The notes under the pieces: model-generated
What the model saw: the letters and a program-made list of their open reading frames with translations, nothing else
Told to the model about the DNA's origin: nothing
The model's database searches: none
Virus record (IMG/VR): IMGVR_UViG_3300028569_002801
Coordinates: 1-64,000 of that record
Strand: one strand, 5' to 3'
DNA: 64,000 nucleotides
Origin: a virus
Shown here: positions 1 to 64,000 of the stretch, one piece after another
How positions within the stretch are numbered: the first letter of the stretch is position 1
Layout of the letters: each line of letters begins with the position of its first letter
Program-made: the position numbers and the translations under genes

Positions 1-306
1 TCATAGTTCTTGAATTTGAATCATTATCCAATCTACTTCTCCTTCAGTTTGGTTTCCAATAATATCTTCCGCAATTGGTGTATTATATGTTATATCCCAA
101 TCATGTTCGTCACCATAAAGTATTGCAACTTCCCATTCACTTTCATCTGATGTATATGAACCATATCTAAAACCTTTTTTAGATGTGGGACTTGGTAACT
201 TAAACCTAACAACAGATATACCATACCCATTAGGGAAAAATAATAGTCCGTGTAACCCCTCATAGTTTGGGTGGGGTTTAAATACTATGTCTTTAAATGA
301 TTTCAT
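1..306 (-). CDS. hypothetical phage protein
   Basis: 101-aa ORF, phage-like composition, no family recognised. Confidence 0.7.
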   Translation of the reverse strand: MKSFKDIVFKPHPNYEGLHGLLFFPNGYGISVVRFKLPSPTSKKGFRYGSYTSDESEWEVAILYGDEHDWDITYNTPIAEDIIGNQTEGEVDWIMIQIQEL

Positions 307-318
307 ATCACCAATTAA

Positions 319-471
319 TTATAAGAACGTTTTTTTGTGTTTTGTTTTTCTATTATAAAGATTCTTTGGCGTTTCAACTCTAGATACAAATCTCCCATCA
401 AAGAATCCATCCTCAACTTGATCCTTTCTTACTTGTGTTCTTTTCATCTTATGTTGATCATATGTCTTCAT
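319..471 (-). CDS. small basic protein, ArfA-like motif (not in ORF track)
   Basis: Manual translation MKTYDQHKMKRTQVRKDQVEDGFFDGRFVSRVETPKNLYNRKTKHKKTFL; F..RVE..K..Y.RK.KHK resembles the ArfA core; TACCTTTG promoter at 487-494. Confidence 0.6.
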   Translation of the reverse strand: MKTYDQHKMKRTQVRKDQVEDGFFDGRFVSRVETPKNLYNRKTKHKKTFL

Positions 472-505
472 CTCATTTGTTTTTTACAAAGGTATAAAAT
501 ATTAT

Positions 506-760
506 TTACCACTTTCTTTTTTTCTCAAGTTTTTTGGTTTTTTGTTCTTCCATCATTGTGTGGTATTCATCTTTAGTTAACCTTTTAAACGAATCTTCAT
601 CAATATTAAAATTACTAAACCTTTTTTTAACACTTGCCTTTGCATGGATGAGGTTTTTACTCCACACAATATTAGAACCTATAACCTTATTGTTTTCAAC
701 CATATCAAAAACATATAGGAACTCACCTTCTTTATTTGTCATCAACTTTTCCATCTTCAC
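506..760 (-). CDS. hypothetical protein
   Basis: 84-aa ORF in operon orientation. Confidence 0.6.
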   Translation of the reverse strand: MKMEKLMTNKEGEFLYVFDMVENNKVIGSNIVWSKNLIHAKASVKKRFSNFNIDEDSFKRLTKDEYHTMMEEQKTKKLEKKRKW

Positions 761-773
761 TTTTTTTTATTTG

Positions 774-854
774 TACCCCCGGAGAGACTCGAACTCTCAC
801 ACCGCTTGGCATCAGATCCTAAATCTGACGTGTCTACCATTCCACCACGGAGGC
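774..854 (-). tRNA. tRNA-Leu(TAG)
   Basis: GCCTCCG/CGGGGGT acceptor, TCAGA-TTTAGGA-TCTGA anticodon arm, long variable arm, GTTCGAG T loop. Confidence 0.93.
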
Positions 855-861
855 ATTTATA

Positions 862-1572
862 TTACCAATTTTTAATTCTTTCTTTCAGCTCATCAAGTGT
901 TATTGAACAACTATAATTCTTTTTATTGTTTTCACTATGTAATAATAATTTACAATTTGCAGGATGTTTAATGATTTCAGGGTCAACTCCATTTATAAAA
1001 CCCTCCCTTACACTATACATATGATCCTTACTAACTCCACCTAAATTATTACCTTTATTTTTAGGACTATACCATCCATATTCATTTACAATAGTTAAAT
1101 CAAATTTTTCAACATACTGTTTTATATTAAAATCAAAAACACACAAAGGTTTATAAAATTTATAAAATTTAGTTTTACAATTATCACAAATTAATTTGTG
1201 TTTTTCAATAACCTTACTTTCCTTACAAAATCGACAAATCTTAGATTCAGTAATCTTTTCTTTTTTAGGTTTAATTAATTTTTCTCTAACTTTTTGTTTT
1301 TGTTCTTCACTAACAACTCTACCTTTATTATTAAACATTGCAGCACAAGAACTATTACAAAATTTCCTATTATGGGATATTAACCCATCAAACTCATCAC
1401 TACAATTAAGACAAGTTATTTTTTTATGGTAAACAGTTTTAATCCCTAACCTATTGGATCTATTCATAATTGATCGATATGTTACACCCATAAGGTTAGC
1501 AATAGTTTGGTATCTAACCCCTTCGTCAACTAATTTTTCCAATTCCTCGTCCTTTTCTTTCGTCCATTTCAT
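862..1572 (-). CDS. putative HNH-like homing endonuclease (HTH, Zn fingers, NUMOD3-like segment)
   Basis: CxxC pairs, FCNSSC, SEEQKQKVREK, C-terminal DHMYS...HPANC...ENNKK; lies between two tRNA genes. Confidence 0.65.
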   Translation of the reverse strand: MKWTKEKDEELEKLVDEGVRYQTIANLMGVTYRSIMNRSNRLGIKTVYHKKITCLNCSDEFDGLISHNRKFCNSSCAAMFNNKGRVVSEEQKQKVREKLIKPKKEKITESKICRFCKESKVIEKHKLICDNCKTKFYKFYKPLCVFDFNIKQYVEKFDLTIVNEYGWYSPKNKGNNLGGVSKDHMYSVREGFINGVDPEIIKHPANCKLLLHSENNKKNYSCSITLDELKERIKNW

Positions 1573-1626
1573 ATAAATAAATATTACAAAAAAGAGTTTA
1601 TAACGAATTTTGAACCTATTTTTTTG

Positions 1627-1711
1627 AGTAAGTGGTCAGATTTGAACTGACGTGATACTTTCGTATACCGGTTTTGCAGACCGGCGGTTTCAACCACTCA
1701 CCCACACTTAC
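1627..1711 (-). tRNA. tRNA-Cys(GCA) with long variable arm
   Basis: GTAAGTG/CACTTAC acceptor, U73, CCGGT-CTGCAAA-ACCGG, variable hairpin ATAC-GAAA-GTAT, GTCAG-TTCAAAT-CTGAC. Confidence 0.88.
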
Positions 1712-1716
1712 ATATT

Positions 1717-2172
1717 TTAACGGCAGTGGTGATCTGCCGCTCTTGTTGCAATTTGATTGTCAGGTTTAATATTTGCTTTGTAACCTAACGACGTTGCCCA
1801 CCCAACAACGGGAGGAACTAGTTTTGAACTGTAATGTTTTTCTTCGCAGTTATAATCCAAATCTATTTCAACCTTAACTTTTACTTTTTGAGTTAACCAT
1901 TCGGCAACCTCAATTGAATAATCAGCTTCATTCCATAATCGTGTCCACTTATCTTTAATCTTCTTAACCTTTTGTTTATGAAGGATGTAGTGGACACCAC
2001 GATTTCCATACCTGTAAGCAATTACCGTAACGTATACGGTACTTCTTCTGTGGTTTTGTGAATCTGTACCGATGTGTATCTCAACCCAAGGACATTCCTT
2101 TAAAACGTCTAAGGTGTGATTTACCACATCAGGAACCGTATCACCATTAACCGTTCTAAATACTCTGTTCAT
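1717..2172 (-). CDS. RNase H-like YkuK (DUF458) family protein
   Basis: IHIGTDSQ...VIAYRYGNRG...RLWNEA.YS...IDLDYN...AADH motif pattern. Confidence 0.8.
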   Translation of the reverse strand: MNRVFRTVNGDTVPDVVNHTLDVLKECPWVEIHIGTDSQNHRRSTVYVTVIAYRYGNRGVHYILHKQKVKKIKDKWTRLWNEADYSIEVAEWLTQKVKVKVEIDLDYNCEEKHYSSKLVPPVVGWATSLGYKANIKPDNQIATRAADHHCR

Positions 2173-2188
2173 TGTTTCTATTTTTTTG

Positions 2189-2261
2189 TGGACAGAGAGG
2201 GTTTCGAACCCCCGACTCCAAGAGCTTCAATCCTGAGCTCTACCAACTGAGCTACCTATCC
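2189..2261 (-). tRNA. tRNA-Phe(GAA)
   Basis: GGATAGG/TCTGTCC acceptor, AGCTCAGTTGGTAGAGC D arm, loop TTGAAGC, GGTTCGAAACC. Confidence 0.9.
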
Positions 2262-2756
2262 TTATTTAACTTCAAACGCATGTAGTAATATACGTTTTTT
2301 CTTGGTTGAGTCCTCGTGGTTACCGATTACCACACCATCTTTGATTGTGAAGGCGTGACGACTAACTAACATAAAGAATGTCCCAACAGGGTTTTGTTTT
2401 GCAAATGTACCAACAGTCATTTTACGTTTAACTCTTTCACCATTTACTTTAACCTCGTACTCCAAAGTTCGTCTGTTGTTATTATTTACTTTACCAACAC
2501 ACTTAACTTTTTTGTAGTTTACTTGACTTCTATTTTCTGCAAGTTTAGTCATTTTATCTACAGTACCATAAGTACCGTTACGATCTCTACGATAAAAATT
2601 TTCTCTAACGTATTTGTGAGCGTAATCGTAAGATACATCAAAACAAGATGCAAATGCTCTTACAACACAATCGTTGGTTTCATTTTTTGCGATTGCAGAT
2701 TCTTCATAACCTTTAATGGCTTTTCCTGTAGTACAATATGGTAGTGCGTCTTTCAT
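2262..2756 (-). CDS. hypothetical protein (NDCVVRA motif, possible peptidase-like fold); start reassigned to MKDALPY
   Basis: Upstream part of the tracked ORF overlaps tRNA-Trp; ATG at 2756 lies 4 nt below a TATCTTTA promoter element. Confidence 0.7.
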   Translation of the reverse strand: MKDALPYCTTGKAIKGYEESAIAKNETNDCVVRAFASCFDVSYDYAHKYVRENFYRRDRNGTYGTVDKMTKLAENRSQVNYKKVKCVGKVNNNNRRTLEYEVKVNGERVKRKMTVGTFAKQNPVGTFFMLVSRHAFTIKDGVVIGNHEDSTKKKRILLHAFEVK

Positions 2757-2803
2757 ACTGTAAAGATACGAAATCTTTTTTAATTGGCAAAATTTAATTT
2801 TAG

Positions 2804-2874
2804 CACATGGTGTTAGAATCGAACTAACCCGTCGAGGTTTTGGAAACCTGACCGACACCTTGTCTGTACCATGT
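2804..2874 (-). tRNA. tRNA-Trp(CCA)
   Basis: ACATGGT/ACCATGT acceptor, G73, AGGT-TTCCAAA-ACCT, GTTAG-TTCGATT-CTAAC; compact D arm. Confidence 0.85.
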
Positions 2875-2912
2875 AAATTGCCCGACCTATCTCGGGACCG
2901 ACATCGGATCCG

Positions 2913-2985
2913 TACCCCCACAGAGATTCAAACTCCGATCTTTCCCTTAGAAGGGGAACGTCCTGTTCAGTTGGACGATGGGGGC
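2913..2985 (-). tRNA. tRNA-Arg(TCT)
   Basis: GCCCCCA/TGGGGGT, TTCCC-CTTCTAA-GGGAA, T loop TTTGAAT. Confidence 0.87.
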
Positions 2986-2990
2986 AAATA

Positions 2991-3165
2991 AAAGATGATA
3001 AATGACTTTATCAGGAATCTGGGGTTCGTATCACTACGATGCTTCACACACCATTAGAGAGTCGGGTTATTACATCAATACAATTAAGATTGAATACCTA
3101 TCCTTAGTGTGTACCCTTACGACACGTCTCTCCACGTCTGTCATTCTACGTTTTGTATCATCTTT
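2991..3165 (-). ncRNA. unidentified structured RNA in tRNA spacer (~175 nt)
   Basis: Closing stem AAAGATGATA/TATCATCTTT, then AATGAC/GTCATT, GGAGAG/CTCTCT, GTCG/CGAC, GGGT/ACCC. Confidence 0.55.
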
Positions 3166-3167
3166 TG

Positions 3168-3240
3168 TACCCTCAAAGAGATTCAAACTCCTATCTCCCG
3201 ATCCGTAGTCGGGTGTTCTCTTCAGTTGAACTATGTGGGT
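3168..3240 (-). tRNA. tRNA-Arg(ACG)
   Basis: CCCGA-CTACGGA-TCGGG anticodon arm, acceptor with one mismatch, T loop TTTGAAT. Confidence 0.87.
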
Positions 3241-3244
3241 AATT

Positions 3245-3373
3245 AAAGAATTTTGGTCAACCACTCGCATCCCACCAATCTCTTGTATCAAACTTTTTGT
3301 AGTCCAAACGATTATATCTCCTACGACTCATTCTCAACTCACTTGCCTAAGCCTTGTCCGTTGTAAATTCTTT
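3245..3373 (-). ncRNA. unidentified structured spacer RNA (~130 nt)
   Basis: Closing stem AAAGAATTT/AAATTCTTT, higher GC than flanks, no credible ORF. Confidence 0.4.
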
Positions 3374-3375
3374 TG

Positions 3376-3449
3376 TGTGTATGACAGGTTACGATCCTGC
3401 GACCTCTTGAACCACAATCAAGCACTCTGCCAACTGAGCTACATACACC
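3376..3449 (-). tRNA. tRNA-His(GTG)
   Basis: G-1, GTGTATG/CATACAC, CTTGA-TTGTGGT-TCAAG; A discriminator and T loop ATCGTAA are atypical. Confidence 0.88.
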
Positions 3450-3455
3450 ATGTTG

Positions 3456-3523
3456 TCCCGTATGTTGGACTTGAACCAACCTCAAGTCGGATATGAGCCA
3501 ACTTTGATCCCTGATCATACGGG
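3456..3523 (-). tRNA. tRNA(CAT) (Met or Ile2) with minimal D arm, 68 nt
   Basis: CCCGTAT/ATACGGG, GATC-AGG-GATC, GTTGG-CTCATAT-CCGAC, GTTGG-TTCAAGT-CCAAC. Confidence 0.7.
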
Positions 3524-3529
3524 TTATTG

Positions 3530-3613
3530 CGGAAGATATTGGAATCGAACCAAATACCCGAAGGTACATCTCGCTTAGCAGGCGGACCCCATCCCCATCA
3601 GGGTTTATCTTCC
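3530..3613 (-). tRNA. tRNA-Ser(GCT)
   Basis: GGAAGAT/ATCTTCC, G73, loop CTGCTAA, variable arm TACC-TTCG-GGTA. Confidence 0.85.
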
Positions 3614-3670
3614 AAAGAGCGTAGTGGGACTGCAGTTCCCCAAGGCTCCTACGCAAGTTACTCCTCTTTG

Positions 3671-3747
3671 TCGGCACAGTAGGAATTGAACCTACATGAA
3701 ACCAATTAACCTTTCAACCGCGTATCAGGCGGAGGGTATATGTGCCG
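3671..3747 (-). tRNA. D-arm-less tRNA-Ile(GAT)-like RNA with long variable arm
   Basis: CGGCACA/TGTGCCG-A acceptor, 8-nt linker, CCGC-CTGATAC-GCGG, extra hairpin TGAAA..TTTCA, GTAGG-TTCAATT-CCTAC. Confidence 0.65.
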
Positions 3748-3906
3748 TGGTGCGTATTTAGGAGTATTTCTTAACCACCCCCTCAGCTCGCCAGCGTCTC
3801 GGTGGTCGATACTTTAGTCGTGATGAACCCATCTGTCACTTCTTACTAGATTCTTGTGGTCTACTTACTCGAGACGTTACCACTGGGGAACCCAACATTG
3901 TATCTT
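3748..3906 (-). ncRNA. unidentified structured spacer RNA (~160 nt)
   Basis: Long stem CCCCAG..CGTCTCG / CGAGACG..CTGAGGGG enclosing TAGA/TCTA and GTGA/TCAC hairpins. Confidence 0.5.
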
Positions 3907-3984
3907 TGGCGGGTCAGGTAGGGCTCGAACCTACTATCCCTCGCTTAACAGGAGAAAGCTTATAACCACTTAAGCTTCTGGTCC
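3907..3984 (-). tRNA. tRNA-Asn(GTT), CCA encoded, mismatched stems
   Basis: Loop CTGTTAA, GTAGG-TTCGAGC-CCTAC, 3' GCCA; two acceptor-stem mismatches. Confidence 0.78.
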
Positions 3985-4045
3985 AATACTTGAACGTGTT
4001 ACCTAATTACACTAAGGGAGGACTCGAACCGACATTTTTCACTCG

Positions 4046-4126
4046 TGGGAGAGAAGGGACTCGAACCCCCAAGGCTTTCGCGACAGATTTACAGTCTGCT
4101 GAGCCAACCAATTGCTCAACTCTCCC
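4046..4126 (-). tRNA. tRNA-Tyr(GTA)
   Basis: GGGAGAG/CTCTCCC-A, GCAGA-CTGTAAA-TCTGT, variable arm GC-GAAA-GC. Confidence 0.93.
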
Positions 4127-4188
4127 AAAAATCTAATTCTATGATTCCGTCGTCACATAAGGACTATGAATTAGTAACGGTCTCCTCG

Positions 4189-4262
4189 TACACCCTACAG
4201 GATTCGAACCTGTGACCTGTTGTATGTAAGACAACCGCTACTACCAACTGAGCTAAGAGTGC
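4189..4262 (-). tRNA. tRNA-Val(TAC)
   Basis: GCACTCT/AGGGTGT-A, GTTGT-CTTACAT-ACAAC, GGTTCGAATCC. Confidence 0.92.
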
Positions 4263-4328
4263 TTATTTTAGTTTTTCTTTACGAATATAACCATTTTTTG
4301 GTATAAATCGCTCAGTTTTACTAAATTT

Positions 4329-4961
4329 TTAATCCTTCAAATTTTGGTATTCTTTTTTTAACTTGTGACATCTATTATAATTTCCCCCTTTAGCCGCTAA
4401 ACCAACTTCTATTAATGCTTGTCTCATATTCCAATTATGTATTAATAAGACATTTAAAAGTTTTTCATCTGAAATTTTATTTCTAAGTTGTTTTGTTTTA
4501 TTTCTACCCCTCCATGTGTCAGTCAATGCGTGACAATTTGGGCAAAGTAACTCTAAATTTTCTCTTTGGTTATTAAAGTGATTTCCGTCCTTATGTTCTA
4601 ACTCTAATGGAATTTCAACCCCCATCCAAGTTTTTAATTCACATTTATTACATGAACCATCTTGTTCATAGTAAATCCTTTTTTTTAGTGATTCGAATTT
4701 TAAATCTTCATATTTTGAATTGATAATTTTTATCTTATCGTTTTCTTTTCTTTTTTCCGCGATTTGGTTCCAAAAACCATCAGGTCTTTTTCTATTTGCT
4801 TCTTTAACTTTTTCAGAATTTTTGTTTGATTTAGATTTTTTTTCCTTATCTTTTTCTGACCACACCCTACTATTACGGCACATTAAAGAACAATAACTAA
4901 TCAAACCTTTTTTTGGTTCAAACTCTTTTTGACATTTAATACAATTTTTCATAATTCCCAT
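4329..4961 (-). CDS. HNH homing endonuclease
   Basis: CNKC...LELEHKDGNHFNNQRENLELLCPNCH HNH motif; lies between tRNA-Lys and tRNA-Val. Confidence 0.88.
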   Translation of the reverse strand: MGIMKNCIKCQKEFEPKKGLISYCSLMCRNSRVWSEKDKEKKSKSNKNSEKVKEANRKRPDGFWNQIAEKRKENDKIKIINSKYEDLKFESLKKRIYYEQDGSCNKCELKTWMGVEIPLELEHKDGNHFNNQRENLELLCPNCHALTDTWRGRNKTKQLRNKISDEKLLNVLLIHNWNMRQALIEVGLAAKGGNYNRCHKLKKEYQNLKD

Positions 4962-5024
4962 TTATTAATAAATATCAAGTCGAACCTAAAAAACACATAA
5001 AACTTAAAAAATACTTAAAATTTG

Positions 5025-5095
5025 TTCCCCCGGACGGTAACGCTCCGACTTCTTTCCGTTAAAAGCGGAAAGCTTCACTTTAAAGCTTCGAGGGA
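5025..5095 (-). tRNA. tRNA-Lys(TTT), atypical T loop
   Basis: TCCCTCG/CGGGGGA-A, TTCCG-CTTTTAA-CGGAA, T loop AGCGTTA. Confidence 0.82.
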
Positions 5096-5097
5096 TT

Positions 5098-5133
5098 CTA
5101 TTTACGACTCTTGTCATACTTGTCACTTTCCAT
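5098..5133 (-). CDS. 11-codon micro-ORF MESDKYDKSRK
   Basis: ATG preceded by an A-rich region; stop 2 nt before tRNA-Lys. Confidence 0.3.
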   Translation of the reverse strand: MESDKYDKSRK

Positions 5134-5167
5134 GATACTTGTTTTTTATTTGTTTATTTATTTATAG

Positions 5168-5240
5168 TAGGGTAGACCGGACTCGAACCGACATCGTCCA
5201 CGTCCCAAACGTGGTGACTTACCAATTAGTCAACTACCCT
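5168..5240 (-). tRNA. tRNA-Pro(TGG)
   Basis: AGGGTAG/CTACCCT-A, CCACG-TTTGGGA-CGTGG, GGTTCGAGTCC. Confidence 0.92.
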
Positions 5241-5310
5241 AGTTAAAAAATCAATACCCTGACTCCTTTCGAACTTTGAGGATTCGTATCATTCATTCTG
5301 TATTGATTCG

Positions 5311-5396
5311 AGGAGAGAGCGGGATTCGAACCCGCGGAACCGTGAAGTTCTCCGGTTTTCAAGACCGGTGCAATAAACCAACTCTACCATCTCTCC
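5311..5396 (-). tRNA. tRNA-Ser(TGA)
   Basis: GGAGAGA/TCTCTCC, CCGGT-CTTGAAA-ACCGG, long variable arm. Confidence 0.92.
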
Positions 5397-5402
5397 TTAT
5401 TG

Positions 5403-5473
5403 TTGTTCCCCAAGGACTCGAACCCCAATTCCACGGACCAAAACCGCGTGTCCTTCCATTAGACGAGGGAACA
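5403..5473 (-). tRNA. tRNA-Gln(TTG)
   Basis: TGTTCCC/GGGAACA, CGCGG-TTTTGGT-CCGTG, GGTTCGAGTCC. Confidence 0.9.
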
Positions 5474-5509
5474 AAATAAAGCCAATATTTCAAAGAACTT
5501 TTTCTTTTG

Positions 5510-5582
5510 AGGTTCCTGTCAGGTTCGAACTGACGACTCCGGGTTACAAAGCCGGGGTATTACCAAACTATACTAAGGAACC
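5510..5582 (-). tRNA. tRNA-Thr(TGT)
   Basis: GGTTCCT/AGGAACC, CCGG..TTTGTAA..CCGG, GTCAG-TTCGAAC-CTGAC. Confidence 0.88.
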
Positions 5583-5596
5583 GAATTTTTGGGTAT

Positions 5597-5628
5597 AAAA
5601 AAACCCGAACTGTTTTGAGTTCGGGTCT
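5597..5628 (-). terminator. intrinsic terminator directly upstream of the tRNA array (candidate attenuator)
   Basis: ACCCGAACT-CAAAAC-AGTTCGGGT followed by a T tract, about 15 nt before tRNA-Thr. Confidence 0.8.
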
Positions 5629-5660
5629 TATATTTCTTTTATATTTTTAGTTAATCTTTA

Positions 5661-5771
5661 TCAACTCATAAATGAAAATGCCCTAATATGCGACTTAAGC
5701 GTACGATACACGTTAAACGACCACTGAATGCTCGGGTTACAAATGTTCATATGTCTATTAGTTGTTTTCAT
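5661..5771 (-). CDS. candidate attenuator leader peptide, 36 aa
   Basis: MKTTNRHMNICNPSIQWSFNVYRTLKSHIRAFSFMS, ends TGA-TAA; TATTTATA motif just upstream; codon set mirrors the array anticodons. Confidence 0.6.
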   Translation of the reverse strand: MKTTNRHMNICNPSIQWSFNVYRTLKSHIRAFSFMS

Positions 5772-5981
5772 CTTGTTATAAATATATCGTTGTTTCTAAA
5801 AGTTTTAATTCTTGTACGAATTTAGTTGTTTTTTTCTATTTGACAAGTGTTTTTGTCATTTATTTTTAAATATTCTTCTTCTTGTTCTTCCTCCAACCTA
5901 CGTAAAAACACGTAGTAATCTTCAGAGTTTATGAACTCATTGTGTATTAATTCTAAAATTTCTTCCATAAAATTGTGTTAG

Positions 5982-6055
5982 TGATCCCGAATGGATTCGA
6001 ACCATTGACCTACTCATTAGAAGTGAGTTGCTCTATCCAACTGAGCTACGGAACC
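5982..6055 (-). tRNA. tRNA-Arg(TCT), second copy, upstream of the leader/terminator
   Basis: GGTTCCG/CGGGATC-A, AGCTCAGTTGGATAGAGC, ACTCA-CTTCTAA-TGAGT, GGTTCGAATCC. Confidence 0.95.
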
Positions 6056-6061
6056 ATATTA

Positions 6062-6247
6062 TTAGAGTTTCTTAACCTCGTAAACGTGTCCCGAATCTGA
6101 ATTGGTTTGGAAAATCTCTTTCATTTCTTCAGCCTCTTTTTCAGTTTCAAACTCCCAAACCTCAGTATCACTATTTAAAAGTATTACAGGAACTTTCCTA
6201 CTCATAGGGCTTGAATTCATTTTAACGTGTTTAACTATTACGTACAT
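6062..6247 (-). CDS. hypothetical protein
   Basis: 61-aa ORF with TATTTATA upstream. Confidence 0.65.
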   Translation of the reverse strand: MYVIVKHVKMNSSPMSRKVPVILLNSDTEVWEFETEKEAEEMKEIFQTNSDSGHVYEVKKL

Positions 6248-6328
6248 ATCTTTATTTTTTTATAAATATAAGAAATAAAAAACCCCCAGTCAATAAAGAA
6301 AGGGGGGGATTATTAAACATAATTAGTA

Positions 6329-6628
6329 TTATCTACCAATAACTATCTGATCAAAATTAATGTCGTTTGCTCCTTTCATTTTACCTTCAACCTCATCGTA
6401 CATATATGATTTTACAACTGCAGTTACAGATTGTTCCGCTTGTGCAATTTTGGTTTCCATCCAATCCTCAAGTTCATCACCTTCTTCCATTAACTCCCAC
6501 ATTTTATAACATAGTGTTGCCATTGTAAAAAGTTGTTGTTTCGCCATATAAGAACCGTCCTGATTATTTTCCTTAAGGATCTTAACCATTCGTTCCAATT
6601 GTTTTTCTGTTATAATAATTTTGCTCAT
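6329..6628 (-). CDS. hypothetical protein with shared N-terminal motif
   Basis: MSKIIITEKQLERMVKILKE; followed by a terminator-like hairpin at about 6277-6308. Confidence 0.75.
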   Translation of the reverse strand: MSKIIITEKQLERMVKILKENNQDGSYMAKQQLFTMATLCYKMWELMEEGDELEDWMETKIAQAEQSVTAVVKSYMYDEVEGKMKGANDINFDQIVIGR

Positions 6629-7449
6629 TAGTAAGTTATATTAGTACATTTTTTAGCCTCACATGCTTTTATTGCTTTAGAATTACAATATTTCATATCT
6701 TTATTTGGTCCAGGCATACAATTTAAAGATTTAGGACATTCAATTATGCGTTTATATCCTTGTGTTGTGTCGTTTGTTCTTATATGCCATGTACATCCCT
6801 CAACAAACCCATCTTTATCTAAATTAATATTGTCTTTCAGATCTGTATCATCTTTTTGTCCAACCCCAATACACTTATTAAATTTATTATAATCAGGAAC
6901 AGGAACCATTATAATGTGATCGTAAACACATTTTTTTAATGTATCACAATTAACATCATCTAACATTTTTTTAGGGTCATCAAACTTTAAATCATTGTCT
7001 TGTTTTTGATTATTATCATCATCACATTTACAATCAGGTAAATCAATACATCCTTCTTCTTGTAATGACATTAAAGTGTTGTAACCAACTTTACCGTCAA
7101 CAGTCAATTTGTTATCTTTTTGAAACTCTTTTACTGCATCTCTTGTATGTTGTCTAAATTTTCCATCACAACTATTTTTATCTTTTGCACAACCGGTGTT
7201 CATTCCACCACCTTCGTACTTTGCATTGTAACCACATTTAGCAAGTGCGTGTTGTATTTCTTTAACCGCATCGCCATTTGATCCGTATGCTGCCATTTTT
7301 CTTTTACAAATAATTTCACATAAATCATCACCTTCTTGAATTATTCCTCCTTCGTAAATTTCATTAAGATGTTGTGTTCTTGTTGCATAAGTATGCATTC
7401 CAATAATACGTTTTCTTTCTTGTTCGGTAATCAAAAAACTTTTATTCAT
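6628..7449 (-). CDS. peptidoglycan-binding-domain, Cys-rich protein
   Basis: GSNGDAVKEIQHALAKCGY...DGKF...TRDAVKEFQKDNKLTVDGKVGYNT matches the PG_binding_1 pattern. Confidence 0.8.
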   Translation of the reverse strand: MNKSFLITEQERKRIIGMHTYATRTQHLNEIYEGGIIQEGDDLCEIICKRKMAAYGSNGDAVKEIQHALAKCGYNAKYEGGGMNTGCAKDKNSCDGKFRQHTRDAVKEFQKDNKLTVDGKVGYNTLMSLQEEGCIDLPDCKCDDDNNQKQDNDLKFDDPKKMLDDVNCDTLKKCVYDHIIMVPVPDYNKFNKCIGVGQKDDTDLKDNINLDKDGFVEGCTWHIRTNDTTQGYKRIIECPKSLNCMPGPNKDMKYCNSKAIKACEAKKCTNITY

Positions 7450-7460
7450 CTAATATAGTA

Positions 7461-7943
7461 TTAAGCGGATTTAACGGTTTCTAAAAACCCCTGATTTATT
7501 CCTTTCAGTTGGGATATCGCTTCAGAGTATGCTTTCATACCTTCATTTAATTTTTCCATTCTATTTTCAATATCTTCTCCTCGTCTTGTTGTTCCTAATT
7601 TTTCAACTCTTTTTTCAACTTTTTCTTTGTTTGCTTCATCATATAAAAGCGACAAATCGTTTTCCATTTCAGTTAATTCATTTTGCATTGAGTTTGCTCT
7701 GTTTCTAACTCTACTATATGCCGCCTCAAGTGCAGGATTTAATTGGGATCCTCCAGCAAATGTTGATCCAAGATTTTGTCCAAACGTTTTAAATCGACTA
7801 AAGAACCCTGCAGCGTTTGCCTTTAATCTATCCCACCATCCTTCATTTAATGGTTCAATTCTTTGTTTACTTTCTTGAATAAATCTTTTTTCTGCAATTT
7901 TATTCAATTCTTGCATTTGTCTAATTTTTGTGTAACTTTTCAT
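7461..7943 (-). CDS. hypothetical coiled-coil protein
   Basis: LNEGWWDRLKA motif then helical region. Confidence 0.75.
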   Translation of the reverse strand: MKSYTKIRQMQELNKIAEKRFIQESKQRIEPLNEGWWDRLKANAAGFFSRFKTFGQNLGSTFAGGSQLNPALEAAYSRVRNRANSMQNELTEMENDLSLLYDEANKEKVEKRVEKLGTTRRGEDIENRMEKLNEGMKAYSEAISQLKGINQGFLETVKSA

Positions 7944-7983
7944 TTTTACTTTTTTAATATAAATAGTTTATTGTTTTATAAAT

Positions 7984-8352
7984 TTACCATGATTTACATG
8001 CCCAATATCTTGGTTTCCATCTTGGTCCAGGAGTATCGCAGTTCATTCTTGCCCTAAACGATTTTCTACGTTCAGGATTATTCTTTTTTATAACCATTCG
8101 TTTACCATGTGCTGATTTACCACCAAACCCAAAGTTTACTTTAACAACCTTTCCTTTGTCGTTTTTAACGTACACCTTGAACTTTTTAATGTCTCCTTGC
8201 ATAATCTTACCAAGTTGAATATTTCTTCCCTGATACTCAGCCTCGTTTAAAAAATTAACTTCTTCAACCGATCCAAATATGTCCTCATAGATTAAAGAAT
8301 CATTAATAAATTCTTCGTTTAATACTTTTTTTATGATTTGGTTAATGTTCAT
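7984..8352 (-). CDS. conserved phage protein (KVNFG...RRKSFRAR.NC...RYWAC..W family)
   Basis: Basic C-terminal domain recurrent in large phages; function unknown. Confidence 0.75.
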   Translation of the reverse strand: MNINQIIKKVLNEEFINDSLIYEDIFGSVEEVNFLNEAEYQGRNIQLGKIMQGDIKKFKVYVKNDKGKVVKVNFGFGGKSAHGKRMVIKKNNPERRKSFRARMNCDTPGPRWKPRYWACKSW

Positions 8353-8355
8353 ATT

Positions 8356-9735
8356 TTATAAATATGGTTTAATAAATTTATCGAATCTAGTATCAGGAGC
8401 GTCAGGGTTACCGGCTTTCAATGCTAACTTGAAGAATTCGTCATTTGGGTCAATTTGTTTACTTGGGAAGATACCTTTTGGATCATACTCTTTATTTACT
8501 TGTTGTTGTAAAACTTTTGTAATTTTATTATTTGTGTCCCAATATATTTTCCACCTAACAACAGGTCTAACGTATGGTTGACCATTTACGTTCATTTGAT
8601 ATTTAATCTCGTAACTAGACATGTGTGAGTCTGCCGATTTTTTATCTTTGTCTACCTGAAGTTGTACCTGACCACACGAATCAAAGGTGTTTGCTTGTGC
8701 TCCAGCATTTAATGAGTTTTTACCGTTACAGAAATAAGCGCCGGTTAATACAAACCCATCTCTACCTAATTTTTTGAACTCATCAATATTATTTGGTATT
8801 TTACCTCCAATTGGGTCTTTTGGTGTATTATCTGTTGAGCTACTTGATGCCGTTGCACATACATCCATTTCTACTATTACGACTTGTCCCGGATTTTTGT
8901 ATTTTGACGTGTCTCTTGTCGAGTCGATGTTACCTCCTGTATCAACAGTATAACCAACAACTTGTGCAGTCACATTTGGTCCAAAATTTAATTTTATTGC
9001 CGGTAACTGTTTTTGTAGTTCAGCATATAAACCATTGGCTCTTTGAACCGCAAGTTCCTTGTTTTTAAGTCCGTCTGATGCACTATAAGAAACATTATCA
9101 GGATATGGTTGAACATTATAATTATTGTCCATTTCAGGTTTTATAACCTTAGAATACTTGTTACTTGCCCCACCTATAAGTTTAATTCCAGCAATGTACG
9201 CCTTACCCGCAGCATAGTCTTTACTAACTGCCGGATTATTTTGTAATTCAGCTTTAACTTTATTAATAAAATTTGTAATGTTTGCAGGATTTGACGTTAC
9301 TTTGGCAGCAAAACTACCTATCACAGTTATCTTCGTACAATTAGCACCAAGAGCTGAAGGTGATACACCATCAATAATTGTTTGTCCTCCTGCGGTTACT
9401 CCACTATCCATACCACCACTTGTCGATTGTTGTGTTCCTAAATTTTGTTGTGTGGTACCACCACCTGTACCTGTTGAACAACCTGCAGGTTCTCCAAAGA
9501 CTCTTGTACAAATAGCCTCAATTCCTTTTGGGTTAGTTTGTTCTCTCCAATTAGGCGTTAATCCTTCTGATTTAGATGCGTAATAATATTTATTACCTTC
9601 TTTTTTATATTGATAAGGGTCACCCTTTCCTCCTTGCTTAACTTCTTGTTCTGAAAGAACTTGTTTTATTGCTTGTTTATGTAAACCTAAAATTCTATTT
9701 TTTTCACTTTCAGTGATTATAAACTTATTTCTCAT
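8356..9735 (-). CDS. hypothetical virion-associated protein
   Basis: N-terminal ITESEKNRILGLH...VLSEQ motif; central GGAS...NKELAVQRA resembles an OmpA-like segment (weak). Confidence 0.7.
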   Translation of the reverse strand: MRNKFIITESEKNRILGLHKQAIKQVLSEQEVKQGGKGDPYQYKKEGNKYYYASKSEGLTPNWREQTNPKGIEAICTRVFGEPAGCSTGTGGGTTQQNLGTQQSTSGGMDSGVTAGGQTIIDGVSPSALGANCTKITVIGSFAAKVTSNPANITNFINKVKAELQNNPAVSKDYAAGKAYIAGIKLIGGASNKYSKVIKPEMDNNYNVQPYPDNVSYSASDGLKNKELAVQRANGLYAELQKQLPAIKLNFGPNVTAQVVGYTVDTGGNIDSTRDTSKYKNPGQVVIVEMDVCATASSSSTDNTPKDPIGGKIPNNIDEFKKLGRDGFVLTGAYFCNGKNSLNAGAQANTFDSCGQVQLQVDKDKKSADSHMSSYEIKYQMNVNGQPYVRPVVRWKIYWDTNNKITKVLQQQVNKEYDPKGIFPSKQIDPNDEFFKLALKAGNPDAPDTRFDKFIKPYL

Positions 9736-9763
9736 GATGTTTTTTTAATAAATATCACATAAA

Positions 9764-9792
9764 TAAAAAAAGGTGAGATTTCTCTCACCTTT
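9764..9792 (-). terminator. intrinsic terminator
   Basis: AGGTGAGA-GAAA-TCTCACCT plus T tract. Confidence 0.8.
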
Positions 9793-9854
9793 CAGGGCCG
9801 AAACGGATTATGTTTCGAACTACCACCACTTTGTTTTAAAGAGAAACAAAGAAA

Positions 9855-10121
9855 CTACCCCTCTAACTTGGATTTTGCAACCACCATTTCAGCCATGGAC
9901 ACCTCCTTTGCTAGACCGATTACCATACACTCCTTTAACATTTGTGCCGGTACGTGAATCAAAAAGTCTTTCCCGTTAAACGTTGAAAGGTTATCACCTA
10001 ACTCTATGGATGCGTGTATCATTTTTAAAAACAATTTGAACTGTACGTCATCCATAAATGTCTCATTCAAAACTTCCCCGTATTTAGGGTGAACAATCGT
10101 TACGTGTTTTAGTGTTGCCAT
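9855..10121 (-). CDS. hypothetical protein
   Basis: 88-aa ORF. Confidence 0.7.
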   Translation of the reverse strand: MATLKHVTIVHPKYGEVLNETFMDDVQFKLFLKMIHASIELGDNLSTFNGKDFLIHVPAQMLKECMVIGLAKEVSMAEMVVAKSKLEG

Positions 10122-10162
10122 ATCTTTGATTTATGTAAATGTAATACCTTTTTTTTAAATTA

Positions 10163-10582
10163 TCAAATTTCTTTGTACTCAATTTTTGAAATAACTATAT
10201 TCATTTCACGGTTATCAATTCCAAAATATTTTAGTTCTTGTGTTACTGCACCTAAAATAGCGTTTCTGTAGTATTTGTTGTGTGTTTTAGCGTTTCGTTG
10301 ACAATAACGGTTACTTCCATAATAAAAGTATTCTCCCTGAGATCTCATATCAACAATGACATCAATTTCGTATACGTATTTTTCTTTATTTTCTAACCAT
10401 TGTGTATGTCTGTGTGAATACTTTCTAACTGATTTAATTTTAATCACTGAGTTATTTAGATCACTATCCAAATAATACCCATCATTTTGTAATGGTCTAA
10501 TTAACATATTTTTAGTTAGTTTTTTAACAGACTTAATGTGTGTGTCTGAGATTGCCTTTCCTATTTTGTCCCCGTTTTCCAT
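10163..10582 (-). CDS. hypothetical protein
   Basis: 139-aa ORF; TATCTTTG 4 nt upstream of ATG. Confidence 0.7.
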   Translation of the reverse strand: MENGDKIGKAISDTHIKSVKKLTKNMLIRPLQNDGYYLDSDLNNSVIKIKSVRKYSHRHTQWLENKEKYVYEIDVIVDMRSQGEYFYYGSNRYCQRNAKTHNKYYRNAILGAVTQELKYFGIDNREMNIVISKIEYKEI

Positions 10583-10614
10583 ACATCAAAGATAGAAAAA
10601 AAAATTTAATGCAC

Positions 10615-10647
10615 AAAAAAATGGATACAAATATTATCTGTATCCAT
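10615..10647 (-). terminator. intrinsic terminator downstream of the large ncRNA
   Basis: ATGGATACAGAT-AAT-ATTTGTATCCAT plus T tract. Confidence 0.75.
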
Positions 10648-10687
10648 CAATTTTTTTCCTTATAAGATTTTAAACCTAAAAATAAAA

Positions 10688-11615
10688 ACCTGAGATTACA
10701 GTTTTTGTTGAGAATCTTTAGAGTCATTATTGTTTCTACTCTTATCCACCATCTTTTGAATGGTATTTCTCAGTGACGATTATTTAGGTGAATCACTCCT
10801 TGAGGTACTAGCTACTCTCTCATTACTCAACTCTCTTCGAGACTGCCGTCCCAACTCTTCCTTGCGGGAATAGAGGTTTTTGGTAAGAATATCGTTAAAC
10901 TTGCGGTTTAAACGATGCAATGAACGGCTCATTACTATGTAGTCACCTTTCACTATTACCTGACGAACACTTTTGCTTTTTAGTTTTAGTTTTACCTTTT
11001 CCATAAAAGTTTTTGTGTTGTGGATTGACCAAAGCAGTGGTCCGTCTTTCAGATTCGTTGTCTTTTGAACAACGAAATACCAAACTGCTTCGTGAAATGT
11101 CCCCATCTCAATATTTCAAGACTACTTCGAGATTTAACCTTTGGTAAGGTTCAATCAAGGTTAGTAACAACACCACTTGTACACCAACATACCTTTCGGT
11201 TTTAAGTATCCTATCATAATGGAACACGCAATAATAAAATTGGATAACCTTATTTTTTGCAATATCCCTACGAGTTATTCCTATTGATGTTCCCATCTCA
11301 AACTGACAACCCACATTGCCAATTCATCTAACCACTTTCCCTACAGCGTTGCCCTCGGTACTAAAGATTAAACGGTATCCCGCTTGTGTACTCAATCTCA
11401 ACAAGTCCGAAGACTCACCAAGACGCAAACCCATTACACGTTAGGTTCACTTTATCCTACTTTCGTAGTTTATTTTAATGGACCATACACGGCCCAATGA
11501 CTTAATTTAGTTTCACTCTTAAAGTAAGGGAGGTGTTAAGTCTCTCTTTTAAATGTGACGACTGTTTCGGTCGGATTTAGATTTTCAAAGAACGTTTCAG
11601 GACTTTTCCTGATTT
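10688..11615 (-). ncRNA. large ornate ncRNA, GOLLD-like candidate
   Basis: ~0.9 kb without a credible ORF, GC above background, many GNRA/UUCG hairpins, long-range CTGAGA/TCTCAG pair, own promoter, boxA and terminator. Confidence 0.7.
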
Positions 11616-11629
11616 GTTTTACAAAGTTA
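11582..11629 (-). promoter_or_regulatory. Bacteroidota-type promoter (-7 TAACTTTG), 5' hairpin and boxA-like GTTCTTTGAAAA
   Basis: TAACTTTG at 11622-11629, TTG upstream, GTTCTTTGAAAA at 11582-11593. Confidence 0.65.
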
Positions 11630-11671
11630 AGTCTTTTTTTTTATTTAGACAAGTACTTTATGAACTTTTTT

Positions 11672-11818
11672 TTAAACTTTTTCTACGTACACCTCGTGTG
11701 TTCCGTATTTGTTAGCTTGATCAGTAGCAAACTCACCGTTAGGTGTGTAAAACTTCTCCCCTTTTGCTCCGTAGTAGTAGTACATTACGTTCTCAACCAC
11801 TTCAGTGTTTTCACCCAT
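11672..11818 (-). CDS. small hypothetical protein, 48 aa (not in ORF track)
   Basis: MGENTEVVENVMYYYYGAKGEKFYTPNGEFATDQANKYGTHEVYVEKV; A-rich leader; TAGATTTG promoter at 11880-11887. Confidence 0.6.
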   Translation of the reverse strand: MGENTEVVENVMYYYYGAKGEKFYTPNGEFATDQANKYGTHEVYVEKV

Positions 11819-12025
11819 TTTTTTTGAGTTTAAAGGTTAATATTTCAATTTATTGTTAGGACGTTTCCTAATTGTTTTACAAATCTAATTATATTAAATT
11901 GTTTTGTCAAATATTTAAATGAAAAAAATTGATTTTTTACGGAAGTAAATATAAATATAACTATGTACACCAAAAGTTACTTTAAAATACAAATTTTTTA
12001 TTCTTTTTAATTGTATTTATACTAT

Positions 12026-12382
12026 ATGAATATTTTTATACACGATAATCAATTTAGATGTAAGGTTTGCGTAACCCCTCAATCTGTTCAAGAAGGAATG
12101 AAACACAAAACATTCAACATGAATTTTAATGGTATGTTTTTTATTATGCCAAGTAATGGAAAACAAAGTTTTTGGATGTATGAGTGTATTGAAATGTTAG
12201 ATATAATATTCATAGATAATGATACTATAACAGAAGTACACCATAACTGTTTACCTTGTGATGATGAATATGCTTGTGAACAATATGGGGGGGTTGGTGA
12301 TAAGGTACTAGAAGTTGCTGGTGGTACTTGTCAAAAATTAGATATTAAAAAAGGTGACAAAATAAAAATGTCAATGTATTAA
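12026..12382 (+). CDS. DUF192 family protein
   Basis: GM.F......SFWM....LDIIFID...VLEVAGG...IKKGD; ATG at 12026 after TATTTATA. Confidence 0.85.
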   Translation: MNIFIHDNQFRCKVCVTPQSVQEGMKHKTFNMNFNGMFFIMPSNGKQSFWMYECIEMLDIIFIDNDTITEVHHNCLPCDDEYACEQYGGVGDKVLEVAGGTCQKLDIKKGDKIKMSMY

Positions 12383-12567
12383 TCGTTTTCATACTTCCAA
12401 ACCATATTTGTTGTGTAAGGTTTAAGAGTGAACCCATTATCTTTAATTAAGTTAATGTATTCAGTATCATTATTTGGTGTATCCACTTCCTCAACAATAA
12501 TATATTTTTGTTTTAAATATCTTTGTTCTAAAATTATGTTTACATTTTTAATAGTGCTTTTTTTCAT
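12379..12567 (-). CDS. hypothetical protein
   Basis: 62-aa ORF, TATTTAT upstream. Confidence 0.5.
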   Translation of the reverse strand: MKKSTIKNVNIILEQRYLKQKYIIVEEVDTPNNDTEYINLIKDNGFTLKPYTTNMVWKYEND

Positions 12568-12603
12568 ATATAATAAATACCATTAAAAACAAAAAATCCA
12601 AAA

Positions 12604-13455
12604 TTACTCTTGGATTTCCTCTGATACTGCCTGTAAGTTTTTAAAATACTCAACTCTTGTTTTTGCTACCTCAACATAGTTTGGTGATAGTTCAATACCC
12701 AACCAACGTCTTCCTAATATTTCCGCAGCAACTAAACTAGTTCCTGAACCAGCAAATGGATCTAAAATTATATCGTTTTTGTAGGACAATATTTTAATCG
12801 CCTTAGTTGGGATGTCCATTGAGAACGTTGCCTTGGTGAGTGATTTAGTATCTGCAAAGTAATTCCACTGACCAAAAACAAGTTCCATAAATTCCTTCTT
12901 ATCTTGTTCTTCATATACCACTTTCTTTTTTATGGTTCCATCCTCCTGTTCAATTTCAGTTGGTGTCCCTTTCCATTGTGGTTCTCCTTTAACTTTTTTG
13001 ATGTGTAATTTTTTATATGCCAAAATAACACATTCTTTTGGGTTATAAATATACGGGCTTGACGGGCTCATCCAAGATCCCCAAGCGGTTGTCTTACTAC
13101 GATGAGGTGATTGTTCTTCTAAATCTACAATCCCAAAGAACCCAAACCCAATTTCTTTCATTATTTGATACATCTCAGAAACAAAGAAAATTCTTCCTCC
13201 CTTCTTTTGTCTGTTGATTTCATATGGTATGTTTAACGCGATACGTCCGTCATCTTTCAAAACATTATACGCTTCTGTTAACCAATTTTTAGCAAACACC
13301 AAATACTCATCAAATGGTGCATCATCTTCGTGAACATCATAAGCAATACCAACACCATATGGTGGTGATGTAACAATCAAGTCAACACAACCTTCAGGTA
13401 ATGTTTTCATCACCTCAATACAGTCCCCATTTATTATTTTTCCTGTTTCTATCAT
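12604..13455 (-). CDS. DNA methyltransferase, N6A/N4C beta class
   Basis: TSPPY precedes DPFAGSGT; start reassigned to MIETGK, overlapping the upstream stop. Confidence 0.92.
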   Translation of the reverse strand: MIETGKIINGDCIEVMKTLPEGCVDLIVTSPPYGVGIAYDVHEDDAPFDEYLVFAKNWLTEAYNVLKDDGRIALNIPYEINRQKKGGRIFFVSEMYQIMKEIGFGFFGIVDLEEQSPHRSKTTAWGSWMSPSSPYIYNPKECVILAYKKLHIKKVKGEPQWKGTPTEIEQEDGTIKKKVVYEEQDKKEFMELVFGQWNYFADTKSLTKATFSMDIPTKAIKILSYKNDIILDPFAGSGTSLVAAEILGRRWLGIELSPNYVEVAKTRVEYFKNLQAVSEEIQE

Positions 13456-13676
13456 TTTTTCTCTAATGTTTCTATATGGTGTTGTAGATACCATAATGCT
13501 TTTTTTAAGTCCTCTAACTCTTTTTCTTTATTTTTTTTACCGGCTCTTGATATGTACTTAACAGTATTACCAAGTGAGAACCCTAAGTCCCAATTATCTA
13601 TCACCTTGATTGCTTCGTATGGGTTTGATTCTCCCCCATAATGTTCTGGGTGGTTTACTTGTTCATTTGTTTTCAT
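13452..13676 (-). CDS. DUF3310 (SaV-like) protein
   Basis: VNHPEHY...EAI.VI...FSLGNTVKYISRAGKK...EDLKKALWYL. Confidence 0.88.
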   Translation of the reverse strand: MKTNEQVNHPEHYGGESNPYEAIKVIDNWDLGFSLGNTVKYISRAGKKNKEKELEDLKKALWYLQHHIETLEKK

Positions 13677-13956
13677 TTATATAATTTAGTATTTCTTCCT
13701 CCGTTTTACCTTGATTAAACATTCTATAAACTTCTCTTGAGAACTCGTCGGTTGTAAATACCGCATCAGCATCAAGATATTTCATTATCCAATCAATGTT
13801 TTGAATAATATGTTTTTTACTTAGAAACCTCTTGAGAATCCCATTTTTTTGATTTTTAATTTCCAACATCATTTTTCTGATTTGTTTACCTAAATCCATA
13901 TCATTTGGATTTTCTTTTACTAATTGTTCTAAAACTGTTAATTTAATATCTTCCAT
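13663..13956 (-). CDS. hypothetical protein
   Basis: 97-aa ORF, PNDMDLGKQIR motif. Confidence 0.6.
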   Translation of the reverse strand: MEDIKLTVLEQLVKENPNDMDLGKQIRKMMLEIKNQKNGILKRFLSKKHIIQNIDWIMKYLDADAVFTTDEFSREVYRMFNQGKTEEEILNYINENK

Positions 13957-13981
13957 AATTTTTTATTAAAAAAGTAATAAA

Positions 13982-14734
13982 TTAAATCTTACCTGTCAAA
14001 TTCTTATGTCTAATAATTTTTGACTGAATCATATAATTCATAATTTTTCTTTTAACCATTGGTAGTAGGGTTTCTCTTAGTGGATAATTATTATTGTGGT
14101 TTACTGTAAACACAATTAATTTTCCGTGTACGTCTTCATCTTGTAAGTTTTTAATTAGTGGGGTTTTAATAGATTTTAATTTTTCATTAAACTCCCCATT
14201 TGGGCATTCACATATCTTTTTAATCTGACATTTTGTTTCTACACTATCCTTTTTAATTTGTTTAATAATAAACTCATATAGATATGTTTTTTCTTTATAG
14301 TCTAAAAAGAAAAGTCCTTGTTTTGGTTCTATATTTTTTGGGTTTTGTACTACTTCTATAGAAACAGTGTAATTAACAATATCCCATATTGCTTTTGCGT
14401 GATTAAAGTAGTCTCGTAAGTTTTCAGTTGAGTATCTACATACGTGGTAAACCTCAAGAATCTCATCTTTTGTTAGGATGGGACAGTCTACCGCCACTAA
14501 ATCAGATATTAGTATTTCGTCGTCAGGAGACTTCAATGTTCGATTCGTTGTCAGATATTGTCCCTTTTCAATTAATAAATTGATACTTGCAAGATGTAAG
14601 GATATCTCTTGGAATTGCGGGTATAATTTTAAATTGTTTAGATTTTTATCTAATTTTTGTAGATAATCTAAAAGTACGTATTGCTTATGTTCTAAATCAA
14701 TAGGTTCTTGGAATAACCAATCTGTTTTCATCAA
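13982..14734 (-). CDS. hypothetical protein
   Basis: 250-aa ORF, PIDLEHKQYVLLDYL N-terminus. Confidence 0.75.
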   Translation of the reverse strand: MMKTDWLFQEPIDLEHKQYVLLDYLQKLDKNLNNLKLYPQFQEISLHLASINLLIEKGQYLTTNRTLKSPDDEILISDLVAVDCPILTKDEILEVYHVCRYSTENLRDYFNHAKAIWDIVNYTVSIEVVQNPKNIEPKQGLFFLDYKEKTYLYEFIIKQIKKDSVETKCQIKKICECPNGEFNEKLKSIKTPLIKNLQDEDVHGKLIVFTVNHNNNYPLRETLLPMVKRKIMNYMIQSKIIRHKNLTGKI

Positions 14735-14780
14735 TTTTTTTAAAATAAATGTAAGTGAATTTGTAATAAGTGTAAATAAA

Positions 14781-15989
14781 TTAATTATGTCTCATTACGT
14801 GATACCACTTACCATTTACCATATATTCATCGTCATTTCCATCGTATCCGTTTAAAATATTACCGTAACCATCATTACTTATAATGTCTTCACAAACACC
14901 ATCAATATCAACAAATTCTAAAAGATATTTATCATCAAATCCGTTATCCTTTAAATAACCTGGGAAATCATTAGAATAATCATCGACAAGTGATTGTATT
15001 CTATCTTCAATTTCATCCTCACTATAATCACCTTCAGGGTTTTCTTTTATTTCTTCAACAATATCTTCAATATTTGATATTTCGTCTTCAATTTCTTCAG
15101 TTTCTTCGTCTGTTAATTCTTCGTTTTCTAATCTATAATTTAACCTTTCTAATTTTTGTTCATATATTTCAACATATTTTTCTTGTTGTGATGAAAGTTC
15201 TTTTGTTATATCCCAATTTTCAGGATCACTTATTACATAATCTTCGTAATAATCATATAACCAAGACTCAACTTGTTTAGTATCTAAATTATTTTCCCAA
15301 ACCAAAGGTTGGAACGATTCATAACCCGAATGATCTATTTGTTGTTTTAATGCTTCAGTTGCTGCGGAGTGAATTTTGTCATCAGGTATCACGATCCATT
15401 CACTTTCAAACATATCATCTCCTAACCATTCAAACATTGATGTATTTCCATAGGATTTGTACTTAGTTTTCCAAATAAAATATTTATCTTCTTCTACTTC
15501 TTCCCCTTCGTCATTTTCATATTTACTTACATTACCATTTTCATTTAAATGCATAAAGAGTGCTTCAGTTTCATTTGATTCTTCATCATTATGATTAACG
15601 TCCCATTCACCTTCTTGTCTGTACCCATCAAGAGTGGCTAACTTTTGATTTAAAATTCTCTTTTTTTCTATACTGTGCATTGTACTGTACCAATAACTAA
15701 ATCTACCCTTAACTTTATTTTTATCAAAATAAGATATATTTGTACTATCAATACTTAAACTACCATCAACATAATCAATACTATCAATATTTGATATGTC
15801 TTTATGTCCATTTAAGTCTAAGTCACCAGTAATTCTAATTTTTTTACCGTTATAATCAGGTAGTCTTTTTATTATTGCTCCGTTACCATTAACATATGTT
15901 AAAATATCCACATAATATTCAGGTGAAACATCAGCCCATTCCTCATCCTGTTCGTTTAAAACCCTTCTAATTATATTTTTTAAATTCAT
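14781..15989 (-). CDS. very acidic hypothetical protein with shared N-terminal motif
   Basis: MNLKNIIRRVLNEQ; D/E-rich body. Confidence 0.8.
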   Translation of the reverse strand: MNLKNIIRRVLNEQDEEWADVSPEYYVDILTYVNGNGAIIKRLPDYNGKKIRITGDLDLNGHKDISNIDSIDYVDGSLSIDSTNISYFDKNKVKGRFSYWYSTMHSIEKKRILNQKLATLDGYRQEGEWDVNHNDEESNETEALFMHLNENGNVSKYENDEGEEVEEDKYFIWKTKYKSYGNTSMFEWLGDDMFESEWIVIPDDKIHSAATEALKQQIDHSGYESFQPLVWENNLDTKQVESWLYDYYEDYVISDPENWDITKELSSQQEKYVEIYEQKLERLNYRLENEELTDEETEEIEDEISNIEDIVEEIKENPEGDYSEDEIEDRIQSLVDDYSNDFPGYLKDNGFDDKYLLEFVDIDGVCEDIISNDGYGNILNGYDGNDDEYMVNGKWYHVMRHN

Positions 15990-16078
15990 ATATTATAAAT
16001 ACTTTCTATTTACAAATGATTCTTTTACTGTTATCAAATATTTATATAAAACATAAACTAATTAAAAAACATTAAGCC

Positions 16079-16231
16079 ATGGGATGCGGATGTAAAAACA
16101 AAAACAACGGTCAACAAGCACAACCAGAAACGACTAACGGAGTTGTAGTTAACACACAACAACAACAAAACAATGAGTCTGTTAAGAGTGCAGTTACAAA
16201 AATTGTTGAAAAATATTACAATAAAAAATAA
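16079..16231 (+). CDS. small MGCGCK protein, 50 aa (not in ORF track)
   Basis: MGCGCKNKNNGQQAQPETTNGVVVNTQQQQNNESVKSAVTKIVEKYYNKK; TATTTATA and A-rich leader upstream. Confidence 0.7.
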   Translation: MGCGCKNKNNGQQAQPETTNGVVVNTQQQQNNESVKSAVTKIVEKYYNKK

Positions 16232-16295
16232 TTACTGTTTAAGGTATTGTTTTTTTTATTTAAGATTGTTTAAAATAAACAATTAAATAAAAACT

Positions 16296-17183
16296 ATGAT
16301 CACAGTAAACGTTTACAACTTCTTAGATGGTGTTAACCTTTGCAATATTTTCGCAAATTTAATAGTCTTAAATATAAAAGAATTAGTTCCTGACGCAAAA
16401 ACTGAAATTACAGTTATAAACGTCAGGAATTTTTTTATTATAAAAGGACAAACTACTTGTGAAACACTTATTAATATTGCAGAACTATTCCAAAATTACT
16501 TAAACCTGTATGATGAAGAATTATCAAAAAAAATAAGAGTATTTGATATGGTATTATACGGTAAACAATTTGACGATTTGCCGTTAAATATTTCACATAA
16601 AGAAGTTAAATCTGAATCTGAAAAAATTATTAATCTACAAAAGTTTATTAACGGATTTGCAAAAAATAAAATCTACTTTAACATCAAAGTAGATGAACAA
16701 TCTAAACTACTATTTTTTGATTGTACCGATAACCAATACAACGAGATAAAGTTAATTCTTGACAAACACTTTGATGGTTACGAATACATTAAACACGACT
16801 TTTCAAATGAGATTTATGTTTCAGAAAAATTGTATGGGTTATCGATGCATAATGAAAAACCATATTTATTTTTATTAAAGTTCATAACAGATCATTTATT
16901 TAAATTAGGAATAAGTAAAGAAATTGATTTATCAATTAATACTAATTTAAATACGTTGGATTTGAATAACGAGACAATTAATCTTAAAATTAAAAATCTT
17001 AATCACATTGTTAATAAAGATTGGTTAGAATCTTTAGTCATGGATGTATTTCCTTTTGACTTACCAACATTAAAAGATAAATTTAAAGATTGTGAGAATT
17101 TAATTAATCTTATTGTTGAATGTAATTTAGAAGATTATTCATTATCCGATTTATCGGTAAGACATGAAATGATTTTAATCTAA
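16296..17183 (+). CDS. degenerate S-adenosylmethionine synthetase (MetK)-like protein
   Basis: NLCNIFANLIV...PDAKTEITV......IIKGQTT aligns by eye with MetK DKICDQISDAIL...PKARVACET......VGGEITT; catalytic motifs absent. Confidence 0.45.
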   Translation: MITVNVYNFLDGVNLCNIFANLIVLNIKELVPDAKTEITVINVRNFFIIKGQTTCETLINIAELFQNYLNLYDEELSKKIRVFDMVLYGKQFDDLPLNISHKEVKSESEKIINLQKFINGFAKNKIYFNIKVDEQSKLLFFDCTDNQYNEIKLILDKHFDGYEYIKHDFSNEIYVSEKLYGLSMHNEKPYLFLLKFITDHLFKLGISKEIDLSINTNLNTLDLNNETINLKIKNLNHIVNKDWLESLVMDVFPFDLPTLKDKFKDCENLINLIVECNLEDYSLSDLSVRHEMILI

Positions 17184-17462
17184 AAGATATTCTTTAACCA
17201 TTTTAACGCCCTCGTAGATGTCTTGATAGTCTCTATCGGGGGCTAATAATTTAACATTACTTGTTTCATCATTTTCCCCTATGGTTAATAACATAAGTGC
17301 AGGAACATACTCGTTATTAGTGATTTTAGTAAATTCATCATACTCCTCCTCAAATTCGTCAATATCTCTTTCAATGAATAGAATATTATTTTTTGTTAAT
17401 TCTTCTTTAATATGTGTACAATGTGGACATCCATTCATTGTATAGACAACAGTAACTTTCAT
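17175..17462 (-). CDS. glutaredoxin-like protein
   Basis: VYTMNGCPHC, ERDID, YVPAL. Confidence 0.9.
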   Translation of the reverse strand: MKVTVVYTMNGCPHCTHIKEELTKNNILFIERDIDEFEEEYDEFTKITNNEYVPALMLLTIGENDETSNVKLLAPDRDYQDIYEGVKMVKEYLLD

Positions 17463-17464
17463 AA

Positions 17465-17803
17465 TTAATTAATTGTATAAAATTTTTTCAAACCATTTAT
17501 AAGTAGTGTGAATGTTTGATCTTCAACACCATCATTTAATATATATAGTTTATATACATTTTCATCTTTATTTCTGTCATAATAAACTATTAACTTACCG
17601 TATTCTATCACCCCCTCAATATCAATAGTAAAATCAGATAATAATATTTTATTATACCACAATCTTTTATTTTTTACCATTAACGTTTTTAACCCATCAT
17701 ATGTTATATTTCTAAGTCTAGTTATGGAAGGGTAATTTTCATATTTTTTTAAAAATATATTAATAACGTGTTCAGGTATAGTATTTTCTTTTTTTTCTTC
17801 CAT
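17465..17803 (-). CDS. hypothetical protein
   Basis: 112-aa ORF in operon. Confidence 0.65.
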   Translation of the reverse strand: MEEKKENTIPEHVINIFLKKYENYPSITRLRNITYDGLKTLMVKNKRLWYNKILLSDFTIDIEGVIEYGKLIVYYDRNKDENVYKLYILNDGVEDQTFTLLINGLKKFYTIN

Positions 17804-17805
17804 TT

Positions 17806-19476
17806 TTAAGGTAAATCTTCAAATAAATAATAATTAGGTTCATTTTCTAGTAAAGAGTTATCATCACTCCACACAGGATACATATTTCTAATTTTATCTT
17901 CATCTTTAAACTCTGCAAAAGATTTAATGGTTTTACCGTTTGGAAATCTTTTTGACATTTCGGGTAATTTAATCATACCTTTAGTATAAAGATAGTTTGC
18001 AAACCCTTCCAACTCGTGAATCGGTGACAACCATTCTTCTGATAACCCTTTATTATATTTACCTAATTTCTGAACCACTTTAAGTCCGTCAACCCCATAT
18101 CTGAACTCAATACTCGCTCTCTTATCTCCTGTTACACTACCGTTTCTTAAAGAAACAATAAAACAGTAAGGCACCTCACTATATGTTCTTACACAGTTAC
18201 TTTGTACCATAGATTCACCTTCATATTGTTCTGTAGTTTTTAATAATACAGGATAATACGTTTCACCATTATGGTTAATTGGTTTTTCAATCAAATACGA
18301 ATCCTCTCCATAAAATCTTGTAACAACCCCTGAACGATATGATTGAACAAGTGTCGACCACTCTGAGTGTTCTTTTACATAATCATCATAGTTTGTTGCT
18401 GTAATTTTAACAAATTCTCCATACTTTTTTAAAGACTCTTTATATTGAAGATGATCATTTAAAGAATTTAATAAGGTTTCTGATGTTGTTGTATTTAATA
18501 TTTTAGAAATATTTTTAATTTCTTTTTTATTAATATTTAAAATATCCACACCGTTATACCCATAATGTTCAACCCCAAGTTTACTTTCAGTCAAAAATGA
18601 TTCATTATTAATCGTATTAAATAAGTCTTGGTCAAATAACCTATAAAAAGTGATAATACCATTTAAATCAATATTATTATATCTATTCAATAGTTCTCTG
18701 ATTTTAGTCCCTTTAAACTCATTTTTATTCATAAACCAAGTAACTAAATTATTTCCATGATCTCTAATTTCTTTTTTAGGGGTGTAAAATGTCTTGAACT
18801 TTGAAAAAGCGTCAGGGTATTTAATACCTGAAAATTTAAGGTACAGTTGGTAAAACTTATCGTTGTTGTCTAATTCAGTGTCAAATTTAGTTCCCGTTCT
18901 TTCTGCAACTAGATTTAGAAACGTAGTAATTACCTCATCTGTAAGTCTTATATTATCACCTTCTTTAGATGTCATATAAAAATACATCATGTTGTTATAT
19001 ATCGATAAATTACGTAAATCCGTTTTATGTATAGACATTTTAGAACTAATTTTAACTTTCTTTTTAAGTTTAAGTTCACCGGAATAAAAAGTTTTTCTTT
19101 TAATATTAAATGTCAGGTAATTAATTTCCTTTCTAGTTCTAAAAAACTTTTTTGATACGTCTCTATAATTATTGTATGAATAAAACTTTAACGCTATTTT
19201 ATTTTCATTCTCTTCAATCACCAAAGTCTTTCTTTTCATATGTACTTCAGCAAATGGGTTTCCGTAGTTTTCTAAAAAAACAGTTTCATCGTGTGATTTA
19301 AGTTTTAATTTAAATACCCCTTGAGGTCTATAACTTACTTCTGTATTTTGAAAATCTAAAATATTAAAAATGTCATGCGTTTCGCTTTTTTTATTTTTAA
19401 TTTCATTAAAATTTTCAAAAATTTCAGTTGTATATATAACGTCTTGTACTTTAAACAAGTTTGTCATTTCAGACAT
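17806..19476 (-). CDS. PcfJ-like domain protein
   Basis: C-terminal ESMVQSNCVRTY...IVSLR...ASIEFR...VVQKLGKYNK. Confidence 0.7.
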   Translation of the reverse strand: MSEMTNLFKVQDVIYTTEIFENFNEIKNKKSETHDIFNILDFQNTEVSYRPQGVFKLKLKSHDETVFLENYGNPFAEVHMKRKTLVIEENENKIALKFYSYNNYRDVSKKFFRTRKEINYLTFNIKRKTFYSGELKLKKKVKISSKMSIHKTDLRNLSIYNNMMYFYMTSKEGDNIRLTDEVITTFLNLVAERTGTKFDTELDNNDKFYQLYLKFSGIKYPDAFSKFKTFYTPKKEIRDHGNNLVTWFMNKNEFKGTKIRELLNRYNNIDLNGIITFYRLFDQDLFNTINNESFLTESKLGVEHYGYNGVDILNINKKEIKNISKILNTTTSETLLNSLNDHLQYKESLKKYGEFVKITATNYDDYVKEHSEWSTLVQSYRSGVVTRFYGEDSYLIEKPINHNGETYYPVLLKTTEQYEGESMVQSNCVRTYSEVPYCFIVSLRNGSVTGDKRASIEFRYGVDGLKVVQKLGKYNKGLSEEWLSPIHELEGFANYLYTKGMIKLPEMSKRFPNGKTIKSFAEFKDEDKIRNMYPVWSDDNSLLENEPNYYLFEDLP

Positions 19477-19497
19477 AAAAATAATATTATAAGGTTA

Positions 19498-19788
19498 CTA
19501 ATTCAAATAAATAAATCCCATATGATGTTCCATAAATGGGATTAGTCTTTTTTCTACGGTTTCTTTTGTACCACCATTTAAATCCACAATTAAAATTAAG
19601 ATTTGTTTTCTTGTTGGTTCAAGTGGTGAGTCTTCTTTTTTGGTATTTTCCTCAACAATGGATCTAACACCGTCAAAGAATTTTTCAGGGTTAACGTCTC
19701 CTATTAACATTTTTAATTGCTGGGGGTTCTTATCAAAGAACCCCTTAAATTGTGTCATATAAATATCAATGTCAACACTCATTATCAA
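19498..19788 (-). CDS. hypothetical protein
   Basis: 96-aa ORF. Confidence 0.7.
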   Translation of the reverse strand: MIMSVDIDIYMTQFKGFFDKNPQQLKMLIGDVNPEKFFDGVRSIVEENTKKEDSPLEPTRKQILILIVDLNGGTKETVEKRLIPFMEHHMGFIYLN

Positions 19789-19839
19789 TACATTTAAAGT
19801 TTATCAAAAATACGTATTATTCTTGACGTACACAACTCT

Positions 19840-21207
19840 TTAAGCAAATAAATGGAAATTATCGTCCTGATCTATTTTTTGTTTTAATGAATCAGGGATA
19901 ACACTACTCGCATTACTATTTTTCAAGTTGATTACAGTCAATCTAGGAAGGTTTGCAAGACAACTTGGTAACATTTGTAGTCCTGGGTTATCAGGTAATG
20001 AAAGGAATTGTAATTTGTCAAGATTACAAATCGATTCAGGGAATTTACTAACACACCCAACTAAATGTAATGCTGTTAAATTTTTAAATTTACCAATACT
20101 TTCAGGAATGTTTAATGATATATCAGCGCCACCTTTTTTAACAAACTCAAGTCTTTCAATGTTTTCAGGTAAAGTTTCAAAAAACTCCTCAAAACCATAT
20201 AGTGCAATGAATTTAGATGCCGAATCGCTAGGGTAGTTAACGGATACTTTAGTTCCTCCTTTAGATGCCAATCCTGACATAAACTCAGGTTTAAAGTATT
20301 CTTTAAGTCCTGGCTCTTGCTGATTCAAGAACTCTACCAAATCAATATTTCTATCGTCAGGTGTCATAAACTGATTAGATGGGAAGTGGAATTGGATTCT
20401 GTATGCTGGAAGTCCAGATTCTTCACCAATATCCATACTACCTGTAAATTTACGTGGTGAATTAGGAATAACAACATATAAAGGTCCGTCTTTGATGTAT
20501 CTATCAAACCAAGTTAAACCTGGAGAGGATGTACACCATCTTGTTTCACCTCTTTGTGGTTCTTTAAAGTTTCCACCATAGAAACAAGCCGCGTTTTTAC
20601 CTAATTGTCCTTGATCTGAAATACGAGCAACTGTCCACTCAGATCCACGATAAACGATATCAGCACCAGGGTGTTTGTATGTTGTGGACGCCTCAATCTT
20701 CTCGTCTTTAGTTGCTCTAGTTTTTTCTAATGAGAAATCTTTAACTTTATCATAAAGAGTTTCAGGTGTCAACTTATTAATATCTCTATATTCTTGTGGT
20801 AACCTTCCTTTAAATTTTTCATACTTGATTAAGTCACCTGTAACCTTATAAAGGTCTTCTAAAAATTGTGCTTGGTATTGTTTAATTAACTGTTTTGCTG
20901 CAGGACTATTCGGATCAGAAATCCCACTATCCGACTCAATCTTAGGTGTTGTAAAGTTTTTAAGTAACCATTGAACATATTTTCCAATTTTTACTTTCTC
21001 CATATCTTCTGGTTTTGCTGTTTCCGCAGTCATACCTTCAGGTACTCTTGAAGTGGGGTCAGCAGCAATGATTTCAAATAATGTAGGGAACGGCATTAAA
21101 GCCTTTCTTGTTTCCTTGTTTGGATTTACATATTTGTCAAATAAGATTTGGAATCTTGAACTTTCAATAATCAAATCTCTTAGGATGTTCGTAAATTTAA
21201 TCGCCAT
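19840..21207 (-). CDS. protein with TRWCTS domain and C-terminal leucine-rich repeats
   Basis: IPESIGKFKNLTALHL / FPESICNLDKLQFLSL / LPSCLANLPRLTVINL. Confidence 0.8.
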   Translation of the reverse strand: MAIKFTNILRDLIIESSRFQILFDKYVNPNKETRKALMPFPTLFEIIAADPTSRVPEGMTAETAKPEDMEKVKIGKYVQWLLKNFTTPKIESDSGISDPNSPAAKQLIKQYQAQFLEDLYKVTGDLIKYEKFKGRLPQEYRDINKLTPETLYDKVKDFSLEKTRATKDEKIEASTTYKHPGADIVYRGSEWTVARISDQGQLGKNAACFYGGNFKEPQRGETRWCTSSPGLTWFDRYIKDGPLYVVIPNSPRKFTGSMDIGEESGLPAYRIQFHFPSNQFMTPDDRNIDLVEFLNQQEPGLKEYFKPEFMSGLASKGGTKVSVNYPSDSASKFIALYGFEEFFETLPENIERLEFVKKGGADISLNIPESIGKFKNLTALHLVGCVSKFPESICNLDKLQFLSLPDNPGLQMLPSCLANLPRLTVINLKNSNASSVIPDSLKQKIDQDDNFHLFA

Positions 21208-21255
21208 TTTAAATAGTTTTATTAATAAATATCACAAATATAAGAAAAATATTCT

Positions 21256-22095
21256 TTAATAGTTCATTATTAATAGTTCTTCCCCCATATTTTGTTTTGT
21301 TCCTTTTTTTGCTGCTGCGGCTTTTGCGAATTCTTTTTTAACCCAAGTATATTGTTCTTCAGGGAACCATTCGTGAAGAAGTTCAAAATCATAGTAAGAT
21401 AAACTAAATTTACCTTTAACTTCTTTTAATGTATTTGCAAGTCTTTCGTGATCTTGTCTATCAAAATCATGATTGGAGTAATAATTTTCTGTTTTCCAAT
21501 ACGGTGGATCTAAATAGATATATGTTGTTGGTGAGTCGTACTTTTTAATTACGTCAGCAAAATCCATATTTTCAACTTCAGTGATTTTTAAAAAGTACTC
21601 AACCCAATCAGGTTTCATTAACTTATCTCGGAATGTTAAGTATTTTGATTTGTACTTACCTTTTAAATCAATGAATGAACTTTTTTCAGGTTTAGAACCA
21701 CTAAACACTTGTGTTAAAACATATACGTATTTGGCGGCAACATCATAATTACCAGGTTCTACGCTGAAACCTTCACTAAAAATTTCAGCCTGAAACCTTA
21801 TAAACTGTTCTTTGTAGATTGGTGGTGTAGGTTCCTCACCAAATTTCTGACAATCAATATCATTAATCGCCTTCAACAATTCACTAGGATTTTGAACACA
21901 TTTAAATAGATTATAATTTAACGGATTAAAGTCGTTGTAAACAACTTTCTTTAGGTTTGGGTACTGTTTTAAATCCATATTAAAGAAACACCAAAACATC
22001 CCTCCAAATGTTTCCACATACGTTTCCATATCTTTATTGTAGAAAGGGACAATCCACTTTCCAATTTTACTTTTTCCTCCAATATAACTTAACAT
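21256..22095 (-). CDS. DNA adenine methyltransferase (Dam/D12 class)
   Basis: YIGGKSK, YVETFGG, YNDFN, YLDPPY, EELLIMNY. Confidence 0.92.
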   Translation of the reverse strand: MLSYIGGKSKIGKWIVPFYNKDMETYVETFGGMFWCFFNMDLKQYPNLKKVVYNDFNPLNYNLFKCVQNPSELLKAINDIDCQKFGEEPTPPIYKEQFIRFQAEIFSEGFSVEPGNYDVAAKYVYVLTQVFSGSKPEKSSFIDLKGKYKSKYLTFRDKLMKPDWVEYFLKITEVENMDFADVIKKYDSPTTYIYLDPPYWKTENYYSNHDFDRQDHERLANTLKEVKGKFSLSYYDFELLHEWFPEEQYTWVKKEFAKAAAAKKGTKQNMGEELLIMNY

Positions 22096-22154
22096 AATAC
22101 AAATATAGTTTTTTAAATATTTATTTTCAACCCCTTTATAATTAAAATATAACT

Positions 22155-22313
22155 ATGGAAACTAAAAAAGCAACACAAGTTAAAGGATGTAAACAATGTA
22201 AAAAAGGTTTAAACTTAACGCAAAAATCATTAATTGTGGTATCTATCTACATGTTATTTGCCGCAATATACGGAACAGTAGAAATAATAAAAGATTTAAG
22301 TAACCTCTTTTAA
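22155..22313 (+). CDS. small membrane protein with CxxC, 52 aa (not in ORF track)
   Basis: [52 protein letters not shown]. Confidence 0.55.
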
Positions 22314-23285
22314 TAACTCCATTAAACTTTCCTTTACGTCACTAGTTAAAGTATAGTCGTTAGTTATTGTCATTTTAACATAAAAATCACCACTACCTAC
22401 ACCATCTCTATACCCTTTTTTAACTAACCTTAAAGGTTTATCTGAATTTAAATTTTTTGGCATATTAATAATTAAATCCCCATCAGGATGAGGTAAACGT
22501 ATTTGTTTTTCCGTTAATATATCAATGACGTTTAATTTTAAAGAATATACTAAATCCTTACCTATCTTTTCAAAATTATCATGTTTTATTAAATCAACTT
22601 TAATAATTAAATCCCCTCTAACTCCAGTAGTCTTTCCATAATCCCCCTTAGTCGCGATTCTTAAAAAATCCCCGTTATCTACGTTCTTTGGTATGGAAAT
22701 AGCGATTTTTTCTTTTTCTTTTACCATTCCATTACCGTTACATGTGTCACATTTTTTAGTGATTACACTACCTTGTCCTCCACAACCGTTACAAGTGACA
22801 TTAAATATTTGTTGGAACATTCCTGTACCCATTCTTTGCATCACATATCCTTGTCCTGCACACGTACTACAAACCGATCTATTACCCCCATTACCGTCAC
22901 ATGGTTTACAAACTTTTAAATAATCGTATGAAATTTCTTTTTCAATCCCAAAGTATGAATCTATAGGTGTCATTGATATAGAAATGACTTTATCAGGTGA
23001 TCTAGTGTTTTGTCGTCTACCGCCATTTACCATCTCCTCAAAAATACTTTGAGCATCAAAATTACCCCCCCTACCGGCAAATGGGTTATTTTTTCTTTGG
23101 TTATAATGCTGTCTTTTATTTTCATCTCCTAAAATGTCGTAGGCTTCAGCAATATCTTTAAACTTTTCTTCACCTTCAGGGTTTACATCTGGGTGATATT
23201 GTTTACTTAATTTTCTATATGATTTTTTTATTTCATCCTGAGACGCATTTTCTGCAACTCCTAATATTTCGTAATAATTTTTCAT
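22296..23285 (-). CDS. dnaJ: DnaJ chaperone (J domain, Zn finger, C-terminal domain)
   Basis: NYYEILGV...YHPDVN...AYDIL; four CxxCxGxG repeats; GDLII. Confidence 0.95.
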
Positions 23286-23928
23286 GAACGGGGATTACTT
23301 AATTGTTTTATTTAAAAATAAGAAAAAAAGAAAAATTATCAAATCTTACTTAACTAAAAACACCGCAATTAATAAATTTAATGATATGTTATTAAAAAAT
23401 GATGACATATATTTTGAAAAAGTCATAGAAAATGCGACTCCGTCTAATTATGAATTGGGTTTATTAACAAATAAAACAAAGATACAACAAAGTCTATTTT
23501 TAACAGATGACTTGGGTAGGAATACTCCGGTTAATTTAGAAAATCCGGAATACGTATTTTTAGATATAAAAAAATATAAAGTAGAAGAAACAATTTTTGA
23601 TTGGCAAACACAAAGTAAAATTACTTTTTTAGATTTAATAAAAAAGTACGGTAAAACTAAAAATTTAAAAAGTATTTTTACATTACATAATAAAATTTGT
23701 ATTCAAATAGATGAGGATGTGTCTATTTTTTCATTAAAAGATAAAAACGAATCTGATAGACTTTTAGAATCCTTACAGACATATTTTATTGACAACTCAA
23801 GGGTTGACGCAATATTTGTTAGGGACATATCATCAGCACAAAGGAAATGGATATATAAGGTTTTAGAGGATAAAGGATTTGATAAAAAAAGGTTATATAG
23901 GTTAAAAACTACTTTTTCAAAAAGATAA
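23284..23928 (+). CDS. hypothetical protein
   Basis: 214-aa ORF divergent from dnaJ. Confidence 0.7.
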
Positions 23929-24130
23929 ATTCAACATTCCCTATAGAAATAATAGACTTATCATTTTTAATGTCGTTATTTAATTCACGACACATATTAT
24001 CGAAGTCTGTCTCTTTTAACTCAATATTAACTTTGATGTTTTTAGATTCTTTAAAGGTGTCTTCAATGATCTCTACCATTTGAGCCATCTTTATTAATTG
24101 ATTCCTAAAACTCTCTTCATTCGTTCCCAT
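23909..24130 (-). CDS. hypothetical protein
   Basis: 73-aa ORF. Confidence 0.6.
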   Translation of the reverse strand: MGTNEESFRNQLIKMAQMVEIIEDTFKESKNIKVNIELKETDFDNMCRELNNDIKNDKSIISIGNVEFIFLKK

Positions 24131-24312
24131 ATAGTATATTTTTTTTCAACGAATATGGTGTTTTTTATAACCTCTGGTTTGATTTTTTTAATCTCTTCGC
24201 AAAACCGATTTTTAGAATCGTCATTAAGTTTTTGAGTTAAAGCTCTTTCCTCATTAAGCTGGTTCAGTTGTTTCTGTAACTCCAGTATTGATTTCGTTTG
24301 TTTCATTTTCAA
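24094..24312 (-). CDS. hypothetical protein
   Basis: 72-aa ORF. Confidence 0.6.
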   Translation of the reverse strand: MKMKQTKSILELQKQLNQLNEERALTQKLNDDSKNRFCEEIKKIKPEVIKNTIFVEKKYTIWERMKRVLGIN

Positions 24313-24688
24313 TAAATTTTGTTAGTTCTTCAATATCAAATTTTAAACCTTTAAGGTTTTCTAAATTTTGGTTTTCAAATATACTTTTTAATTCTAGTAC
24401 TTTAGTCTTAAATAGTCTTTCTTTTTCTTCTCTTTCTACGTTAGTTTTAATTACCAAATCTAAAGTATTTTCCAACCCATCAATTAATTCTTTTTTATTT
24501 TCACACACAAATGAAGTAATTTGTTTACCGTCTTGTCCTTCATTTTGAAGTATTTCTACACCGTTTGGGTTGTTTTTTAACATTAACCACGTTGTTGGGA
24601 ATATCATGTCAAAACTTATATAGTTTTTTAATACTCTAACCGATTTAAGGTATTTTGATGTTTTACCTATAAAATTGCTGTATATCAT
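24254..24688 (-). CDS. hypothetical protein
   Basis: 144-aa ORF. Confidence 0.7.
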   Translation of the reverse strand: MIYSNFIGKTSKYLKSVRVLKNYISFDMIFPTTWLMLKNNPNGVEILQNEGQDGKQITSFVCENKKELIDGLENTLDLVIKTNVEREEKERLFKTKVLELKSIFENQNLENLKGLKFDIEELTKFIENETNEINTGVTETTEPA

Positions 24689-24691
24689 TTT

Positions 24692-24880
24692 TTAATATAT
24701 TATATATGTTATTACATAAGAAATAAATAATCCATAGATTACTGTCTCTAATATTGTCATTTCAAAAGGTTTTGGTGTTTCAGAAAAAATGGCTCTAAGG
24801 AAATTAATCCCTAACCTCAAAAGAGCCATTATTGAGAAAATTAAAATAAAACCAAAAATAGGTATTATATTATTATGCAT
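24692..24880 (-). CDS. small membrane protein
   Basis: Two hydrophobic segments. Confidence 0.65.
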   Translation of the reverse strand: MHNNIIPIFGFILIFSIMALLRLGINFLRAIFSETPKPFEMTILETVIYGLFISYVITYIIY

Positions 24881-25058
24881 CTTTTTCTTCTTTCGTGTGA
24901 TTTAAGATTTCTTTTCTTAAAACTTGCATAAGTTCTTTAATTTCTTGAGCCGCCTTCCTTGCTCTTGTTCCTGCTGATTGATTACCTTTCGTGTAGAATT
25001 TAGTAGTTTCAGCAGATAAAGTCTCAACCAACGTTTTTACTTGTTCTAAAGTGTCCAT
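24873..25058 (-). CDS. histone H1-like / Hc1-family nucleoid protein
   Basis: KFYTKGNQSAGTRARKAAQEIKEL...LRKEI matches the Bacteroidota Hc1-like pattern. Confidence 0.8.
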   Translation of the reverse strand: MDTLEQVKTLVETLSAETTKFYTKGNQSAGTRARKAAQEIKELMQVLRKEILNHTKEEKDA

Positions 25059-25133
25059 TTTTAAAAAAATTATATTTTTATTTTTATTTTTATTATATGA
25101 TATGCATTATAAATTATTTGTAAATAATATACA

Positions 25134-25628
25134 TCAATTTTTAAGTGATCTTTCAAGTACCTTATATATGTCCGTGAAAATTTCAATATCTGATTTTGTT
25201 TTTTTATACTTGTTATCAAAAATTTGTCTAAAAAAAGAATTAATATTATCTTTTATTTTTTGATCCTGTTGGTTATAAAAGACTTCAAAGAAAAAACTTT
25301 CAAAGAACTCGGAGTCATCTTCTTTAAAATTAAATCTTATACTTTCTTTGGTAAAATTTTCAACGGTTTTGTCCCAACACCATTTAAAATGTTTCTTTTT
25401 TTGATCATTAGTCATACCAACCTTTGTTTCTTTATTACTTTCAAAATCATCACCTAAATAAGTGTCATTTAATAAGTTTAAAAAAGATATGCAGAAATCT
25501 CTAAAAAGTTCAGTAAGTTCAGGTATAATATTATTTGCGAGATACCAAGCGGTGATATCTTCTTGGGACATTGGTTTGGCTAACCAATCAAAAAAACGAC
25601 CCATGTTGTTATCTGTGTTCATATACAA
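25134..25628 (-). CDS. hypothetical protein
   Basis: 164-aa ORF; start codons lie inside a long hairpin. Confidence 0.7.
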   Translation of the reverse strand: MYMNTDNNMGRFFDWLAKPMSQEDITAWYLANNIIPELTELFRDFCISFLNLLNDTYLGDDFESNKETKVGMTNDQKKKHFKWCWDKTVENFTKESIRFNFKEDDSEFFESFFFEVFYNQQDQKIKDNINSFFRQIFDNKYKKTKSDIEIFTDIYKVLERSLKN

Positions 25629-25664
25629 ATAATAACATGGGTCTTATTAAAAATGAAGTTTAAA

Positions 25665-26852
25665 TTATTGTGTTTTTTTACCGTAAGTTATTAAAGTTTT
25701 CATTTTTTCAATGTCACCAATAACTTTTCTTTCACTTTCGGATTCTAATTTCATCATAATCTTACTTGCCTTGTCGTTATCGCTACCAGTACTATCATTA
25801 ACAATCGGTTGTGGTGATTTGTTATATGCCTTTCTTTTTATCTTAGCAAGTAAATTATCTTTTCTAATTTTATTTCTTAACTTGTTATTTGGCGTCTCAA
25901 CTGCATTTGCCCATTCAGGGTTATTTCCCGTTCTTGAAGACCCAACAACGTTATCAGTTACCCAATCTTCGTTAGGATGAATTCCATCATAATCAATATT
26001 TTCTAAAGACGCTGCGGTAAAATTGGTAATATACTCAGCCACATCATCTGAAGGTATATAAGCCATTTTTTTCATTTTAGCCAATTCACCATTACCTTTA
26101 GGGAAATGTTTTGGGTTCATGTTGTATTCACCTTTAGAACCATCCTTAAGATGGGCTTTCATTTTTTTAACAACACTATCAATATAGTCGTCGTTTTCTT
26201 TTTTAGATTTATCTTGATTAGCCTTAGTTAACTTTATTGGGTTTTTTGGTTTTGATTTAGTTTTTTTCTTTTCTTCTAAAACAATATTTTCAATGATATC
26301 AATAATCTCATTCTCACTAAAAACAAACTTTCTATCTGTACCATCTAATGTTAATTCATACATTTCTTTTCTTAACATTTTAAAGTCTTCTCTATCAATT
26401 CTTCCGTTTTTGTTTTTGTCTATTCTTTTTTGGTTACCGTAAAGTCTTTCATCTATTTCACCATCATTATGTTTTCTATTTGAATGTTGTGACATTCTTC
26501 TTTTAATAAATCCAGGCTTGGTAGGGTAGTCATCATCTGAAGATGATATTTCCTCTTCGTCATCACCTCTAAGTAACTTTTCAATCTCTTCAGGACCCAT
26601 TCTTTTAGGTAGTCTTTTTTTACCAAGTCTTGGGTGTCCGTCATCCATACCTCCTAATTCTTGAATGTCTCCTTCATACATACTTCCACATTCCATACAT
26701 TCCCCTTCATACATTTCTTTAGAACCACATTCTGAGCATATTTCTTTTTTCATGTTATTAGTTTCAAAAATTTTATTCTTAACGTTTTTAATTCTTCCTG
26801 AAATCTCTTCAGAAAGAACCTTGTTGACTATATTTGCGATTTCTTTATTCAT
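25665..26852 (-). CDS. hypothetical protein with Zn ribbon and EF-hand-like loop
   Basis: CSECG...CMECG; DKNKNGRIDREDF; N-terminal IVNKVLSEE. Confidence 0.75.
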   Translation of the reverse strand: MNKEIANIVNKVLSEEISGRIKNVKNKIFETNNMKKEICSECGSKEMYEGECMECGSMYEGDIQELGGMDDGHPRLGKKRLPKRMGPEEIEKLLRGDDEEEISSSDDDYPTKPGFIKRRMSQHSNRKHNDGEIDERLYGNQKRIDKNKNGRIDREDFKMLRKEMYELTLDGTDRKFVFSENEIIDIIENIVLEEKKKTKSKPKNPIKLTKANQDKSKKENDDYIDSVVKKMKAHLKDGSKGEYNMNPKHFPKGNGELAKMKKMAYIPSDDVAEYITNFTAASLENIDYDGIHPNEDWVTDNVVGSSRTGNNPEWANAVETPNNKLRNKIRKDNLLAKIKRKAYNKSPQPIVNDSTGSDNDKASKIMMKLESESERKVIGDIEKMKTLITYGKKTQ

Positions 26853-26872
26853 ATTTATAAATATCTAATATT

Positions 26873-27373
26873 TTATAAAGTACCATCTATTTTATTTAAT
26901 ATGATATTTTTTATTTCATCAACACTTAATCCTGTTTTTAAAGATACATTATATATCGCTTCATTCATTGGTGATGATTTTCTTGTTCTGACAGGTTTAT
27001 CTTTACTGTTACCCTGACTACAATAGGGAAAAGTTTTACATTTTGGGTTAATATCTACAAACGAACCTCCTTTAAATTGGGGTTTCTTCCAAGATCGTCC
27101 CCTTCCTTTTAGGGTGTTCCCATTCATTCCTATATTTTCAAAGCTATTTGCATCGTAGGCACCAACGGATCCACTACCTGTTGCTTCTGTAAATTCTCCT
27201 TCGATAGCTTCACCTTTTTTGTATTCTGACTTCGCCTCATCGTCTTCTGACCACATACTAAATGCCGGTGCCGAATAACCACCACCAGTTCCTGTCGCTT
27301 CCTTAGTTTCTTTAGTGTTTTTTATTTTTTTTAACCCTTCTCCGATTAAAAAATCTAATAGTTCTTTTCTCAT
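26873..27373 (-). CDS. hypothetical protein
   Basis: Two EAT-G motifs, KCKTFPYC. Confidence 0.7.
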   Translation of the reverse strand: MRKELLDFLIGEGLKKIKNTKETKEATGTGGGYSAPAFSMWSEDDEAKSEYKKGEAIEGEFTEATGSGSVGAYDANSFENIGMNGNTLKGRGRSWKKPQFKGGSFVDINPKCKTFPYCSQGNSKDKPVRTRKSSPMNEAIYNVSLKTGLSVDEIKNIILNKIDGTL

Positions 27374-27618
27374 TTTTTATTTTTTAAGGTTGTTTGCCAT
27401 TGATTTTTTTTACTCCACATTAAATAGTAAAATTCTGACATCATGTGTACAATAATATCATTAATGTCCCCTCTTAACGTCCCTTTTTTTAACTCTGATT
27501 TTATTGTGTCAATCATGTTTTTTTCAAACTGTTTAAGTGTTGTTGCAGATAAGAAATCTTTAATCTCTTTTCTAACCATAGTTTCGATTTCTTTCTTGTC
27601 TGCCGGTGATAGTGCCAT
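27370..27618 (-). CDS. hypothetical protein
   Basis: 82-aa ORF, coupled overlaps. Confidence 0.7.
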   Translation of the reverse strand: MALSPADKKEIETMVRKEIKDFLSATTLKQFEKNMIDTIKSELKKGTLRGDINDIIVHMMSEFYYLMWSKKNQWQTTLKNKK

Positions 27619-28040
27619 TACTTAAAAACAATTATGTATGTTAATGCTCCAACTATTGCTCCTGATACGATTTCAATTATTGTGTTTTTAGTTTTAATTT
27701 TTTTAATGTCTTTTCTTAAATTTTTATTATCATCTTCAAGTAAAGTAACCTTTTCTTCGGTATCTTTAATAATAACTTGATTTGTACTGTCTTTTTGTTC
27801 TAAAAACTTAATAACCCCTTCTTCTTTAACCACTTTATTTTCAAGTTGTTTAATTTCTTTTTTATCTAAGTCGGATTGTTTTTTTAATCTATCAAGATCA
27901 TTTAAATCCAATAAAATTTGTTTACCAACATTTACAGGAAAACAAATTTTTGTGGTGTCTTCTTTCTGTGGTTTTGTTTGAGTTAAACCAACAAATGAAA
28001 ACATTAAAAACGTTATTAAAATAATTTTTTTCATAATCAA
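27618..28040 (-). CDS. exported coiled-coil membrane protein (spanin-like candidate)
   Basis: Signal peptide, coiled coil, C-terminal TM. Confidence 0.55.
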   Translation of the reverse strand: MIMKKIILITFLMFSFVGLTQTKPQKEDTTKICFPVNVGKQILLDLNDLDRLKKQSDLDKKEIKQLENKVVKEEGVIKFLEQKDSTNQVIIKDTEEKVTLLEDDNKNLRKDIKKIKTKNTIIEIVSGAIVGALTYIIVFK

Positions 28041-28390
28041 TATTTATATCTTTGTCTAAATGAACTATCAATTTCTTTTTTATCCATTCCTTTTATTTCT
28101 TCTTTCTTTTGTTCAAAGAAATTATTAACTGTAGATTTTTCAATCTTTATTTTTGAGATATTCTCATCAATTTTTTTTATATCTTTTTTATATGATACAA
28201 TCGAATCATTTAACTGTAATTGTAATTGTTTCATTTTATTAATATTCTGATTCAATTGCTCTAATTTGTATTTTAACAGTTCTGACTTATCAGGTGCCGG
28301 TGTAAATGTCCTTACTAATAAAAAAACCAATAACAACCCAAGAACTACTTGAATTATCTCTTTATAATATATTTTTATAAACTCTTTCAT
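28037..28390 (-). CDS. N-anchored coiled-coil membrane protein (i-spanin-like candidate)
   Basis: One N-terminal TM then coiled coil. Confidence 0.55.
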   Translation of the reverse strand: MKEFIKIYYKEIIQVVLGLLLVFLLVRTFTPAPDKSELLKYKLEQLNQNINKMKQLQLQLNDSIVSYKKDIKKIDENISKIKIEKSTVNNFFEQKKEEIKGMDKKEIDSSFRQRYKY

Positions 28391-28929
28391 TACATTTCAG
28401 TTTTTTGTGATGTCTTTTTTCGACCTGATATTACTTTTGCCCATTTAGCTTTAAACTTATCGTAAAACCCAGTTAATTTTCCAATAAGTTCTCCTAGATT
28501 TTCATCTAATTTAATCATATCTCCGTTGATGTATACTCCATTATTCTCACCAATAGAGAAGAAGAACTCAATATCAAAGTCAATAACTTTACCACTCCAT
28601 TGAACTTCGTTTTGGTACATATTTAATACCCCAAAATCTGATAAGTCGGAAACATCTTCAACAAATTCGTCCATAGTTTCTTGAAATGCCGATTTTTCTT
28701 CAGTTGTTAATTCTAAATCACGTTTTTCTTTACCATGTAACGTTAATAACCCACCAGAGATTCTATAAGTCTTACTTTTATCTCGTTTAACGGGTTCATC
28801 ACTCTGAGCAATTTCGTCATCCTCAATATTGTTTTCAATACTTTTTGCTAAGTTAACTGCCTCAGGTTGTTCCATTAACATCCTTGATTTTTTTAATAGC
28901 GATTTTAATTCATCATATTCATTAATCAT
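28390..28929 (-). CDS. hypothetical protein
   Basis: 179-aa ORF. Confidence 0.75.
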   Translation of the reverse strand: MINEYDELKSLLKKSRMLMEQPEAVNLAKSIENNIEDDEIAQSDEPVKRDKSKTYRISGGLLTLHGKEKRDLELTTEEKSAFQETMDEFVEDVSDLSDFGVLNMYQNEVQWSGKVIDFDIEFFFSIGENNGVYINGDMIKLDENLGELIGKLTGFYDKFKAKWAKVISGRKKTSQKTEM

Positions 28930-29518
28930 GTTCTAAAAGTTCTTTAAAATGTTTAAAATTAAAAGAGGGGTTTACGTCTTTATAAATGAAATCAAAATTA
29001 CTTTTAGAAACCACACCTTTATAAAATTCAACACCATCCATTTTAACGTTATGTCCTAGACACTCATTTGGTATTTTAAACTTTATACAAATATCAATGA
29101 CTAACTTTGATAAGGTTTTCATTTGATCTTCGCTGTATGGTTCCCAAAAAAAATAGTCTCTCCATTTTTTTTCGTATACCTCTTTTTTATAAATATCACC
29201 TATCCAGTTTACATACGTATTATCTAATGGATTTTTTTTTAACCACCCATTATTTTCAATGGCGATTACTATTGAATTTTTATCAATATTCTCATCATTC
29301 ATAAAATCAGAATACTTTTCAGGTTCTAATATTCTATATATATCCCCGTCTTTTGTGATTAGGTAGTTTGGTAAAAATGGGTTCTCTTTATTGTACCGAT
29401 ACCTTAAAGAGTTTATATAATTTTTATAGTCTCTTTTAGTGTCGGTTAAAATAATTTGTTTTTTTTTATTATTAACCCCTTTTTCTTTAAATTCTGCTAA
29501 TTCGTAAAGATTTCCCAT
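28922..29518 (-). CDS. N-acetylmuramoyl-L-alanine amidase (Amidase_2)-like protein, Zn ligands altered
   Basis: QIILTDT, NYLITKDGDIY, NSIVIAIEN, YSEDQMKTL..LV..I..KFKIP, GHN, DVNPSFNF. Confidence 0.65.
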   Translation of the reverse strand: MGNLYELAEFKEKGVNNKKKQIILTDTKRDYKNYINSLRYRYNKENPFLPNYLITKDGDIYRILEPEKYSDFMNDENIDKNSIVIAIENNGWLKKNPLDNTYVNWIGDIYKKEVYEKKWRDYFFWEPYSEDQMKTLSKLVIDICIKFKIPNECLGHNVKMDGVEFYKGVVSKSNFDFIYKDVNPSFNFKHFKELLEHD

Positions 29519-30677
29519 ATCCGTCTCTATTAAGGTATGATAATTTTTTAGTTTGTGGTGTCTTAATCGGATTCGGTTCGTTACTTACCATCTTATCTTC
29601 TTTTTCAACTATACCATCTATGTTATCGTTTTTTTTTATACTTAATAGTTCCTCTAATTTTTTTAACTCTTCTTCTGTAGGAGTTATTGGTTCTTCGTTA
29701 TTGTTTTCAGATGTTTTATAATTCTCATCTAAAACCTTTTCTAACTTTTTAAGGAATTCTTCTGTTGGTGATATTTTTTTTAATTTTTTAACTCTTTCCA
29801 ACATCCTTTTAACTTGATCGGTACTTGGTCGGAACCTAGTCGGTACTTGGGGGGTAACTTGGGGGGTAACATCTTCCTTTCGTCTTGATTTAAACGCTTG
29901 ATTTGTTGCAATAACTAACGTAATGGCTAATGGATCAAATACAAATATCAAAATTAAAATAAAAAGATTTGCAGTTCTTTTAATATCCCAATCAAGTAAT
30001 TCACTTACATATTTTAATGCTCCAAGTTCGCTTCCTGATATTTCTTCTGATTCCATATTTAAAATATCAACATCAAGTTTTGTAATACTATCATTCATAT
30101 TATCTATTCTTTTAGCTATAGTGTCTCTTCTTACTTGTGCTTGTGATAATTGTATTTCAAATGACTTTCTATTTGCATTATTTGCTCTAGTTATTATTTG
30201 TCCTGTCCTACCATCTACAGACTGTGTTGTAGTGTTATTAGATAACCCATCTCTTAATTTGGTGATGTCTCCGTCTAATGTAGTTTTTTCTTTGGTTAGT
30301 TCATCTTTAACTTCTTCAAACCTTTTCTTTTTTACCTCAACATTTTTGACTTGTTTTTCGTTAATTTCAAGTTTTGCAATGTTCCCTTGAAACCCTGTAC
30401 TTAATAGTCCATATATTCCAAGTGACGTTATTAATGATAATGTTACAAGAGCAATTGTAAGGTATATTTTTAATACCCCGTACGTTTCTTTCCATTTATC
30501 GTGTAGATAAGTGGCTATAGCTATTTTTGATATCTCAAGAAACGAACCCATAATAATTACAGGTAATGCTACTCCAACAAAAACAATGGATAAACCAACA
30601 ACACTATAATACGCGGCGGTTCCTGATAACCCTAAAGCGCAAAATAATAAAAACCAAGGCAAAAATTTCTCTTTCAT
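29487..30677 (-). CDS. multi-TM coiled-coil membrane protein
   Basis: Three N-terminal TMs, coiled coil, ILIFVFDPLAI TM. Confidence 0.8.
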   Translation of the reverse strand: MKEKFLPWFLLFCALGLSGTAAYYSVVGLSIVFVGVALPVIIMGSFLEISKIAIATYLHDKWKETYGVLKIYLTIALVTLSLITSLGIYGLLSTGFQGNIAKLEINEKQVKNVEVKKKRFEEVKDELTKEKTTLDGDITKLRDGLSNNTTTQSVDGRTGQIITRANNANRKSFEIQLSQAQVRRDTIAKRIDNMNDSITKLDVDILNMESEEISGSELGALKYVSELLDWDIKRTANLFILILIFVFDPLAITLVIATNQAFKSRRKEDVTPQVTPQVPTRFRPSTDQVKRMLERVKKLKKISPTEEFLKKLEKVLDENYKTSENNNEEPITPTEEELKKLEELLSIKKNDNIDGIVEKEDKMVSNEPNPIKTPQTKKLSYLNRDGYGKSLRISRI

Positions 30678-30724
30678 ATTATTAAACTATAATATATAAA
30701 TACTTATAAATAAAGATTAACGTT

Positions 30725-31180
30725 ATGTCATTACTTAGAGAGTCAATAAGAAAGCACTTATTAGTTGAAAAGACTATTGCACAAATTATTTCAACCATAG
30801 AGGTTTCATTCAATCTTGAGATTGATCGTGGTGTTCACGCCTTTAATAGAAAACAAAGAAAAGATTTAGAAGGTAAGGGATTTGAGTTAACCGGTAAACA
30901 CAGTTATGAATATAACCAAAGAGAAATTAGTAACCCTGAAATAAAAGAAGTTATTAATTTAGCAAAAAAAGAAATTGCTGAAAAAATTGTATCAAGAGAA
31001 ATTAACAATGATATTCCGTTTATAATAAAGTCTTTGAAATGGGAAATGGCTCTCACAATATATCCTATGTTTCAGGGTGGAACATATTGGATTTTAAACG
31101 TCGGTACCGTGTTTAGGGAGTCTTTAGTAAATCCTTTTAGGGTTGGTGAATATCAACTTGTAATTTGGGTTGAAAAATAA
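30725..31180 (+). CDS. hypothetical protein
   Basis: 151-aa ORF, MSLLRESIRKHLLVE N-terminus. Confidence 0.7.
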   Translation: MSLLRESIRKHLLVEKTIAQIISTIEVSFNLEIDRGVHAFNRKQRKDLEGKGFELTGKHSYEYNQREISNPEIKEVINLAKKEIAEKIVSREINNDIPFIIKSLKWEMALTIYPMFQGGTYWILNVGTVFRESLVNPFRVGEYQLVIWVEK

Positions 31181-31324
31181 AACCCCCACTGGTACCAATG
31201 GGGGAGTGTAGTTTCATCATACCATATAGATAAGATTGAGGATTTTCACCTTGAGAACCTCGTGTCTCATTCCGCCGAGTTGTGTGGGTATTCTCGGTTC
31301 AACCCATTCGTTAATCAGATTAAC
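31179..31324 (-). ncRNA. small RNA with tandem pseudoknots
   Basis: TTTG-N20-TATCTTTG promoter (-7 at 31329-31336), no ORF, two H-type pseudoknots, terminator CCCCCATTGG-TA-CCAGTGGGGG plus T tract. Confidence 0.65.
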
Positions 31325-31367
31325 AATACAAAGATATGTTCTTCATTTCAATCTGCCAAATTTTTTA

Positions 31368-32183
31368 TCATAAATATTCAAATAAATCTGAACATTCATT
31401 TCTAAGCTTACGAAGTGCCTTTTCTTTAATCTGTCGAACACGTTCTTTTGTTAAGGAAAAGTCAGATCCGATATCTTCTAATGTTCGTGGGGTTCCTGTT
31501 ATTCCGTAGTAATCCTCTACTATCGCTCTTTCTCTATCATCTAACATAGACATGATTTTTATCATCTTTCCTTTTAGTGCGTCTTTGTTGGAGAAAACCT
31601 CATCTGGCGATTCTGCATTATCGTTTTTTATCACATCAACTAACGTATCTCCGTCCTCATTAATATGCATATCTAAATCAATGATTTTAGGTAACGTCGC
31701 AAACTTATCGGATAAATCCTTATTAGTTTTTTCATTCTCCTTTTTTTCTTTATACATATCCTGAACAACATTGACAGGTAATCTAATTGTTCTTGAATTC
31801 TCATTTAAAGACTGCAAAATAGATTGTTTAATCCACCAAACAGCGTATGAAATAAATCGGTTATTCTTAGTCCAATCAAAGTTTTTAATTGCTTTCATTA
31901 ACCCAAAGTTACCTTCAGCAATTAAATCTGCCAAGTCTATTCCTTGATTTTGGTATTGTTTTGCCACGGTGATGACAAATCTTAAATTACCCTCAAGTAA
32001 TTCTTTATAAATCTTTTCACGTTCATTTTCACTACAATTATCAGACATAATTCTTTGTGATAACACCCTTTCTCTTTCAGGTGTCATAACTTTAAATTTT
32101 CTAATGTCTTTTAAGTAGATTTGAATCTCGTCTTGATTTAACGGGTTTGTTGATTTAGTGTCATCCATTTTTTCTCTTGCCAT
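31368..32183 (-). CDS. RNA polymerase sigma-70 family factor (RpoD/SigA-like)
   Basis: YLKDI (1.2), NLRFVITVAKQY, DLIAEGNFGLMKAI..FD, RFISYAVWWIKQSI, TLEDIG...LTKERVRQIKEKALRKLR. Confidence 0.95.
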   Translation of the reverse strand: MAREKMDDTKSTNPLNQDEIQIYLKDIRKFKVMTPERERVLSQRIMSDNCSENEREKIYKELLEGNLRFVITVAKQYQNQGIDLADLIAEGNFGLMKAIKNFDWTKNNRFISYAVWWIKQSILQSLNENSRTIRLPVNVVQDMYKEKKENEKTNKDLSDKFATLPKIIDLDMHINEDGDTLVDVIKNDNAESPDEVFSNKDALKGKMIKIMSMLDDRERAIVEDYYGITGTPRTLEDIGSDFSLTKERVRQIKEKALRKLRNECSDLFEYL

Positions 32184-32802
32184 AATTTTCTAAAATTTCT
32201 TTTTCTTTCTCTGTTAGTGTATCTATTCCTTCCTCTGATATTTTGTCTAATATGTCGTCCACTGATGGTTCAACAATTTCGACAGGTGTTTCTGTATTAA
32301 ACTGTGATTCGGGATCAAAGATAGGTAAAAATATGTCAAATCTCATATTTTTAAAATCTTTTTTTCTTTCTTCTTTTAAATCATCCACTTTAAAACCACC
32401 TAATTTTGGTTCTTCTCTTTTTAAATCTCCGTCTATGTTTAAAAAATCCTTTTTAAGTTTTTTTGGCATTTTTATATCAAAATTCTTACCAACTTCCAAT
32501 AAAAAATATTGATCAGTAATTTGATTAAATGCCATGTCCATATATTCTTTTAAATCTAAAAACGTTTCATTACTTCTAAAATGAAACACTATACCGTACT
32601 CACCATATGTGAATTTTAAAAATGGTGAACTAACAACCGTTAATAACTGACCTGACAATTCCTGTGTTATCGCTTCAGACTCTTCAAAATCACCAAATAT
32701 GAATAACATATATGACGGATCTTTCTTTATTGTTTTTTTTCTTATCATTTTACTTTTTATATACAAAACAAAGTTATAAATTTTTTCTCCGATTCCAAAC
32801 AT
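32161..32802 (-). CDS. hypothetical protein with C-terminal DUF6576-like tail
   Basis: VDDILDKISEEGIDTLTEKEKEILE. Confidence 0.65.
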   Translation of the reverse strand: MFGIGEKIYNFVLYIKSKMIRKKTIKKDPSYMLFIFGDFEESEAITQELSGQLLTVVSSPFLKFTYGEYGIVFHFRSNETFLDLKEYMDMAFNQITDQYFLLEVGKNFDIKMPKKLKKDFLNIDGDLKREEPKLGGFKVDDLKEERKKDFKNMRFDIFLPIFDPESQFNTETPVEIVEPSVDDILDKISEEGIDTLTEKEKEILENYGKRKNG

Positions 32803-32819
32803 CTTTATTAATAAATATT

Positions 32820-33719
32820 TTATTTAGATGTTTTATTATTCTTTCTCTTTAATAATGCGTCTTTTTTAGATAATAAAAATTTACTTTTTGGGTTTGGGGT
32901 TTCAAAACTGTAAGGTGTTAAATTTTCTACTCTTCTATTAGATAAATTAACGTATTCTTCATTTAAGTCAATTCCAACGTAATTTCTATTATTTAGTTTT
33001 GCCATCTTCAATGTCGTTCCACTACCACACATTGGATCTAAAACTAAATCTCCTTCTTCAGACCAAGATAGTATGTGATCTTCAGCCAAAGACTCAGGAA
33101 ATATTGCTGGATGTTGGAATGCGATATCATCTTTCGATGAAAAACCTTTACCGTTATTAATGTACCAAACATTATATCTAGTTCCAAACTCCGATACCAC
33201 AAACTTATCCACTTTTTTAAGATTTCCATCTTTTTCTCTTTTAGATGGTTCCCCAAAGTTACTGTGTCCTGCCCATCTATTTGGCTTATCTTTAAGTAGA
33301 TTTACTGTTTTAGGAGTACCTTTTGAGAATATAAACATATATTCAAATACTTGTGAGTATCTACCTGTTTCGGGGAATGGTGCTCCGTTTTTATGATAAA
33401 TCATAGTATCATACAAAGTAAAACCAATCTCCATAAATTTAAGTGCTTGTTTGAATGAGCTACCTGTTTCTCCTCCATTCTTTACCTGATCATTAACAAC
33501 CCAAACAACCACACTACCCTTCTTAGTGACACGGTATAGTTCTTTAGCCATTTCAACGAACGGAAAACTAAACCCATCCTCATATACTACCTCATCTTTA
33601 ATCTTACCGTTATAGGTTCTAAGATTATCATATGGCGGTGATGTTACCGTCAAATCAAAGGTGTTATCTTCATAACTTTGTAACACCTCAATAGCATCAC
33701 CTAATATTACTTCATTCAT
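32820..33719 (-). CDS. DNA methyltransferase, N6A/N4C beta class
   Basis: TSPPY, HPAIFPE, DPMCGSGTT. Confidence 0.93.
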   Translation of the reverse strand: MNEVILGDAIEVLQSYEDNTFDLTVTSPPYDNLRTYNGKIKDEVVYEDGFSFPFVEMAKELYRVTKKGSVVVWVVNDQVKNGGETGSSFKQALKFMEIGFTLYDTMIYHKNGAPFPETGRYSQVFEYMFIFSKGTPKTVNLLKDKPNRWAGHSNFGEPSKREKDGNLKKVDKFVVSEFGTRYNVWYINNGKGFSSKDDIAFQHPAIFPESLAEDHILSWSEEGDLVLDPMCGSGTTLKMAKLNNRNYVGIDLNEEYVNLSNRRVENLTPYSFETPNPKSKFLLSKKDALLKRKNNKTSK

Positions 33720-33724
33720 ATTTT

Positions 33725-34258
33725 TTATAAATATTGTTTATTTGATTCGTACCAATCTTCTCTAATTTTAGATACGGGTACTTTTTGTTTTGTTTTATCG
33801 CAAATTAATTCAGTAATACCAACAGACTCAAGTTTTTTATCCCAATTAATACACGATTCAATATCATCATAATTAAAACTCCATTCGTGTTTAAAAACTT
33901 TACTATTATTTAAACTTTTTTCTATAGGTAGTAGTACATTCAAAGCCTTCAATGTTTTTTTAAAATCTTCAACGTTATTCCATTTATTATGTAACCCTCT
34001 TTTGTACATATATAAAACAATATTACTAATACCAATTAAATGATCCTCGGTTTCTTTATTCATATTTTCAATAGAATAAGGTAGTATTGTTTTAACTACC
34101 TTAACATTGTTATCAAATATTATAGGATTTCTCAACATGGTTGCACATGTTTGTAATTTTTTAGTATCCCCTTCGAAATCAACTGAAAGTGTATCCATTA
34201 CAGACATAAGTCTTTTAACACACTGATATCTATTTTCCCACTCTTCTTTTGTTCTCAT
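33725..34258 (-). CDS. hypothetical protein (weak HNH-like pattern)
   Basis: EDHLIG...LPIEKSLNN; ATG 34258 lies 4 nt below TATATTTG. Confidence 0.6.
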   Translation of the reverse strand: MRTKEEWENRYQCVKRLMSVMDTLSVDFEGDTKKLQTCATMLRNPIIFDNNVKVVKTILPYSIENMNKETEDHLIGISNIVLYMYKRGLHNKWNNVEDFKKTLKALNVLLPIEKSLNNSKVFKHEWSFNYDDIESCINWDKKLESVGITELICDKTKQKVPVSKIREDWYESNKQYL

Positions 34259-34298
34259 ATTACAAATATACAAACAATATTTAATATCGTTTCACTTT

Positions 34299-36728
34299 TT
34301 ATTGAAAAACTTTTGAAATATTATCTTCTTTTTTAATTTTAACAAGATTGTCAGCCCAATTTGTAATTAATGGGTTATGTGATATAATTAATATTTTTTC
34401 AAAATAGTCTTTTATTTTTATAAAAAATTCACCTACTAAATCTAAATTATCGTTAGATATTTTACCAAAGACTTCATCCATTACCACAATATTTGGTTTT
34501 GGTAAAGAACATATCTTACTTAACACAGATCTTAAAGCTAACGATGCTATCGTTCTTTCATAACCCGAACCTGAAGACATTAGTTTTTCAATTCCCGTTC
34601 CATTATCTATCATTAAAAACTCAACTTCATTTTTATCGGAGATTCTAATTTCCAACTTGAAGTATGAACTATCCTCCATTAATCTTTGAAGTTCCGAGTT
34701 AATTAAAGGCATCATAGTTTTCATTATAATTTTGGATATTCCGTTTTTACCGTAAGCTTCCAAATATATTTTGTGAATTTTTTCTTTTTCCTGTTCTTCA
34801 GAAATTTTTATGATGTTAGTTAAATTTGTTTTAATTTTTTCTTCTAAAGACTTAATCAAATATTCATCAGAATTAATTTGATTTTGTTTTTGTGTTTTTT
34901 GTCTTTCTAAGTCTTCCAATCTCAACCCAGCCTTAATTAACATACTATCGATATGTTCGTTAGCTTTAATTTTATCTAACATTTTATCATATTCTGTTAA
35001 CTTGGTTTGAAGAGTCCCTATTTTTAACTGATAGTTCTCAATAGTTGCTTCGTGTTTTTCTTTGATTAGTTTGTTTTTCTCATACTCATCAAACTGTTTT
35101 TTAATATGAACAAATCCCTTTTCTTTGCTTGTTAAAACAGTCATTAACCCCTCTTTTTCCCCTTTTTGCCTAATATAACCATCAAGTTCGGATATCTTTT
35201 GTTGTGTAATCGATGCGTTCATCAAGTCAATACCACAGTGTTCACACTTAATACCTCCCTTAACAGAACTTTTCAATTTCTCAATCTCAGAGATTTTTGT
35301 ATCCAACTGAACCTTTTCTTTAAACACGTTATTATACTCTTCTTTTACTTTATCGTGCTCATCTTCTTTATAGAATTCTTTTGGTTCAACAACATTAAGT
35401 TCGTCAAGTTTTAATTTTGTTTGTTCTACCTGATACGTATGTCCTTCAATTTCTTGGTTTACTTGACTAGGATTCATTCTACTTAATTCTACATCTATGT
35501 CAGTATGTTTTTTCTTCAACATATCATCACGATATTCCTTACCTTTTACAATATTTTCATTAATTGTTTGAAGTTCCAATTTGTACGTATCAAGATTACC
35601 GTTTAATTCTGTAATTTTTAATTCGTTATTTTCGTTATCAGTCTTAAGTTGTTCAGTATTATAAATGTTTGATAACATTGATTTTGAAAAGTCTGAATAA
35701 ATTCCTTTTGCAGATTCTTCTTTTCTTTTCAAAAACTCAAGTCCCATAAAACGTGACAATACCTGACCTCTTGCTGTTGGTTTTGCATCAATCAGCTCCT
35801 CAAGGTTTGTTGCCGTTGTAAGTATTGTCATCAAGAAATCGTCTTTAGTTCCGATAGATTCTTTGATAAACTTTTCAGTTTCTCGTCTTTGTTCTCCAGT
35901 AAAGTTTTGAAGTGTTCCGTCAGATAATTTTTTAAAGAAGTCCAACTCAGTTTTAACATTCCATTCACCCTTTTTAGACATCTTTCTTTCGATATTTCTT
36001 ACAATGATGTATTCTTCACCATCAATTACAATATCTCCTTTTACGGACACTTTATCTATGTCTGTAAACCTATTAAAGATTTCTTCAGCCTTTGTTGTTT
36101 TTGTTGTCTCATTAAAGAATAAAAACAAAAGTAAGTCAACCGATAGTACAGTTTTACCCCCAAAGTTAGGTGGGTTTGATTCTATAACCGTTAACCCATT
36201 ACATTTTTCAAAATCAATCTTTTGGTTTTCTCCATAAGAAAGGAAATTAGAAAACTCAATGTTTTTAATATACCATTTTTTGAATACCGTTGTTTCGGTA
36301 TCATTTTCCTGCATCTTATTCTCAACCATTCTGTTGTGATTCAAAATACGATCTAAATAATTATCGTAACCCTTACTTGTTAAGTACTGTTTTAACAAAT
36401 CAACCTGATAGTTTGTATCCATAACATTCATAGATACATCAACAGTTTGTTCACTATCTTCCTGTGTAGTTTTAACTTTAGTTATAACATTAACATTGGT
36501 TGTGTTATACTTTTTTTGAAAATAGTGTTTTACCCCCTTAATTTTATCTTGGGTGAAGTTTTCATTAACGTCTTCCCAAACCACTTGTATATATGGGTTT
36601 TCAAACTTCGAAAAGTCTATTTCTTTTGTCATCAATTCGTAATTAAATAGTTTACTCTCCTTGAACAGGTTCAACTGATTCGGATCCTTCTTGTGTTGTT
36701 TCTTCTTGTACGTTCTCTTCATCTCCAA
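34299..36728 (-). CDS. Rad50/SbcC/gp46-like recombination ATPase with N-terminal extension
   Basis: NFLSYG, Walker A NFGGKT, CEHC hook, SGSGYE signature, VVMDE Walker B, IISH; true start may be MTKEID at 36632. Confidence 0.93.
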   Translation of the reverse strand: MEMKRTYKKKQHKKDPNQLNLFKESKLFNYELMTKEIDFSKFENPYIQVVWEDVNENFTQDKIKGVKHYFQKKYNTTNVNVITKVKTTQEDSEQTVDVSMNVMDTNYQVDLLKQYLTSKGYDNYLDRILNHNRMVENKMQENDTETTVFKKWYIKNIEFSNFLSYGENQKIDFEKCNGLTVIESNPPNFGGKTVLSVDLLLFLFFNETTKTTKAEEIFNRFTDIDKVSVKGDIVIDGEEYIIVRNIERKMSKKGEWNVKTELDFFKKLSDGTLQNFTGEQRRETEKFIKESIGTKDDFLMTILTTATNLEELIDAKPTARGQVLSRFMGLEFLKRKEESAKGIYSDFSKSMLSNIYNTEQLKTDNENNELKITELNGNLDTYKLELQTINENIVKGKEYRDDMLKKKHTDIDVELSRMNPSQVNQEIEGHTYQVEQTKLKLDELNVVEPKEFYKEDEHDKVKEEYNNVFKEKVQLDTKISEIEKLKSSVKGGIKCEHCGIDLMNASITQQKISELDGYIRQKGEKEGLMTVLTSKEKGFVHIKKQFDEYEKNKLIKEKHEATIENYQLKIGTLQTKLTEYDKMLDKIKANEHIDSMLIKAGLRLEDLERQKTQKQNQINSDEYLIKSLEEKIKTNLTNIIKISEEQEKEKIHKIYLEAYGKNGISKIIMKTMMPLINSELQRLMEDSSYFKLEIRISDKNEVEFLMIDNGTGIEKLMSSGSGYERTIASLALRSVLSKICSLPKPNIVVMDEVFGKISNDNLDLVGEFFIKIKDYFEKILIISHNPLITNWADNLVKIKKEDNISKVFQ

Positions 36729-36906
36729 ATAGTCCTGTTAATCCTGACATTGTATCACCTGACATAGCAGCAAATTGTTCTTTCATTTTTTCCATCTGTT
36801 CTTGGAAAGCGTCTTGCCAAACTTTTTTCATTTGTTTTTCTTGTACTTTCAAATTATCGTTTCTTTTCGCTACCTTCGCTCTATGAGCCTTTGCTGCTTT
36901 TCCCAT
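36652..36906 (-). CDS. hypothetical protein
   Basis: 84-aa ORF, basic N-terminus, acidic C-terminus. Confidence 0.65.
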   Translation of the reverse strand: MGKAAKAHRAKVAKRNDNLKVQEKQMKKVWQDAFQEQMEKMKEQFAAMSGDTMSGLTGLFGDEENVQEETTQEGSESVEPVQGE

Positions 36907-36918
36907 TCTATATTTGTT

Positions 36919-37281
36919 TTATTTATTATTACTTGGTCTATTCTCTTCAAACCATTCTATCACCGCATTTATTGCCCATACAAATCCAGCAGATAACATA
37001 CCATCAAAAAATACGGATAAATATTTATTAAGTCCAATAATCTCCACGTTTGGTGAAAAATAAGCTAAGGATAAAAAGAATCCAACCCACGTACTAGTAC
37101 ATAAAATACATTTTATTAAGTCAGACACAAAAGAAAACACAGAAGTTAATATTTTCAATCCATTACCTGGTTGTGCGTTTTTGTGTATCCAATTTCTCAA
37201 TCCGTTAAAGATTGAACCATAAACTAAAATTGTCGTCATTCCATAGGCTACGACCGCCCAAATTAATAAATTCATAATCAT
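36919..37281 (-). CDS. DUF1360-like membrane protein
   Basis: SIFNGLRNW...LIKCILCTSTWVG with TMs. Confidence 0.6.
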   Translation of the reverse strand: MIMNLLIWAVVAYGMTTILVYGSIFNGLRNWIHKNAQPGNGLKILTSVFSFVSDLIKCILCTSTWVGFFLSLAYFSPNVEIIGLNKYLSVFFDGMLSAGFVWAINAVIEWFEENRPSNNK

Positions 37282-37871
37282 TTGTATAAATCATTGTTTA
37301 GGTTAGATCCACCATGAAACTTGGCGGGAATATTGCCAAGTTGTTTTGGTATGTCTAACAATTGTTTTTCTAATTCTTCGTTTTTCTTTTTTAATTCTCT
37401 AACCTCCGAAGTAAGGTTTTGAATTGTTTGTTGTAACATCTTTAACTTATTATCGTCTACAGGAATGTCTAAATTACGTCTAAGTTCGTCTAAAGTTTGA
37501 CTAAGTTTAGATATTTCTTCATCTTTTTTAGTTATAGTTTCATTAAGGTCATTTTCAATGTTTTTGTCACTAATATATTCTATTTTTGTGACAATTTTCT
37601 CAACTTCTTTGATTACCTCAACTGGTACTTCTACCCGTTTTTCACGGATTACCTCAATTTCTACCCGTTTTTCACCAACAATACCCGTTTTTAAGTCTTT
37701 TTCATCTTCATTAAGTGTTTTTCCTAAAAGTCCGTATTTCTGAATATTAAATCCGGTGTCAAAACATTTTTTAATAAACCCATCAACATCTTCAATACTG
37801 TTTAGTTTACAGTATTCAGATACTGATTTCAATATGGTTTTATTAAATATTTCTGAGTACTTCAGTTCCAT
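37278..37871 (-). CDS. coiled-coil protein with VEV/IKEV repeats
   Basis: EKRVEIEVIREKRVEVPVEVIKEVEKIV. Confidence 0.75.
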   Translation of the reverse strand: MELKYSEIFNKTILKSVSEYCKLNSIEDVDGFIKKCFDTGFNIQKYGLLGKTLNEDEKDLKTGIVGEKRVEIEVIREKRVEVPVEVIKEVEKIVTKIEYISDKNIENDLNETITKKDEEISKLSQTLDELRRNLDIPVDDNKLKMLQQTIQNLTSEVRELKKKNEELEKQLLDIPKQLGNIPAKFHGGSNLNNDLYK

Positions 37872-38556
37872 TTATTTTATTACTTTTTTTCAAATTATCT
37901 TCAGCCCATAGTGGTTGGAGATTTGTGTAATGACAAAGTTTATAAACTTCATCTTTGGTTTTTGCTGAAGATAGTGGTATTATGTGATCTATATGTATCT
38001 TTTCACCCAATAATTCCCAACACATACTATCAGTAAATTTATTTTCAATATATTCTTTAAGAAATTCAGGCGTACACCCAACAATTTCAAATGTTTTGTT
38101 TTTTTTATATATATTTTTAGTTTTTATAAACTTATTAATCCTATTTCTAACATATGTTTTTAATTTAAAAAAACTATCATATTTTAACCTATTTTTGGTA
38201 TAATTTATACTTCTTTCAATAACTTTTTCCTTATTGTTTTCATAATATTTTTTTAATCTATTTTTTTCTTTTTCTTTATTTTTTTCCCGATATTCTTTAC
38301 TTAAAATTTTAAGTTTTTCTTTATTTATATTCCTATAATTGGATGCCACTTCTTTTCTTTTTTCAGTATTATTTTGTCTCCATAATTTAGATTTTAACTT
38401 TATCTCTTCAACATTCTCTAAATAATTTTCTGACGCCATTTTTTTACGACAAACTTTACAAGTTGTAAACCTACCATATAACCCACCTTTTCTTTTATGG
38501 AAATCATCCAATTTTTTATTACAATTACAAATTTTACATATTTTTGTATTTTTCAT
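37843..38556 (-). CDS. HNH homing endonuclease
   Basis: CKIC...CKVC, IHIDHIIPLS...CHYTNLQPLWAEDNLKKSNK. Confidence 0.88.
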   Translation of the reverse strand: MKNTKICKICNCNKKLDDFHKRKGGLYGRFTTCKVCRKKMASENYLENVEEIKLKSKLWRQNNTEKRKEVASNYRNINKEKLKILSKEYREKNKEKEKNRLKKYYENNKEKVIERSINYTKNRLKYDSFFKLKTYVRNRINKFIKTKNIYKKNKTFEIVGCTPEFLKEYIENKFTDSMCWELLGEKIHIDHIIPLSSAKTKDEVYKLCHYTNLQPLWAEDNLKKSNKINGTEVLRNI

Positions 38557-38695
38557 CTTTATAATCTTTAAGTAGTTTATTTACTAAAGAAGATAAATTA
38601 ATATGTAATGATCGATAAAACTTTAGTAATTCAGGATCAAGTGATACAGATACTTTAGTTTTTTTATCATCATCTTTTATTTTAGATCTTCCCAT
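38534..38695 (-). CDS. ribbon-helix-helix-like small protein, 53 aa (not in ORF track)
   Basis: MGRSKIKDDDKKTKVSVSLDPELLKFYRSLHINLSSLVNKLLKDYKDEKYKNM. Confidence 0.65.
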   Translation of the reverse strand: MGRSKIKDDDKKTKVSVSLDPELLKFYRSLHINLSSLVNKLLKDYKDEKYKNM

Positions 38696-38740
38696 ATAAT
38701 ATAAATATATCAATAAATTAAAAAGTGTGAATAATATTAA

Positions 38741-39520
38741 TTAAATATTTAATAATTTTTCAGTCCCGTTTTCAATATCCTCAAAAGATTTTATTGAAAA
38801 TTTCAAGAATGGTTTTGGGTTGAATAAATCAACATAATCATATTCCTTTGTTTCAACATCATAAATACCATACCCATGTTTTGTAATACTTTCACCGATA
38901 TTGTTTTGGATTGTGGATCCAATCATATACCCCTTACCTCCCTTAATTTGAAATTCAGCACGTTTATGAATATCCCCACATAAAACAATTTCTAACCCAT
39001 CAAATTTAGATAACGAATATGCCTCCTCACCGAACTCAAAACCTAAATCCGTTTTAAGTCCCTGTATTGGCCCATGAAATAAACCAATTTTAATGCCGGT
39101 TGCTTCATTAATATCTGGTGGAATGTTTCCTTGAAACTGTGAATACACACACCAACTGATATTTTCATCTTCATAGACACCTCTATCTCTATAGTAAACA
39201 ATATTTGGATTATTTAATGACTCAATTATTGGTGTTAAGGAATCTAATCTATCTAAATTATTTATAATTGCATCGTGATTTCCAGGTATAATGATTGTTT
39301 TAGTAATGTTAGAGCATTCCTTCAATAACCACGAAACAATACTTATTAATTCAGGAGTTAACTGATTTTTGGAATGTATTAAGTCTCCAGAAAAAATTAT
39401 ACGGTCAGGAGATAATTCTTTCCATTGGTCAATTGCGTTCTCCAATATTTTTCTGTATTGATCGTGATCCTTAAACAGTTTTATGTGAAGGTCTGAAAAA
39501 TGTACTAGTTTTTTTATCAT
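38741..39520 (-). CDS. Mre11/SbcD/gp47-like metallophosphoesterase nuclease
   Basis: SDLH, GDL, GNHD, FHG, GDIH motifs. Confidence 0.92.
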   Translation of the reverse strand: MIKKLVHFSDLHIKLFKDHDQYRKILENAIDQWKELSPDRIIFSGDLIHSKNQLTPELISIVSWLLKECSNITKTIIIPGNHDAIINNLDRLDSLTPIIESLNNPNIVYYRDRGVYEDENISWCVYSQFQGNIPPDINEATGIKIGLFHGPIQGLKTDLGFEFGEEAYSLSKFDGLEIVLCGDIHKRAEFQIKGGKGYMIGSTIQNNIGESITKHGYGIYDVETKEYDYVDLFNPKPFLKFSIKSFEDIENGTEKLLNI

Positions 39521-39753
39521 TACATTACAATTTTTGGTGGTTTACCTAACTCATCTTCGTCAGCATTAAATAAAGGAACCTTTATCCTATTAAATGGTTT
39601 TGGTATTGTGGTTGATGGATTCGGAAAAAATGGATCAACATCTTTAACTTCCTGCATTTTTTCAACAATAGGTGATATGTCGATATTCTTATCTTCCAAT
39701 TTACCATGTAAATATCCTTCTAACCAAAAATAAAATTCTTTAAAACTTATCAT
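39520..39753 (-). CDS. hypothetical protein
   Basis: FYFWLEGY N-terminal motif. Confidence 0.65.
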   Translation of the reverse strand: MISFKEFYFWLEGYLHGKLEDKNIDISPIVEKMQEVKDVDPFFPNPSTTIPKPFNRIKVPLFNADEDELGKPPKIVM

Positions 39754-39956
39754 ACGTAATCCTCCTCTATACTAAAATCATATTCATCTTCGTCTTGGAT
39801 TTTATCACAATCAAATTCCTGATTTCCTCTAAAATCAACTTCTTCGTAAAACTTTTCTTCATCTTCTTCAAAAAGTTTTGCTTCTTCATGTGTTAACTCG
39901 GCAGAATACTTACAAATAGTTTTGTAAGACTCAAACCATACTAATTTTTTTCCCAT
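39750..39956 (-). CDS. hypothetical acidic protein
   Basis: 68-aa ORF. Confidence 0.6.
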   Translation of the reverse strand: MGKKLVWFESYKTICKYSAELTHEEAKLFEEDEEKFYEEVDFRGNQEFDCDKIQDEDEYDFSIEEDYV

Positions 39957-40108
39957 TTTTATTTAATTTAATTCTCGATTATAAAGGTTTGCTAAAATAA
40001 TCCTTGCAAACTTAAATTCTTTTGCTATGTTTAATTTTAAACCATAAGTGTTTGCAATCACTTTAAGGTGTGGATACGCTTCACTTATGGTCATCTTACC
40101 TATTACCA

Positions 40109-40324
40109 TTACTTATCAAATAATTTGAACTCGTCATTTATGTAACCACATTCATCACAACGATATGTGGGAAAGGGAATGATGGTGTCCTCCAAACTAC
40201 CTGTTAATAGTTTAGGTACTTTTTTTAAGATGGTGACTTCTTTAAAATAAATTGAGTCACATTTCTCACACACAACCGTAGGTTGGTCTTTTAAATTGAT
40301 TTTTGGTTTGATGATTTCGTCCAT
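40109..40324 (-). CDS. small Zn-ribbon protein
   Basis: CEKC...CDECG. Confidence 0.75.
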   Translation of the reverse strand: MDEIIKPKINLKDQPTVVCEKCDSIYFKEVTILKKVPKLLTGSLEDTIIPFPTYRCDECGYINDEFKLFDK

Positions 40325-40426
40325 TATTTTATAATATAATTTATGTTTATTTTAATTGTTGAATGGTCCCAACTTGTGTTGGTGTACCAAATAGGTGTTA
40401 TTGTACTTTCCATAGTTTAATATAAT

Positions 40427-41302
40427 TTATTTTTTTAATGTTGTCAACTTTGGTTTTATGTCCATTTCCATAATCGTATCAATATCCTTTCTATCTACTC
40501 GATATTCTGTAAATTCCTGATCATCTGTTAAGTGGACAATAATACATCCTAAAAGTGGTAAATTTTCATATTCCGATCCTTTTAACATCTTTAACAATAA
40601 CTTACCATAAAGAGGTAATTGTGTATTATAGTGACCAAGAGCATTGTTAGGTAAATGTTTAAAAGGTTCTCTCATGGGTTTTGTATAGTTATTGGTTTCC
40701 ATATTTTTCTTTTTGTTTGATTTATAGTCGGTAATAATAAATCCATATCCGGTTTTACTTTTATTCATAATTAACCAACAAGTATCTCCCTGACCAACAT
40801 AACCCAGTTCCGGATCACCTAAAACAATTTCAGTATCAATTAATACCGCACCTCTTTCTTCCATAAGTTTTAAAAAATTATAACCAGCCTTAATCATACG
40901 ATCACCCTTCATAATCATTTCCATGTCACACTCATAAATTGGTTGTCTTACTTCTTTATTTAGTCCACACCTTTTTAATGTTTCAATTTCCAACTCATAA
41001 TGCACCCTACTACCCATATTTGTGGATATCTTACCCATCTCTTCCCATTCATCTAGTAATGTTTGCATCACATAAGGATCCCCCTTCGCCTTTGCCCTTG
41101 CCGCCTCCTCAGTAGGAAATTCATCATAAAATAATTTCATTACTTTTGAAACCGATGGGAAATCTTTTTTAAATTTTCCATCAACATCCATCATAGTATA
41201 TTCGTGACCATCTTCTTCAAAAGATAATTTTAACTCATTTCGTCTTATTGATAAGACATTTCTTATGTCTTCCGCAACTTTTTTTATTTCTTTTAAATTC
41301 AT
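40427..41302 (-). CDS. PD-(D/E)xK exonuclease (Cas4/RecB-like)
   Basis: PSVS, GSRVH, TE, GQGD, ITDYKS, QLPLY. Confidence 0.85.
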   Translation of the reverse strand: MNLKEIKKVAEDIRNVLSIRRNELKLSFEEDGHEYTMMDVDGKFKKDFPSVSKVMKLFYDEFPTEEAARAKAKGDPYVMQTLLDEWEEMGKISTNMGSRVHYELEIETLKRCGLNKEVRQPIYECDMEMIMKGDRMIKAGYNFLKLMEERGAVLIDTEIVLGDPELGYVGQGDTCWLIMNKSKTGYGFIITDYKSNKKKNMETNNYTKPMREPFKHLPNNALGHYNTQLPLYGKLLLKMLKGSEYENLPLLGCIIVHLTDDQEFTEYRVDRKDIDTIMEMDIKPKLTTLKK

Positions 41303-42219
41303 TTTTTATCTTCCACATAATATGGTGTAATATCACCCCTTAGATCACAAACGTCCTTGTCTTTTGGTAGTTTGACGAGTTTTACTCTATTATAAAGGGC
41401 TCCACCATTCAGTTTATCGTACAGTTTTTTTGCGTCGTCGTACGCATCTCCATCAAGACAAATGATGATATCCTTTTTTGCCTTGGTATAGAGTTTTTCC
41501 CACATATTGTCATTGATATACTTACCAAGTAACGCAATTGAGTTTTCTAAAAAGAAGGAATCAAAAACTCCTTCCACAATATAAATGTCTTTTTTAAAAT
41601 CAATCAGACTTTCATTAAAGATTAAAAAGTCCTTTGCAGCTTCGGGGTTTTTATATTTAAGTTTTGATTTTGGATTCCAAGATCTAGAAACGAAAAAGTT
41701 TAGATCACCTTTTTTATTAAAAGACGGGACAATAATCCTTCCGGCGTATTCACCTTCAATACAAATACCTATTTGGAATTTATCTATAATTTCTTGTGTG
41801 ATTCCTCGTTTTTTAAGGTAATTAAAGGCTTCTTTTCTTGGTATATGGACTGGATGTATTTCATCAAACTTTTTATATTCCTTTGGTAGTTCTAATTCTT
41901 TAAAGACTTTTTCTTTCTTTTCAAACTTATCGGGACGTATTAACTTATATGTTTTCTTATCTTTTTTTGAACCAAATTGACTAATAAGTTTTCCTATGTG
42001 TCCGTGAGTGTCGTGAGTTTCCCCACAGGACCAACAATGGTAAACACTTTTTTCTAAAGAAACCTCCAAATTACCTTTACCATCACCTCTATCCAATCCC
42101 TTTATTTCGTAAGAACAAACAGGACAATCATACGCAATCTGACCAATACTATCGTCGTATTTATGTGGGTCACCTAAAAAATTATCTAATACGTCTTTTA
42201 ATATGTCATAATCCATCAT
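41299..42219 (-). CDS. DNA primase (Zn finger plus TOPRIM)
   Basis: CPVC...HCWSC, YLKKRGI, RIIVP, IVEGVFD, LDGDA, KDVCD. Confidence 0.92.
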   Translation of the reverse strand: MMDYDILKDVLDNFLGDPHKYDDSIGQIAYDCPVCSYEIKGLDRGDGKGNLEVSLEKSVYHCWSCGETHDTHGHIGKLISQFGSKKDKKTYKLIRPDKFEKKEKVFKELELPKEYKKFDEIHPVHIPRKEAFNYLKKRGITQEIIDKFQIGICIEGEYAGRIIVPSFNKKGDLNFFVSRSWNPKSKLKYKNPEAAKDFLIFNESLIDFKKDIYIVEGVFDSFFLENSIALLGKYINDNMWEKLYTKAKKDIIICLDGDAYDDAKKLYDKLNGGALYNRVKLVKLPKDKDVCDLRGDITPYYVEDKK

Positions 42220-42249
42220 AAACTAATAATAGTAAAAGTTTTTAAATTA

Positions 42250-42771
42250 TCAAAACTTATTACTTTTAATATAATTTTCTAACGCCCATAATGGTTGTAA
42301 ATTTCCTAATGAATTAATCACTTTGGGGACCTCTTCTTTATCAAATGAAGATATTGGTTTTATATGGTCTATATGCCATAAACCGTAGTTTTCCCAAGAC
42401 ATCCCTTCTTTAAAGTTTTTTTCTAAATGTTGTTTAAGATCTTCCGCACTATAACCCAAAATATTTATTGTGTGATCTTTTTTTGAAATCTTTAAATGTT
42501 TTATTGTCCGATAAAGTAAAGTCCTCCAAGAATGGACATGTTTGTTTTTTTTATAATAGTTTTTATAAAATTCTTTTAAATAATCTTTATTATTTTCTCT
42601 AAACGTTTTGGCTCTTTTCCTATGTTCTATTTTTATATCTTCGTAATTTTCTTTAAAATTATTAGATCTACATATTTTGCACTGTTCCCTATAACCATCT
42701 TTTCTTCTTTTATGTTTATGAAATTCTGTTAATGGTTTTTCAATTTTACAAATTATACATACTTTACACAT
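42250..42771 (-). CDS. HNH homing endonuclease
   Basis: CIIC...CKIC, GMSWENYGLWHIDHIKPIS...NLQPLWALENYIKSNK. Confidence 0.88.
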   Translation of the reverse strand: MCKVCIICKIEKPLTEFHKHKRRKDGYREQCKICRSNNFKENYEDIKIEHRKRAKTFRENNKDYLKEFYKNYYKKNKHVHSWRTLLYRTIKHLKISKKDHTINILGYSAEDLKQHLEKNFKEGMSWENYGLWHIDHIKPISSFDKEEVPKVINSLGNLQPLWALENYIKSNKF

Positions 42772-42796
42772 ACATTATATAAATATTTACAAAATA

Positions 42797-42822
42797 AAAA
42801 ACCCACCTTTATGGGGTGGGTT
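42797..42822 (-). terminator. intrinsic terminator
   Basis: AACCCACC-CCATAAA-GGTGGGTT plus T tract. Confidence 0.7.
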
Positions 42823-42841
42823 AATAAAATATTTTATTTTT

Positions 42842-43333
42842 TTATTCGTCAGATGCATCGCAATAATCATAACACTTATCCTCTAATTCAGAACATTCTA
42901 TTTCAAATTTTTGCATTCCACCAAAGAATTTTTTCTTACCTCTTAAATATAATTGGTTTTTTTCGCAATCATAAAATAATTCTAATTTAGTATCCATTCC
43001 TGGTTCCCAATTTTCTCCTCGTTCATATAAAAATTTATGTAGTTTTTTGTTACAACCTTCTTCAGGTCCATTTTCAAAAAATATAGGGTTATTTGACATG
43101 TCTACAACTTCTAATATGCTGTTACAACCTAACCCGTCTTTGGTTTGTGTTTCACAAGCAGCACCACGTAATACAACTTCCATAATTTCTAAACCACAAC
43201 TTGGATCAATTATCGTAAATTCTTTACCTCTAACTTTCATATCTAATTTAGAAATTCCAGATTCTGATTCTTTAATTATTCGTCTAACTATTCTAGTTAA
43301 ATCCGATTCAGTAAGTTTAATAATTTTTTTCAT
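42842..43333 (-). CDS. Cys-rich hypothetical protein with shared N-terminal motif
   Basis: MKKIIKLTESDLTRIVRRIIKES. Confidence 0.75.
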   Translation of the reverse strand: MKKIIKLTESDLTRIVRRIIKESESGISKLDMKVRGKEFTIIDPSCGLEIMEVVLRGAACETQTKDGLGCNSILEVVDMSNNPIFFENGPEEGCNKKLHKFLYERGENWEPGMDTKLELFYDCEKNQLYLRGKKKFFGGMQKFEIECSELEDKCYDYCDASDE

Positions 43334-43390
43334 TATTTTTTTTTAATTATTTATAATAATAAATATACGTTAGTTGTAAAAAAAACTAGT

Positions 43391-43996
43391 TTACCAAATC
43401 TTTTCTTGGTTCATATAACCAAGTACACAAGTGTAAGAATCCGCCATATCATAACACTCTTTCTTAAGTGTGTTATTTTTAGTATATAACCAAGTAATTT
43501 GTGGTTCTTTGTCTGATACCTTTTTCCAAATTAATTCTTTTTTGTCAATGTCTTTTGGTAATCCTCCAAATAGTACGTGTTTCCCTTTATCGTTTTGTTG
43601 TACAAAATCGGGCCAAGCATATTTTCTTGAATTATATGTAGATATATAATTAGGTACTATACCTAAAATATCATATATAGATTTGGTAATCATTGAATTA
43701 TATCTTAATAATGTTCCTACTGTCCACACATTATTAGAATTTAATAGTGGTTCTTCAATGATAACTTTAGATATCCCTAAGTTTTTATATCCTTGTAGTT
43801 TTTCTTCAAATAGATTTACCTTTAATAATAACTCGTGTATCTTATCGTCTACTTTTGGTTTTATAGTAGGAGAGAAATGAGTTAACTCTAAAAGTTCTTT
43901 TGTTTTAATATCAAATAAACTCCACCCTATTGTTTTGGTAGAGATATCCAACCCCAACACTTTAGGGGTATTTTTAAAATCTGATTTTTCTGACAT
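43391..43996 (-). CDS. RuvC-like Holliday junction resolvase
   Basis: VLGLDIS..TIGW, IIEEP, DMADS. Confidence 0.85.
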   Translation of the reverse strand: MSEKSDFKNTPKVLGLDISTKTIGWSLFDIKTKELLELTHFSPTIKPKVDDKIHELLLKVNLFEEKLQGYKNLGISKVIIEEPLLNSNNVWTVGTLLRYNSMITKSIYDILGIVPNYISTYNSRKYAWPDFVQQNDKGKHVLFGGLPKDIDKKELIWKKVSDKEPQITWLYTKNNTLKKECYDMADSYTCVLGYMNQEKIW

Positions 43997-44000
43997 ATAA

Positions 44001-46214
44001 TTAAAAATCTAACTTAATCGGATACTGTTGTATTCCCTGTCTTTTTTCAGGTGATTGTATCTTCGATATAACCATAAGTTCTTTATTTGCGTTGTAAAGA
44101 GCAACTTCTGTTACGTATGGTGGTGTTGAATTATTCCAAGTTGGGTTAGACGAATCAAAGAATTGTGTCTGTCCTAAATTACAAAGGAAGTTCATTACAT
44201 AGATAGTCGCTTGAATATCTATTTCTATATTACCAAAGAAATAGTATTCACCCCCAAAATTTAAAGTTAAACCTGTTTGTCCTACCTGTGGTAATTGTAT
44301 GTAATTATTTAAATCGTAAGTAGGTGCGGTATCGTACATATTTTTTGTAATCTGTATAGTAGTCCCCGTCATACCGGTTTGTGTTAAATAATTATTTACA
44401 GTTGTTGCCGATATTTGTGAATAAACATCAATTTCTTTCCATAATGTCGATGATGGTCTTGTGGTTCCGCTACCAACTTTTTGAGCCAATATTTTTATAT
44501 TATTTGCAGTAAACCCTGAAGGTAATCCTGATATATTTTCTTGTAAGAATGGGAACTCATTACCGAACCTTACTAATATGTCTGATGCTCCTGGTAGTAA
44601 ACTCTGATCATTACCCGTTATTTCAGAATAATAATTACAATGTAAGGAATTGGTAAATCCTGTGTTTTCAAACAAATATGTTAAAAACAAAGACTCACTG
44701 CTACCTGTTAATAAACCTGCGGTTCCACCTAAAACACCACTAAAGGTATTTGGTGTTACTAACCCTAATTTAGGTGCGGGTAAAGTCCAAGAACGATTAG
44801 ACTTGTAGTTTAAAGCCGCAATTATTTCATCGTCATCAAAAACAATTATTTTTAAATCAGGAAAAACTTTACCTATTCTATTTGGTTGTCCGTTAGTATT
44901 TGCGTGTGTATCCCATAAATGGTAATACCTTAAACCAGGTGCGTTAAAATTTTGATCTTTTTTAGATTTAATATAATGTAATTCAAATAAGTTTTGGTTA
45001 GTAAATCCTGAAGGATCAGTATAGAATACCTCACCTATTGTTGCGTTTGGATTTTTATGCCACATTAACCACGGAATTGATAATTTAAAATTACGAGCCT
45101 GTCCTGTATTACCTGGATTTGTTGGATCATAGTCTTCCATAGCGAATTTTTCACCGTAGAAGTTATCAATTGATTGGTTTGTGTAGTGAACAATAGCAAT
45201 AGCTTTTTGATCCACAGGGGATACCGTAATTTCCTCTAAAAATGAATTATAATAATAAACAGAATCAGTATCTAACTGACCTTCTTCACTATTGTAACCT
45301 AAATACTCTTTAGTGTTGGTATATCCCGTTGATTTAAATTGATTAAAGTCTTGGTATGTGTTACTGAATAATCCTGCGGGTGATTCAGTCCAAGGTATGT
45401 TCATATTCCAAACATAAACATTTCTTTGTGATACGTCACAGTTTGTTTCAAAATTAAAAACATCTGTCGCCCAAAAAGGTTCAGGGGTAAAGGTATCATA
45501 CATTACTGTCATACCACTAGGGTAAAAAACAATACTAGAACTTCCACTTAACCCCATAGAATTAAAATTAGGTAGGTTCCTATCTACTTCAACATTTATT
45601 GTTGTTGCTGTAGAACTATCACCTGTAACTGAAACCACCAAATATGTAAACATAGGTGTTGCAGCAGATAATGGTTGTATGTTATCAGTACTAAAAAGTG
45701 TTAAAAACATTCCCGGAGTCACCGTACCTGAAACTGAGGTGTTAATACTTGTAGCTGAAAGTGTTAAAACATTACCTGACGTGATTCCTGAATTTTGAAT
45801 TACAAAATTAGGGTTAATGGTATATGCTGATGAGGTAAAGGCACTGAAATTAATTGATGTTCCTGTTGAACCACTGAAAAACCCTCTTGGTGCCGCACTA
45901 TTATAAACACTATCAATATACGAATTATCAAAAGGAACACCAAAAGTACTTCCCGATGTTGAATCAATAAAAAGTGGATACTTAATATGCATTCTATTTT
46001 TTTGGGGTACCGGTGATAAATTTTGAGCATTGTACTGTGGCATTAATACATTATAATCAACCATATCCATGTTTGATACGCAATCATAACAAACCTCACT
46101 ATCACCTATTTGGAAATACGCAATGTCAAATTTACCTTGTGATATTTTTTTTCTTGCCGCATCAGTCATTAATGTGTTTATTAATGCTGCGGTATTTTTT
46201 ATGATGTATGACAT
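44001..46214 (-). CDS. virion structural (baseplate/tail) protein
   Basis: YFQIGDSE N-terminus, YVTEVALYN...ELMVISK C-terminus, S/T/G-rich. Confidence 0.7.
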   Translation of the reverse strand: MSYIIKNTAALINTLMTDAARKKISQGKFDIAYFQIGDSEVCYDCVSNMDMVDYNVLMPQYNAQNLSPVPQKNRMHIKYPLFIDSTSGSTFGVPFDNSYIDSVYNSAAPRGFFSGSTGTSINFSAFTSSAYTINPNFVIQNSGITSGNVLTLSATSINTSVSGTVTPGMFLTLFSTDNIQPLSAATPMFTYLVVSVTGDSSTATTINVEVDRNLPNFNSMGLSGSSSIVFYPSGMTVMYDTFTPEPFWATDVFNFETNCDVSQRNVYVWNMNIPWTESPAGLFSNTYQDFNQFKSTGYTNTKEYLGYNSEEGQLDTDSVYYYNSFLEEITVSPVDQKAIAIVHYTNQSIDNFYGEKFAMEDYDPTNPGNTGQARNFKLSIPWLMWHKNPNATIGEVFYTDPSGFTNQNLFELHYIKSKKDQNFNAPGLRYYHLWDTHANTNGQPNRIGKVFPDLKIIVFDDDEIIAALNYKSNRSWTLPAPKLGLVTPNTFSGVLGGTAGLLTGSSESLFLTYLFENTGFTNSLHCNYYSEITGNDQSLLPGASDILVRFGNEFPFLQENISGLPSGFTANNIKILAQKVGSGTTRPSSTLWKEIDVYSQISATTVNNYLTQTGMTGTTIQITKNMYDTAPTYDLNNYIQLPQVGQTGLTLNFGGEYYFFGNIEIDIQATIYVMNFLCNLGQTQFFDSSNPTWNNSTPPYVTEVALYNANKELMVISKIQSPEKRQGIQQYPIKLDF

Positions 46215-46245
46215 ATTATATAAATACTATTTTTTATATTTTTAT

Positions 46246-47847
46246 TTAACCAACTCTTATAGGTCTTGGACATATTAATCCAGTTTTTACCAATATCACT
46301 TCTTGAGGGTTAACAGAAGAGTTAACCGATTTACATAATGTAGGTGTTATTGTTATGTTTTGTATATTAACACTATCTTTTATCATTCCAAATAAATTGC
46401 AATGATCGCTTTCAACACAAGGAGTGTTTATGTATTGTACGATAGTTCCTGATATGGTCCCACTACCCGATAATTGTACAGTATAAGAAGTTGTGTAAGA
46501 ACTTAAATTTATATTACCTACTTCACACGCTGGATTAAAAGATGTTGATCCAACTGTCGATCCGGTTGTTGGTGATGATATCGTAAACCCACCTGTTTGG
46601 TTTGTTGTGATATTATTACTATAACTAATCGTAGGTGAAGTAATCGTATAAGCAGTTGTATTAACATTAAATAATAAATTCATATTAATAACGGTACCTA
46701 CAGGTAAAGGGTATGGACTAACACTTATCGACCAATTAGAGGTTTTTGTTGTTGAGTTACCTACCGTTATATTTGAACCAGGTGTTAAAATCAAACTTAC
46801 GTTATAATTTTGAAATAATTGTTGTGGTGTTAAAATCACTGTTTGACTTATAACTGTTAAATTAGAATCCTTAACATAAACAGTGTAAGTACCAGAAGAT
46901 AAACCAATAAAAGTATTAGATACTTGGTAATTTACAGAATCAATGGAATATAAATATGGTGATAATCCACCATTAGGGGTTATTGTTATAGAACCGTTAC
47001 TTGTTGTAGAACAAGTTGGGTTTGTCTTATTAACTGTCATTGTTAATGGTGGTGTTTGACAAATACCTGAGCTAACATATACAGTTGATCCATACGATAA
47101 TTGTCCGGTTAATGTCCAATTACCTGTTGGTGGTATAGTTGGTGATGCATAATATAAACCTCCCGGATATGTCCACCCACTAACGTTCCATTGTGTTGTA
47201 CCTGTATTATAATATATTGTTTGTGTATTGCTTGTCCAAGACGGATATCCATTTATTGTTGATCCTGAATTAAAATTAAATTGTGTTATATTTGTCCCTT
47301 GAGTAAGTTGTAAACACAAATCGTTTGGATATACGGGTGTCGGTGTAGGTGGTGGTAGACATTCGGTACAACCTGTAAACGGTCCATCAGATACTATTGG
47401 GAAATTACCAATATAAGTTTGTCCTGTATATAATGTTGTTCCACTGTTTGTCCAACAACCTATTTGTGTTGTTAACTGATAAACTGATCCACCACTTAAT
47501 GGGTTAACTAAATCTGCTAAATAATAAATAAAATTACCGGGAGTTTTACAATCCTCAAATGTATCGAGATAAAAACTATCATAACCAACGGTACATGTTG
47601 TTGTCGCGGTAAAATCGCCATAATAATCAACAACAGTCGCGGTATAATTACCGGGACTTAAATTAGTTAATAATGTCCCTTGTGAACCATTGTTCCAAGT
47701 AACATTATACGGAGACGTTCCTCCTGTTACAAATAACGCAATTAACCCATTGGTTGATTGAGGTGTTGACGCATTTATACTATCACACTCCAACCCCAAA
47801 GGTAAAATTGTTATGATATTACAACTATTTCCACTTAATTGTCCCAT
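46246..47847 (-). CDS. tail-associated protein with SprB repeats and PT linker
   Basis: TGGTSPYNVTWNNG...LSPGNYTATVVD; NPTC....GSITI...GG.SPYLYS...GLSSGTYTVYVKDS. Confidence 0.8.
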   Translation of the reverse strand: MGQLSGNSCNIITILPLGLECDSINASTPQSTNGLIALFVTGGTSPYNVTWNNGSQGTLLTNLSPGNYTATVVDYYGDFTATTTCTVGYDSFYLDTFEDCKTPGNFIYYLADLVNPLSGGSVYQLTTQIGCWTNSGTTLYTGQTYIGNFPIVSDGPFTGCTECLPPPTPTPVYPNDLCLQLTQGTNITQFNFNSGSTINGYPSWTSNTQTIYYNTGTTQWNVSGWTYPGGLYYASPTIPPTGNWTLTGQLSYGSTVYVSSGICQTPPLTMTVNKTNPTCSTTSNGSITITPNGGLSPYLYSIDSVNYQVSNTFIGLSSGTYTVYVKDSNLTVISQTVILTPQQLFQNYNVSLILTPGSNITVGNSTTKTSNWSISVSPYPLPVGTVINMNLLFNVNTTAYTITSPTISYSNNITTNQTGGFTISSPTTGSTVGSTSFNPACEVGNINLSSYTTSYTVQLSGSGTISGTIVQYINTPCVESDHCNLFGMIKDSVNIQNITITPTLCKSVNSSVNPQEVILVKTGLICPRPIRVG

Positions 47848-47848
47848 A

Positions 47849-49684
47849 TTAGAATGTTGAACCGCTTAATTGTTTCCATCCACTGTTATCCTTATAATAA
47901 AGGTAATTATTATCCCAAGTTATTGAACCTGGTTCACCTGTAGTGTCAACACTACTTGTTGGTGTGTATGAGGTACTAATTACAAAATTAGGTACGTAAG
48001 TTGTATCCGAATTAATGGCATTAATACCTGTTCCTCCTAATACAACGCTTCTAGATCCACTTACTGTGTTATTTCCACCCCCAATAATTGCGGACATAAA
48101 TGAATTAACAGTGTTTCCTGAACCACCAATAATTGCAGATTGTTTAACATCATCAGACGGAGATAAAAAGGTTATTTCATTTTCATATCCACCAAGTATC
48201 GCCCCACCATCAGTATCACCACTAGTTACTATATTATTCATTCCACCTAATGATACTGATAAGGGTCCGTTAGACTCATTATTATCTCCGTGTGTAAAGG
48301 ATACAATACCGTAAGAAACCGTCCCGACACCACCAGCATGTGAATTATCACCACTCGCTAATGTTCCTTTATTTTGTGAATGTGAATATTGTCCCGATGC
48401 AATTGTAAAGTCTCCTTCGGCGTGTGAGCCAATACCTATGGCATTACTTCCTGAACCTTCACTATGTGAATAATCACCATAGGATGTCGTTAAAAACCCT
48501 TCAGCATGTCCATAGATACCATATGTATACGATTGCCCTTCTGATGATGAATACAAACCAATACTATAAGAACCAGATCCTTTGGATGTTGATCCGTCAC
48601 CTATTGCCTGTGTTCTTTGTCCTGTTGCGTTTGCATTACGTCCCCCAAAAACTTGATTACCTCCCCATGATGATGGAGGATTTGTATCTGACATAATTGC
48701 TTGTGCTCCTAATGTATCGACTGATGTGTCATATAAATAAACTATAGTATTTGTACCATCAAATGTTACCGCACTAACACTAAATACAGATGACGGGTAT
48801 AATGAAGAATATGAAATATCATCAAAAAATACAAATGAAGTTGTTCCTGTCGTAAAGTTTAGTGAAACGTCACTATATGAAGAATCTAAAGTACATATCC
48901 CTGCGGTACACCCTGTTAATAAATAACCGTCATTTGATCCTGTTTTGGTTAGAGTGCCATTTGCATGTGAGTAGTTCCCATAAGTTCTACTACCGTTACC
49001 CAATGAAAATGATAATGTTCCATAAGCGTTAGAACCGTTAGTTTGTGTTTCATCCCATATTGAGATGGGTGAACATCCGTGAACGTTTCTTACATAAAAA
49101 TCAACAAAACAATTTCCTGAAGATGATCCAGGTAGATTATAGTATGTTGTTGCACTTATGGTATTTGCGGTTAAACCATTTGTAAAATTAGTCGGACCAT
49201 TAACTGTTCCTCCTGTAAATACACTACTACCACCTGTAGTTAAACCCGTTACCGTGAACGTACCTCCTTGATTATTTGTGAATGTAATCGTGTCAATACT
49301 AAACGTTCCTCCTGTAACATATGTGTCTCCTGTAATTTGTACTCCGTTAACAAAAAGGGTACTAGCGGATAGTGTATTAGCCGTTACACCATTACTAAAA
49401 ATAGTCGCACCTGGAACTGTACCACCCGTAAATACGGAACCTGAAGTGACTCCCGTTATATTTACCGTACCTCCGGTACTATTAGTGATAGTTATTGTAC
49501 CTGTACCACTATTATATGTTCCGCCGGTAATAGTCACAGAAGGGTATGCGTCAAACACTTGTTGTATTGATGCTTTATAAGATGACCCCGCAGGATCTTG
49601 TGATGTATCTCCTGTTATTACGATGTGAAGTAAATCGTCTACGGTTACTCCACTCGCTAAGGTTCTTGTTGTTAATTTTGCCAT
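47849..49684 (-). CDS. tail fibre/adhesin with YadA-head-like repeats
   Basis: SHAEG/SHSEG repeats, IxGGxxN repeats, FTGGTV repeats. Confidence 0.8.
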   Translation of the reverse strand: MAKLTTRTLASGVTVDDLLHIVITGDTSQDPAGSSYKASIQQVFDAYPSVTITGGTYNSGTGTITITNSTGGTVNITGVTSGSVFTGGTVPGATIFSNGVTANTLSASTLFVNGVQITGDTYVTGGTFSIDTITFTNNQGGTFTVTGLTTGGSSVFTGGTVNGPTNFTNGLTANTISATTYYNLPGSSSGNCFVDFYVRNVHGCSPISIWDETQTNGSNAYGTLSFSLGNGSRTYGNYSHANGTLTKTGSNDGYLLTGCTAGICTLDSSYSDVSLNFTTGTTSFVFFDDISYSSLYPSSVFSVSAVTFDGTNTIVYLYDTSVDTLGAQAIMSDTNPPSSWGGNQVFGGRNANATGQRTQAIGDGSTSKGSGSYSIGLYSSSEGQSYTYGIYGHAEGFLTTSYGDYSHSEGSGSNAIGIGSHAEGDFTIASGQYSHSQNKGTLASGDNSHAGGVGTVSYGIVSFTHGDNNESNGPLSVSLGGMNNIVTSGDTDGGAILGGYENEITFLSPSDDVKQSAIIGGSGNTVNSFMSAIIGGGNNTVSGSRSVVLGGTGINAINSDTTYVPNFVISTSYTPTSSVDTTGEPGSITWDNNYLYYKDNSGWKQLSGSTF

Positions 49685-49708
49685 TTCTTTTTTATAATAT
49701 ATATAAGT

Positions 49709-49990
49709 TTATTGAAATTCATATGGTACTCCATCCATAAATTCAAATAAATCTGAATTTTGGAATTGTTTATAGTATATTTCAGTATCACAATAAACAC
49801 ACCCGTTATCATCAATTATTTTTACAACGTAACTAGTGTATGTTTCATATATCGCGGGTAATGTAAATGTGTATGGTATTGTTGGTGTTGTGTCTATGTA
49901 TTGACAAGTACCATAACAGGTGTCACAAACCCATATATCGTATGGTGATGTTCCTGATGTTACTGAATTAATTGTTACTATTGTTGACAT
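49709..49990 (-). CDS. small Cys-containing virion protein (paralogue family)
   Basis: SGTSPYDIWVCD...C...VKIIDDNGC...FMDGVPYEFQ. Confidence 0.75.
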   Translation of the reverse strand: MSTIVTINSVTSGTSPYDIWVCDTCYGTCQYIDTTPTIPYTFTLPAIYETYTSYVVKIIDDNGCVYCDTEIYYKQFQNSDLFEFMDGVPYEFQ

Positions 49991-49994
49991 AATT

Positions 49995-51791
49995 TTAACA
50001 GTTTCCGTTTGGTGTGCATCTGAATGTTAACTTACCGTTACCGTCAACCTCAAATATTTGTGATATTGCATTACCACTTTGGTTGATAGGTACTTTTATG
50101 TATGTTAAACTCAAAGGTATTGTTAATGAACTATCTTCGTAAGCATATACTCCTGTTTGTATTGTATTCACATTAAATGATGTGAAGAAATTACCCACGA
50201 CACCAAAATTAGTGAGTTCACAAATAGGACAAGAGAGTGAAAATTCTCCTGATGCTCTCCATTCTTTATATTTTGGGGTCGGTGTTGGTTCAGGAGCTAA
50301 ACATTCTAAACAAGTAACATATGTTGTTGCAGTAGTCGCAGTAAAAGTATCTTGTGTTACTGATATAAATCCTGATGGTGGTGTATAACCCACATAGTTA
50401 CCGATATAATTATAACAATCCCCTGTGGTTTTTAAGATATCACCAATCAATACGTTTATCGGTGGATATGCGTTTTGTATAATCATGGTATTATTAGTAC
50501 AAGACGTGAATATAAATTGTGTTCCCATAGGGTATGATATTGGTATTGGTAACGCACATTCGGTATCGTCCGTACAAGTATTTCCCGATAATATCGTAGT
50601 TGTTCCTGTTACACAAGTAAATGATACGGTATTCTCTTGAGCACAAATACCAAAACTTGTATTACCCGTTATTATTAATGTTTCAGAGTTTCCTGAACAA
50701 CCAACCCAATTTACAGTACAACCACTTTCACTTGTTACCGTATAACAATAACATTGTGGAGTTGGTGTAGGTGTTGGTGTAGGTGTCGGCGTTACACAAA
50801 CCGAACAATCTGAATAAACGTCTAATACTTGTATTAAGTTTCTATTTGAAGATGCGGTTGTTTTACCGATATACGTTACACACTGTATTTGATTTGACGC
50901 ACTTCCGTATAAAAGTGCTAAGAATGTAGTTCCCGTACTAACAACAGACCCTGAATATGTTATTGGTTCTGTAATATAATAATGTTCACCCGTATCACAG
51001 TCCAATAAGTCTTTAACTGACGAACAAACAAAATCTCCGCTATCAACAACAAATGTTACTGTATCCGCCGATGGTGTTACAGGGCAATATGATGGTGTTG
51101 GTGTCGGAGTTGGTGTCGGAGTTGGTGTTGTCCCTGAAGTGGATATCGTTATTGTGGCAGTAAACGCACTACATATATCTGGTGTTGGTGTGGGAGTCGG
51201 TGTAGGTGTAGGGGTGGGGGTTGGTGTCAGAGTAGGTGTCGGGGTTGGAATATCACATTCTAACAATACGTCAAAATCTAAATCTGAACACGGATCTGTA
51301 GGAATTGGTGTTATTGAACATATTCCTTCGTACATTATGGTACTATCTAAATCGGGACATCCGTATGTTGTTGGGTTCTGCCCAAAAAAATCACAGGTTC
51401 CACCTAATGAATTACTTAAACACCAATTTGTTCCGTTAAAAAATATGTATCTCGGATTAGTTCCTCCTGTCCAATAATAATCCCCGCCATAATTACCTTC
51501 TAATGTATATGTGCCGTTATACCCACTATATGAACTAATAGGTATTGATAAGCAATAGTTATTTTGACAATACCCACTACAAAGTGAGTCATTACAGTCA
51601 GTAACCAAAGTAGCAACACCATCGATTGTAACGGTACTATTTACCAATGACCCAATAGTATAACAACCATCAGGTATATTTGTGTCACCCGTAATATTAA
51701 AGACTAAACCGAGCGTTGTCGAATAACTCCACCCACTTACACTAAAGTTTACACTACTATTTAAACAACTTTCTATGTTAACTAATGCCAT
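49995..51791 (-). CDS. Cys-rich virion protein with multiple (PT)n mucin-like linkers
   Basis: Three long and one short PTPTP tracts between Cys-rich modules. Confidence 0.8.
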   Translation of the reverse strand: MALVNIESCLNSSVNFSVSGWSYSTTLGLVFNITGDTNIPDGCYTIGSLVNSTVTIDGVATLVTDCNDSLCSGYCQNNYCLSIPISSYSGYNGTYTLEGNYGGDYYWTGGTNPRYIFFNGTNWCLSNSLGGTCDFFGQNPTTYGCPDLDSTIMYEGICSITPIPTDPCSDLDFDVLLECDIPTPTPTLTPTPTPTPTPTPTPTPDICSAFTATITISTSGTTPTPTPTPTPTPSYCPVTPSADTVTFVVDSGDFVCSSVKDLLDCDTGEHYYITEPITYSGSVVSTGTTFLALLYGSASNQIQCVTYIGKTTASSNRNLIQVLDVYSDCSVCVTPTPTPTPTPTPQCYCYTVTSESGCTVNWVGCSGNSETLIITGNTSFGICAQENTVSFTCVTGTTTILSGNTCTDDTECALPIPISYPMGTQFIFTSCTNNTMIIQNAYPPINVLIGDILKTTGDCYNYIGNYVGYTPPSGFISVTQDTFTATTATTYVTCLECLAPEPTPTPKYKEWRASGEFSLSCPICELTNFGVVGNFFTSFNVNTIQTGVYAYEDSSLTIPLSLTYIKVPINQSGNAISQIFEVDGNGKLTFRCTPNGNC

Positions 51792-51854
51792 TGAATTATT
51801 ACTTTATTATATAAATAATCAAAAGTTTATTTTATTGATGGTTTGTTTTTAAAA

Positions 51855-53051
51855 TTATAAACTAAAGTCAATTCTGTTTACCCAATTACCTTCATTATCG
51901 TTTACCCAATACACCCATTTAACAGGGGTTTCTGTCGTTTTTAGTTTAACGTTTAAATATTCCTGATAACTGTACATGTCTTGTCTATGTAATACATTAC
52001 CTAACTCATTTTCAATTCCTATATATATAAATTTAAAATTTTCAGTATAAGGTATGTAAAGTTTGAACTCATATTCAATTTCCTTTAATTCGTACCAATC
52101 TGTATTATCGTTCACCGGTGGGTTTGTTCCTTTTATGGTTTCGGGATGTAACTTTTTATTTTTAAAGTTTATTCCCGCATAATTTTCATATTGTGTGTGT
52201 GTTCTAACGTCACCTAACCCATAAACCCCTAAAGCTATATTGTTATCCTCTTCTTGTAACATATGTCTTAATCTACGTTTAGAGTCGTTATCCATTTCCC
52301 ACCATTGTTTTTCAACAATACCATTATTTTTATTTTCTTGATTAAAGTCTGTCCAATGTTTTGTTCTACCTTCTCTTGTGTATTCATGCCAAACCACAGT
52401 CTTATGTGGGTGAAATAAATCGTAACCTAACGTATATGAACGAATAGATAAACTAATTTCATCACCAGCAAAATAGATATTAGGGTCATACTTATATTCT
52501 TCACAATGTTTTCCGATTGTAAAAAAGAAATGTCCACTAACAAATCTTGCGGGGATTGGTTTATCTAATGTTTGCCAATTTGGTATTGCGTGTGGTCTAA
52601 AAAGGATTGTTCCTCCCGGTGTGAAGTTAGACGCGACCATCATATATGGTTCAACATTTAATAATTGGTTATCTGATGGTCGGTACATTCCGGCATATGA
52701 TGTGATGATTGGTTTTTTTGAACCTGTTATATTCATCATTTCAATCAATTCCACATCCCAATCTTGTAAAAATCTATGATGTGAATCTAATTGTATGGTG
52801 TATTCTTCACCGTCCCATAATTTTTGAATTTCAGAACGAGCCCAACAAAGCCCTTTACTTTCACTCCAATGATAATCTAATATTTTAAATCTTTCATCAT
52901 TTGTGAATTCTTCCATCGATTCAGTTTCATCACGTTGCCAACAAATTCCAAATGTTAAATTTTCAGGGTGTTTTGCTTTATTAATACAATCCCTAATGGT
53001 TGGTAATAACTCAGGATCTCTATAAGATGCGATTTGTACAAATATTTTCAT
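51855..53051 (-). CDS. GT60 / Pfam GlcNAc-family polypeptide GlcNAc transferase
   Basis: IFVQIASYRDPEL..TI....AKHP..L..GICWQ, SKGLCWAR, QLDSHHRF...WD, F.GDEISLSIRSYT.GYDLF.P...VVWHEY. Confidence 0.85.
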   Translation of the reverse strand: MKIFVQIASYRDPELLPTIRDCINKAKHPENLTFGICWQRDETESMEEFTNDERFKILDYHWSESKGLCWARSEIQKLWDGEEYTIQLDSHHRFLQDWDVELIEMMNITGSKKPIITSYAGMYRPSDNQLLNVEPYMMVASNFTPGGTILFRPHAIPNWQTLDKPIPARFVSGHFFFTIGKHCEEYKYDPNIYFAGDEISLSIRSYTLGYDLFHPHKTVVWHEYTREGRTKHWTDFNQENKNNGIVEKQWWEMDNDSKRRLRHMLQEEDNNIALGVYGLGDVRTHTQYENYAGINFKNKKLHPETIKGTNPPVNDNTDWYELKEIEYEFKLYIPYTENFKFIYIGIENELGNVLHRQDMYSYQEYLNVKLKTTETPVKWVYWVNDNEGNWVNRIDFSL

Positions 53052-53091
53052 ACAAATAAATTAGTTTTTTTTTCTTTTTTGTAAATCTTTA

Positions 53092-53667
53092 TTAACTTGA
53101 AGTGTACTTAATCTTCATTCCTAAAACATAAAGATTAGTATCATTTTGAAAAACACTTAAACCAAAAACATTATTTGATGTTATTCCAGACATATAAGGT
53201 AAAACATCCAATGATGTGAATTTATTGATATTATAACTATATGTCTGTCCTGTCGTTATTGTTGTGGCACTATAAAACGAATTTACGGGTCCGTATTGTA
53301 CGTTTATATCAGTAGAAACATTACCACTAAATGTTGGTATTGTTACCACTTCAGCGGATATCATAGAAGATAAATCGTTTGGAATTAATCCATTTATATA
53401 AACAGGGTCGGTACCTGCATTACAGGTACCAGCATAAAAGTTACCAATATAAGTAGGATTTGTTTCTGAACCTTTAAAGAAAATCTCTTTTATTTGATTA
53501 GTATTACCACTAAATATAGTACTTAATTGTTGTAACTCAACTTTATATGATGACCCGTAAAGGCTTTGTGACGTATCTGCAGTTGTTACAATATGTATAA
53601 TTGTAGTCGGAGTAATCGCCGATGATTGAGCTAATGTTCTATCTGTTAATAATTGGTATGTTGGCAT
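53092..53667 (-). CDS. virion protein sharing its N-terminal domain with the 47849-49684 fibre
   Basis: LTDRTLA...IHIVTTADTSQ...GSSYK vs LTTRTLA...LHIVITGDTSQ...GSSYK. Confidence 0.75.
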   Translation of the reverse strand: MPTYQLLTDRTLAQSSAITPTTIIHIVTTADTSQSLYGSSYKVELQQLSTIFSGNTNQIKEIFFKGSETNPTYIGNFYAGTCNAGTDPVYINGLIPNDLSSMISAEVVTIPTFSGNVSTDINVQYGPVNSFYSATTITTGQTYSYNINKFTSLDVLPYMSGITSNNVFGLSVFQNDTNLYVLGMKIKYTSS

Positions 53668-53688
53668 AGTTTATTTAATAAATATTAT

Positions 53689-53976
53689 TTATTGGAAAAT
53701 ATAACCTACTCCGTCCATAAAATTAAAATATATATCATTTTGAAACGCCTTTTGGACCTCACAATTAATAACTGTCGAGTACACACATCCATTTGTATCA
53801 ACAATTCTTAAATAAAGGTAATTTTCGTTTGGAAAAAAGTCATCAGTATCAAATATAATATTTGGTGGTATAAAGGTACTCCCTGAAACAAAAAAACAAG
53901 ACGTGTTAGTTGAGTCACATATAAAAATATCATATGGTGGTTGTCCGCTCGTTACTCCTGTTATTTCTACGTTCAT
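53689..53976 (-). CDS. small virion protein, paralogue of 49709-49990
   Basis: SGQPPYDIFICD...C...LRIVDTNGC...FMDGVGYIFQ. Confidence 0.75.
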   Translation of the reverse strand: MNVEITGVTSGQPPYDIFICDSTNTSCFFVSGSTFIPPNIIFDTDDFFPNENYLYLRIVDTNGCVYSTVINCEVQKAFQNDIYFNFMDGVGYIFQ

Positions 53977-53990
53977 ATATTATAAATACT

Positions 53991-54560
53991 TTAAGGGCAA
54001 GAAGGTAAATCGGTTACCACACCGGCAGTAACTTCTGCGATTGCATTATATGTTGGTGAACCACCTATTTTAACTAAAAAGTATCCTGTTAATAATGTTG
54101 GTGAACACCCAACATTATTAGAATATAAAATAGAACCGATTTGAGGTTCACTTTCATCAAGATACGCCAAAAAAGCCGCATTAACGGCACAAGTACCACC
54201 TGTAACACAATTAAATGCGGTACAGGCACTTAAAAATGAAGTATAAAAGTATCCCGTAATATTAGTTGAACTACCAAAAGGTGTGTAGTATGGATGTACT
54301 GTGCTTGGACCACAAGTTGGTGTCGGAGTTGGTGTAGGGGTTGGGGGTGGGTCATAACAAGAAACTAATTCAAAGTATTCACATCCTGTTGAATCAATAG
54401 TTTTAACCATTAATGTATTCGCACTTGAATAGAAGGAATTAAGTGTATATGTCCCTCCTGTTGTACTTGTTAAATAACAGTTATTTCCATATTCATCACA
54501 TAGGTAAACACTCAATGGTGGTGTTCCCCCTGTTGTTCCTGATATCGTAATAACACTCAT
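53991..54560 (-). CDS. virion protein with the same N-terminal module plus a PT linker
   Basis: GGTPPLSVYLCD...VKTIDSTGC; PPPTPTPTPTPT. Confidence 0.75.
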   Translation of the reverse strand: MSVITISGTTGGTPPLSVYLCDEYGNNCYLTSTTGGTYTLNSFYSSANTLMVKTIDSTGCEYFELVSCYDPPPTPTPTPTPTCGPSTVHPYYTPFGSSTNITGYFYTSFLSACTAFNCVTGGTCAVNAAFLAYLDESEPQIGSILYSNNVGCSPTLLTGYFLVKIGGSPTYNAIAEVTAGVVTDLPSCP

Positions 54561-57034
54561 TATTGATAAACTAATGTAAACCCCTCTTCTGTTATCATAA
54601 AATAACTATCTTCAGTTAATATTATAAATGATTGACTACAATCGTTACATACTACCTCATATTCTATTTTTAATCTTAAATAAAATTTACAATCACCTAA
54701 AGGATCAACATCACCAACACATTTTGAAATAATTTCAAATGTATTTGTTAATAAATCAATAGTAAAACTTTGTATGTTCGGTATACTACCTAAAATACCT
54801 TCGATTGTTGATTGCCAAAGAGTGTCTTGTGGAATATCATTTAGTGTTGTTGCAGTATAAAATGGTACAGTATATATAGTATCTCCCGATTCACAATCCG
54901 TATATACCAAGAAATCACCATTTTCTGTTGTAATTGTAAATACGTCCTCAGTTAAAATAAAACACGTATCACCAGATCCTGGACAATCAATTTCTATTTG
55001 ACAACTAAATACCGCCCCACTAAAACTACATCCGGTATATCCCGAAATAATATCAATATACCCCTCATTTAACATTTCCGATAAACCTCTTTTAGTTCCA
55101 ACAGTAGTCGTAAAAGTACTATTACAAATATTAAATAACTGATAAGATGTTGGAGAGATACCGTTACAATCTATTGTAAAATCTTGTATATCGTAACAAC
55201 CATTACTATCAGTTATTTCAACATAATAGTTTCCAGCGGATAAACCACTTACAGTTGATCCCGTTTGTCCGTTACTCCAATTATACGTAAAAGTTGGTTC
55301 TCCTTGATATATTACTACGGAAGCCGATCCGTCATTTCCATTAACACAATCTATTTTTTGTATGGAAGTTAAAAGTTGTCCTCCTGTTGTTATTGTAAAA
55401 CCTGTGGATACCGCACAACCAACACTATCAGTGACGGTTATCGTATAATTTCCTGGTAGTAAATTATTATATGTTATTCCTGTCGATGTGGTATCTATTA
55501 GGGTGTCTCCGTTACTTAATACATAATCTAAAACTCCCGTATATCCTGAAAATACCTCAATAACCGCAACACCGTTTGGTTCCCCACATGTTGACCCGGT
55601 AGTTGTTGCACTAACAATAAATTTTTGAGTAGATGTTATATTTAATGTTGTTGTATAAACACAACTTGTTCCTGAACCTGAAATTGTTAATTCATATGTA
55701 TCATTTTGTAAGTTAGTAAAACTATTAGTTTGATTAAGACTTGTATTTTGATAAACGGTGTTACCACTTAAACCTGATAAAGTGTATGTGTAATATCCTC
55801 CAAGCCCTGCAATTTGCACATCTATTTGTCCATTATTCTGATTGCAGTCTGAGTTGGTAACAATTATGTCTACCACATTAAATCCTCCTACGGGACTTAG
55901 AAACCCACTTAATGTTGTTTCACAAAAATTGGCGTCTCTTACAACAACTTGATAAGTTCCAGCAGCAAGGTTTGTTAATGTGAACACGTTTGATAATGTA
56001 TACCCAACTTGGGCGGTAGAAGCCGAATAATAGAAAGGAGCGGTACCTCCAGTTAAAAAATACGTCAGACTACCATCAGATGCGAAACAACTTGGTGTTG
56101 ATGCACTTAATAACCCTATACCTAATGGATCAGCAGCACCTACAAATTCACTTTTAGTTACCTCACAACCATTAATATCTGTTACCGTACAAGTATATAC
56201 TCCTTGTGTTAATCCCGTAATTAATTGTGTGGTTTCTCCATTACTCCACAAATACGTATAAGGTCCGGTTCCCGTAACTCCTGTTACCGCCAATTTACCT
56301 TTATCAATAACACAATTAGATGTATTCACCTTCCAAAAACCAAAATCTAAAGAAGTACTTGCAGATATTACCGCGTTTTCAGTGTTAGCCGTGGTACCAC
56401 CTGAATCAAAAACAGTAGCATAATAAATACCACTAGGTAATCCGTTAAAATCATATGGTAAAGTTCCTGTTGTTTCTACAACGTAAGGAACACCATCTTG
56501 ATAAAGAAGAATAGTATATGGGGCACCTGAAGATGTTGCACTTATAGTTAAAAATCCGGTATCTTGTCCACAAGTAGTTCCTGATGCGGTAACTACATTT
56601 GCCTCAAAACATCCCGTTACATTAACATTAACATATAATTCATTATTTTGTAAATTAAGAGTATCATTTATTCTGAACACATAAGTACCTCCTGTTAGCC
56701 CTGTAAATGTTATAGGAGAACTACTTGTTTGAGCAGTTAAAGTTCCCGGAATAATATTATCAATTGTGTATGGGGCAACACCACCATATGAAGTGAAAGT
56801 CACACTACCTGTTGCTGCGGAGCAAACCCCCGTAACTTGGAATCCGTAACTAAGTGGTCCTGATGTACATGTTTCTGTACAAGTTACCCCTGTAGCAATA
56901 TAAACCCCTCTTGCCGAACCAGAATATGATTCATCTATACATATACTTTCACCAAGTGAAACTCCGAATTGGTATAATCCACAACAGTCTACATATTCAT
57001 AAACACCATCCGTTAATCCTGATACACAAGCCAT
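54560..57034 (-). CDS. large SprB-repeat virion protein
   Basis: Repeated GG..PYTYLWSNG..T..I.GL..G.Y.V.VTD.NGC units. Confidence 0.85.
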   Translation of the reverse strand: MACVSGLTDGVYEYVDCCGLYQFGVSLGESICIDESYSGSARGVYIATGVTCTETCTSGPLSYGFQVTGVCSAATGSVTFTSYGGVAPYTIDNIIPGTLTAQTSSSPITFTGLTGGTYVFRINDTLNLQNNELYVNVNVTGCFEANVVTASGTTCGQDTGFLTISATSSGAPYTILLYQDGVPYVVETTGTLPYDFNGLPSGIYYATVFDSGGTTANTENAVISASTSLDFGFWKVNTSNCVIDKGKLAVTGVTGTGPYTYLWSNGETTQLITGLTQGVYTCTVTDINGCEVTKSEFVGAADPLGIGLLSASTPSCFASDGSLTYFLTGGTAPFYYSASTAQVGYTLSNVFTLTNLAAGTYQVVVRDANFCETTLSGFLSPVGGFNVVDIIVTNSDCNQNNGQIDVQIAGLGGYYTYTLSGLSGNTVYQNTSLNQTNSFTNLQNDTYELTISGSGTSCVYTTTLNITSTQKFIVSATTTGSTCGEPNGVAVIEVFSGYTGVLDYVLSNGDTLIDTTSTGITYNNLLPGNYTITVTDSVGCAVSTGFTITTGGQLLTSIQKIDCVNGNDGSASVVIYQGEPTFTYNWSNGQTGSTVSGLSAGNYYVEITDSNGCYDIQDFTIDCNGISPTSYQLFNICNSTFTTTVGTKRGLSEMLNEGYIDIISGYTGCSFSGAVFSCQIEIDCPGSGDTCFILTEDVFTITTENGDFLVYTDCESGDTIYTVPFYTATTLNDIPQDTLWQSTIEGILGSIPNIQSFTIDLLTNTFEIISKCVGDVDPLGDCKFYLRLKIEYEVVCNDCSQSFIILTEDSYFMITEEGFTLVYQ

Positions 57035-57060
57035 ATATAATTTTTTTCTTTATTTTTTTA

Positions 57061-60000
57061 TTAAGGACAAACCCCCATGTTTATTGCTGATACAAATCTT
57101 GGAGATGTACTTGTTGGTATTGTAGTTGAGCAAACATTAAATGTTCCTCCACCTAAAAATGAAGTAGTCGTCCCAACCCCACTACAGTTATATGTGGTAT
57201 AAGCTCCTCCAGTTGGACTAAACGTTACTGCCCACATATATGTCACGCAAGGTGTAGGGGTTGGTGTAGGTGTTGGAGTTGGAGTTGGCGTCAAAACTGT
57301 TTGTTGTGAACAATTTATTTGTAAATCAACCCCTATGTTAAGATATAAGGTTTTACTTGTAAAATCGTCGTAACATGTTGAATTACTAACTACAAGTGTA
57401 CTTCCAGCCAAATAAAAATTTAATCCGTAATTGTATAATTCAACTAAATATGTATTAACCGCATTTACCAAATCAGTGGTTGATGGGTAACCACCAATAC
57501 CATACCCTGTATAAAATTGTTCTTGTACTAAAATTTGTGAATCTAACCTACAGTCAATATACCAATTAGTAACTATACTATTAATATCACAATCACTCTG
57601 TGTGAATCCACTATTAGTTAAAACGTTATTTAACGCATAATTCAATATTGCTGCCGGATCGGTTTTTACATCACATTTTAATGTCTGATCAATACAATCA
57701 TAACTAAATGGTTCTCCGTTATACGTACACGGAATACAAGAAACAGGAATAAATGTACAACCTCTTTGTCTTCTCCAAACAAACTTTTGTCTATGGAAAA
57801 TAGAATTTTCCATTTTTTGTCCTGTTAACCATAAAGTGGTTCCTGGAACTACTTGTTCTAATAGTCTTTGCCAATGATCACCTAAACCTAAAGTATAGTC
57901 TATCATTTTTTGATATGTAAACTTATTAGAAGGTATTCCTACAGTTTGATCAGACTCCAAATATCTCCAATAAACTGATTGTAACGTAGGGTAACCTCCC
58001 GTTTTACCATCAAATATTGTTTGTCGATTTCTAACATTAATGAAGTTATTATAAAAACTTTGAGCGAACTCAAAGAATGTTTTTTCTTTTGGTTTTGGGT
58101 TAATAAATGTCCAATCTATATTACCAGGATATGGGTATGGTGCCGTCAATCCTGAATTTGGTATAGGGTATCCGTACTTTACAGACATATCCCATATATC
58201 ATAAGTAATACCTTGACCCATGTTAGTATATAACTCAATATTTTTAGAATTAATTACTAACCTATCATCACTAACAGTATAATCTACCCCATTAAAATTT
58301 GACCCGTCTTTTCTATTCCCCGTATCATTAACTGCCCAAGATTTTTGATTATCACTTATCTTAGTTAACGTATACCCTTCTGCAATATCAGGAAAATCTC
58401 TAAACCTATCCATATATTCTTGTCCATATGTGAATGGTTTTAATGATGATATTAAATATGGGTTGGTTGGGTTAAAGGATGAGTTTACAGAGTCAGCCTC
58501 TTGATTTGATCTATGTTCAGGACTTGTCTCAAACCATCCAGCCCCTTTTTGGAAGAAGTTGTCGTCTGTAATTGCGGGACTTTGGGGGTACCCATCAGAA
58601 TCAACTCCGTAATCGTTTAATGTCGTTGTTATTAAATTTATAACCCCACTTGTAGTATATCCTGTGTAAATCACACCCAATAAACTAAATGTATTAGCCG
58701 GATCAAAAACAGGTGTCTCTACATATGTTGTCCCTCCAGAAATTTGACAATACTTTTCGTAAAAATCATTATAATTTATTTTAGTATCAGCCAAATAAAT
58801 AACTTCATTAAACTCTAATAATGCTTCAGGGGCACCTATAAATCTCATAACATATTCCAAAGATTGTCTAGTCCCCTTTGTTCTAAACATGTGTGCGGAG
58901 TTTAATATTATATTTCTATAGTATTGATAGTTTAACTCTGTTGGTGTGTCTGAAACTGACTGCCCAGGAAAAACTTGTTTAGCGTTTGGATCAAATACTG
59001 AATTTAAAAACCCTTCATTTGTTATTGGTGAGATGTCTGAATTAATCCCTAATGTTTGAGCTAAATTTGTGAGTAGTTGTGAAGGTATATCATTACCTAC
59101 TTGGTAATTTACAGAGTTCATATATGCTAACGCATCAATAAACTTTTTAACTTCATCAAAACTTCTACCGTATATTTGTAATACCTTTTCAATTTTTTGA
59201 TCATCAGTATCAAACTCTTTGAATGATCCTGTAATTAAAAATCTACTTATTAAATTTGTTTTATATTCGTCTAATTTTTCAGCAATACTCTGTATTTGAG
59301 ATATATATTGTTCAAATTTAGTACTATTAATATCTAAGTTCCAATACTTGTCTATCGGCCAAGTTACTTGTTTTGTAAATAAAGTATATTTACCTGCCGA
59401 ATCGTAATCAGGATATGTAAATTTAGCACTGTATTTTGGATACACACTTCTATTTAACATAAAATCTTCAACCTCATCAAAGTTATCTAAAAATACCTTT
59501 TCTGTTGTTTCATTATTTAATTTTATAACTAAATTAAAAGTTGATGCACTTTGTCCGGGAAACATATCCCCTTTCACTGTTAATGTAAGAGTACCCCCTG
59601 TCATATTCTCAACAGGAATCATATCCGTTACTTTGTATTCTGTACTAACATCTCTAAAATAAACGGCATAACTTTCAAAGTTATTAGTCATATCCCTAAA
59701 TGGACTAACAGTTATCGGTCTAGTTAATATGTTTCTAGCGGCGTTTTCAGAATAATCAATACTAAATGGGTTATAGATTAAACCAGTATTAATATCAAAA
59801 GTGGTTTCATCGTTTTTTCTATCATAAACAATATTAGATGCAGTATTTCCTGTATATAATCCTGACGTTTGTCTTGGATAAACCTCTAAAGCCGCAGGGA
59901 AAAAATTTATTACCTTTATAATTGAGGTTGACATTCTTTTCTGTAGGGAACCATACAACGAAAAACTAGTGATTTCCGATATATCAAAATTTGGGTAAAC

Positions 60001-60240
60001 TTTAAAAGTCTTTTCAATAATCCTTTTTACCTCTTCAATATTATCTATTTTAAGGTTTTCTAAAGTATAAGGATTAGAAAATATACCAGTGTCAAATTTT
60101 CTATTTGTCTTTTCATATATTGCACTAGTAAACTCAAAATTACCTTGCGTCAAACCTCCCCCATCCACAATTTGGAATCCTACAAGGTTATCAGAAAAGG
60201 TTTTAACCCCACCAGGTGGAAAAAATATTTTATTTGCCAT
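57061..60240 (-). CDS. baseplate wedge-like structural protein with C-terminal PT linker
   Basis: LLTNLAQTLG...YRNIILN...RTKGTRQSLEYVMRFIG baseplate-type motif; (PT)n near the C-terminus. Confidence 0.7.
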   Translation of the reverse strand: MANKIFFPPGGVKTFSDNLVGFQIVDGGGLTQGNFEFTSAIYEKTNRKFDTGIFSNPYTLENLKIDNIEEVKRIIEKTFKVYPNFDISEITSFSLYGSLQKRMSTSIIKVINFFPAALEVYPRQTSGLYTGNTASNIVYDRKNDETTFDINTGLIYNPFSIDYSENAARNILTRPITVSPFRDMTNNFESYAVYFRDVSTEYKVTDMIPVENMTGGTLTLTVKGDMFPGQSASTFNLVIKLNNETTEKVFLDNFDEVEDFMLNRSVYPKYSAKFTYPDYDSAGKYTLFTKQVTWPIDKYWNLDINSTKFEQYISQIQSIAEKLDEYKTNLISRFLITGSFKEFDTDDQKIEKVLQIYGRSFDEVKKFIDALAYMNSVNYQVGNDIPSQLLTNLAQTLGINSDISPITNEGFLNSVFDPNAKQVFPGQSVSDTPTELNYQYYRNIILNSAHMFRTKGTRQSLEYVMRFIGAPEALLEFNEVIYLADTKINYNDFYEKYCQISGGTTYVETPVFDPANTFSLLGVIYTGYTTSGVINLITTTLNDYGVDSDGYPQSPAITDDNFFQKGAGWFETSPEHRSNQEADSVNSSFNPTNPYLISSLKPFTYGQEYMDRFRDFPDIAEGYTLTKISDNQKSWAVNDTGNRKDGSNFNGVDYTVSDDRLVINSKNIELYTNMGQGITYDIWDMSVKYGYPIPNSGLTAPYPYPGNIDWTFINPKPKEKTFFEFAQSFYNNFINVRNRQTIFDGKTGGYPTLQSVYWRYLESDQTVGIPSNKFTYQKMIDYTLGLGDHWQRLLEQVVPGTTLWLTGQKMENSIFHRQKFVWRRQRGCTFIPVSCIPCTYNGEPFSYDCIDQTLKCDVKTDPAAILNYALNNVLTNSGFTQSDCDINSIVTNWYIDCRLDSQILVQEQFYTGYGIGGYPSTTDLVNAVNTYLVELYNYGLNFYLAGSTLVVSNSTCYDDFTSKTLYLNIGVDLQINCSQQTVLTPTPTPTPTPTPTPCVTYMWAVTFSPTGGAYTTYNCSGVGTTTSFLGGGTFNVCSTTIPTSTSPRFVSAINMGVCP

Positions 60241-61148
60241 TAACTAATAATATTTGTAAAGTTTTTACTAAAATCTATATTGTTTCCTCTATCTTGTCTA
60301 ACCTCATATAGTAATTCATTAAAATTATCTCTAACCTCAAACAAGTTATATTGTTTATAGATATTACCGCCACTATCATATAACGTGTAAATACCGTCTT
60401 CAATACTTTTAGTTTGGTTACCATAAAGAGCAATCGCTATAGTATCTAAATCATAATCAGCCATTTGAATATCAATGGTGATTGGATTAAAAAACGTATT
60501 CGTAACTATGATGTTTTGGTTTGGTTGCCCAATAAATGGAGTCGCGTTTGGTTTATTGGTTGGTGACGACGATGGTGATAGCGTACAAAACACTAAATCA
60601 CTTCCTCCATCAACATATCTATATCTTATACTTTTTTGTGAGGAATTAACTTGTTCTGTAACAATAGGTTCACAAAAGAAAGAAGATGTAACGATTCTAT
60701 AAAAATTAGGTATTTTTGTCCCGTCCTGATTTAAGTACTCAACTCTATACCCAACAAGTCCTTGGTTTGTAAATTTATTTCTAAATTGTGCAGGTACTTG
60801 GTTAATGTCTATTATAATACCTTTAACGTTGGGTAATGCAGATAATACTCCACAATCACTGATTGTTGTTCTTATTTCTGCAGGACGTAAATAAACGGTA
60901 TATATTCCTTTCTTATTAAACTCTGAAGCCGGAAGTTTTAAACTATACAATCCACCTAAAATTTCAACATTAGCATTACCACCTGTATCGCCATTATGAA
61001 AATACGGTGTCAATATACTTCTTGAGTTTAATTTCTTTAAAAGAAAGTTATCTGTAACATCTCTTGAGACGGTGTAATGTAAAATTATATCTACATCATC
61101 TGGTGACACGTCAGCCGGTCTAACTATTCCATAAGTTCCTAATGCCAT
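60240..61148 (-). CDS. virion structural protein
   Basis: 302-aa ORF in the structural operon. Confidence 0.65.
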   Translation of the reverse strand: MALGTYGIVRPADVSPDDVDIILHYTVSRDVTDNFLLKKLNSRSILTPYFHNGDTGGNANVEILGGLYSLKLPASEFNKKGIYTVYLRPAEIRTTISDCGVLSALPNVKGIIIDINQVPAQFRNKFTNQGLVGYRVEYLNQDGTKIPNFYRIVTSSFFCEPIVTEQVNSSQKSIRYRYVDGGSDLVFCTLSPSSSPTNKPNATPFIGQPNQNIIVTNTFFNPITIDIQMADYDLDTIAIALYGNQTKSIEDGIYTLYDSGGNIYKQYNLFEVRDNFNELLYEVRQDRGNNIDFSKNFTNIIS

Positions 61149-61181
61149 TTTTTTATTTTATAAATAGTTTATATTGTTTTT

Positions 61182-62324
61182 TTATGTGGTTTTTATTCGA
61201 TAATACCCATAACCGTATCTTACAAGATCACCAATATTATCAACCTCACCTAACCTTTGTAGTGGTTCAAATGCCGAATACTTACCCCTTTCTATATAAA
61301 CATCCGTTTGTATTTCAGGTGACATAACAAAATCAAGTAAATACTCATTTTTAGTCATTGCCGATGCGATTATATCATTTGATGTTATACCACTACTATT
61401 AACAATATAAAAGGTTTTACCATTAACTAAATCGTAATAATTAACATTATTAATTGTATAGGCAGTATAATCAGGAGTCATTGAGTCAACTTGACCAAAT
61501 ACTTGATTGTTTTTATTAAACACATAACCGACGGTGTATGGTGCTGGACCCCACCTTTTTAAATCTTGTATCCTTGATTTTGTGAATCCAGAAATTGGGA
61601 ATGGTACTGTCGTGAAGTTACTTGATATTTGATATGGTATATTATTTTGTGCGTCCCCATCAAAAATGTAGTTATAAGATATTGGCGTATTAGCCCAATT
61701 ACCTTGTTGTGGTATAAATGTTATAGTTCCTTGTGGATTCGTAACTGATGCCAAAACTAAAGGTATTGTTATTGGTTTTTCTATTATGGTTACCCCCCAC
61801 GGATTTGACCCCGATAATGTTATTGTATAATCACCTGAACTTACATATGTATGATTTAAAAATGACGTTGTTAGTGGTTGTGATAAACCATCTCCCCAAT
61901 CAACACTATATGTTGTGAAGTCTAAATAACTAACAGTAAAATCTCCAGAAGTGTTATATAATGTAACTTCATACGTATTAAATGGGTTTGCTCCTGAAAA
62001 TAAAAAGTTGGTTACTATATCTTTTTGTAATATTAATCCGTCAAATTCAGAATAAAACCCAATGTCGTTATATGTTTGTGTAAACATGATAGGTATCGTT
62101 AATCCTGTTAATACCGAATCTCCGTTTGTCCCCCCACTTAAAATGTCAGACATTCCAGAGTAAATATATATTTGATCCGTTCTAAAAATTTGATTAGGTA
62201 CCGCAAGATCTAGACACGGTTGTTCCTCATAACTATACCCCGTATCTGCGGTATAAATAAACCCGTATATGTCTAAAGCTAAGGTTTCGGGTGATATTAA
62301 AATACTAAATTTTTCTGATTCCAT
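61182..62324 (-). CDS. structural protein with PKD-like domain
   Basis: YSVDWGDG......HTYVSSGDYTITL. Confidence 0.75.
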   Translation of the reverse strand: MESEKFSILISPETLALDIYGFIYTADTGYSYEEQPCLDLAVPNQIFRTDQIYIYSGMSDILSGGTNGDSVLTGLTIPIMFTQTYNDIGFYSEFDGLILQKDIVTNFLFSGANPFNTYEVTLYNTSGDFTVSYLDFTTYSVDWGDGLSQPLTTSFLNHTYVSSGDYTITLSGSNPWGVTIIEKPITIPLVLASVTNPQGTITFIPQQGNWANTPISYNYIFDGDAQNNIPYQISSNFTTVPFPISGFTKSRIQDLKRWGPAPYTVGYVFNKNNQVFGQVDSMTPDYTAYTINNVNYYDLVNGKTFYIVNSSGITSNDIIASAMTKNEYLLDFVMSPEIQTDVYIERGKYSAFEPLQRLGEVDNIGDLVRYGYGYYRIKTT

Positions 62325-63169
62325 TATGGGTTAACGTATTCATACCAGATTATAGCTTCAGAGGCTAAAGGACCAACACCAACTCTTGTTAATGCTGGAG
62401 TTTCTTTATATATTTTATATTCATATGTTGAATAATCTATATCTACTTTATAGTAAAAGTACTGTGATTTATCAAAGTTGTACACCGTAGGTCCAACTAA
62501 TGACGATTGTGGTGTGTTCATCATTCTTACAAATTGTCCTTTTTTTGCATTAAAGAATTTAGCACTCATATAAAATGTGGTGTTTGTTAAATATGATGGG
62601 TTTTTCAACCAATAATAAAAAAACCCCTCTTTATCTGCACCAACATAATCAAGTAAAAATTTTGGTTTTTTAACGTCTACCTGTGTAGGATTTAAAATTG
62701 GACCAATGAAACCAGGTTCTTTTAATCCTTGTTGTGTTGGTAGTACCACTGAAAAAAGTATCTTTTGATTTTCAGGTACTTTAGTGTCGTAAAAATCCAA
62801 TTTAAAAAAACTACCTTTAAATGAATTTGCAAAATAATATATCTCACTGTCAGTAAAAGTCGCATACTGATAATCATCTAACCAATTAGTGATTGATGGT
62901 GGGTTATTCATAAAGTCTGTTGTTGTTGCTGGATCAAAAAAGTTAAATTGGTAGTATATCTCTGTTTTATCTTGATTTAAATCCCACGGCGCGTGAGCAA
63001 ATTTTGTAGTTTCAAAATCATCAATACCGTTTATCGCCTTTTTAACAACTTCGGATTCATATTCCTCAACACCCATTTCCCTACCTTCGGTATCAAAAGA
63101 TAATTCAATAGGTATAATAACATCTCTATCATTAACATTAAGATTAAATCTATAGTAATTATTATTCAC
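62324..63169 (-). CDS. structural protein
   Basis: 281-aa ORF coupled to its neighbours. Confidence 0.65.
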   Translation of the reverse strand: MNNNYYRFNLNVNDRDVIIPIELSFDTEGREMGVEEYESEVVKKAINGIDDFETTKFAHAPWDLNQDKTEIYYQFNFFDPATTTDFMNNPPSITNWLDDYQYATFTDSEIYYFANSFKGSFFKLDFYDTKVPENQKILFSVVLPTQQGLKEPGFIGPILNPTQVDVKKPKFLLDYVGADKEGFFYYWLKNPSYLTNTTFYMSAKFFNAKKGQFVRMMNTPQSSLVGPTVYNFDKSQYFYYKVDIDYSTYEYKIYKETPALTRVGVGPLASEAIIWYEYVNP

Positions 63170-64000
63170 AGTCGTCGTTAATTGGATCGTTTATCAATGA
63201 TGTTGTCACCATATTATTTCTCTTAATAGGTTTTTGTAAAAACAATATGTTTTTAAATGGATAATGGGCACCGTTTATAAATGGGTTATCAATACCAATT
63301 CCGTCACCATCTATGTATCCATATGTATATATATCCCTCCATATGAAAGTCTCTTCGTATTGTGAATACCAAGCATAGTTAGGGATATTATCTACCTCAC
63401 CTTTTTTACCATATTCTAAATAGTCACTAAATACCCGTATAGGTACTTCGTAGTGTGGTTCATATGCGTAACCACTCGGTAAATTTAATGGTGAATTATC
63501 TAAAAAATTAATAGGGTTAAATGAATATTTGTGATATAATGATGATATAACATATTCTTTTTGTTCCATATAATTATACTCACAAAAATCACCTTTAATA
63601 ACGTCACCAACATTTAATAAGTTGTTATAATAAAAATATTGACCACTACCAACGGGGTATTCGTATGAGGATGATGTTATATTATCTTTATTTATAGATG
63701 ATCCGTGATCCCACCAGTTATCTACATTATTTCTTTGGAAGTTAAATCCCCAACCAATATCCAACCCAACAACATTACCGTTTTGGTTTATCGATGGTGG
63801 GTTAAACCAACCCATGTATCCTCTTTGTATTATACTAACAAATAAATCCATTACGGGTTTACCGTTATTATCTTTTAATTGGTTTATTTCAATATCTTTA
63901 TCAAAACTATAACTAAAGGTTTTTGATCCATCTTTAACGGATACCCTTTGTAGTTGGTTTGGTGTAAGTGCTGAATATTCCAATTTTGATTTAACAGGAA
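63162..64000 (-). CDS. structural protein, probably 5'-truncated by the window edge
   Basis: Reading frame stays open past the TTG at 63983 to the window end. Confidence 0.65.
   Translation of the reverse strand, partial: PVKSKLEYSALTPNQLQRVSVKDGSKTFSYSFDKDIEINQLKDNNGKPVMDLFVSIIQRGYMGWFNPPSINQNGNVVGLDIGWGFNFQRNNVDNWWDHGSSINKDNITSSSYEYPVGSGQYFYYNNLLNVGDVIKGDFCEYNYMEQKEYVISSLYHKYSFNPINFLDNSPLNLPSGYAYEPHYEVPIRVFSDYLEYGKKGEVDNIPNYAWYSQYEETFIWRDIYTYGYIDGDGIGIDNPFINGAHYPFKNILFLQKPIKRNNMVTTSLINDPINDDCE

Follow-up and report, generated by a model that had tools for sequence, protein, structure and literature searches.

A putative leader-peptide attenuator ahead of a tRNA gene block in a large freshwater phage family

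The reasons for which phages carry tRNA genes, and the control of these genes, have been under debate for decades. Phage tRNAs can counter tRNA-targeting defences, from which a rationale may be drawn for raising tRNA supply when decoding fails. The locus described here lies on a viral contig of 114,715 bp, of which we analysed a stretch of 64,000 nucleotides (the window; positions 1 to 64,000 of IMG/VR record IMGVR_UViG_3300028569_002801). Its minus strand carries, in order, a promoter, a short ORF, an intrinsic terminator and a block of tRNA genes. From the comparison of related sequences we consider it somewhat probable (roughly 0.6) that the element heads a series of two or more leader-peptide transcription attenuators gating tRNA genes in a large freshwater phage family, the hosts of which are probably Bacteroidota.

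The closest described systems are the attenuators of amino-acid operons, such as trpL, hisL, leuL and pheL, together with the multivalent thr and ilvGMEDA leaders (reviewed in PMC2965389 and PMC3082878). In these, as in the phage element, the regulated genes lie behind a promoter, a short ORF and an intrinsic terminator, the 5′ arm of the terminator is shared with an alternative helix (a candidate one in the phage) that overlaps the end of the ORF, and the codons of the leader match what the regulated genes supply. The phage element differs in that the genes it would regulate encode tRNAs, not biosynthetic enzymes. It also lacks the tandem codon run of the trp and his leaders, sampling instead about 18 tRNA species, mostly once or twice each; it has no convincing 1:2 ‘protector' hairpin, and its antiterminator is marginal in the window. 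T-box riboswitches, found mainly in Firmicutes, are leaders of aminoacyl-tRNA synthetase genes that sense uncharged tRNA. They share with the phage element a leader RNA in which terminator/antiterminator logic reports tRNA status, but a T-box binds one tRNA directly, without translation, whereas the conserved feature of the phage element is a reading frame.

In the trn operon of Anabaena sp. PCC 7120, under the control of promoter repeats and the repressor TrcR, translational stress induces a long array of tRNA genes (PMC8421152, PMC10272220). As in the proposal made here, an accessory tRNA array is expressed more when translation is impaired; the Anabaena operon is cellular and the phage element viral. 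The terms attenuator, leader and terminator are absent from the text of PMC8421152, as are attenuator, leader peptide and uORF from that of PMC10272220. Full-text literature searches found no published phage tRNA attenuator, and no report of leader-peptide attenuation of tRNA genes was found in Rfam or in the literature searched.

The elements that precede the tRNA block in the window are the following.

5817 to 5846, minus strand: Bacteroidota-type promoter, with the −33 element TTG at 5846-5844 and the −7 box TAAATTCG at 5824-5817
5772 to 5810, minus strand: predicted 5′ UTR, A/U-rich, with a start site inferred near 5810
5661 to 5771, minus strand: leader ORF of 36 codons plus TGA, closed upstream by an in-frame TAG at 5798-5796
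5671 to 5686, minus strand: 5′ strand of the candidate antiterminator, within codons 29-34 of the ORF (UUAGGGCAUUUUCAUU)
5650 to 5665, minus strand: stop-codon hairpin of 6 bp, GUUGAU-AAAG-AUUAAC (RNAalifold consensus)
5620 to 5634, minus strand: 3′ strand of the candidate antiterminator, spanning the A-rich spacer and the beginning of the terminator 5′ arm
5597 to 5629, minus strand: intrinsic terminator, with a 12-bp stem (5629-5600), a 6-nt loop (5617-5612) and a U7 tract (5603-5597)

The sequence features on which a sequence-only reading of this stretch had been built were confirmed. The 36-codon ORF at 5771-5661 is present on the minus strand, with a peptide identical to the one quoted there, and the terminator ahead of the array is as strong as had been claimed (−16.3 kcal/mol, z = −5.4; 0 of 200 shuffles fold equally well). 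Its hairpin begins 31 bases after the leader stop codon, and its U tract ends 14 nt before the start of tRNA-Thr(UGU), a distance into which no promoter fits. As in an attenuator, an intrinsic terminator thus separates the leader ORF from the tRNAs without a promoter between them.

In the −7 box of the window promoter one T is replaced by C, the relatives having TAnnTTTG. When positions 6400 to 1 of the window were scanned for TTG-N17-21-TAnnTTYG, the leader promoter was the single match. Every full-length relative keeps it, always 22-24 nt away from where the aligned leader starts. The predicted 5′ UTR (5772 to 5810) contains no Shine-Dalgarno sequence, and its nucleotide conservation is high. 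A possible pairing of AGAUGAAAA with UUUUCAUUU at the start codon was set aside, being invariant among the sequences.

The tRNA genes of this region fall into a block behind the terminator and a single gene upstream of the leader.

5981 to 6055, minus strand: tRNA-Arg(UCU), upstream of the leader, at the same place in most relatives
5024 to 5582, minus strand: first sub-block of block 1, tRNAs Thr(UGU), Gln(UUG), Ser(UGA), Pro(UGG) and Lys(UUU), all with U34
773 to 4262, minus strand: remainder of block 1, from Val to Leu-UAG, with HNH endonuclease and RNaseH-like genes interspersed
3673 to 3746, minus strand: non-canonical tRNA-like gene Ile-GAT, sub-threshold or uncalled
3531 to 3613, minus strand: non-canonical tRNA-like gene Ser-GCT, sub-threshold or uncalled
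about 3455 to 3530, minus strand: non-canonical tRNA-like gene with a CAT anticodon, sub-threshold or uncalled
2804 to 2875, minus strand: non-canonical tRNA-like gene Trp-CCA, sub-threshold or uncalled

The array had been described as 18 tRNA genes, a count that held in part. ARAGORN called 13 on the minus strand, from 5582 to 773, and a further one, Asn-GTT at 3910-3984, comes from Rfam with 34.5 bits, which exceeds the cut-off, so that 14 are secure. The other four carry the anticodons named earlier and are non-canonical, with reduced D arms, scoring below threshold or going uncalled. Apart from tRNA-Arg(UCU), ARAGORN found no further tRNAs elsewhere in the 114,715-bp contig. That gene (5981-6055), which the sequence-only reading did not list, lies upstream of the leader and therefore outside its control.

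Within block 1, no promoter occurs between the terminator and the first sub-block, Thr-Gln-Ser-Pro-Lys. After tRNA-Lys, a consensus promoter (TTGGTAGATTAA, then TAnnTTTG) is found in at least 12 relatives, and additional copies of the same class stand ahead of later tRNAs in relatives. In the tRNA block of the window there is no strict internal promoter match; weak −7-like boxes occur at 4988 and 4289. The promoter after tRNA-Lys in at least 12 relatives implies that most of block 1 can be transcribed without crossing the terminator. The part that would depend solely on the leader is accordingly the Thr-Gln-Ser-Pro-Lys sub-block, and the remaining block 1 may have extra inputs.

The codons of the leader match this block far beyond chance. 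Under strict wobble rules the block serves 33 of the 36 leader codons, against 57% of codons in the phage genes (P about 5 × 10−6). Under lenient rules, which let U34 read all four codons of a box, the number rises to 35 of 36, against 68% in genes (P about 2 × 10−5), in agreement with the earlier statement that a single Ala GCA is unmatched. Every decoding box of the array had been said to occur in the ORF, and this is so: 18 of 18 tRNA boxes are matched, with P = 2.5 × 10−5 under gene codon usage and P = 1.3 × 10−3 when served codons alone are drawn. Among 182 other ORFs of 30-45 codons in the phage genome, none is as well served by the block. The use of rare GC-rich codons was likewise borne out, eight codons ending in G where 2.0 are expected given the peptide (P = 4 × 10−4); this excess could instead reflect the needs of RNA structure. 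The leader codons thus correspond to the end product of the genes behind them, as in amino-acid leaders. Tandem runs of a regulatory codon are absent from the leader, where each sense codon is used at most three times and repeats are never adjacent.

Relatives of the locus were retrieved with the RNaseH-like protein encoded inside the array (1717-2172, PF04308) as bait, which gave 66 related viral loci; a profile search and the scan of one metagenome brought the collection to 70 distinct leaders, with 58 distinct ORFs and 49 distinct peptides. Searches of phage databases with the DNA gave tRNA-Arg matches alone, and the 556-aa neighbour protein had no match in them. Baits from 6631-7449 and 8359-9735 gave few loci and no usable array among them. 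Identity to relatives is 68-96% over the leader region (5865-5476) and 67-85%, mostly 67-75%, over the coding neighbour (6300-5916).

The whole unit, from promoter through ORF, stop hairpin, spacer and terminator to tRNA-Thr, is present in 33 distinct sequences from viral contigs, and in 70 when metagenomes are included. Every sequence shares one layout: a promoter (TTG, about 19 nt, TAnnTTTG), an A/U-rich 5′ UTR, an ORF of 34-37 codons, a stop-codon hairpin, an A-rich spacer, the terminator and tRNA-Thr (tRNA-Gln in one locus), with 21-32 nt from the leader stop to the terminator arm in relatives. The terminator helix is paired in 99.2% of cells across the 33 sequences, four pairs showing compensatory changes. 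In the stop-codon hairpin, two pairs are changed on both sides by a formal count, and stems vary by group while complementarity is kept (GUUAAU/AUUAAC, GUUAAA/UUUAAC, AUGGUA/UAUCAU).

The reading frame of the leader is open in 58 of 58 distinct ORFs, both alternative frames contain stops in all 58, and all indels are multiples of three. The proposed check for a conserved short ORF and terminator in related phages therefore came out positive, with the frame intact throughout the 70 distinct sequences. An initial reading of the ORF as a chance one in a spacer was dropped after alignment of the relatives. Ten of the 58 leaders contain one Asp, Glu or Gly codon.

Conservation of the frame is not matched by conservation of a protein. 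Summed entropies at codon positions 1, 2 and 3 are 18.3, 19.6 and 20.0, and the median dN/dS is 0.70, the leader peptide itself being under no clear selection; a reading frame kept without the protein being kept is what would be expected of a regulatory leader ORF. These values bear on whether the ORF might be an ordinary gene for a small, basic phage protein of 36 aa, one that ends in a terminator of its own and lies beside the tRNAs by chance. Small ORFs are frequent in the tRNA region, with examples of 48 and 61 aa upstream, and the N- and C-terminal residues of the leader are fairly conserved within three groups of leaders, G1-G3. A dN/dS of about 0.7 and third positions without excess variability nevertheless fit such a gene poorly, as does the absence of any Pfam or PHROG family match for the peptide. 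In the most divergent group, G4, the C-terminus has been replaced while RNA pairing is retained, and the promoter of this supposed gene would reach the tRNAs solely through its terminator. We consider an ordinary gene very improbable.

Asp, Glu, Gly and Leu-TTR had been noted as absent from the array. This holds for the window, but relatives with more downstream DNA carry these tRNAs behind a separate leader and terminator, which answers the refuting condition first set, that they be found in the same transcript beyond the window. Their tRNA block 2 consists of Leu-UAA, Met, Ile-UAU, Gly-UCC, Ala-UGC, Glu-UUC and Asp-GUC, and ahead of it lies a conserved ORF of 22-24 codons (leader 2; 26 distinct ORFs) that starts with MKNLHI and is followed by its own terminator. 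In its make-up leader 2 is the complement of leader 1: Leu, Ile, Gly, Ala, Glu and Asp are abundant, and Pro, Gln and Trp do not occur. The contig of the window ends 773 nt past tRNA-Leu(UAG), and several related contigs are about 290 kb long; the lack of block-2 tRNAs in the window's contig is thus most likely due to an incomplete genome. That the contig end might undo the codon mirror as an artefact was rejected, because in the relatives the missing tRNAs sit behind a matched leader of their own.

The synonymous codons of the two leaders (leader 1 being that of block 1) are partitioned as follows.

Leu, CUN:UUR: 101:5 in leader 1, 1:92 in leader 2, 608:1843 in phage genes
Ile, AUY:AUA: 96:1 in leader 1, 14:46 in leader 2, 1441:934 in phage genes

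These leader counts are phylogenetically non-independent, the Leu codons nevertheless arising at many different alignment columns. The split agrees with the presence of Leu-UAG and Ile-GAU in block 1 and of Leu-UAA and Ile-UAU in block 2, so that leader codons co-vary with array anticodons, a test put forward with the original observation. In the 19 relatives that have both cassettes, the share of codons readable by block-2 tRNAs alone is 10% in leader 1 (AUG in almost every case), 42% in leader 2 and 26% in genes.

The region might also encode a small structured or dual-function RNA, freed by the terminator or by RNase P at tRNA-Thr and acting in trans, with the ORF secondary. Nucleotide conservation equal at all codon positions, conserved hairpins and a unit with its own promoter and terminator are in keeping with such an RNA, and trans-acting attenuator RNAs have been described, rnTrpL of Sinorhizobium among them (PMC7968998). 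It would account poorly for a frame open in 58 of 58 sequences with the other frames closed and indels in frame, and for a codon partition that follows the tRNA blocks. No Rfam family matched the leader region, the best hit being Thr_leader RF00506 at 24.7 bits against a cut-off of 55 (E = 0.44, mostly over the terminator), and no T-box covariance-model match was found at E up to 1 in positions 1-12000. A trans-acting RNA is improbable as the explanation of the locus, although it is compatible with attenuation and does not exclude it.

For attenuation, the 3′ end of the ORF should compete with the terminator. Two pairings had been proposed for this, 5672-5663 with 5621-5613 and 5738-5730 with 5610-5602. 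Both exist in the window and neither is conserved: of their cells 76.9% are paired, where shuffles give 77.3%, and their covariation falls short of the shuffle mean. The first pairing has a core in which just 58.5% of cells are paired. They were rejected. Folding of transcripts cut before the terminator 3′ arm pointed to another helix, in which the 3′ end of the ORF pairs with the spacer and the 5′ arm and which encloses the stop hairpin. In the consensus, this candidate antiterminator (5686-5671 with 5634-5620) has 90.6% paired cells and one covarying pair. A convincing 1:2 ‘protector' hairpin was not found in the leader.

In the window, which belongs to group G1, the copy of this helix is degenerate. 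UUAGGG stands against CCCGAA with a central mismatch, and the duplex, at −7.5 kcal/mol (z about 0), is no better than shuffles; the pairing probability of the terminator 5′ arm in the nascent RNA is 0.11, below the shuffle mean of 0.35. The terminator itself has a predicted probability of 1.0 whether the leader is free of ribosomes or carries one, be it at the stop or stalled at codon 13 or 24. The ribosome-masked folding that had been suggested as a check thus went against the idea for this copy, with the terminator predicted in every state and no antiterminator beating chance in the window; such folding is an equilibrium model without kinetics, and what it shows is the absence of a thermodynamic switch in G1-G3.

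In distant relatives and in leader 2 the pairing is strong. In G4 (seven sequences) it reaches −17 to −24 kcal/mol (z −3 to −6), which 0-2 of 200 shuffles equal; changes in the arm are accompanied by changes on the ORF side, and the pairing probability of the 5′ arm in the nascent RNA is 0.74-0.97. The 5′ arm of the leader-2 terminator pairs with the final three or four codons of that leader through compensatory pairs (GGAGAUGG:CCAUCUCC, GAGAGGG:CCCUCUC, GAAGAUGG:CCAUCUU and GAAGAGGG:CCCUCUU), so that the peptide alters (Met/Arg, Glu/Lys) and the helix is maintained; here the nascent-RNA probability for the arm is 0.6-0.8. Over the whole leader-1 family, ORFs and arms from the same sequence score −8.55 against −7.60 ± 0.19 for permuted pairs (0 of 2000 permutations, uncorrected for phylogeny), and this swap test is weak for groups G1-G3. 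Comparative sequence evidence for a switch RNA is therefore good at the level of the family and marginal for the window's copy. The attenuator reading is supported for the family and in part for the window. Architecture, reading frame, codon partition and compensated antiterminators speak for it in the family, whereas the antiterminator of the window is weak and the pairings first noted fail.

These folding results are also what a constitutively leaky terminator behind a translated ORF would give. Fixed partial readthrough and internal promoters would then drive the tRNAs, the ORF being kept for protection of the RNA by ribosomes, or against Rho or nucleases, with its codon content following from that. 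An antiterminator in the window that is no better than shuffles, a terminator predicted at all ribosome positions, the internal promoters of the relatives and contigs from RNA libraries that span the terminator are all in line with this account. Left unexplained are the synonymous split of Leu and Ile codons between the two leaders in step with their blocks, the matching of 18 of 18 boxes in one 36-codon ORF, and the joint change of ORF ends and arms in leader 2 and G4. A leaky terminator of this kind is unlikely as the explanation of the locus. Since the antiterminator of the window is degenerate, the switch there may be weak, or the terminator just leaky.

Under the attenuator reading, a strong promoter would start a leader RNA of roughly 210 nt, and a ribosome would translate the 36-codon ORF, nearly all codons of which are read by tRNAs of the block behind. 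When decoding is fast, the ribosome at the last codons or the stop would cover or melt the 3′ end of the ORF and leave the terminator 5′ arm free; the terminator would then form, halting RNA polymerase 14 nt ahead of tRNA-Thr. If the ribosome lags at a codon whose tRNA is scarce, the 3′ end of the ORF would pair with the A-rich spacer and the terminator 5′ arm, and the antiterminator so formed would let transcription continue into the tRNA genes. In this scheme we infer the translation of the ORF, the regulated termination and the direction of the switch alike.

It is an even bet, in our estimate, that in large phages the tRNA genes are grouped in blocks, each behind a ‘test' ORF written in its own codons, integrating some 18 decoding speeds as a translation-capacity homeostat that feeds back on those tRNAs. 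We hypothesize that the element may sense the loss of host tRNAs, or attack by an anticodon nuclease, and switch on the replacement tRNAs. As a multi-input sensor built into about 110 nt, a leader reading out many codons at once would amount to a new design principle. If true, the proposal would provide a direct experimental handle on how phages respond to tRNA depletion, including that caused by tRNA-cleaving defence. The phage family is abundant in lake metagenomes, and the element, if real, would be widespread.

Contigs from three metatranscriptome runs, with at least 85% identity and hence from relatives, cover the leader; they are of low depth, the runs contain 5-13% of the words of the stretch, DNA carry-over is possible, and a lack of coverage in other parts carries no weight. 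Three such contigs bridge the terminator into tRNA-Thr, a weak hint of readthrough. Equally weak as a hint of the start of the RNA, one contig of a relative ends at 5810, the predicted start site, and another at 5796.

In relatives, promoters of a second class, TTGGTAGATTAA followed after about 10 nt by TAnnTTTG, are dispersed across the tRNA region and are highly stereotyped (for example at L029:6841, 9594, 10026 and 10779; L029 is one of the related viral loci). They differ from the leader promoter, which is of TTGTCAA type. The two types may represent different timing classes. Within the leader promoter, the −7 box reads TAAATTCG in the window (5817-5824, minus strand) versus TAnnTTTG in the other 32 aligned leaders, and two further TAnnTTCG boxes lie in the window at 4988 and 4289.

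Between the tRNA genes lie inserted genes of two kinds, an RNaseH-like one (PF04308) and HNH endonuclease genes belonging to PHROG 14736 or its relatives:
4329-4961, minus strand, HNH endonuclease gene, occupying the site of the relatives' promoter after tRNA-Lys
862-1572, minus strand, HNH endonuclease gene
1717-2172, minus strand, RNaseH-like gene (PF04308)

Four tRNA-like genes with a very short or missing D arm were not called by ARAGORN and scored below threshold, or not at all, against Rfam:
3455-3530, minus strand, anticodon CAT
3531-3613, minus strand, anticodon GCT
3673-3746, minus strand, anticodon GAT
2804-2875, minus strand, anticodon CCA

The closest relatives, L030 and L015, carry canonical tRNA versions in the Asn/Ile region, to which window positions 4045-3670 showed no DNA match.

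Relatives also encode a second leader cassette, in which a 22-24-codon ORF starting MKNLHI is followed by a terminator and a Leu-UAA/Met/Ile-UAU/Gly/Ala/Glu/Asp tRNA block (L029:9350-9418, L018:10080-10154 and L015:11561-11635, for example). The window's contig, ending 773 nt past tRNA-Leu(UAG), lacks this cassette. In many relatives the motif GTTCTTTGA(A/C)ATATTGG lies immediately 3′ of the leader-2 terminator (at about 9450 in L029). The window holds four copies (0.86 expected), with sites shortly 3′ of tRNA-Thr and also close to the GOLLD gene:
5490-5498, 11585-11593, 19733-19741 and 25300-25308, minus strand, motif copies

The motif may serve as a signal for processing or for antitermination.

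The GOLLD RNA (RF02032) is full-length (10687-11092, minus strand; 311 bits, E = 7e-89) and shares the strand of the tRNA region, which begins ∼5 kb downstream of it.

A 533-aa protein (46246-47847, minus strand) contains an SprB repeat (PF13573) which, together with the promoter type, points to a host among the Bacteroidota.

Follow-up and report, generated by a model that had tools for sequence, protein, structure and literature searches.

What RNA is made from a stretch of roughly 0.9 kb of phage DNA in which no credible protein gene is recognized, and by which route is it made? We address this question for a locus on the minus strand of a 64,000-nt stretch (hereafter, the window) that comprises positions 1 to 64,000 of the IMG/VR virus record IMGVR_UViG_3300028569_002801. 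With a CheckV completeness of 38%, this record of 114,715 bases and ~30% G+C is a fragment of a large phage. Its label in IMG/VR is provirus; nearly all genes in the window lie on one strand, and an array of 14 tRNA genes at 773-6055 lies on the same strand as the locus and 4.6 kb downstream of it. Altogether, the record resembles part of a large lytic phage more than it does a provirus. An earlier note on this DNA had proposed that the locus encodes either a member of the GOLLD class or a new large RNA class and that it is expressed like an rRNA operon. GOLLD RNAs are among the largest bacterial and phage RNAs of unknown function, and the structure of the cage that they form was solved only recently.

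Using Rfam 15, we found that the GOLLD family (RF02032) matches 10687-11092 on the minus strand of the window over the complete model (positions 1-416/416) with 311 bits and an E value of 3.8e-88, i.e., about twice the gathering score of 150 bits. The match was recovered in a scan of the whole record, and it is the sole strong non-tRNA match in the window. We also considered ROOL, group I and group II introns, RNase P, and tmRNA, none of which reached the gathering score in the region. Of the 5' half, the Rfam model includes no more than the last hairpin, and it continues through an A-rich linker and the 3' domain; because most of the 5' half is missing from the model, separate evidence is needed for the other 400-500 nt of the interval described in the earlier note. 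This evidence comes from relatives of the locus and from the env-38 GOLLD RNA. We located 82 IMG/VR loci via a 20-base pattern taken from the 3' domain, and, based on BLASTN, homology extends from 11494 to ~10690 (a shared length of 810 nt) in nearly all of these loci, with 69-90% identity. In a MAFFT alignment of 48 non-identical full-length loci, conservation steps up at ~11500 and drops abruptly at 10690. Moreover, as judged by eye against the published env-38 construct (PMC12286853), the start of that construct, ATGGCCGCTATGGTCGTCAAATAAATACGAAAGTAGGATAAAGTGG, is homologous to the window from 11497 onward, and similar blocks follow through the 5' half. Because of these conservation edges and the start of the env-38 construct, we place the predicted mature RNA at ~11496-10687 on the minus strand (~810 nt), where sequence comparison identifies it as a full-length env-38-type GOLLD. 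The RNA itself extends a known family by one member and does not represent a new class. Thus, the first of the two identities proposed earlier is borne out by the score over the full model and the homology of the 5' half to env-38, and the same two findings exclude the second. The RNA is composed of the following parts, listed from 5' to 3':

11093-11496, minus strand, GOLLD 5' domain (the cap domain in env-38), assigned by homology to env-38 judged by eye and by its compensatory pairs
11457-11468, minus strand, hairpin CTAC-GAAA-GTAG within the 5' domain, read from the sequence
11400-11413, minus strand, hairpin AGTC-TTCG-GACT within the 5' domain, an insertion restricted to the subclade of the window
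11191-11200, minus strand, hairpin ACC-GAAA-GGT within the 5' domain, read from the sequence
11030-11092, minus strand, last hairpin before the linker, with a conserved UCAAAAG loop (Rfam model positions 1-62)
11056-11074, minus strand, hairpin CGTTGT-TCAAAAG-ACAACG within the preceding feature, read from the sequence
10962-11029, minus strand, A-rich variable linker between the two domains, single-stranded in the Rfam alignment and less conserved
10687-10961, minus strand, GOLLD 3' domain, the universally conserved ring domain (RF02032), with covarying helices
10897-10909, minus strand, hairpin AAAC-CGCAA-GTTT within the 3' domain, read from the sequence
10860-10867, minus strand, hairpin CC-GCAA-GG within the 3' domain, read from the sequence

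The relatives, numbering more than 80, together with this locus give a deep and well-diverged alignment of the env-38-type 5' domain. RNAalifold analysis of the 48 loci predicts 220 pairs for the whole core, of which 113 have compensatory changes on both sides. The helices of the 3' domain are 87-100% canonical, most of them with compensatory pairs, and two helices of the hairpin before the linker covary (11092-11084/11038-11030 and 11076-11068/11062-11054). For the 5' domain, we used an alignment (A1) of 29 sequences that are less than 93% identical to each other. Here, 73 of the 107 pairs are compensatory; paired cells amount to 97.2% as observed versus 83.5% in shuffles (0/500 reach the observed value), and sliding the partners by 1-3 columns lowers the value to 35-41%. 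Such a structure is far from what chance would give, and the fold is kept by covariation. The hairpins, promoter, boxA-like word, and terminator named in the earlier note are all present in the minus-strand sequence. A CTGAGA/TCTCAG pair, which had been suggested to close the 3' domain, is right in its first half only: CTGAGA is present (10772-10767), but it pairs with TTCTCA at 10714-10709 in a consensus helix of the Rfam model with four covarying pairs, while the terminal TCTCAG sits in the loop of the last hairpin.

These data also bear on the reading that the region is protein coding or holds a large RNA class unrelated to GOLLD. The only thing that could speak for it is the presence of two ORFs in the region, with lengths of 108 and 68 aa. 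The former (11106-10780) is open in only one of the 48 relatives and the latter in 17 of 48, and the lengths of the region among the 48 relatives are spread evenly over the three values modulo 3. Because the ORFs are not kept and indels do not come in threes, we reject protein coding, in agreement with the earlier statement that no credible protein is encoded here. Together with the Rfam match, the env-38 homology, and the lack of any other Rfam family at the gathering score in the region, this coding test has already refuted the reading, and we give it practically no weight.

The env-38 GOLLD RNA forms a D7 14-mer nanocage as determined by cryo-EM (Kretsch et al., Nature 2025, PMC12286853), and its linker is disordered and points into the cage (10.1101/2024.12.08.627333). 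The RNA of the window resembles env-38 in that its 3' domain matches the full Rfam model, its 5' domain begins at the same place and is similar along its length, an A-rich linker lies between the domains, and its 3' domain has both of the CGCAA hairpin loops. Both RNAs come from lake phages and are linked to tRNA genes, and relatives of the locus adjoin tRNA-Met as env-38 does. They differ in that the sequence of the locus has diverged and includes the extra hairpin at 11413-11400 and in that its subclade has its own promoter and terminator and no adjacent tRNA-Met. By homology with the env-38 14-mer, a mature RNA of ~810-870 nt would be expected to assemble into a multimeric cage. ROOL RNAs are likewise found in phages and tRNA islands, are of similar size, and form cages, but they are unrelated to GOLLD in sequence and fold, and no ROOL match reached the gathering score anywhere in the window.

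How is this RNA made? The sequences flanking the core contain the following elements:

11650-11652, minus strand, TTG, conserved to at least 90% across the 48 aligned loci and located 20 nt ahead of the -7 box, likely the -33 element of a promoter of the Bacteroidota type
11622-11629, minus strand, candidate -7 box TAACTTTG (consensus TAnnTTTG), recognized in the sequence and in relatives
11597-11612, minus strand, 5'-terminal leader hairpin TCAGGA-AAAG-TCCTGA in the boxB position, with compensatory changes in relatives
11582-11593, minus strand, boxA-like word GTTCTTTGAAAA, kept in relatives and matching a word of 16S leaders
11497-11581, minus strand, variable leader from the boxA-like word to the mature RNA, gap-rich and with an identity to the window of 0.22-0.58, including a small hairpin at 11573-11559
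10649-10686, minus strand, short trailer, non-conserved in the 48-locus alignment
10613-10648, minus strand, intrinsic terminator consisting of a 13-bp hairpin and a T run (five terminator-like sites in the region versus 1.0 expected)

The terminator corresponds to the one claimed earlier at 10615-10647. A TAnnTTTG box is present upstream of GOLLD in 48/48 relatives, mostly 34-36 nt before the boxA-like word, and we infer that transcription starts near 11616. The leader hairpin is kept in most cassettes with changing stems (CAGGA/TCCTG, CGGA/TCCG, CAGA/TCTG, TTCGG/CCGAA, and CTTGG/CCAAG). The word GTTCTTTGAA is likewise present in 48/48 related leaders at 20-108 nt before the RNA core, with variable flanks and at a variable distance to the -7 box. 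In 667 kb of related loci, we counted 69 copies on the GOLLD strand and 2 on the other strand, with ~1.2 expected. Sixteen copies lie outside GOLLD leaders; most of these belong to an additional promoter-hairpin-word cassette located some hundreds of bases further upstream, and several more precede tRNA genes, as in two loci (L045 and L075) in which the word lies 22 nt before tRNA-Met. In a third of the loci, the word is far from any -7 box, e.g., after a tRNA gene, and it is, therefore, not tied to the promoter. A search of the whole record for repeats of the cassette returned only a twin at 11887, which lacks the boxA-like word; other boxA-like words in the record are single ones at 5498 and 25309, the latter inside an ORF.

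The same word precedes rRNA genes. We compared the phage leaders with 106 distinct 16S leaders from metagenome contigs that carry the 16S 5' signature GGATGAACGCTAGCGG, which we take to be typical of Bacteroidota. The exact word GTTCTTTGA is present at -200 to -40 in 46 of these 106 leaders (median -120); it was never found on the opposite strand in this interval, and it is present further upstream in only 4/92. A relaxed pattern matches 83/106 leaders. In many of the 16S leaders, a -7 box of the form TAnnTTTGCA precedes the word by 27-70 nt, often with a hairpin in between. The phage leader and the rrn leader share the order of promoter, 5' hairpin, and boxA, and the word is identical to that of Bacteroidota-type 16S leaders; the product is in both cases long, untranslated, and highly structured, and the leader is apparently not part of the abundant RNA. 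The two differ in that the GOLLD locus has a single product rather than 16S-23S-5S and that a small protein gene lies between its two promoters, and also in that the participation of a Nus complex would be predicted here by analogy. Moreover, boxC was not found in the GOLLD leader, and RNAduplex analysis of 45 loci gave no signal for a processing stem between leader and trailer (median z 0.13 versus shuffles). Thus, the earlier proposal of rRNA operon-like expression with a boxA is supported comparatively by the conserved word, its strand bias, the covarying hairpin, and the match to 16S leaders.

The boxA-like word also resembles the boxA sequences described for Bacillus subtilis and Escherichia coli (PMC13753749, PMC5725501). 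It fits B. subtilis boxA, AUGAUCUUUGAAA, which in rrn leaders follows directly after a 5' hairpin and binds NusB (PMC13753749), and the gamma-proteobacterial consensus GYTCTTTAANA (PMC13753749, PMC5725501). In the literature that we searched, we found no paper linking GOLLD with boxA or antitermination and none giving a Bacteroidota boxA. These comparisons suggest that the phage cassette is a copy of the promoter and leader found at the rrn operons of the likely host phylum. A member of the Bacteroidota is the probable host, as judged solely from the promoter type and the boxA match: TAnnTTTG was not enriched upstream of ORFs in the record (3/90 versus 3/82 in the control), which leaves the boxA match and the conservation of the GOLLD promoter as the basis of the host assignment. 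Scanning genome contigs for the GOLLD pattern gave one match; this 9.8-kb contig belongs to a Caldora MAG, has no more than the 23-nt pattern in common with the core, and does not point to a host.

Sequence data from environmental samples suggest that the RNA is abundant in lake metatranscriptomes. Most of the stretch is contained in 14 lake or freshwater DNA runs, and ~40% of it in six metatranscriptomes. We mapped the RNA contigs of four lake or marine metatranscriptomes (four studies) on positions 9000-13000 of the window and found a contig word depth of 36-4873 across 10742-11545 versus 0-29 in the flanks. Because the flanks were mapped too and are nearly empty, carry-over of DNA is unlikely, and environmental RNA libraries contain the GOLLD region at high depth relative to its flanks. 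The contigs cover ~10660-11540, mostly at depths of hundreds to thousands, and fix neither the ends, the strand, nor the level of the RNA. One contig of 876 nt consists of 10660-11520 followed by 17 diverged letters (to 11537). The high-depth contigs stop near 11537 and exclude the leader hairpin and the boxA-like word, fading between ~11537 and 11546. In two studies, contigs terminate at 10656-10660 with no loose ends, a weak hint of a 3' end. These observations hint that the abundant RNA runs from ~11540 to ~10660 and lacks the first ~75 nt of the predicted primary transcript. Two explanations fit: removal of the leader, or a start of the abundant RNA downstream of it.

Based on the conserved promoter, hairpin, and boxA-like word, which are arranged as before Bacteroidota rRNA genes and suggest how GOLLD is made, we favor, with moderate confidence, a model in which the locus is the GOLLD gene of a large, tRNA-rich lake phage with a probable Bacteroidota host and in which the RNA is made via an rRNA-style boxA leader. 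According to this model, the host RNA polymerase would start ~6 nt after the TAACTTTG box, and the first 35 nt of the transcript would contain a small hairpin followed by GUUCUUUGAAAA, the word of Bacteroidota-type rRNA leaders. By analogy with rrn operons, NusB-S10 and the other Nus factors would load at GUUCUUUGAAAA, and the resulting antitermination complex could make transcription of the 0.9-kb untranslated RNA resistant to Rho and might aid its folding during synthesis. The leader would then be trimmed off, and the transcript would end at, or be trimmed back from, the terminator at 10648-10613. We speculate further, giving this slightly less than even weight, that Bacteroidota lake phages have copied the rRNA leader of the host for the synthesis of their stable RNAs, namely GOLLD and some of the tRNAs, with the Nus complex transcribing and perhaps helping to fold the RNA before the leader is discarded. 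The use of host boxA by phages has precedents in the nut sites of lambda and in a boxA behind the early promoters of T7 (PMC10931766, PMC3709561). In these phages, as here, a phage transcript has the host boxA word just behind promoters for the host polymerase; however, theirs fronts operons of early proteins, with N and boxB as additional requirements in lambda, whereas here the products would be stable non-coding RNAs (GOLLD and tRNAs). The rRNA-style leader is what this locus adds beyond the known GOLLD family. It suggests a route to high-level, Rho-resistant synthesis of a 0.8-kb untranslated RNA, and, if the model is correct, the biogenesis of the GOLLD cage would be a hijack of the production line for ribosomal RNA, which would provide a first experimental handle on GOLLD.

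A different reading accepts GOLLD as real and takes GTTCTTTGAA as something other than a boxA that loads Nus factors, e.g., an RNase processing site, a sequence bound by a phage protein, or part of either an extended promoter or the initially transcribed region, with a chance resemblance to the rrn word. The absence of the leader from the contigs of the abundant RNA would fit a processing signal, and the fixed spacing of 34-36 nt from the -7 box in most loci would fit a promoter-proximal element. Speaking against it, the word also occurs far from any -7 box, it precedes Bacteroidota-type 16S genes by ~120 nt, exclusively on the sense strand, and it fits the boxA sequences of B. subtilis and gamma-proteobacteria. 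We consider this reading unlikely, while giving it real weight. It draws further support from Acinetobacter phage Bestia (MW316733.1), in which we identified an unannotated GOLLD at 2416-2782 (221.8 bits) inside a tRNA array, between tRNA-Asn and tRNA-Asp and behind a sigma-70-type promoter, with no boxA-like word in 5.3 kb. Because Bestia has GOLLD without boxA, we reject boxA as a general GOLLD feature and regard the leader as a trait of the present clade. LR745206.1, a published but unannotated record of a 634-kb uncultured phage, has at 850-2360, in this order, a -7 box, GTTCTTTGAATT, a tRNA-like gene that was not typed by ARAGORN, tRNA-Met, GTTCTTTGAAAT, and GOLLD, a layout that, as judged from sequence, is the same as that of the phage cassette.

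The locus itself has a second promoter, and a gene for a small protein lies between it and the GOLLD promoter:

11856-11910, minus strand, upstream twin promoter TTGACA-N17-TAGATTTG with hairpin TTAGGA-AACG-TCCTAA and no boxA word, read from the sequence
11672-11818, minus strand, conserved gene for a 48-aa microprotein directly upstream of the GOLLD promoter, with homologues in relatives

The 5' hairpin of the twin promoter is nearly the same as that of the GOLLD promoter, and the twin promoter drives the microprotein gene. It is conceivable that the GOLLD promoter is not used for GOLLD and that the RNA is instead cut from a longer transcript that reads through from the promoter at 11910-11880 or from further upstream. 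Some read-through does exist, as low-depth RNA contigs bridge 11583-11920 and 11546-11735, and, in relatives, GOLLD and a tRNA-Met gene before or after it seem to form one unit. These bridging contigs have depths of 4-12 compared with hundreds to thousands on GOLLD, and the -7 box and the preceding TTG at the GOLLD promoter are conserved in relatives. We, therefore, regard GOLLD synthesis by read-through as improbable and retain the promoter with the -7 box at 11622-11629 in the boxA leader model.

Homologues of the microprotein (37-96% identity) are encoded on the same strand and at most 700 nt upstream of GOLLD in 30/51 related loci and share the motif Y.Y..G....T..N..FA..RA..GT..VY.E. No Pfam or PHROG family matched the microprotein, and all scores in a protein-atlas look-up were below 0.9. 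As a conserved neighbor, the microprotein is a candidate partner; it could be a partner of GOLLD or only its neighbor.

An adjacent tRNA-Met is found in about half of the relatives. In 17 of 62, tRNA-Met starts 9-18 nt after the 3' end of GOLLD, and, in ~13 others, it is located 225-540 nt upstream of the GOLLD core. The subclade of the window has no tRNA-Met on either side and has its own terminator. That GOLLD is so regularly linked to tRNA genes suggests a role in tRNA function or translation during infection. At the head of the tRNA array of the window lies the single word mentioned above:

5487-5498, minus strand, second boxA-like word GTTCTTTGAAAT between tRNA-Thr and tRNA-Gln, read from the sequence

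This word is located just after a terminator that precedes the tRNA array and recalls the spacer boxA of rRNA operons. Among the ORFs neighboring the locus, eight matched no Pfam family; the other, at 12604-13494 on the minus strand upstream of the locus, encodes an N6/N4 DNA methyltransferase (PF01555, E 1.8e-32).
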